A stretch of 31,071 nucleotides of DNA, filler included, from Amphiscolops sp. MND2022 (Eukaryota): assembly GCA_964187785.1 (NCBI GenBank). It is 2 parts of 2 records of this genome, joined end to end, with 100 filler letters (N's around TTAATTAATTAA, not from the genome) between each part and the next. Parts side by side here need not be neighbours in the genome. Positions count along the whole stretch, not along the records: positions 9,511 to 31,071 come from OZ076411.1; 1 more part is not named here. One strand, 5' to 3'. Below the pieces are notes generated by a model. It saw only the letters and a list, made by a program, of their open reading frames with translations, searched no databases and had not been told where the DNA came from. Shown piece after piece: positions 1 to 31,071 of the stretch (within the stretch, counting starts at the first letter, position 1; each line of letters opens with the position of its first letter). Both the position numbers and the translations under genes were made by a program.

Positions 1-252
1 GGCCCTGGGTACTGGTGGAAAAACTGGTTGCAAGAGCGCTATCAATATTTTTTGTCTGACAGAAAAATATTCTTCCTTTTCCATCTCTTCAAATCCAAGG
101 AGAGAAGCAAATGCAAGTCAAAATTACAAATTTGTTTGTCAAAGTAAAAGTTTTTCCTTGAAAGGAGTTTATTTTCTCATTGAAATGCCTACAATTTTGC
201 AATTTCTTTACTCTTAGTTTTTTAGGATTCTTTGTTGCTACTCTCTGAAGTG

Positions 253-519
253 ATGAACCGATCAGAATATCCGCTTGTTTGCCCGATGAATTGTCACATG
301 TGCTTGGCACCTTGCCATGACGTTAAAACATTACAGAGACATCTACACGATGTTCATTTTTGGCCCGTTCACGGAACTTTTGTGCACCAGAGAAAGTGCC
401 AACTACGTCACTTCTGTCAACAAAGCACGGACCACCAGCAATCTTCTAAAAAAGTTGATTTTCGAAACACTACTGGAATGTACTTTTCACTCAACCAAAA
501 AACATTGCACTTGCATTGA
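253..519 (+). CDS. C2H2 zinc-finger ORF, unit 1 (conserved Phe replaced by Cys; may be degenerate)
   Basis: ATG at 253, just after a TTTTTTAG acceptor-like site; CHMCLAPCHDVKTLQRHLHDVH. Function is not shown. Confidence 0.5.
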   Translation: MNRSEYPLVCPMNCHMCLAPCHDVKTLQRHLHDVHFWPVHGTFVHQRKCQLRHFCQQSTDHQQSSKKVDFRNTTGMYFSLNQKTLHLH

Positions 520-1046
520 TGTTGTTTTGGCAATCCTTTTTTGCTATCAAAATTCTACTTTTTGGCTATTTCGGATAACGAACGAAGTTGATTGTTCTGA
601 AGTATGAAGTGAACGTGTAAATTGTGCTTTTGATAAATTCATTCAAAGATTGAAAATCAAACTTAGGTATCATTGATGGCATGAAATTTTCAATGAAGTA
701 AAATTACATTCCAACACAACAGTGTTCGTATATGACGAAGGACCATCAACATCGAAACGAAAACGTCCTTCCACAAATCAGTGAGGCCACACCGGCCCTG
801 GGTACTGGTGGAAAAACTGGTTGCAAGAGCGCTATCAATATTTTTTGTCTGACAGAAAAATATTCTTCCTTTTCCATCTCTTCAAATCCAAGGAGAGAAG
901 CAAATGCAAGTCAAAATCACAATTTTGTTTGTAAAAGTGAAAGTTTTTCCTTGAAAGGAGTTTATTTTCTCATTGAAATGCCTACAATTTTGCAATTTCT
1001 TTACACTTAGTTTTTTTAGGATTCTTTGTTGCTACTCTCTGAAGTG

Positions 1047-1316
1047 ATGAACCGATCAGAAGAATATCCGCTAGTTTGCCCGATGAATTGTCCCATGTGC
1101 TTGGCACCTTTCAATGACGTTAAAATATTACAGAGACATCTACACGATGTTCATTTTTGGCCCGTTCACGGAACTTTCGTGCACCAGAGAAAACGCCAAC
1201 TATGTCACTCCTGTCAACAAAGCACGGACCACCAGCAATCTTCTAAAAAAATTGATTTTCGAAACACTACTGGAATGTACTTTTCACTCAACCAAAAAAC
1301 ATTGCACTTGCATTGA
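1047..1316 (+). CDS. C2H2 zinc-finger ORF, unit 2
   Basis: CPMCLAPFNDVKILQRHLHDVH fits C-x2-C-x3-F-x5-L-x2-H-x4-H exactly. ATG at 1047; acceptor-like TTTTTTTAG ends at 1019. Confidence 0.6.
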   Translation: MNRSEEYPLVCPMNCPMCLAPFNDVKILQRHLHDVHFWPVHGTFVHQRKRQLCHSCQQSTDHQQSSKKIDFRNTTGMYFSLNQKTLHLH

Positions 1317-1843
1317 TGTTGTTTTGGCAATCCTTTTTTGCTATCAAAATTCTTCTTTTTGGCGATTTCGGATAACGAAAGAAGTTGATTGTTCTGAAGT
1401 TTGAAGTGAACGTGTAAATTGTGCTTTTGATATATTCATTCAAAGATTGAAAATCAAACTTAGGTATCATTGATGGCATGAAATTTTCAATGAAGTAAAA
1501 TTACATTCCAACACAACAGTGTTCGTATATGACGAAGGACCATCAACATCGAAACGAAAACGTCCTTCCACAAATCAGTGAGGCCACACCGGCCCTGGGT
1601 ACTGGTGGAAAAACTGGTTGCAAGAGCGCTATCAATATTTTTTGTCTGACAGAAAAATATTCTTCCTTTTCCATCTCTTCAAATCCAAGGAGAGAAGCAA
1701 ATGCAAGTCAAAATCACAATTTTGTTTGTAAAAGTGAAAGTTTTTCCTTGAAAGGAGTTTATTTTCTCATTGAAATGCCTACGATTTTGCAATTTCTTTA
1801 CACTTAGTTTTTTTAGGATTCTTTGTTGCTACTCTCTGAAGTG

Positions 1844-2200
1844 ATGAACCGATCAGAAGAATATCCGCTAGTTTGCCCGATGAATTGTCCCATGTGCTTG
1901 GCACCTTTCAATGACGTTAAAATATTACAGAGACATCTACACGATGTTCATTTTTGGCCCGTTCACGGAACTTTCGTGCACCAGAGAAAACGCCAACTAT
2001 GTCACTCCTGTCAACAAAGCACGGACCACCAGCAATCTTTTAAAAAATTGATTTTCGAAACACTACTGGAATGTACTTTTGACTCAACCAAAAAACATTG
2101 TATTTGCATTGATGTTGTTTTGGCAATCCTTTTTTGCTATCAAAATTCTTCTTTTTGGCTATTTCGGATAACGAAAGAAGTTGATTGTACTGAAGTTTGA
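1844..2200 (+). CDS. C2H2 zinc-finger ORF, unit 3 (alternative C-terminal frame)
   Basis: Same finger. A 1-nt indel at the T/A run after the QQS codons changes the C-terminal frame relative to units 1-2. Confidence 0.55.
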   Translation: MNRSEEYPLVCPMNCPMCLAPFNDVKILQRHLHDVHFWPVHGTFVHQRKRQLCHSCQQSTDHQQSFKKLIFETLLECTFDSTKKHCICIDVVLAILFCYQNSSFWLFRITKEVDCTEV

Positions 2201-2635
2201 AGTGAACGTACAAATTGTGCTTTTGATACATTCGGAGATTGAAATTCAAACTTAGGTACCATTGATGGCATGAAATTTTCAATGAAGTAAAATTACATTC
2301 CAACACAACATTGTTCGTAAATGACGAAGGACCATCAACATCGATACGAAAACGTCCTTCCACGAATCAGTGAGGCCACACCGGCCCTGGGAACTGGTGG
2401 AAAAACTGGTTGCAAGAGCGCTATCAATATTTTTGTCTGACAGAAAAATATTCTTCTTTTTCCATCTCTTCAAATCCAAGGAGAGAAGCAAATGCAAGTC
2501 AAAATTACCAATTTGTTTGTAAAAGTAATAGTTTTTCCTTGAAAGGAGTTTATTTTCTCATTGAAATGCCTACAATTTTGCAATTTCTTTACACTTAGTT
2601 TTTTTTAGGATTCTTTGTTGCTACTCTCTGAAGTG

Positions 2636-2995
2636 ATGAATCGATCAGAAGAATATCCGCTAGTTTGCCCGATGAATTGTCCCATGTGTTTGGCACCTTT
2701 CAATGACGTTAAAACATTACAGAGACATTTACACGATGTTCATTTTTGGCCCGTTCACGGAACTTTTGTGCACCAGAGAAAGTGCCAACTATGTCACTTC
2801 TGTCAACAAAGCACGGACCAACAGCAATCTTCTTTAAAAAAGTTGATTTTCGAAACACTACTGGGACGTACTTTTCACTCAACCAAAAAACATTGCACTT
2901 GCATTGATGTTGTTTTGGCAATCCTTTTTTGCTATCAAAATTCTACTTTTTGGCTATTTCGGATAACGAACGAAGTTGATTGTTCTGAAGTTTGA
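2636..2995 (+). CDS. C2H2 zinc-finger ORF, unit 4, with a second Cys cluster (CQLCHFC)
   Basis: CPMCLAPFNDVKTLQRHLHDVH followed by KCQLCHFC; ATG at 2636. Confidence 0.6.
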   Translation: MNRSEEYPLVCPMNCPMCLAPFNDVKTLQRHLHDVHFWPVHGTFVHQRKCQLCHFCQQSTDQQQSSLKKLIFETLLGRTFHSTKKHCTCIDVVLAILFCYQNSTFWLFRITNEVDCSEV

Positions 2996-3054
2996 AGTGA
3001 ACGTGTAAATTGTGCTTTTGATATATTCATTCAAAGATTGAAAATCAAACTTAG

Positions 3055-3166
3055 GTATCATGGATGGCATGAAATTTTCAATGAAGTAAAATTACATTCC
3101 AACACAACAGTGTTCGTATATGATGAAGGACCATCAACATCGAAACGTCCTTCCACAAATCAGTGA
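3055..3166 (+). CDS. Putative short terminal exon of the zinc-finger unit (YHGWHEIFNEVKLHSNTTVFVYDEGPSTSKRPSTNQ*)
   Basis: Follows AAACTTAG (AG at 3053-3054). Open to TGA at 3164-3166 only in unit 4; units 1-3 have an in-frame TGA at the Gly codon. The matching donor was not identified. Confidence 0.35.
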
Positions 3167-4154
3167 TTCACCCAAAAGATTCGACATCCATATGGACTCT
3201 TCGTTCATCTGATGATGAAGCGCGCCACTCGGTTCATATTTTTTGCTTTTTCGATTTTCGAGTACTGTAAATTGACACTTGGAAGTCCTTTTGCTATTTT
3301 TGAGCCTAAGATATGGCTCCGAATTGGGCCGGTACCGGCTTGTTTCTCTTTTGAACGTCTTTAGGCGATTAGGAAGAATTGAAATAGGCCTGATTCCAGA
3401 GCATATCAATATTAAAGTAGGTTGCAGAAAAACACATTCTGCTCATTTTGATTTCGAGTATGACAATGTAACGACAACTCTTTCGCATTTTTGAACATCA
3501 TTAACCACTAATTAACCTCTCATCCAACACCCGACTGACGACGACTTCTCCAATCACGTGGGTAACTTTCATTTTTTAACACTTTCCTGCCTTCTTGACT
3601 CCTTCCGTTCAACCGTGCACGTCTAGATCAGAGGAAATTCAACACAGATTTGCACAAAGCCAAGACCCTCCGAGGTTAGCCCATGTTAAAGTAGAATGGC
3701 CTCCATTTGCCCGATGTGCTCACACTCTTACTACTTGTAGGCAACGTCGACCCAATTATGTTTTGTCTATAATCAATTTCAATACATGGAGGGCCGACCT
3801 TCATACAACCGGTCTTGCTCTCAGGTATACTACGAACCAAATTGTTGGTTTTTTCAAACATTTCGAGCTTGTTTAACATTTCGCCAAAAAAGCTATATGG
3901 AAAACACAATGAGCCGGAGGTGTAGTTAGAAATGTTCAATACGATAGTTTTCATTGAGTATTACATTTCTTCTGTTATCCACAGTTATAATGGATCCATT
4001 AACCATCCGTTTAGAGATTTTCTAACAGATGCCTTAGAAGTCAAAGCAAATACATTATTCAACTAAACAGAACCGGTTTCCCTGAAGTGCATATTGCAAT
4101 TAGAAGATACTCATCTCTTCGTCAACATTAGTTGCGTGACCTTCAAAAAATTAG

Positions 4155-4160
4155 TTTATT
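4155..4160 (-). promoter_or_regulatory. Candidate polyadenylation signal (AATAAA) of pirin
   Basis: TTTATT on the plus strand, 16 nt past the stop codon. Position only. Confidence 0.45.
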
Positions 4161-4176
4161 TCTTGTCCCCGGCGTT

Positions 4177-4346
4177 CTATCTCTCTCTGGCCTTCAAAGC
4201 CTCGGTGCCCTGTTTGGATTTCCAGCCCGGGGCTCTCTCGAATCCATTTTGGCCCTTGCGATAATCGTCGAATGTCTTCATCAATTCTTCCTCTGACGTC
4301 AGCACAAATGGCCCATGCTGAACCACTGGTTCCCCGATGGGCTCAC
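4177..4346 (-). CDS. PIR: Pirin terminal exon (G-EPIGEPVVQHGPFVLTSEEELMKTFDDYRKGQNGFERAPGWKSKQGTEALKARER*)
   Basis: Pirin C-terminal motifs GEPxxEPVxQHGPFV and NGFERAxxWKS. CTTTAG acceptor; TAG stop at 4179-4177. Confidence 0.96.
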
Positions 4347-4720
4347 CTAAAGCATAGGAGATTCATAGGACCATGTTGACAAACACACATCTTTCCCGGT
4401 TTTCACTGCAAATCATCACCCATGGTTAGTTGGTTTCAAACCAGAAAAATTATTAACCACCAAAATTATTATGATCAATATCAAATTAATTGAAATAAGA
4501 ATGTGGAAAACTGAGTGTATTCCGTTTACATGATAATTCCGTTTTTATTCATAATTCCTATTCCTACTTTCCTGAAACTGTAAGGTCGCATATTCAAACA
4601 ATCACTCAAAAAGTGTTCCCGATTTCCAAAGTTTTCAACTGCAAATTCAATTTCTCCACTATTACGCGCAAATGAGGTTCACACATTTCATTTCATTCAC
4701 AAATCTCAAACACAACTCAC

Positions 4721-4852
4721 CAGCAATAAAAATGAGTCTGGAATCTTCGGCAGAGGTTTCAGGGTTAGCAAACGAAACAGAAGTTCCGGAAGTAGAGAAC
4801 ACGGCAAGTTCATGCGTTTGGACTGTTTTGTTGTCACGCACCGTTACTTTAC
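4721..4852 (-). CDS. PIR: Pirin internal exon (G-KVTVRDNKTVQTHELAVFSTSGTSVSFANPETSAEDSRLIFIA-G)
   Basis: TTTCCAG acceptor, GTGAGT donor; 132 nt, phase 1 to 1. Ends in the typical (F/L)xxIAG before GEP. Confidence 0.92.
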
Positions 4853-5729
4853 CTGGAAACGAAACCAAAAAGCTCTTTCATGACATGGCTATACGATGAC
4901 AATTTGCATTCTTCAGACGCAAATTTTTTCTATTCATTTTGGTGGAACAGATAATTCATAATGCAAGGATCCTCTGCACTTTGCAGTGTATCTTAAACAC
5001 TTCCATAAAAAGTCCTGACTCGATAACTTATGGGCCGGAACCCAGTGCAACATGCCGGATCGTGGTTTTGGCACCAAATGTCTCTTTCAACTCCGGGTAT
5101 TTTTTAAAAACAATCGCACCTTATGAACAATAGACACAACGCCCCAGACATCCCTATTGAGAAACCGGCCTTCCAAACACGACACATAGAACCAGGGTCC
5201 CTACTACATTTCTAATCCGGAATTCAAGGTTTTCCAAAGTTATACTAATACAAAATTCAAGGTTTTTTCAACTGCAAAAATTCAGAAATAGAACTATTAA
5301 TGGATGAAAAATTTAATAACAACATAAATATGTATCCAAATTAAATTCAGATTCTTTCTTTGGTACAGGTCTGACCCAATTCGCGAAATCCAGATTTAGA
5401 TCCTTATCACACCAAATAGCTTGAAATGTACTTTTAGAATTCACTATATTTCTGTCTGAAAACAGATTAAATACAGACACGCAGACTTGTAAATACGTAT
5501 ATGTTGAACAAAAAAATTGTTACATAATTTACAAAATTCAAGGTTTTCTAGGTTTAATTTTCAAATTCAAGGTTAATCAAGGTTTTCAAGGTTCAGTAGG
5601 AACCCTGAGAACGAACCGATCCTTACAAATCCTTTTGGTATATATTTTTCCGAACCGTGACGAGTTTCCTTCGGAATATCCAAACTCTCATTATCTCGAG
5701 TGCACAACAGAAAAAGTACAATCACAAAC

Positions 5730-5928
5730 CCTGAATGACGTAAATGGCAGAGTTCCAACCAGGTTGAACAGGTTGGGTGAAACTAGATCCGGGTTTGAGC
5801 ACGAAGTCCAAGTAGTAAGTAGGAGTCAAGGTCTGAACTGGGCTTTTCACTCCCATACATTCCCCGGCAATCACCACGACTGATACCCCGTCTCTTTCCG
5901 CCCGGGGAATATCTTTGGCCTTCTTCTC
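5730..5928 (-). CDS. PIR: Pirin internal exon (EKKAKDIPRAERDGVSVVVIAGECMGVKSPVQTLTPTYYLDFVLKPGSSFTQPVQPGWNSAIYVIQ-G)
   Basis: Collinear with the pirin DGVxVxVIxGE...TPTxYLDF...GW region. TTAG acceptor, GT donor; 199 nt, phase 0 to 1. Confidence 0.95.
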
Positions 5929-6960
5929 CTAATAATAATAATTTAAACTATCTGTTAGTGATCATCTCAAAAAGACTATTTCACGTGGCTTCATGTCAAT
6001 TCTCAAGAAGGATTCAACTCCGAACTTCAGAACAAACTTTTCACACTTCCGGAAAAGGCAATTTAACATTTCCGTCAACTTGGACTTTTGAAAACTTTCT
6101 TCCACGCAAATTATCATCAACTCAAACTCTTCTGTTCAATTACTTTTATTCAATCGATGCTTCCTTTACCTTAACACTGAAATCTAACTTAAATAATCTT
6201 TTATATAAAATATTTTTCCCTTCAAAGAAATAGACTCCAAGATTGATCGGAACGGTCAATAAACATTAGATAATTGGTTTTGAACATTCCAAAATTCGAC
6301 TCTCCAATCAATCTGGGTCACTTCAATTGAGCATAACCGCAAAGATGAACGGATATTTATTGCAATATCGAACCCGCAACTCTTTTTCACTATCTGTTAT
6401 CCACAGAAGAGAAAAACTTGGATAGACAGCAATAGGCATCACACTGTACTAAAAAGACTTTCAAAGGCACATTGCCCGATTGACAAAAGCCTCGAACAAA
6501 TTAGGGTTCAGAATGAGGAGTGTTGCCGGTAAAATGTGATACAAAACTGTCATACAAATTGTGGCAATTTTATATTTACATAATGAACTGTTAGGATAAC
6601 ACAGCCGACGCTCATACCCTAAAGGGCCAAGGGGATTTTTTAAATCCTAAAAGATAAAAAGTAAAAGAAAGATGCATAATTATATCAACTTATTACATAA
6701 TATAACATCATTGCGTTTCAAGCTCCAAACAAAAACCATAACAAGCTGAGTCTAATTAAACGAAACTTCTCATTTGGTAAGACTAATGAGTGGTATTGTA
6801 AGATTGAAATGAAGCCAATATCGCCGAAATGAAGGGTTCATTCGTTATTTCCTGTCCTCGAACAGATATGCCACGATGTAAAAGTCTAGAATCTAGGATA
6901 CTGATTGCTTGCTGTAGAAAAGCGCAGCTTTAAAGTTTGTGTGGGTTTTATTCAATTTTT

Positions 6961-8036
6961 GGCTCTTTTCTGTTACCCCCCCCACCACCAAATTTTTTTT
7001 TATGGAAAATTAGTAAAAATCTTATACCAAATAGACTTATACCAAATAGAATACAAACCAGAAAGCTTGTTTTAAATTTATTCTCAAGGTGATAGTTTAG
7101 GATTCAGATACAAACTTTGTTCACACTTTTTCCCTATGCAGTCACGCTTTTTTGATGACAAAATCAACAGCTTCCTGTTTTGAGTCATCAATAAACACTT
7201 AATACGAACATAATTACAATAGTGTAAGAAATAAACTGAACCTTTATTTGTAAAAAAAGAATTGGACCAAAACAAAACTAGCTCTGATTTCTGCTATCAT
7301 CCAAGTTATTTGAAAATCAAATAAACAAACATTCTAAAATTTTGTTGGACACTTGAAATGTAGGTTTGCAAATAATGAAGAAACTTCCTAATTTCATTTT
7401 TCATTGATTGTATTTACTACTGAATTGGCATATGGGACATCATTTTGGACAATTTTGTACCATTTGGCACCTAATTTGGAACTTTTGTTTATTTGGCAGG
7501 TACTTCTTGATTTACTGAAGCCATTCAACTATTTTACATCAAGATAATTGGTATTATATAGTTTTTGAAAGGGGTTCTCTATTATTTCATTTTATTTACT
7601 ATCTTAATACGTGGGACGCTGTTATTTTTCGCAAAGATTGGGGATTATGTTTTCGGTTTTACATTTTTAACCGATAAAATTATTATCAAGAGAATCGGTT
7701 AATTAAGGCGATTATACCCATTATCTTAGACATTCAATTTGTCCTTCCAGTCCGTTAAATTCATGGGTGAAATAGAGAATGAACGAAATCCCCATGTAAA
7801 ATGCTAGCTCTGTTTACATGCAGTCCAAATTATTTCTTACAAATAAGGGTTCAGTTCTTTTCTTACACTATTGTATAGTCAAAATGTGTGAACAGTTTTG
7901 TTCAAGCGGAAAACTACTCTAATAGAAGTTAACTTCCTGTTATGAAAGAAGGTTTTACTTTTAATTAGGCTAGTCTAAAGTTTTTAAGGAAAGTTATTTT
8001 CAAAAATTTTGGTGGTGGGGGAAACAGAAAAGAACC
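6961..8036. mobile_element. MITE family A, copy 1 (GG-ended TIRs, 8-bp TSD), carrying a nested insertion
   Basis: Left end GGCTCTTTTCTGTTACCCCCCCCACCACCAAA; right end TTTTGGTGGTGGGGGAAACAGAAAAGAACC. CAATTTTT is repeated at 6953-6960 and 8037-8044. Confidence 0.88.
7217..7873. mobile_element. Nested non-autonomous element with ~50-bp TIRs and TA TSD (Tc1/mariner-type)
   Basis: CAATAGTGTAAGAAA...TTTCTTACACTATTG, flanked by TA at 7215-7216 and 7874-7875. The second family-A copy shows the empty site with a single TA. Confidence 0.88.
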
Positions 8037-8149
8037 CAATTTTTAGTTCGTACATACTGCGCCATGAGAAGTTTCGTTTTTACACAATCATTGTGACGTC
8101 ATCGATTGACGGAAGGACTGGACTGTATTCATATGGTATCTATCCTTAC

Positions 8150-8337
8150 CTGGTATCGAGGATCAACCATTTTGTCCTTGGCTTTGAGATTGACCCACAG
8201 CTGTAATCCTCGAACCTCGCCGGCATTTTTGCCTGGAATTTCAGAGTGTACGATTCCCTTTCCAGCTGTCATCCATTGAACATCCCCGGTTTCGAGAATA
8301 CCCGCTGCTCCAGTGAAGTCTTCGTGTTGAAACTTGC
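8150..8337 (-). CDS. PIR: Pirin, first visible coding exon (GKFQHEDFTGAAGILETGDVQWMTAGKGIVHSEIPGKNAGEVRGLQLWVNLKAKDKMVDPRYQ)
   Basis: Hallmark pirin motifs QWMTAGxGIxHSE and LQLWVNL. Acceptor CTAG, donor GTAAGG; its phase-0 end matches the next exon. Confidence 0.96.
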
Positions 8338-8479
8338 CTAGACCACAAACAACTCCTTCAAGTCAGAAACAGATTCGGACGGTTGTTTCAAAGTAAAACG
8401 AGCAGCTGATAAATTTTAATACGCGACGCTATTTCACGAACTGTAGCGAACAAGGTTTCGAAATTTACTCAAATGCAAT

Positions 8480-8632
8480 TATTCTGGAAATTGATTTGAT
8501 TGACTTTCTTGATTTCGATGCATGAGTCATTGTTTTTTGCATTCAGATTTCATTGCCAATTTTATTCATGATTTGGTGGAATCTTATCATGCATCAAAAT
8601 CAAGAAAGTCAATCAAATCAACTTCCAGAATA
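8480..8632. mobile_element. 153-bp hairpin/MITE with ~45-bp inverted arms
   Basis: TATTCTGGAAATTGATTTGATTGACTTTCTTGATTTCGATGCATGA pairs with TCATGCATCAAAATCAAGAAAGTCAATCAAATCAACTTCCAGAATA. Flanked by GCAAT direct repeats (8475-8479, 8633-8637); a TA TSD reading is also possible. Confidence 0.7.
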
Positions 8633-8859
8633 GCAATGTACTTCACGAGAACTGATATACATTTCTTTTCTCCGTAGTTCCATTCTCTACCTCAGGAGCT
8701 GTAGATCAACCTGTTGTCGACCAACAAGATTTTTTTAGTCTTCTGAGTAAGTGCCATATTTCAGGAAGGAAAGCTTTGAACTGTGAAACCTCGGGAGCAA
8801 CTTCATCGCACAACCATACTTTTAAAGGGATGTGAATAACCCCAGTTATGCCGTTTATT

Positions 8860-9301
8860 GGCTCTTTTCTGTTTCCCCCCCCCCCACCACCAAAATTTTT
8901 GGAAGTAAATTTCCTTAAAAAATTTAGACTAGCCTATTTAAAAGTAAAACCTTCTTTCATAATGGGAAGTTAACTTCTATTAGAGTAGTTTTCCACTTGA
9001 ACAAAACATTGTTCACGCTTTTTTACTATAATTATGCTCGTATTAAGTGTTTATTGATGACTCAAAACAAGAAGCTGTTGATTTCTTCATCAATAATGCG
9101 TAACTACTAGTAATAATGCGTACTACTATGTAGTACATATTGAAAAAGTGTGAACAAAGTTTGTATCTGAATCCTAAACTGTCACACTAAGAATAAATGT
9201 AAATTTGAAGCTTTCTGGTTTGTATTCAAGTCTTTTTGTTATTAGATTTTCACTAATTTTTCAAAAAATTTTGGTGGTGGGGGGGAAAACAGAAAAGAGC
9301 C
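8860..9301. mobile_element. MITE family A, copy 2 (442 bp, opposite orientation to copy 1)
   Basis: TIRs GGCTCTTTTCTGTTTCCCC...GGGGAAAACAGAAAAGAGCC. Perfect 8-bp TSD CGTTTATT (8852-8859, 9302-9309). The internal sequence is the reverse complement of copy 1 minus its nested insert. Confidence 0.92.
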
Positions 9302-9410
9302 CGTTTATTTTGATTTCTCAAAGCCTTTGATCTGGTTCCTCACCATAAACTTTTACAAAAATCAAGTGCGATTCTAATATGGGTGATCTTCATCTTGTGT
9401 GACAGGCAAT

Positions 9411-9510
9411 NNNNNNNNNNNNNNNNNNNNNNNNNNNNNNNNNNNNNNNNNNNNTTAATTAATTAANNNNNNNNNNNNNNNNNNNNNNNNNNNNNNNNNN
9501 NNNNNNNNNN
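9411..9510. other. Artificial assembly spacer (44 N, TTAATTAATTAA, 44 N)
   Basis: Symmetric N runs around a palindrome that places stop codons in all six frames; total exactly 100 nt. Confidence 0.95.
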
Positions 9511-10231
9511 ACCATGACAAAAAGTAATTTATCAAAATTTTTAAATATTTAAGAAAAAATCACGACAAAAATAATCGTTTCAAAAATTTATTACTAACGT
9601 ATAACTCACTAACCTCTATAGCAGTAGGAAAAGTGTATTGTATGGAGCAGGCGATTGAAACTTCAAGTATGCAGTGGGAATTCAAGTGAAAACACAAATT
9701 TCAAAAAAAAATGTTGTATGGCTGGAGAGAAGTCCCAATAACTTAACTCCTAACAGAAAGAAAGGGGTTTGCTCAGTAAATGTCGCTTTATTATCGTGTA
9801 AGTATCTTCACAAAGTATCTCCCTATGCTCACATTTTTCGGCTCCACAGTACTAGTGAAAAATCAATTGCGGTTAAAAATATAATTTAAAAATTATCCAG
9901 ATAATCCGAGTTGTAGGCTTCCACTGGTAAGTACAGTTACAGTTGGACTGCAGATCGGAGAATCATATTGAACAGTTCAACAAACTGTGCCAAAATCAAT
10001 GATACGTAAAGGCTGCCAAGTACGGGAATTGTTTTTTATTTGGTCTGTTGCCGCTACGCATTTTCAGTAATTTCGATTTCGAGTATGTCTGTTACCCCCA
10101 CACAGTTCAACTTACTCACAACGTCGTAATGCTTCTTCTGTCCTTCTAAAGGTAGAATACCTCAAGTGCGGCGCTTCGTCTCAACATATGAATGTCTCTC
10201 AACGTGCCATTTTCACATTTTCAGGCATACA

Positions 10232-10971
10232 ATGAAGAGGTACTTTTTAGATTACTGTTTGTCACTTCAGCTTGGTCCGCTTCGAGTCTTTCAGGCAGAG
10301 GAGGTGGTTACGGAAAGGAAGTTTTTCCATGAGGAGCTCGGTCAATGTAACCGTGACGAGTCTATCCGATGTCTTCGGACCCGCTTCCCTATTGTGGATC
10401 TCGATGATCATTGTCGGGCTATCATCACTTCTTGTGTGGCGCGGCTGGATAACATCATTGGCTTTCGCGTGAATGGGTCAATGGTCCATTATCCCGAACA
10501 AAGAAGAGCCCTATGTAAGAAGGTGGGTATCACTTGGGTGCGTCATCTTCCCACCGCAGACCATCCTTTCAACAAGTTCCGTCCTGATACCCTGCATCCC
10601 CAGACCATTCAGAAATGCGTCTGCTCGACGTTAAGTGCTGTTCTGTCTGGGACGCCAGCCCATGCCAATATTTTGGTGTTGAACGTCGGAGCGTACTGGG
10701 CCAGCCAGCACCTGACGGACAGTTTGCTTGGATGTGGACCTCCCGGAAGAGCGGCATCGATGACCTCTTCGCGGTCACAGTGACTGACACCAAGTTGCTG
10801 GCTCGTCGGCTTGGTGTCAACATCTACGGATATTATATTGGGCGCGGCGATGATCCAACTCTCTTGATCACGTATTCATGCAACCATCGGGGTCCCAGTG
10901 ACAGGGGAATTAATTTGTCTGCACGATGCCAAGGTCTTACAGATTGTTCCATTGTACCGTTACGAGATTGA
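10232..10971 (+). pseudogene. Frameshifted copy of the unidentified 246-aa ORF
   Basis: One G fewer than copy 2 at GTCGG(G)AGCG (~10690), which splits the reading into ORFs ending at 10783 and 10971. Confidence 0.6.
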
Positions 10972-11686
10972 AACCCTTGTGAACTTGTTCCCGTCTTCCA
11001 GCAATTGTCCATTTTGATATCGTCCTTTCAGTTTCTTGAAAATATCATTTTCATACATGTGTTTAAAACATTTTTTTTGCTTTTTTATATTTCGACAGTG
11101 ATTGCGTCCTCAAATTAGGACATCGCGTTTTTCTCTATCAATAAAAATTTTGTAACGCGAAAAGATATAGAAAAACTAAAATTTGTCTCTCTTGCCAACA
11201 ATCTAACAAAGTATTTGGGGTGAGTTGTTATTTGTGCCAACGTAGCTTTTTTCGAGCCATCGAAAACAAAATACTGGAAAAAGAGTGAAATTTATCAGAA
11301 CTTCACATTCCAGAAAAAAGTTTTTTCACAATAACTGAGCAACTGGTTGCTAAGTTACTGTTCCACTCTAACAACACATCAGGTTACCATTGAAAAAGCC
11401 TATGGAAGTTTTTTCAATGAAGACTCAGTTATGAGTTTGGCCGGCATTTGGAAGGCCTGGCGGTTACAAGTGGTGCCAACTCTCAGCCTAACTAGTGTGC
11501 CTTTGAACGCTTAGGTAAATGGCTTCCACGAGCAGAAAACCGATTTGAGCTGCGGCTAATATTCGTGGAGAAACAAGGTTGTGAAACAATTTTGCCAAAA
11601 TTTGTCAATTTTCCTACTTCTCAGTGTACCGTCAAGGTTATAATATTCCAAACTGAAAACGTCGAGAATTTTGTAACTCAAAATGT

Positions 11687-12660
11687 CACCCTGAAATTTT
11701 GTGGAACTTTTGGTGGAACTATTTTGGTCACTTCCGGTGTATCGTCAAAAACACTGACGAAAAACCATGGCTATTTCTTGAGAAAAGTGCCGACTAAAAA
11801 CGAAATAATGACACAAATGCGCTCTCTTTAAAACCTTGACCTAATTTCCCGATGATTTTCCAAAAGAGGAGGCGGATGTTGGAATCTATTCAGTTTATCG
11901 AAAATGCTCTTTTTTCGGAACTGTGCTAAAACTAAACAAAATTTTTGTAAATGAAATTATGACGATAGGAAGCGTGTCGTTTGCGAGTTATGCAATTCTT
12001 TTCGGACTCAATAAGATCTGACCAAGATTAAGTCTGAGGAGTTTTTTTGGTCAAGTCTTTTCATTAAAAATTCAGAGTGAAATAAATACATTTAGGTGAC
12101 GAAAGTAACATATTTTCCGTTTTTTCTCAGTTTGATGAATTGGCCAGAAAACGCCATCGACAATTGCCCTACTATTCATGCATCCTACATCTGTCACAGA
12201 AGATGGGCTTTAAAAATGCCGTTTTAGATTTGTATTCTCAAACTTTATTTTTTCAAAGTCTTGCTTAATAGGAAGAGACAGTCAGTTTGAAAAATGGTTT
12301 AAAAGATATCTTGGTCAGACCTAATAAAGTCCGAAAAGAATTGCATAACTCGCATACGACACGCTTTCTATCGTCATAAACTTTTCTACAAAACCTTTGT
12401 TTAGGTTTAGCTCAGTTCCGAAAAAAAGAGAATATTCCATAAACTAATAAATTACAACATCCGCCTCCTCTTTTGGAAAATCATTCAGATATAAGTTCAA
12501 TGTTTTGGATAGAGCGCATTTTTGTCATTGCTTTGTTTTTAGTCGGCGCTTTTTTTAAGCAAAGATTCGACTATAGTCATAGCTTTTCCTCAGGGATTTT
12601 TTTGTTACACCGGGAATCACAAGAATACTTCTTCCAAAAGTTCTACAAAATTTTCTGGTG
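11687..12660. mobile_element. Fold-back element with ~345-bp imperfect inverted arms (second copy at 17903-18879)
   Basis: Arm 11687-12028 pairs with 12308-12660, e.g. GATTTTCCAAAAGAGGAGGCGGATGTTG vs CAACATCCGCCTCCTCTTTTGGAAAATC. Outer parts are more diverged; no clear TSD. Confidence 0.75.
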
Positions 12661-12840
12661 TCGCCAAAAGGAATATATCTGAACATTCACGGTGTTGTGA
12701 CCCTCTGCAGGTCGCATTTTGGCTTGCTGCTCTGGAGTGGTGGGATTTGGCAGAGGACGCGGCCATGGATATTACAAGTACTATTAAGCTGTTTTTAATT
12801 AGTCTCTAATTAACCTAATTCTGCTTACAGTACAGCAAAC

Positions 12841-13320
12841 TTATTCGTAGATAACTTTCCGAAGACGAAATCCAACGTAAACGTTACGGAAAATTTTTGG
12901 AAATGATCTTAGACTAACTAAATTTTGCGGTTTAATGTTTTCACACGTAACTTTATTTTTCACTTCCTGCTTCGTCTTCTGAAATTCCCATACAAATCTA
13001 AAAATCAAAATAAGAACATTTTCCGAAATGGGATCATCTTCTTTTTTCGCTTCTATCTTTGCTTCCTTTCTGTCCTTCTTGTCATCCTTAATTTGACCTT
13101 TGGCTTTGGGATCATCCGACTTTTCTGTTAGTTCAGGTCCTACTTGCTCAATTTCTTTCGCAACATTCGATTCTCCGTTCATGGGAACTTCATTTCCATA
13201 TTCTACCGAATTTTCCCCGCCTAATTCGGCCCTGCTCTCGGGGTATTGTGATCCTCCACTTATTTCGAAACTTTTGTTGATTGCAAAATCTGGGTGGGCT
13301 GTGCTTTTCTCGTCGTCCAT
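12841..13320 (-). CDS. Hypothetical 159-aa ORF or first exon (acidic/Lys-rich N-terminus, short hydrophobic stretch)
   Basis: ATG-initiated, with protein-like composition (MDDEKSTAHPDFAINKSFE...KDDKKDRKEAK...NVLILIFRFVW). No family recognised; the 3' half is duplicated in copy 2. Confidence 0.4.
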   Translation of the reverse strand: MDDEKSTAHPDFAINKSFEISGGSQYPESRAELGGENSVEYGNEVPMNGESNVAKEIEQVGPELTEKSDDPKAKGQIKDDKKDRKEAKIEAKKEDDPISENVLILIFRFVWEFQKTKQEVKNKVTCENIKPQNLVSLRSFPKIFRNVYVGFRLRKVIYE

Positions 13321-13854
13321 TTCAGTTAAATTCCAATTTTCTTTGTGATCTCAGCAAGTCTAAAGCACCCAAGCAAATAGGACTTTAGAACTTTGGAAAC
13401 TTCCTTTGTAGTTATCAACCGATTTCTTGGAGGATATTTTTTGATAATTTATTCGCTTAATGGAATGATAAATTTTGAAGCACTAAGTAGTATTGACTGT
13501 CTTTTTCTTATTCCCGAAGAAAATGAGCAGACTTTTAATTTACTTTTTTTCGTCCAGCCTCACCTGGAAGTATCAATTTTTTGTTTAATTTGCTCAACTC
13601 CGTTGGTGGATTCTTATCATTGTGGAGCAAGTCGAAAATGCACCTCACCTAGTACCATATTACCATTCTAAACACTAGCAAAGAGTCCCCTTTGGGGTTT
13701 GTCGGCATTGTGAGACATTTTTCGAACGTCTTCCCTTTGATATTTGTCGTTTCCAGTTAAATAAAAACCTTTACGCTTTCGAAACGTATTGCCTGAAGTG
13801 AAAACGAAAAAATAATCGACCAAGGACCATCTGGGGAAAATGAAAATTTCCGGA

Positions 13855-14115
13855 AAAAAAGGTAGCACTGTGCCAAAAAAATCTCCAAGGAAAAATTATG
13901 GGAAACCCTCTTGTCATATATAGTTTCGAGAATACGGTAAAACATGAAAAACTCAAAGGGGTACCCTTTAGCCTCGTTGGGTACTCTTTAAATCTCTAGG
14001 TGTAAAGTCCGTAACAAATGGACAATTCAATGTGAGCTCTGTGGTCTGGAGAAAAAAACTAATCACCGTTATAGTCGGACACATTTTCTTACAAAATGCG
14101 TCGACTGAAAACCCG
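13855..14115 (+). repeat. Diverged interspersed-repeat fragment
   Basis: Shares GCACWGTGCCAAAAAAA, AAAGGGGNACCCTTT, TGAGNTCTGTGGTCTG and AGTCGG..CGACT motifs, in the same order, with 15090-15500. Confidence 0.55.
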
Positions 14116-15089
14116 TGTTGCACGGATTAGCATAATTTCGTGACTGAGCATCTCTCGATACTTGATAATTTTAGGTTCCAGTGCTTGGAAAAAAATCAAG
14201 TTGCGAGTCTTGCTCAAATACACATCAATGTGATTCAATCACATCCAATGAAAAAATTAACAGCGCTTGAAAACATGAGGATGTGTGAACATGCCTTTTG
14301 ACCTGGTATTGAAATTTCAATGGAGCTCAATTTGAATTGAGGTTTGAAAACATCTTTTGGGAACATAATTGATCCTAAACGAACAAAAATAATATTTTGC
14401 AGTTTTTAGTCTCACTAATTATTTGTATACCTAATTCTCTAAAGCTGGGTATATGGGGCACCCCAATTGAAATTTTCAACCTTTTTTTGCGACAAACTGA
14501 CTTTTTTGTATGCCACATTTTCTTTTCTGTCGCAAAAAAGAAACTGTCAATCTTTACTTTGTCAAATTACATCCCAAAAAGACTGATTTGGATAATTCAC
14601 TAACGTGAGTATAATAGAATTGAAGCGAGATGCTGACTTTAGTGTTATGTTGTATTAAAAATGAATCGCGTTTCTCTGTTAAATGAAACGTATACAGTTC
14701 TAGACTGAAAAAATTAACCCATGACGCAAACTTATACAAAAAGTATTTGAATAACTATTTTTAAAAACTTCATTTCTGAGCGAGTTATACACTTGGTTAA
14801 GCAATCAATTTTATCTTGAAAGTTGGTTTCAATGGAGCTTTTACTCGAACTTTACTTCTAAACTTTTGAAAACATGTTTTAGCTATTTTTCAGAAAGCAT
14901 CAGAGTGCGATCAATTTCTCAAGTTTGTTTGAAATTACTTTTATAAAGGCTAAAAACATCTTTACACTCACTTCCAAAATAGACTGAAAGTGGGTTATGA
15001 ATCAAGACGAGAGCATGTAAAGTCGGCGCTTTATCTAAGGATCAAAAAGCGCTAAATATTTTTTTGGAAAAAAAACTTGACGTTTTTGA

Positions 15090-15500
15090 ATTTTTTCTTT
15101 CGGAAAAATTCGCATAGTGCCAAAAATGTAAAAGGAGGACACGTTGGGATTTATTAACATACATTCAGTTGCAAAATATCAAAAACCTTGAAGGGAGGAC
15201 CCTTTTGAGACATTGAAAAAACTCGCACAGTGCCAAAAAAAATTGAAAGAGGGGACCTTTTAGCCTCGTCCGGTTTTGTAGGTTACCTCAAAAAAGTAAA
15301 AATGAAAAGGGGACCCTTTGCACTAAGTTTGCACTGGCCGGATTTGGCCTTAGTAGTTTCAGGAGTTTCTCTAAAAAGTGGACCGATCAGTGTGAGGTCT
15401 GTGGTCTGAAGAAAAGATGATCACTGTAAGAGTCGGCATTTTTAGCTAAAAGGAAAAAGCGCCGACTAAAAACAGCGACAACCTCAAAGTGTTGCCTAAG
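15090..15500 (+). repeat. Interspersed-repeat fragment, same family as 13855-14115
   Basis: Same motif series. GCGCCGACTAAAAAC also occurs in the fold-back arms. Confidence 0.55.
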
Positions 15501-16446
15501 TTTTTCGCCATTAAGTACTGAAAAAACTAAACTGCCCATCACAAAGTCCAAAAAATTCTATTGTAAATCCAGTCAAGAATTACATACAAACAGAGCATTC
15601 CCAAAACCCTAAAGTTTTTTATTAGTTGAAAGTGGGATACGAAATCTTGTTCGGGCTCAGACCATGACAAAAAGTAATTTATCAAAATTTTTAAATATTT
15701 AAGAAAAAATCACGACAAAAATAATCGTTTCAAAAATTTATTACTAACGTATAATTCACTAACCTCTATAGCAGTAGGAAAAGTGTATTGTATGGAGCAG
15801 GCGATTGAAACTTCAAGTATGCAGTGGGAATTCAAGTGAAAACACAAATTTCAAACAAAAATGTTGTATGGCTGGAGAGAAGTCCCAATAACTTAACTCC
15901 TAACAGAAAGAAAGGGTTTTGCTCAGTAAATGTCGCTTTATTATCGTGTAAGTATCTTCACAAAGTATCTCCCTATGCTCACATTTTTCGGCTCCACAGT
16001 ACTAGTGAAAAATCAATTGCGGTTAAAAATATAATTTAAAAATTATCCAGATAATCCGAGTTGTAGGCTTCCACTGGTAAGTACAGTTACAGTTGGACAG
16101 CAGATCGGAGAATCATATTGAACAGTTCAACAAACTGTGCCAAAATCAATGATACGTAAAGGCTGCCAAGTACGGGAATTGTTTTTTATTTGGTCTGTTG
16201 CCGCTACGCATTTTCAGTAATTTCGATTTCGAGTATGTCTGTTGCCCCCACACGGTTCAACTTACTCACAACGTCGTAATGCTTCTTCTGTCGTTCTACA
16301 CGCGAACTTTATTACGTTGTAATATATCGCCAATCTATAATGAACGTCGAAGCTTCTTCCAAAAAGGTAGAATACCTCAAGTGCGGCGCTTCGTCTCAAC
16401 ATATGAATGTCTCTCAACGTGCCATTTTCACATTTTCAGGCATACA

Positions 16447-17187
16447 ATGAAGAGGTACTTTTTAGATTACTGTTTGCCACTTCAGCTTGGTCCGCTTCGA
16501 GTCTTTCAGGCAGAGGAGGTGGTTACGGAAAGGAAGTTTTTCCGTGAGGAGCTCGGTCAATGTAACCGTGACGAGTCTATCCGGTGTCTTCGGACCCGCT
16601 TCCCTATTGTGGATCTCGATGATCATTGTCGGGCTATCATCACTTCTTGTGTGGCGCGGCTGGATAACATCATTGGCTTTCGCGTGAAGGGGTCAATGGT
16701 CCATTATCCCGAACAAAGAAGAGCCCTAGGTAAGAAGGTGGGTATCTTTTGGGTGCGTCATCTTCCCACCGCAGACCATCCTTTCAACAAGTTCCGTCCT
16801 GATACCCTGCATCCCCAGACCATTCAGAAATGCGTCTGCTCGACGTTAAGTGCTGTTCTGTCTGGGACGCCAGCCCATGCCAATATTTTGGTGTTGAACG
16901 TCGGGAGCGTACTGGGCCAGCTAGCACCTGACGGACAGTTTGCTTGGATGTGGACCTCCCGGAAGAGCGGCATCGATGACCTCTTCGCGGTCACAGTGAC
17001 TGACACCAAGTTGCTGGCTCGTCGGCTTGGTGTCAACATCTACGGATATTATATTGGGCGCGGCGATGATCCAACTCTCTTGATCACGTATTCATGCAAC
17101 CATCGGGGTCCCAGTGACAGGGGAATTAATTTGTCTGTACGATGCCAAGGTCTTACAGATTGTTCCATTGTACCGTTACGAGATTGA
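16447..17187 (+). CDS. Hypothetical protein, 246 aa (MKRYFLDYCL...DCSIVPLRD), no family recognised
   Basis: Long open frame, visibly GC-richer than its flanks. ATG lies 7 nt after a TTTTCAG acceptor (ends 16439). An upstream GTAAGT donor at 16077 suggests a 5'-UTR intron; AATAAA at 17356-17361. Confidence 0.6.
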   Translation: MKRYFLDYCLPLQLGPLRVFQAEEVVTERKFFREELGQCNRDESIRCLRTRFPIVDLDDHCRAIITSCVARLDNIIGFRVKGSMVHYPEQRRALGKKVGIFWVRHLPTADHPFNKFRPDTLHPQTIQKCVCSTLSAVLSGTPAHANILVLNVGSVLGQLAPDGQFAWMWTSRKSGIDDLFAVTVTDTKLLARRLGVNIYGYYIGRGDDPTLLITYSCNHRGPSDRGINLSVRCQGLTDCSIVPLRD

Positions 17188-17902
17188 AACCCTTGTGAAC
17201 TTGTTCCCGTCTTCCGGCAATGGTCCATTTTGATATCGTCCTTTCAGTTTCTTGAAAATATCATTTTCATACATGTGTTTAAAACATTTTTTTTGCTTTT
17301 TTATATTTCGACAGTGATTGCGTCCTCAAATTAGGACATCGAGTTTTTCTCTATCAATAAAAATTTTGTAACGCAAAAAGATATAGAAAAACTAAAATTT
17401 GTCTCTCTTGCCAACAATCTAACAAAGTATTTGGGGTGAGTTGTTATTTGTGTCAACGTAGCTTTTTTCGAGCCATCGAAAACAAAATACTGGAAAAAGA
17501 GTGAAATTTATCAGAACTTCACATTCCAGAAAAAAGTTTTTTCACAATAACTGAGCAACTGGTTGCTAAGTTACTGTTCCACTCTAACAACACATCCGGT
17601 TACCATTGAAAAAGCCTATGGAAGTTTTTTCAATGAAGACTCAGTTATGAGTTTGGCCGGCATTTGGAAGGCCTGGCGGTTACAAGTGGTGCCAACTCTC
17701 AGCCTAACTAGTGTGCATTTGAACGCTTAGGTAAATGGCTTCCACGAGCAGAAAACCGATTTGAGCTGCGGCTAATATTCGTGGAGAAACAAGGTTGTGA
17801 AACAATTTTGCCAAAATTTGTCAATTTTCCTACTTCTCAGTGTACCGTCAAGGTTATAATATTCCAAACTGAAAACGTCGAGAATTTTGTAACTCAAAAT
17901 GT

Positions 17903-18879
17903 CACCCTGAAATTTTGTGGAACTTTTGGTGGAACTATTTTGGTCACTTCCGGTGTATCGTCAAAAACACTGACGAAAAACCATGGCTATTTCTTGAGAA
18001 AAGTGCCGACTAAAAACGAAATAATGACACAAATGCGCTCTCTTTAAAACCTTGACCTAATTTCCCGATGATTTTCCAAAAGAGGAGGCGGATGTTGGAA
18101 TCTATTCAGTTTATCGAAAATGCTCTTTTTTCGGAACTGTGCTAAAACTAAACAAAATTTTTGTAAATAAAATTATGACGATAGGAAGCGTGTCGTTTGC
18201 GAGTTATGCAATTCTTTTCGGACTCAATAAGATCTGACCAAGATTAAGTCTGAGGAGTTTTTTTGGTCAAGTCTTTTCATTAAAAATTCAGAGTGAAATA
18301 AATACATTTAGGTGACGAAAGTAACATATTTTCCGTTTTTTCTCAGTTTGATGAATTGGCCAGAAAACGCCATCGACAATTGCCCTACTATTCATGCATC
18401 CTACATCTGTCACAGAAGATGGGCTTTAAAAATGCCGTTTTAGATTTGTATTCTCAAACTTTATTTTTTCAAAGTCTTGCTTAATAGGAAGAGACAGTCA
18501 GTTTGAAAAATAGTTTAAAAGATATCTTGGTCAGACCTAATAAAGTCCGAAAAGAATTGCATAACTCGCATACGACACGCTTTCTATCGTCATAAACTTT
18601 TCTACAAAACCTTTGTTTAGGTTTAGCTCAGTTCCGAAAAAAAGAGAGAATATTCCATAAACTAAATAAATTCCAACATCCGCCTCCTCTTTTGGAAAAT
18701 CATTCAGATATAAGTTCAATGTTTTGGATAGAGCGCATTTTTGTCATTGCTTTATTTTTAGTCGGCGCTTTTCTTAAGCAAAGATTCGACTATAGTCATG
18801 GCTTTTCCTCGGGGATTTTTTTGTTACACCGGGAATCACCAGAATACTTCTTCCAAAAGTTCTACAAAATTTTCTGGTG
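17903..18879. mobile_element. Fold-back element, duplicated copy
   Basis: Same structure inside duplication copy 2. Confidence 0.75.
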
Positions 18880-20404
18880 TCGCCAAAAGGAATATATCTG
18901 AACATTCACGGTGTTGTGACCCTCTGCAGGTCGCATTTTGGCTTGCTGCTCTGGAGTGGTGGGATTTGGCAGAGGACGCGGCCATGGATATTACAAGTAC
19001 TATTAAACTGTTTTTAATTAGTCTCTAATTAACCTAATTCTGCTTACAGTACAGCAAACTTATTCGTAGATAACTTTCCGGAGACGAAATCCAACGTAAA
19101 CGTTACGGAAAATTTTTGGAAATGATCTTAGACTAACTAAATTTTGCGGTTTAATGTTTTCACACGTAACTTTATTTTTCACTTCCTGCTTCGTCTTCTG
19201 AAATTCCCATACAAATCTAAAAATCAAAATAAGAACATTTTCCGAAATGGGATCATCTCTTTCTTCTCCATACTAAAATAAAAAACTGAAAATAATATTT
19301 AACACCGCGACCCCAACGGAGTCCATAGAATCTAAATTGAAAAGAACATACAAAATAGTATAGTGGAATTGTTTTCCAGTACAGAAGTAGTTGTCAAAAC
19401 TCACTTAAAATACAGTCAAGTAATTTAAGCAAATATTCACAACGTTATGACAGCGTCATTTAACTAAGCTAGTAACTGTTGTTTCTATTTTTACGGACCA
19501 ATAGCGTCGTCCCTCAATTGAATTATTTGAGCTCAATCCAATAGAATAGGTCTCGATTGCCCAAGAAAATGAAATCGCCTACGCCCTCCGCTTTCTCTCC
19601 GTCAGTTACTGATGTTCAGCTATATCTAATTTTGATACGTACGGAGCGTCTATGGAGCGAATTGTAAAATGATGAATATGAAAAGAAGTTCCTTGGTAAT
19701 CCTAAGAATGATTTTACAGGAGAACAACGTATTTTGTGAATACGATCCAACATAACAAAACTTTACTGTAAGGGAGGAAATGATGAAAGTATCCTTGATT
19801 TGTGTGCTATTTCGAAGTGCATCCTTGATGGTAATTACAAGGGCTACTTTTACATTACGTTGCGAATAACCTGTTTAAAAGGAAATTGTAATCAGACATT
19901 TTATCATATGTACAGCTTATTACTCTGTTGAAGGACCGATATCACAACGTAAGGTCATTATTTTCCAAACGAGATGCTACCAATGCTGCATTTATTTTGT
20001 TATTTGATTTTATATCATCCCAAAATAACGGAATCTTTCCGTTATTGTCAAGTTGTTGTTTTGTTAATTATGTAGAGTAGTACAATTTGGTATTGGTTTG
20101 AAAAACTGCATCCTAATAAGCACGATACTGTTGCATGTCATTAAGTGAAGTACGTTATCCCAGCATCATCTGCTCCCAGCAGTGTCCAAATGTTTCCATT
20201 TCCGAATTTTTTTGGTCGCCCTAATTCCGTTGCCATTTTTGAGTGTCATACTTTTGTTTCGAATATTAACTTCCTAAGTTGGGAATTGACTAATTGATCA
20301 CGCCGGCGTGCCTTCGGCGATAAAATTGTCAGCTAGACTTTTATTTTACCGCACTTTTGAGTTGAAACAGGAAATGGAATTGCTTGAAAAATGATTTCAG
20401 CAAA

Positions 20405-21071
20405 TATTACGGAATAACGACGCAACTAGGAATTTCGATACCTGATTTTAAGGCACGGGACTGAAATTATTTGAATCGTGAGCGCTTTTTAGTGAACAAA
20501 CCTGATTTTGTGATACCTAGGAATTTTTAGGTGGGGATTAAATGATGCTGGAACGGTATAAATACGTAAACTTACATGTAAATTTTAGTTAGTCTGTAAT
20601 TGTCTTTTACTAAACTGTTTCGTTGAATCAACGTAAAAACAAAAGTTTTTTCGAAGAATTCACTATTTGCCGAAGAATAATTTTCAACCACGAAAATGAC
20701 AACTAGAAGTCAAAAAAGAAAAGCAGTAGCTGGGCTAGTTTCTGGAGAATTTGAAGCTTTTGTAGTTGAGAATGCCCCATCTGAGAATCCCATAGCTGGT
20801 CCTAGTAAAACTCTCAGAGCTGAACCCGAAAACTTAGACGAAATAAAAACGTCTTCGAGGAAAGAAATTATGTCTGATCTAACAAAAATATTAGCTGAAA
20901 ATCAAAAGGAAATGCTAAAACTCATAGCACCATTGAGTAGAAAACAACCAGAACGTCCAAACAATCAGGATACTGATTGTGAGTCTGAAAATGTCTCCGT
21001 AGCCAGAACGTCCACACCTATGAAAACAAACGCGACTAGTTCCAAAACTACAACGAGTTAAAGTCGTATTA
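20405..21071 (+). mobile_element. Probable solo LTR (Ty3/Gypsy-like) containing the start of a gag-like ORF
   Basis: Imperfect terminal inverted repeat TATTACG...CGTATTA; TATAAA at 20557-20562; 121-aa ORF ends 10 nt from the boundary. No TSD seen, and the family assignment rests on unverified recollection. Confidence 0.45.
20696..21061 (+). pseudogene. Truncated ORF MTTRSQKRKAV...SSKTTTS, probable gag N-terminus
   Basis: Basic N-terminal patch, helical/coiled-coil-like core (EIMSDLTKILAENQKEMLKLIAP), S/T-rich tail; no downstream continuation. Confidence 0.45.
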
Positions 21072-21699
21072 CACGGAACTGAATCAAAAAAATTTTTTCT
21101 TTTTTTCTGCGTAACTTACAATACCGGGCAAGACTAAAAGGTCACCCCTTTCCGGTTTTTTGAAACTGTGAAACTTTTTTTCAAAAAAACAATTTTCATC
21201 AAGGGTCTCCATTTGACCAATACTTTGACACTTTGAAGTCCTTTCGTTATTTTGGAGCCTTTGATATGGCGCCGACTTGGGCCTGTCCCGGGTTGATTTC
21301 TTCAGATACCTTAAGTATTTAAAATCAGATTGATATTAAAGATACAATAATAAAGATACAAAAACTCGATCTCATTTTGATACGAGTCCCCAGTTTGTAG
21401 GTTGCTAGCCAAAAATTCAGTTTTACTTCGAGTTTTTCATATGTTTCACTTTTCATACATCTTCTCCTTATTATTTTCCGTCCATATTTCATATGGAAAA
21501 GGAAAATATTTAAATCAAACAGTTTTTTTACAAAATTTTCCAAGAATTTATTTATATCAAAGCTAAAGGGTTTCACCTACCGAATTCAGCTGATGTAAAA
21601 TTAGCATCATGGGGTATGTAATTGTTGAGATTTTTTGACGTTTTTGGTTGACCCCGCAGACCCCAGAATGACCCGAAAAGAAAAACTGCAAAATTTTCC

Positions 21700-22790
21700 G
21701 ATTTTTACCGTTTTTATGCAAATTTTGTCAAATTTTCGATAGATTTCGTAGTTTTGAATGTCGAAAGAGAAAAATTTTGTTATCCAAGAGTCTTTTTCAA
21801 AGAAATAAACGCAACTTTATCCAGAAAAAATGCCTCAAATTGCAATCCAAATTGAAAAAACTTCCAAAAAGTTCGGATTATTACCGTTTTCATGCAATTT
21901 TTGGATAAATTTTTGATACAATTCCTAGCTTAGAAAGTTAAAAACACTCAACAAGGAAATAATTCGTTGCCTGATTGGCTTCTTTGAAGATAAAAAAGCA
22001 GTTTTGGCTAAAAAATGCATCAAATTCAGACCGAAATTGACAAAAAGTACAGTTTATGCAGTTCTATAAAGATTGCAATAAAGATTTTATGCAGTTTTTG
22101 TCTATTTTTTGAAAGACTTGGTGGCTTAGAATGTCAAATACGTTCAACAAGGAAAACATCCTTGTCCGGGAGTCTTCTTTGAAGAGGTAAAAGCAGTTTG
22201 TGCTGGAAAAATGCATCAAATTCACACCAAAATTGACAAAAAAAACTAAAAAGTTCAGATTTTCGAAAATTTTATTCATTTTTTGTGTATTTTTCTAAAA
22301 CCTTAGTTGCTTAGAATCCCACAGACGTTCAACAAGGAAACAATTTGTTGTCCAGTGGGCTTTTTTGAAGAAGTAAAAGCAATTTGTGCTGGAAAAATGC
22401 TTCAAATTCACACCAAAATTGACAAAAAGACCAAAAAATTCAGGTCTTTGAAAATTTTATGCAGTTTTTGTGTACTTCTCGAAAAATTTGGTGGCGTGGA
22501 AAATTAAAGACGTTCAACAAGTAACAAATTACCTGTCAGTGAGGCTTTTGTTAAGAAGTAGAGAGAGTTTTCTACTAAAAAAAAACGCACAATTTGCGAC
22601 CAAAAATGACGAAAACTTCAAAATGTACCAATTTTTCAATTTTTTCTGCAACTTTTGTCAAATTTCTAGAGATTTCGTGGATCAAATCGTTGAATACGAT
22701 CAACAGCGAAAGATTTCGTTGTCCAATAGGGTTGTTTGCGGAGATAAATGCAGTTTTGTAAAAAAAACAGCAACAAGGACGACGAAATAG
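21700..22790 (+). repeat. Decayed ~185-bp tandem repeat (about 5-6 units)
   Basis: TCAACAAG anchors at ~21948, 22144, 22329 and 22514 (periods 196, 185, 185), with recurring AAAAATGC(A/T)TCAAATTCA and AAATTGACAAAAA. Confidence 0.75.
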
Positions 22791-23725
22791 GTAACAAATC
22801 TTACTTTTTTTCTACGTTTTTGTATTTTCCAACGCAACTTTGGTAAAATCGTCAAACTTTTCATAGATCAAAACTCTGAAACGGCTCAACAACAACTGGA
22901 AGCGTTCTACTGTAGGCTTTTTGATGGGACATGTGCCAGTTTCTGATAAAAAATTAAGCTTTAATTTGACACAAAAATTGTCGAAAAGTCCTAAAAATTC
23001 CAGTTTATGTAGGTTCTTCATGTTATTCGAGTATCATTTTTGAGAATATTGGTAAGTTAGATGGTTCAAAATATTCCTCAAAATGACCCCAAAATAGTCG
23101 AAAAAAATTTTGGCAGTTGTTCGAAAAATTAGTGAATTTCTATTGAAAATTACCAAAATTTCGTAATATTCTAAAAGTCTAAATTTTTTGAGTAGGCATG
23201 CAGAATGTTCAAAAAAATCTACAGTTGTGTATGCAAAAAGTTCGTCAGGATGATTTGAACTTAAGCGAAAATCCGTTTTTTTTTGAAATATTGATATACT
23301 TTTATGTAAACGTTTCGAGCAATTTTGTAATTCAAGAATGAGTGGACCCGTTATCCAAAAAGCATTTTTGAAAAGACATCTACAGTTTCTTATAAAAGTT
23401 CCTCAAATGACCGCAATTTTGTCGGAAAGCAAAAATCTACACTTTTTGACATTTTTGGCAACTTCACGCAAATTTAAAGAAATTTTGATTTGTTAGGTTA
23501 CACACAATCTGACGAAAAAACAAATAGGTGTTTGGTGTCTTCTTAAAGTGTTTCCTTCTGAAATGGCATAACATTATTCGAAAAGTGTCAAACCGTTTTC
23601 CATCAAACCTCTGACTGTTTTCATTGTGTAGTGGCTACTCTTGAGTGTCAAAAAGATGTCATTGCTTGAACAGTTTGGATGGAAAATATCCTGCTGATCA
23701 GCGGGCGTCTTGACGACAATATTCC

Positions 23726-26256
23726 CTTGACAATATCCTATGTGACCTTATTGCTGTCCCTCTATCCTTCGAGATCATGGGTACAAATGATATTAGTGAT
23801 CACTATCCAATAATTCTGAACTTAGAGAATGCTGTTGAACCCAACTCTTCAAGTATTGTTTTCTCCTTCACGAGTCGTGAGGAGATGGAAGTTTTCAAAA
23901 AATCGTGGATTCACTTTACATACGAGCCCTATCCAAGTAGAGCAAATGTGGTTGGTTTCTACAATTGTCTTTGGTATAGTATTGAAACTTCATTCAGTAG
24001 CAAGAGGAAAAAACGCTTAGCCAACCCGTTTTACTACACTTCCAATAAAATGCATACGCTTAACAAGTTAAAAACAGCGAAAAGAAAAACTGTTAAAAAT
24101 CCTAGTAAAACGAACATTGAATCTGTCGAAAAACTCCAAGTGGGGTTTAGTAACTCAGCGGAAATGGACCGTATGTTATTTGTTGCTGGAGCTTCCACGA
24201 ATACTCTGCCTGACTGTTTCAGTCTCTTAAACAGCCTCAAAACAAATACATACCCTATGGTGATGAGCTATGATGACGACTGCTTGAAGACTGTACCTCA
24301 AATATCAAATGACTTTAATACTTACTTCTCCAGCAATTTCAATCATACAGAAATCCAGCTACAGTTTATGAATCAGATGGCTCACTCAAACTTGATGATA
24401 CTCTTCTATCCGTAAGTCCCTCAATTATTCGTGAGACGATACTCGCTATGAAAGAATCCCCGACTATTACAAATGATTTTCTCCCCCCTAAGTTATTGAA
24501 ACTCTGTCCTGATGTTTTTGCAATCTTCTTCATCCTATTTTTTGCTCGATAAGTCTTACGAAATCTTACCCTGAAGTTTGGAGAAGTGCTTTGATACGAC
24601 CAATTTTCAAGGTTGGGCTAAAGACTTCATTCTTAATTACCGACCCATTAGTCCCCTACCGACATCCCCGCTATTATTTAAAAAGCTGGTCTGGAGGCAC
24701 AATTTTAGCCACGTTTGGATGAAAATACTCCCTAAACAATTCGGCTTTCAGTCAAGAAAAAATTCTGTCTTAAGTTAACAGACTTCCTAGAATATGCACA
24801 TAGAATGAAGACCTTGGTTACCCATACTGTGTATCTAGATTATGAAAAAGCATTTGATAAGGTTCCTCACACAATTAACTTGAGTAAACTTCGTAAGTTT
24901 GGTCTGGATGAAAGTTCCCTTGAACTACTATCAAGCTATCTGAAAGATCGAATTCAGAATGTTAAAATTGATAACCATGTCTCCGACTCAGTCAACATTG
25001 CGAGTGGAGTTCCTCAAGGCTCCGTCGTGGGTCCTCTTTTCTTTATTTTATTCAAAATGATTTGCCTTCTATTTTCTTAGACTGCAAACCATGGCTATTT
25101 GCTGATGACTTGAAGCTTCTCTTCAACTCTCTCAATTTCCATAATGATCTGGCAAGGTTATCAAACTGGAATGTCTCAAATGGTATGATAGCTAATTCCA
25201 GCAAAACTAAATGTTTACCTTCTGCTGGCAAACCAGCTGTTCTTCTAAAAACTTCTGAGTCGTTGGAAAATGTAAAACTCCACAAAGATCTCGGTGCTTT
25301 CATAGCCAGCGATTTATATTGGCCTAGTCAGCTCAATAAAGCTCGAAAGGCTTTTTTCTCTCTTTTAATCGGATCCTTTTTAATACTCCCTCCAAAACAA
25401 AGCCGAATTTATACACTTCTATGGTTTATCCATGCTCCTCTATGGAATTCCTGCTTGGCATCCTGATGTAACGAGGATAAAAGAAATGGGAAAATTTCAA
25501 AAATCCTGCCTCCGTTGGGTCTTTGGTTCTAAATTACAATATGAACGGCAGTTAAAAAGCTACGACATCCTGCCCGTGTGTTATCAAAGGTATGTGCCCT
25601 TTTTCCGAATCCCATTTTGCCGAATTTCGATGCCCACTTTGCCGAATTCCGATGCCCACTTTGCCGAAAATTTTTTTGGCAAAATGGGCAAGGAAGGCAG
25701 TTGTCTACATCTGCAAAAACAGACTTTTAAAGCTATAAAATGATTCAAAGTAAAAAACGTGTCTCGGATATGTCCCCAGTTCCTCTAGTGCCCAGCGGCC
25801 CCTTGGAACCGCTTATGTTCCCATCTTGCTGAGCGAGGTCGAACAGGAGCAAAGACCTAGCGGGTACGGAGATCGCGAAGCGATCGTAGTGGGAGCTGGT
25901 CTTTGCGACGGTGAGGGCGAATGTGCATACAGCGGATATGCCCCACATTATATTTTCGCTCTCAAAAAGTCTGTTTTTGCAGATGTAGACAACTGCCTTG
26001 CCCATTTTGCCGAATTTCGATGCCCACTTTGCCGAATTCCGATGCCCACTTTGCCGAAAATTTTTTTGGCAAAATGGGCAAGGTAGGGACACTTTGCCGA
26101 ATTCGGCAAAATGGGTTTCGGCAAACTGTCCCATATTCTTATCAAATTGAACTTCTCACAATGACAATGGCATTCAAAATGTTTAGTGGGCGGTATCTGT
26201 ATGACTTTGCTACCCATATTGACTTTCGTGTTTATGGTCGAATCTTAACTCCTTAA
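23726..26256 (+). mobile_element. Old 5'-truncated, frameshifted LINE ORF2 (CR1/L2-like), interrupted by a MITE at 25589-26138
   Basis: Endonuclease tail LDNIL...SDHYP, then RT motifs YRPIS, QFGF, YLDYEKAFDKVPH, GVPQGSVVGP and FADD in shifting frames. The reading LPVCYQ|IELLTM resumes across the MITE. Confidence 0.92.
25589..26138. mobile_element. 550-bp palindromic MITE with 8-bp TSD
   Basis: TTATCAAA at 25581-25588 and 26139-26146. Imperfect TIRs sharing CCGAA(T/A)CCCATTTTGCCGAATT; 83-bp direct repeat at 25611-25693 / 26001-26083; inner inverted arms at 25694-25728 / 25965-25999. Confidence 0.9.
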
Positions 26257-26326
26257 GAACCTAGAGCCATGAGTTTAATTAATTGTAACTACCACTCACT
26301 GGCTCATCAAAAAAGGTAATTGGTCA

Positions 26327-26460
26327 CTTGGCTTAATGCCATTTGGCTTAAAGTCATTTGGCTTAATACAATTGGTCACTTGGCCTAATTTTTTAAAGCT
26401 AAGTGTATCGGGTATTGGTCACTTGGCTTAAAGTCATTTGACTTAAAACCATTTAGTTGA
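26327..26460 (+). repeat. Cluster of CA(C/T)TTGGCTTAA-type subrepeats (probable transposon end)
   Basis: About eight spaced copies, e.g. GGTCACTTGGCTTAA, CATTTGGCTTAA, CATTTGACTTAA. Confidence 0.6.
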
Positions 26461-26614
26461 AAACACGTGGCAGATTTTGTCGAGTTTATCTTCATAACGT
26501 AGTCAGCGTATTATTATAACATGTCATATCAAGTACCCCTCGGATATGTCCCCATTTCCTCTAGTGCCCTGCGGCCTCTTGGGGCCGCTTATATTCCCAT
26601 CTTGCTAAGCGAGG

Positions 26615-26725
26615 TCGAACAGGAGGGGTGGCTGTAAATAGGTCGAATTTTTCTGGTCGAAAGGACTGAAGTCGAACCTTTTGGTCGAATTGTAGGGATC
26701 GAATGGAGTGCGGTCGAATTCGATC
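26615..26725 (+). repeat. Cluster of (G)TCGAA subrepeats
   Basis: About seven copies of GTCGAA/ATCGAA at 12-25 nt spacing. Confidence 0.55.
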
Positions 26726-26865
26726 GTATTTGTTGTATGGCTCGGTCGCTTCGCTCCCTTCGCTCCCTTCGCCAAGTAGCAACCTTGAGGCATGGCCATA
26801 TGGCACGTCGCTCCGCTTCGCTTCGCTAATTGTTGTGATAAACTTATTAAATAGTTTCCGGTGAA

Positions 26866-27648
26866 ATGACAAACAAAACATCTACGTCGGCATCCAAGTG
26901 TGGATCCTGCAAGAAAATGGTGAAGGATGAGGACCCGTCTGGCATTGCTTGTGACTCTTGTGGTGTTTGGTATCATGGCTGCTCATGTGCTGGTCTCTCT
27001 CAAGATGATGTCACTGTGATGGGCAGAATCAGAGGGTGTCTCTGGATCTGTAGTGTTTGCCACAACGATGATGTTTTCACATCCGAAGCTAAGTTGAATT
27101 CTTTGATTGCTAAGAAAGAATATAAAATCTCGGTTAAATCAATTCAAAATTCTCTTGATGAAATTAAAACAAAACTTGAACCTACCCATAAAGTGCCAAA
27201 AGCTCCCCCTAGTGGAGAAACCACTTGTCGTGAGATTCTAATAAGTGGACTTGTTGAGGATAAGGGTGACTTTCATTCCTCTTTTGAAGCCGATGACTTT
27301 AATTTGAAGGAGGTCTTCCAACATATTGGTGAACCCATGTTATCCATTGAAACAACCCGTCAGCTTGGACGTCCTCAGCGTGATTCAAAAAGACCCAGGC
27401 CCCTGCTTGTACGTTTTACCTCTGAATGGGATGCTCGCAAAAGTTTATCGAAAGCTTACAAACTGAAATCATACCCTGTGCAACTCTACTTTTCTAAATC
27501 GCTAAATGAGGAAGACCAAGCGACGAGACGTAAACTGTTAGAAAAAAGATATCAAATGATTAACAATGAAAACGTCCCCAAAGAAGAATTGCGAATCAAA
27601 GGTCTAAAACTTATGAGAAATGGTGTTGAGGTCAACTTGCAAAATTGA
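26866..27648 (+). CDS. LINE ORF1p, 260 aa: PHD finger, coiled coil, RRM-like domain
   Basis: C4HC3-type pattern CGSC...CDSCGVWYHGCSC...WICSVC. EILISGLVE...RPRPLLVRF and LYFSKSL are typical of CR1/L2-group ORF1. Confidence 0.92.
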   Translation: MTNKTSTSASKCGSCKKMVKDEDPSGIACDSCGVWYHGCSCAGLSQDDVTVMGRIRGCLWICSVCHNDDVFTSEAKLNSLIAKKEYKISVKSIQNSLDEIKTKLEPTHKVPKAPPSGETTCREILISGLVEDKGDFHSSFEADDFNLKEVFQHIGEPMLSIETTRQLGRPQRDSKRPRPLLVRFTSEWDARKSLSKAYKLKSYPVQLYFSKSLNEEDQATRRKLLEKRYQMINNENVPKEELRIKGLKLMRNGVEVNLQN

Positions 27649-28733
27649 CTGCAAATCAAATCTTGCCTTATCAATGTCCAAAGCCTTATCGATGTTTCGC
27701 AACGCCTCAAACTTTTGAATTATCTCAGTCTTCATTCCCCAGATATCATCTTTCTAACTGAAACTTGGCTCTATCCATCTATCAACGATTCTGAAATTTT
27801 TCCACTAAAAAGCAATTATACAACAATCTCCAGACAAGATCGATTAACTGGGGAACATGGTGGGGTTTTGATAGCTACCAAAAAAGGATTTGAATTCAAT
27901 CATTCAGAAGTTTCAAAGCTGAACGACTACTCAACTGCCATCTACTTATTTGACGAATACAGCTCTCACATGTTTCTACTGATTTATAACCCGCCCACAG
28001 ATTCTCCATACCGTATTCAAGCAGATTCACTAATAGACTGCATTTCCTCATACTTCAACGACGATCTTGTATCTTCGAATTCTTTCACAATCCTTGGTGA
28101 CATTAACTTGGTGGACGTCTGTTGGGCAACAATCACTGCACACTCTGATTACTCTAAAGCAATATTGGAAAAAGTCGAAAGTTTAAATCTCCTGCCACTT
28201 GTTTTCGAACCAACTTACAAGTCCGGAAGCATACTCGATATCATTTTGACTTCAACTCCAGAACTTTTTACGGTTTGTGTGGATGAAAGTCTGTACTCGG
28301 ATCACTTTGCTGTTTTTGCATGGTTTTCCTTACCTAAGCCCTTGTCCAACCAAAGTTCTCAAACAACATCAAAGTATTCAGCTTCTTCCTTCTCCGCTCA
28401 CTGCTTCAATCAAAATCTTTCTTCTCACTACTATGATTTTCTGAGCTTCCCTAACTCCAGTTTTCTTCAATTCTCTTTTGACGATTATGTTGCCTTCTGG
28501 TATCAAGTGCTTATGAATGCTATCAATGCGTCCTGTCATCGCAAAACTAACAGGAGACTTGAGTTTCCATATTTCTATTCCTCTCACTCTATACATATGA
28601 ATAATAAGCTCCGCACAGCTGCCAAAAACAATTATGAACCAACATATCAAAAGAAGTTGAAGGACGACATACAAAATTCTATTGAACTGGACAAAACTAT
28701 CTTGATTGACAGTCTATCACCCAATTCGCATCC
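27649..28733 (+). pseudogene. LINE ORF2, APE endonuclease domain and start of linker; same frame as ORF1, no initiator AUG
   Basis: Motifs LINVQS, LTETW, GGV, IYNPP, LGDIN, LDIIL and SDHFAV. First ATG at 27970. Frame break and deletion near 28730. Confidence 0.92.
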
Positions 28734-29780
28734 TCTAATTGTTCGAGCTCTGATCCCATTCCCACGTTCGTTTTCAACTCCTGTCCTGGGCTACTAGCAC
28801 CTCTTGTCACCCAGCTTTTTAATACCATTATCAAATCAAAACAGTGGCCTGATTTCTGGAAATGTTCTACCATAAAGCCAATTCTCAAATCTGGTAACCC
28901 CGAAAATGTGGAAAATTCAGTCTATTTTGACTTTTCCAAAGCATTTGACCTGGTCTGTCATCACAAACTCCTACAGAAATTGGCTTCTTTCAATTTTGAC
29001 TCCGATTTCTTGGTGCTTTTCAAATCCTATCTAAATCAAAGATCTCAAAAGGTATACGTAAATGGGTGTCTTTCTGATTCTGCAAAAATTACAAGTGGTG
29101 TTCCTCAGGGGAGCGTGCTCGGCCCCCTTCTATTTCTTATCTTTATTAACGATCTACCCAAAACAGTACAAACATCCTCGAGTTACTTGTTTGCCGATGA
29201 CAGTAAACTTCACTCAGTCTTGACAACTTCTGATATGCAGCACGATATAAACTGTTTTCTTTACTGGTCGGGCGAAAACCTAATGATATTCAATATTGAC
29301 AAATGCAACGTTATCTCCTTCAAAAATAGAGAATTAATAGGCCCGTTCTTCCTGGATGGCAACGAACTACCAGTTGTAAATACTATCAAAGACTTGGGTA
29401 TCATGGTTTCTGACAACTTATCCTGGGACAAGCACATTCAATCTAAATTAATTGCAGCTAGGAAGTCTTTCCAGTTCTTGAAACGAAACCTGCCTCGAAA
29501 TGTTTGTACCCGTACAAAGCTACTTTACTATCGTCTTTGTGTACTGAGTGTCTTGCTATATGGTTCCCAAATAAGGTGCCCTTCATTGATTTACAGACGT
29601 AAATTGGAATTATTCAACATGAAGTGCCTGAAATGGGTTACTGGTTTATCAAACTATCTTGAACAACTTGCTGCAACATACACACTTCCAATTTCTTTCT
29701 ATCTTGTTTTCCAAGACATGCTTTTCCCTAATAGGACCATCCATGGCAAATATGACCTAAATATTGAAGACTTTTTTTAA
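28734..29780 (+). pseudogene. LINE ORF2 RT fragment 1 (internally deleted)
   Basis: DPIPTFVFNSCP...WKCSTIKPILKSGNPENVEN is joined directly to SVYFDFSKAFD, so YRPIS to QxGF is missing. GVPQGSVLGPLLF and FADD follow. Confidence 0.9.
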
Positions 29781-30722
29781 AAAAAAAATCGTTCAACAGT
29801 TACGCAATTACTCCCTTATCTTGACCAATTGTATCATCAACTTGATGTGAATGGACCCAGCTTCTCAGTCTATTTTGACTTTTCCAAAGCATTTGACCTG
29901 GTCTGTCATCACAAACTCCTACAGAAATTGGCTTCTTTCAATTTTGACTCCAATTTCTTGGTGCTTTTCAAATCCTATCTAAATCAAAGATCTCAAAAGG
30001 TATACGTAAATGGGTGTCTTTCTGATTCTGCAAAAATTACAAGTGGTGTTCCTCAGGGGAGCGTGCTCGGCCCCCTTCTATTTCTTATCTTTATTAACGA
30101 TCTACCCAAAACAGTACAAACATCCTCGAGTTACTTGTTTGCCGATGACAGTAAACTTCACTCAGTCTTGACAACTTCTGATATGCAGCACGATATAAAC
30201 GGTTTTCTTTACTGGTCGGGCGAAAACCTAATGAGATTCAATATTGACAAATGCAACGTTATCTCCTTCAAAAATAGAGAATTAATAGGCCCGTTCTTCC
30301 TGGATGGCAACGAACTACCAGTTGTAAATACTATCAAAGACTTGGGTATCATGGTTTCTGACAACTTATCCTGGGACAAGCACATTCAATCTAAATTAAT
30401 TGCAGCTAGGAAGTCTTTCCAGTTTTTGAAACGAAACCTGCCTCGAAATGTTTGTACCCGTACAAAGCTACTTTACTATCGTCTTTGTGTACTGAGTGTC
30501 TTGCTATATGGTTCCCAAATATGGTACCCTTCATTGATTTACAGACGTAAATTGGAATTATTCAACATAAAGTGCCTGAAATGGGTTACTGGTTTATCAA
30601 ACTATCTTGAACAACTTGCTGCAACATACACACTTCCACTTTCTTTCTATCTTGTTTTCCAAGACATGCTTTTCCTTAATAAGACCATCCATGGCAAATA
30701 TGACCTAAATATTAAAGACTTT
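28917..30722 (+). repeat. 858-bp direct duplication of the RT core (offset 948)
   Basis: TCAGTCTATTTTGAC at 28917 and 29865; homology ends at GACTTT (29774 / 30722). About a dozen substitutions by eye. Confidence 0.96.
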
Positions 30723-31001
30723 ATATGTTTTAGCCATCCTGCTAAAGATCTCAGAAGCTCCAAATTCATCCATCTTTCCCCAGTAAACCCCTGTCACAAA
30801 TTCAAAACCCAGGAATCTTACTTCCAGAGAATCTGCTGCTACTCTAACTACCTATCAGCAATCAATATTTCTGTCTTGGATAACTTCAACAGCTTCAGAA
30901 GGGACCTTTCTATTTACCTTCATAATCGAGTGTCTTCCTTCGATATAAATCGTTCTTGCACTTGGTTTATTAAGTGCTCTTGTAGCATCTGTCGTGCTTG
31001 A
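29787..31001 (+). pseudogene. LINE ORF2 RT fragment 2 with the native C-terminus
   Basis: NRSTVTQLLPYLD...SVYFDFSKAFD...GVPQGSVLGP...FADD...CTWFIKCSCSICRA*. 29865-30722 duplicates 28917-29774. Confidence 0.92.
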
Positions 31002-31071
31002 AATTTTTTTCACTTTTTACCCTGTAAAAGTCATTTATACCGCCTTTTAGAACATGCCTTTTAATACAAAG

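Follow-up and report, generated by a model that had tools for sequence, protein, structure and literature searches.

Our analyses favour, with a probability of roughly four in five, programmed readthrough of a UGA stop codon as the means by which a LINE of Amphiscolops sp. MND2022 would produce a minor ORF1-ORF2 fusion protein. The element lies at the end of the window, by which we mean the whole 31,071-nucleotide stretch of DNA that was analysed, and its two open reading frames share one frame and are parted by the UGA at 27646-27648. The original prediction had described this arrangement, with which the re-read sequence agrees, and had proposed readthrough into a fusion as its main inference. 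That proposal is supported by a stop and a frame that are invariant across the copies of the family, and by the presence of TGA-C in 21 diverged families.

How LINEs produce ORF2 is a long-open question, and the tested answers given in the portions of the reviews considered here, those for L1 and SART1, are both reinitiation. The group of elements described below offers a testable third answer, a six-base signal conserved among lineages with proteins only about a third identical. We found no published account of readthrough at UGA-C for animal LINEs of the CR1/L2 kind; the layout may be noted in sources beyond our search, among them Repbase reports, most subscription journals and the supplements on bioRxiv. 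If the proposal is true, these LINEs would have converged on the logic of Gag-Pol without a protease, their ORF2 protein (ORF2p) would carry a PHD reader, and their activity would be sensitive to the termination fidelity of the host. Intact elements of such a layout would also be routinely annotated as broken, or with a false start 100 codons in.

Layout of the element and its family

The LINE occupies the end of the second stretch of the window, from 26826 to the window end (Table 1). ORF1 starts at the ATG at 26866, and past the TGA the frame is still open from the CTG at 27649 (LQIKSCLINVQS), the codons CTG CAA ATC running into the endonuclease. Pfam recognizes a PHD finger, an endonuclease (PF03372/PF14529) and a reverse transcriptase (RT; PF00078) in the element. 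The invariant endonuclease residues are N9, E38, D151, N153, D197 and H219, and the human L1 endonuclease aligns with a profile of nine endonuclease starts from profile position 3. This alignment identifies Asn9 and Glu38 as the N-terminal catalytic motifs, so that translation must start at or before the first few codons. The claim that ORF2 lacks an early AUG held accordingly, the first in-frame ATG (codon 108) lying past both residues.

Table 1. Features of the LINE at the end of the window (positions along the whole window)
Feature	Position	Strand	Basis
5' end and very short 5' UTR (~40 nt)	26826..26865	+	5' start common to five intact copies; window aligns with L031 from 26826
ORF1, 260 aa: PHD finger (aa 12-65), short predicted coiled helix, RRM, C-terminal domain (CTD) of L1 ORF1p type	26866..27645	+	Pfam PHD; AlphaFold/Foldseek
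ORF1 stop TGA and CTG, candidate readthrough site	27646..27651	+	32/32 family copies; TGA-C in 20/20 families and a 21st
ORF2 apurinic-type endonuclease, in the frame of ORF1; Asn9 at 27673, Glu38 at 27760	27649..28344	+	Pfam PF03372/PF14529; L1 endonuclease structures as best matches
First in-frame ORF2 ATG (codon 108), too late for a whole endonuclease	27970..27972	+	Frame reading
Two internal deletions (about 237 and 194 nt) breaking ORF2, private to the window copy	28728..28917	+	blastn against intact copy L031
RT half, first copy	28917..29774	+	Pfam, blastn
RT half, second tandem copy, up to the ORF2 stop; C-terminal CxCxxC	29783..31001	+	Pfam, blastn
3' UTR; window stops just short of the conserved 3' motif and (AGT)n tail of intact copies	31002..31071	+	Intact copies

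A Pfam PHD finger is present in 12/12 aligned ORF1s, its best PDB match being the PHD of Pygopus, and the best Foldseek matches of the ORF1 AlphaFold model are human L1 ORF1p (2ykp/2yko; E 1e-5 to 6e-5). In the parts covered of Metcalfe and Casane 2014 (PMC4120745), type IIC ORF1s of CR1/L2-lineage LINEs combine PHD with transposase-22, and an L1 ORF1p-like fold together with a PHD finger corresponds to this type. We accordingly assign the window LINE provisionally to the CR1/L2 type, a label based on ORF1 type, tail and other known features, the rows of the RT tree being all unnamed. Three ORF1 relatives (P0011-P0013), for which this genome gave no close match, have a PHD half 72-75% identical to that of the window's family over the first 110 aa, and an RRM-CTD half that differs from it and has a longer tail, ending in KN. 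As judged from these proteins, they could be ORF1 recombinants with another junction type.

Copies of the window's family (family A) were collected with a 601-base BLAST query against the genome, for which 40 matches were listed among 102 candidates. TGA stood at all 37 distinct junctions read among the 40 matches listed, the junction of L017, a re-reading of that of L016, being counted once. When copies were retrieved with a pattern that left the codon open, TGA-CTG was found in 32/32, and the stop is thus neither chance nor a private mutation. The damage noticed downstream in the window copy was borne out as two deletions (about 237 nt at 28728 and 194 nt at 28917) and, starting at 29783, a second tandem copy of the RT half; yet ORF1, the TGA and an open ORF2 of 945 codons are intact in 5/12 copies fetched at full length. 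Between 28728 and 31071 the RT half restarts in tandem, with 858 bases in common at about 99%, either as a rearrangement or as an assembly artefact.

The five intact copies begin with about 45 nt of 5' UTR, end in (AGT)6-64 and lie in unrelated flanking sequence, and the best copies of the family are 98-99% identical; on this sequence evidence, family A is young and has spread with the stop in place. No clear long target-site duplication was found in the 25-nt flanks of these five copies. As the whole 5' UTR measures only about 45 nt in L031 and the other intact copies, any internal promoter must sit there or in ORF1. The 3' UTRs of intact elements span about 50-90 nt. A 13-base motif lies directly 5' of the tail repeat in 7/8 intact families (at the 3' ends of L031, L111, L116, L119, L122, L123 and L127) and as a variant in the eighth, the remaining 3' UTR not being conserved; it is likely to be the recognition site of the RT.

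The window holds further repeats. A LINE fragment of the same broad group, older, frameshifted and truncated at its 5' end, extends over 23714-25466; it is recognized by RT pieces, and no ORF1 or junction was found within it. A near-identical repeat pair at 10130-10783 and 16153-17187 bears + strand open frames of 217 and 344 codons. Upstream of the LINE, nested short repeats at 25596-25730 and 25973-26090, and at 25766-25850 and 26541-26625, comprise an inverted-repeat element (22-nt units) occurring twice and a second dispersed repeat, also occurring twice.

The junction in diverged families

Further loci were found via diverged ORF1 proteins and the Pfam endonuclease model and chosen from score tiers blind to the junction; 40, 40 and 20 were read, the first and third sets coming from ORF1 searches and the second from the endonuclease search. 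TGA-C stood at the end of ORF1 in 35/40 loci of the first ORF1-based set and in 14/20 of the second, and the remaining 11 were damaged, at the junction or close to it, by an indel, insertion, deletion or point change. The loci of the group sort into 20 families, and in 20/20 the TGA is followed by C with ORF2 in frame. The codon after the TGA is CTA in 10, CTG in 5, CAA in 2, and CAT, CTC and CTT in one each. A 21st, older family, reached via the sense-codon locus L131, has TGACTA in 14/20 copies. The distance from the stop to the endonuclease Asn varies from 7 to 17 codons, and the frame never slips in any of the 20 families.

These families have diverged deeply. From one family to another, identity over the final 110 residues of ORF1 ranges over 21-63% (median 34%), and at fourfold third positions in the four closest clusters the aligned pairs agree at 24/100, 60/157, 77/283 and 12/49, at or near chance. 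The stops of ORF2 in eight intact families are TAA in 4, TGA in 3 and TAG in 1. Since silent sites are saturated and the ORF2 stops are free to vary, TGA-C has been kept by selection. In a quick RT tree of 79 rows, from which family N and one control were left out for want of an RT piece, 19 families grouped with three metagenome rows in a single deep clade that was weakly supported (SH-aLRT 83). By this tree, the signal is ancient and has been retained rather than arising 20 times.

Leucine codons after the TGA are CTN in 17/17 cases and TTR in none, where CTN makes up a 0.68 share in these ORF2s (p 0.001), and CTA accounts for 10/17 of them versus a 15% ORF2 background (p 3e-5); both p-values treat the families as independent and, the families being related by descent, measure retention under saturation rather than independent origins. 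The three non-leucine codons likewise begin with C. This pattern of codons indicates that the constraint at the junction is on the bases and not on the residue.

Exceptions to the TGA are few. It is kept in 61/62 copies of family K and in 8/9 of family O, each exception being a damaged TGG copy. Five loci considered as fused copies were rejected as damage: L238 and L239 had lost the junction by deletion, L235 (TGG) is one of nine in its family, L141 (AGA) is a frameshifted copy, and L131 (GGA) belongs to a tandem triplet in the family with TGACTA in 14/20 copies. The lone changes from TGA to TGG, L235/L321 in family O and G000:C1:26879977 in family K, fit an ordinary transition or RNA editing before reinsertion, the numbers being too small to judge.

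One might suppose from these sense codons, and from the downstream damage of the window copy, that the element has a single ORF into which the stop came as an error, of this copy or of the assembly, or that the stop is a relic under no selection. The TGA is found, however, in 32/32 and 61/62 copies of families A and K, in five fully intact copies and in 21 families with saturated silent sites, and the copies with a sense codon are either isolated and damaged or members of one tandem triplet, which leaves such an error or relic scarcely credible. That sense-codon copies have not spread gives a weak hint that an excess of free ORF1p matters, as for MoMLV; such copies are already dead.

A different proposal concerns how ribosomes reach ORF2. 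Termination could be followed by reinitiation at a non-AUG codon (CUG in family A, other near-cognates or a nearby AUG elsewhere), giving a separate ORF2 protein, with the weak stop context holding the frame. CUG is the best near-cognate start codon, and restarting at the adjacent CUG, as raised in the original prediction, is possible for family A but fails for the group, CTG directly following the stop in only 5/20 families, family A among them. The other 15 carry CTA, CAA, CAT, CTC or CTT, none a start codon; with CTA, CAA and CAT unable to serve as starts, reinitiation at CUG cannot account for the group. Reinitiation further downstream would find an ATG or near-cognate within 10 codons in 20/20 families, the first of them 3-10 codons past the stop in 15/20, and true ATGs at codons 3-9 in six. 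It also has precedents, as the consulted parts of the literature describe reinitiation for L1 and SART1 and near-cognate restarts of up to about 45% for calicivirus elements (PMC10275272, PMC5972666).

Reinitiation, however, does not require that the stop be UGA, that C follow it or that ORF2 keep the frame of ORF1. A first strand rich in Leu, Ile and Val would contain near-cognate codons in any case, and the early ATGs occupy positions that hold other hydrophobic residues in sister families. Neither local folding nor a long-range scan revealed a SART1-like structure, and an ATG overlapping the stop, as in SART1-type stop-start, occurs in 7/20 families, out of the frame of ORF2 in each. An L1-type layout is likewise lacking, there being no spacer and, in 14/20 families, no in-frame ATG ahead of the endonuclease Asn. 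We consider reinitiation unlikely.

For readthrough, in turn, the bases around the stop are informative. In the covered parts of one source, UGACUA and UGACGG are type II readthrough contexts, CARYYA is type I and UAGGUA type III (PMC13517186), and in those of another, UGA-CUA alone gives 1.5% readthrough and needs no structure (PMC4132726). Exact UGACUA is found in 10/20 families and in the 21st, and a CARYYA context in families O (TGA CAA TCA) and S (TGA CAA CCA). As a counterpoint, family A itself has UGACUG rather than the canonical UGA-CUA. Also against readthrough, human L1 reportedly tolerates the loss of its ORF2 AUG and needs no fusion (Alisch's work of 2006). RNA structure adds little: across 80-nt windows with starts 0-160 nt past the stop, no family (0/20) reached a z below -2, and long-range pairing was no better than at control positions in a duplex scan covering pairings of up to 350 nt, pseudoknots aside. 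The 151-nt junction region of the window folds no better than shuffles (z +0.34). The small TTGCA/TGCAA stem that had been reported around the stop is present (27637-41 / 27650-54) but weak (-4.0 kcal/mol), and it is not kept in sister families.

That the junction codon is always UGA could also be read as a sign that it is decoded as selenocysteine, or that the host reads UGA as sense. An Rfam scan of eight intact elements at E up to 1 gave no SECIS, only three weak chance matches, the 3' UTRs are only about 50-90 nt long, and the UGA position aligns with no Cys. Moreover, eight open ORF2s contain 96 TGG and no TGA in 7558 codons, and three of them end in TGA; from both observations, UGA is a normal stop here. 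Either form of sense decoding has a negligible chance of being right.

In some transcripts the stop could also be lost at the RNA level, either through A-to-I editing, which would have UGA read as UGG, or through splicing; the outcome would again be a fused protein, or a fresh start site. Families O and K each have one exception, and in both it is TGG, as edited RNA would leave after reinsertion; both copies are nonetheless damaged singletons, and the further exceptions read AGA, GGA and AGC. Editing by ADAR is disfavoured by the G that lies 5' of the stop's A, and no duplex spans the stop. Splicing is excluded in 9/20 families, family A included, because no AG lies between the stop and the Asn codon and no acceptor can thus skip the stop yet keep the motif. 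We regard a change in the RNA as very improbable.

By the programmed readthrough that we prefer, ribosomes would scan to the ORF1 AUG and start there, and most would end at the UGA, releasing ORF1p (260 aa). A minor share, probably around one to a few percent, would insert an amino acid at the UGA, by precedent Trp, Cys or Arg, and continue. The predicted product, about 1206 aa long (260 + 1 + 945), is a fusion whose endonuclease would start a short linker after the C-terminal domain of ORF1, and the rarity of this fusion would set a high ratio of ORF1p to ORF2p, like that of retroviral Gag and Gag-Pol. The predicted signal is the short context alone (UGA, C, then UA, UG or AA), without 3' structure. 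As a LINE has no protease to cut the fusion, ORF2p would keep PHD-RRM-CTD at its N-terminus. Single-ORF CR1/L2 elements with an N-terminal PHD are reported in the covered parts of PMC4120745, so that an N-terminal addition can be tolerated; the activity of an uncut fusion here is putative.

Other lineages and metagenome LINEs

The endonuclease search served as a control. Four of its 40 loci had no profile match, four belonged to the TGA-C group and 32 to other lineages, and none of these 32 LINE loci had an in-frame TGA-C junction. Where their junctions can be read, the two frames overlap or are separated by a gap, and in most an ATG precedes the endonuclease. In one control (L204) an in-frame TGA is followed by T, and an ATG stands at codon 12, but its sister copies differ in frame. 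In L203-L205 (G000 C7, C4 and C11), a LINE of another lineage, the length of the A-run before the TGA varies, so that the frame between ORF1 and ORF2 differs between copies, and a TTTAAAC heptamer follows the TGA.

A metagenome scan, in which 80 loci were kept of 387 confirmed, gave 46 with an endonuclease match. Six of these LINEs have a long ORF1, a single in-frame stop and no ATG before the endonuclease, their junctions reading TGA-CAC, TGA-CTT (three times), TGA-CTC and TAG-GTA. The last, at L272:1406-1411, is the only non-UGA single-stop junction found, and it matches the type III context. These six occupy four distinct positions in the tree, all outside the clade of the genome, and one has an ORF1 that appears esterase-like by eye. 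A seventh metagenome LINE has two stops and an ATG. The pattern matched 14 times in viral contigs, with none confirmed.

In 21 other metagenome LINEs (L243-L318) the two frames overlap in the -1 frame, and 16/21 hold an in-phase slippery heptamer X XXY YYZ, often right at the overlap start (within 10 nt). Such heptamers occur at 18/1340 in-phase versus 5/2638 off-phase positions (p 1.5e-5), an excess that codon make-up could inflate. The overlaps are candidates for -1 frameshifting in CR1-like LINEs. A weak search for natural fused ORF1-ORF2 proteins gave none among the 7994 longer candidates scored, and none was evident among the best 150 representatives, where the longest ORF1-like match had 456 aa, bar one multi-PHD protein of 842 aa.

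The slippery overlaps suggest that making an ORF1-ORF2 fusion is common in this superfamily. A broader view, which we hold to be evenly balanced between true and false, is that among animal LINEs of CR1/L2 type many produce ORF2 fused to ORF1 by recoding and switch between UGA-C readthrough, in the 21 families here and in scattered lineages elsewhere, and -1 frameshifting, as in the metagenome overlaps; reinitiation in L1 would then be the exception, and the PHD-RRM module would ride on the integration enzyme as chromatin reader and cis-RNA binder.

Comparison with known systems

In protein architecture the element resembles CR1/L2 LINEs with a type IIC ORF1, which have the ORF1 order PHD, RRM, CTD and an APE-RT ORF2 (covered parts of PMC4120745). 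In the same parts of that paper (Metcalfe and Casane 2014), the term "stop codon" never occurs and translation of ORF2 is untreated.

Human L1 and SART1 likewise have a bicistronic LINE RNA with low-level ORF2 production after ORF1, and the ORF1p fold is common with L1. According to the sections consulted, human L1 translates ORF2 by an unusual reinitiation, across a 63-nt spacer to an AUG, and SART1 has an overlapping stop-start with a downstream structure (PMC5972666, PMC5009743). Unlike both, the window group has no spacer and usually no AUG.

MoMLV Gag-Pol offers the same economy of an abundant RNA-binding protein and a rare RT fusion, in one frame and across one leaky stop, although, in what the source covers, the stop there is UAG-G with a pseudoknot (PMC13517186), whereas UGA-C stands here without structure. 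The type II readthrough of alphaviruses and vertebrate genes has its bases in common with the group, UGA being followed by CUA in 11/21 families. Within the parts covered, alphaviruses ration a polymerase by this context, and the vertebrate UGA-CUA(G) genes AQP4, OPRL1, OPRK1 and MAPK10 show readthrough without 3' structure (PMC13517186, PMC4132726). In contrast to the type II context, the third base varies here (A, G, C, T), CARYYA also occurs, family A has CUG, and there is no 3' stem-loop.

In Paramecium UGA is the only stop codon, so that the identity of the stop is uninformative there. The covered part of Guerin et al. 2017 (PMC5405496) describes, for Group 3 non-LTR elements of Paramecium tetraurelia, 12 consensus elements with a single in-frame stop, for which read-through was suggested. 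These too are APE-RT LINEs with ORF1 and ORF2 in one frame, a single stop, a short 5' UTR and a short-repeat tail, and their sister groups use another recoding route (PMC5405496). They differ in forming a ciliate-specific clade with a zinc-finger ORF1, and in that part of the source the suggestion takes one sentence, with no context analysis and no experiment (PMC5405496). The elements described here, unlike those of Paramecium, are animal LINEs of CR1/L2 type, which under a three-stop code have a conserved UGA-C context.
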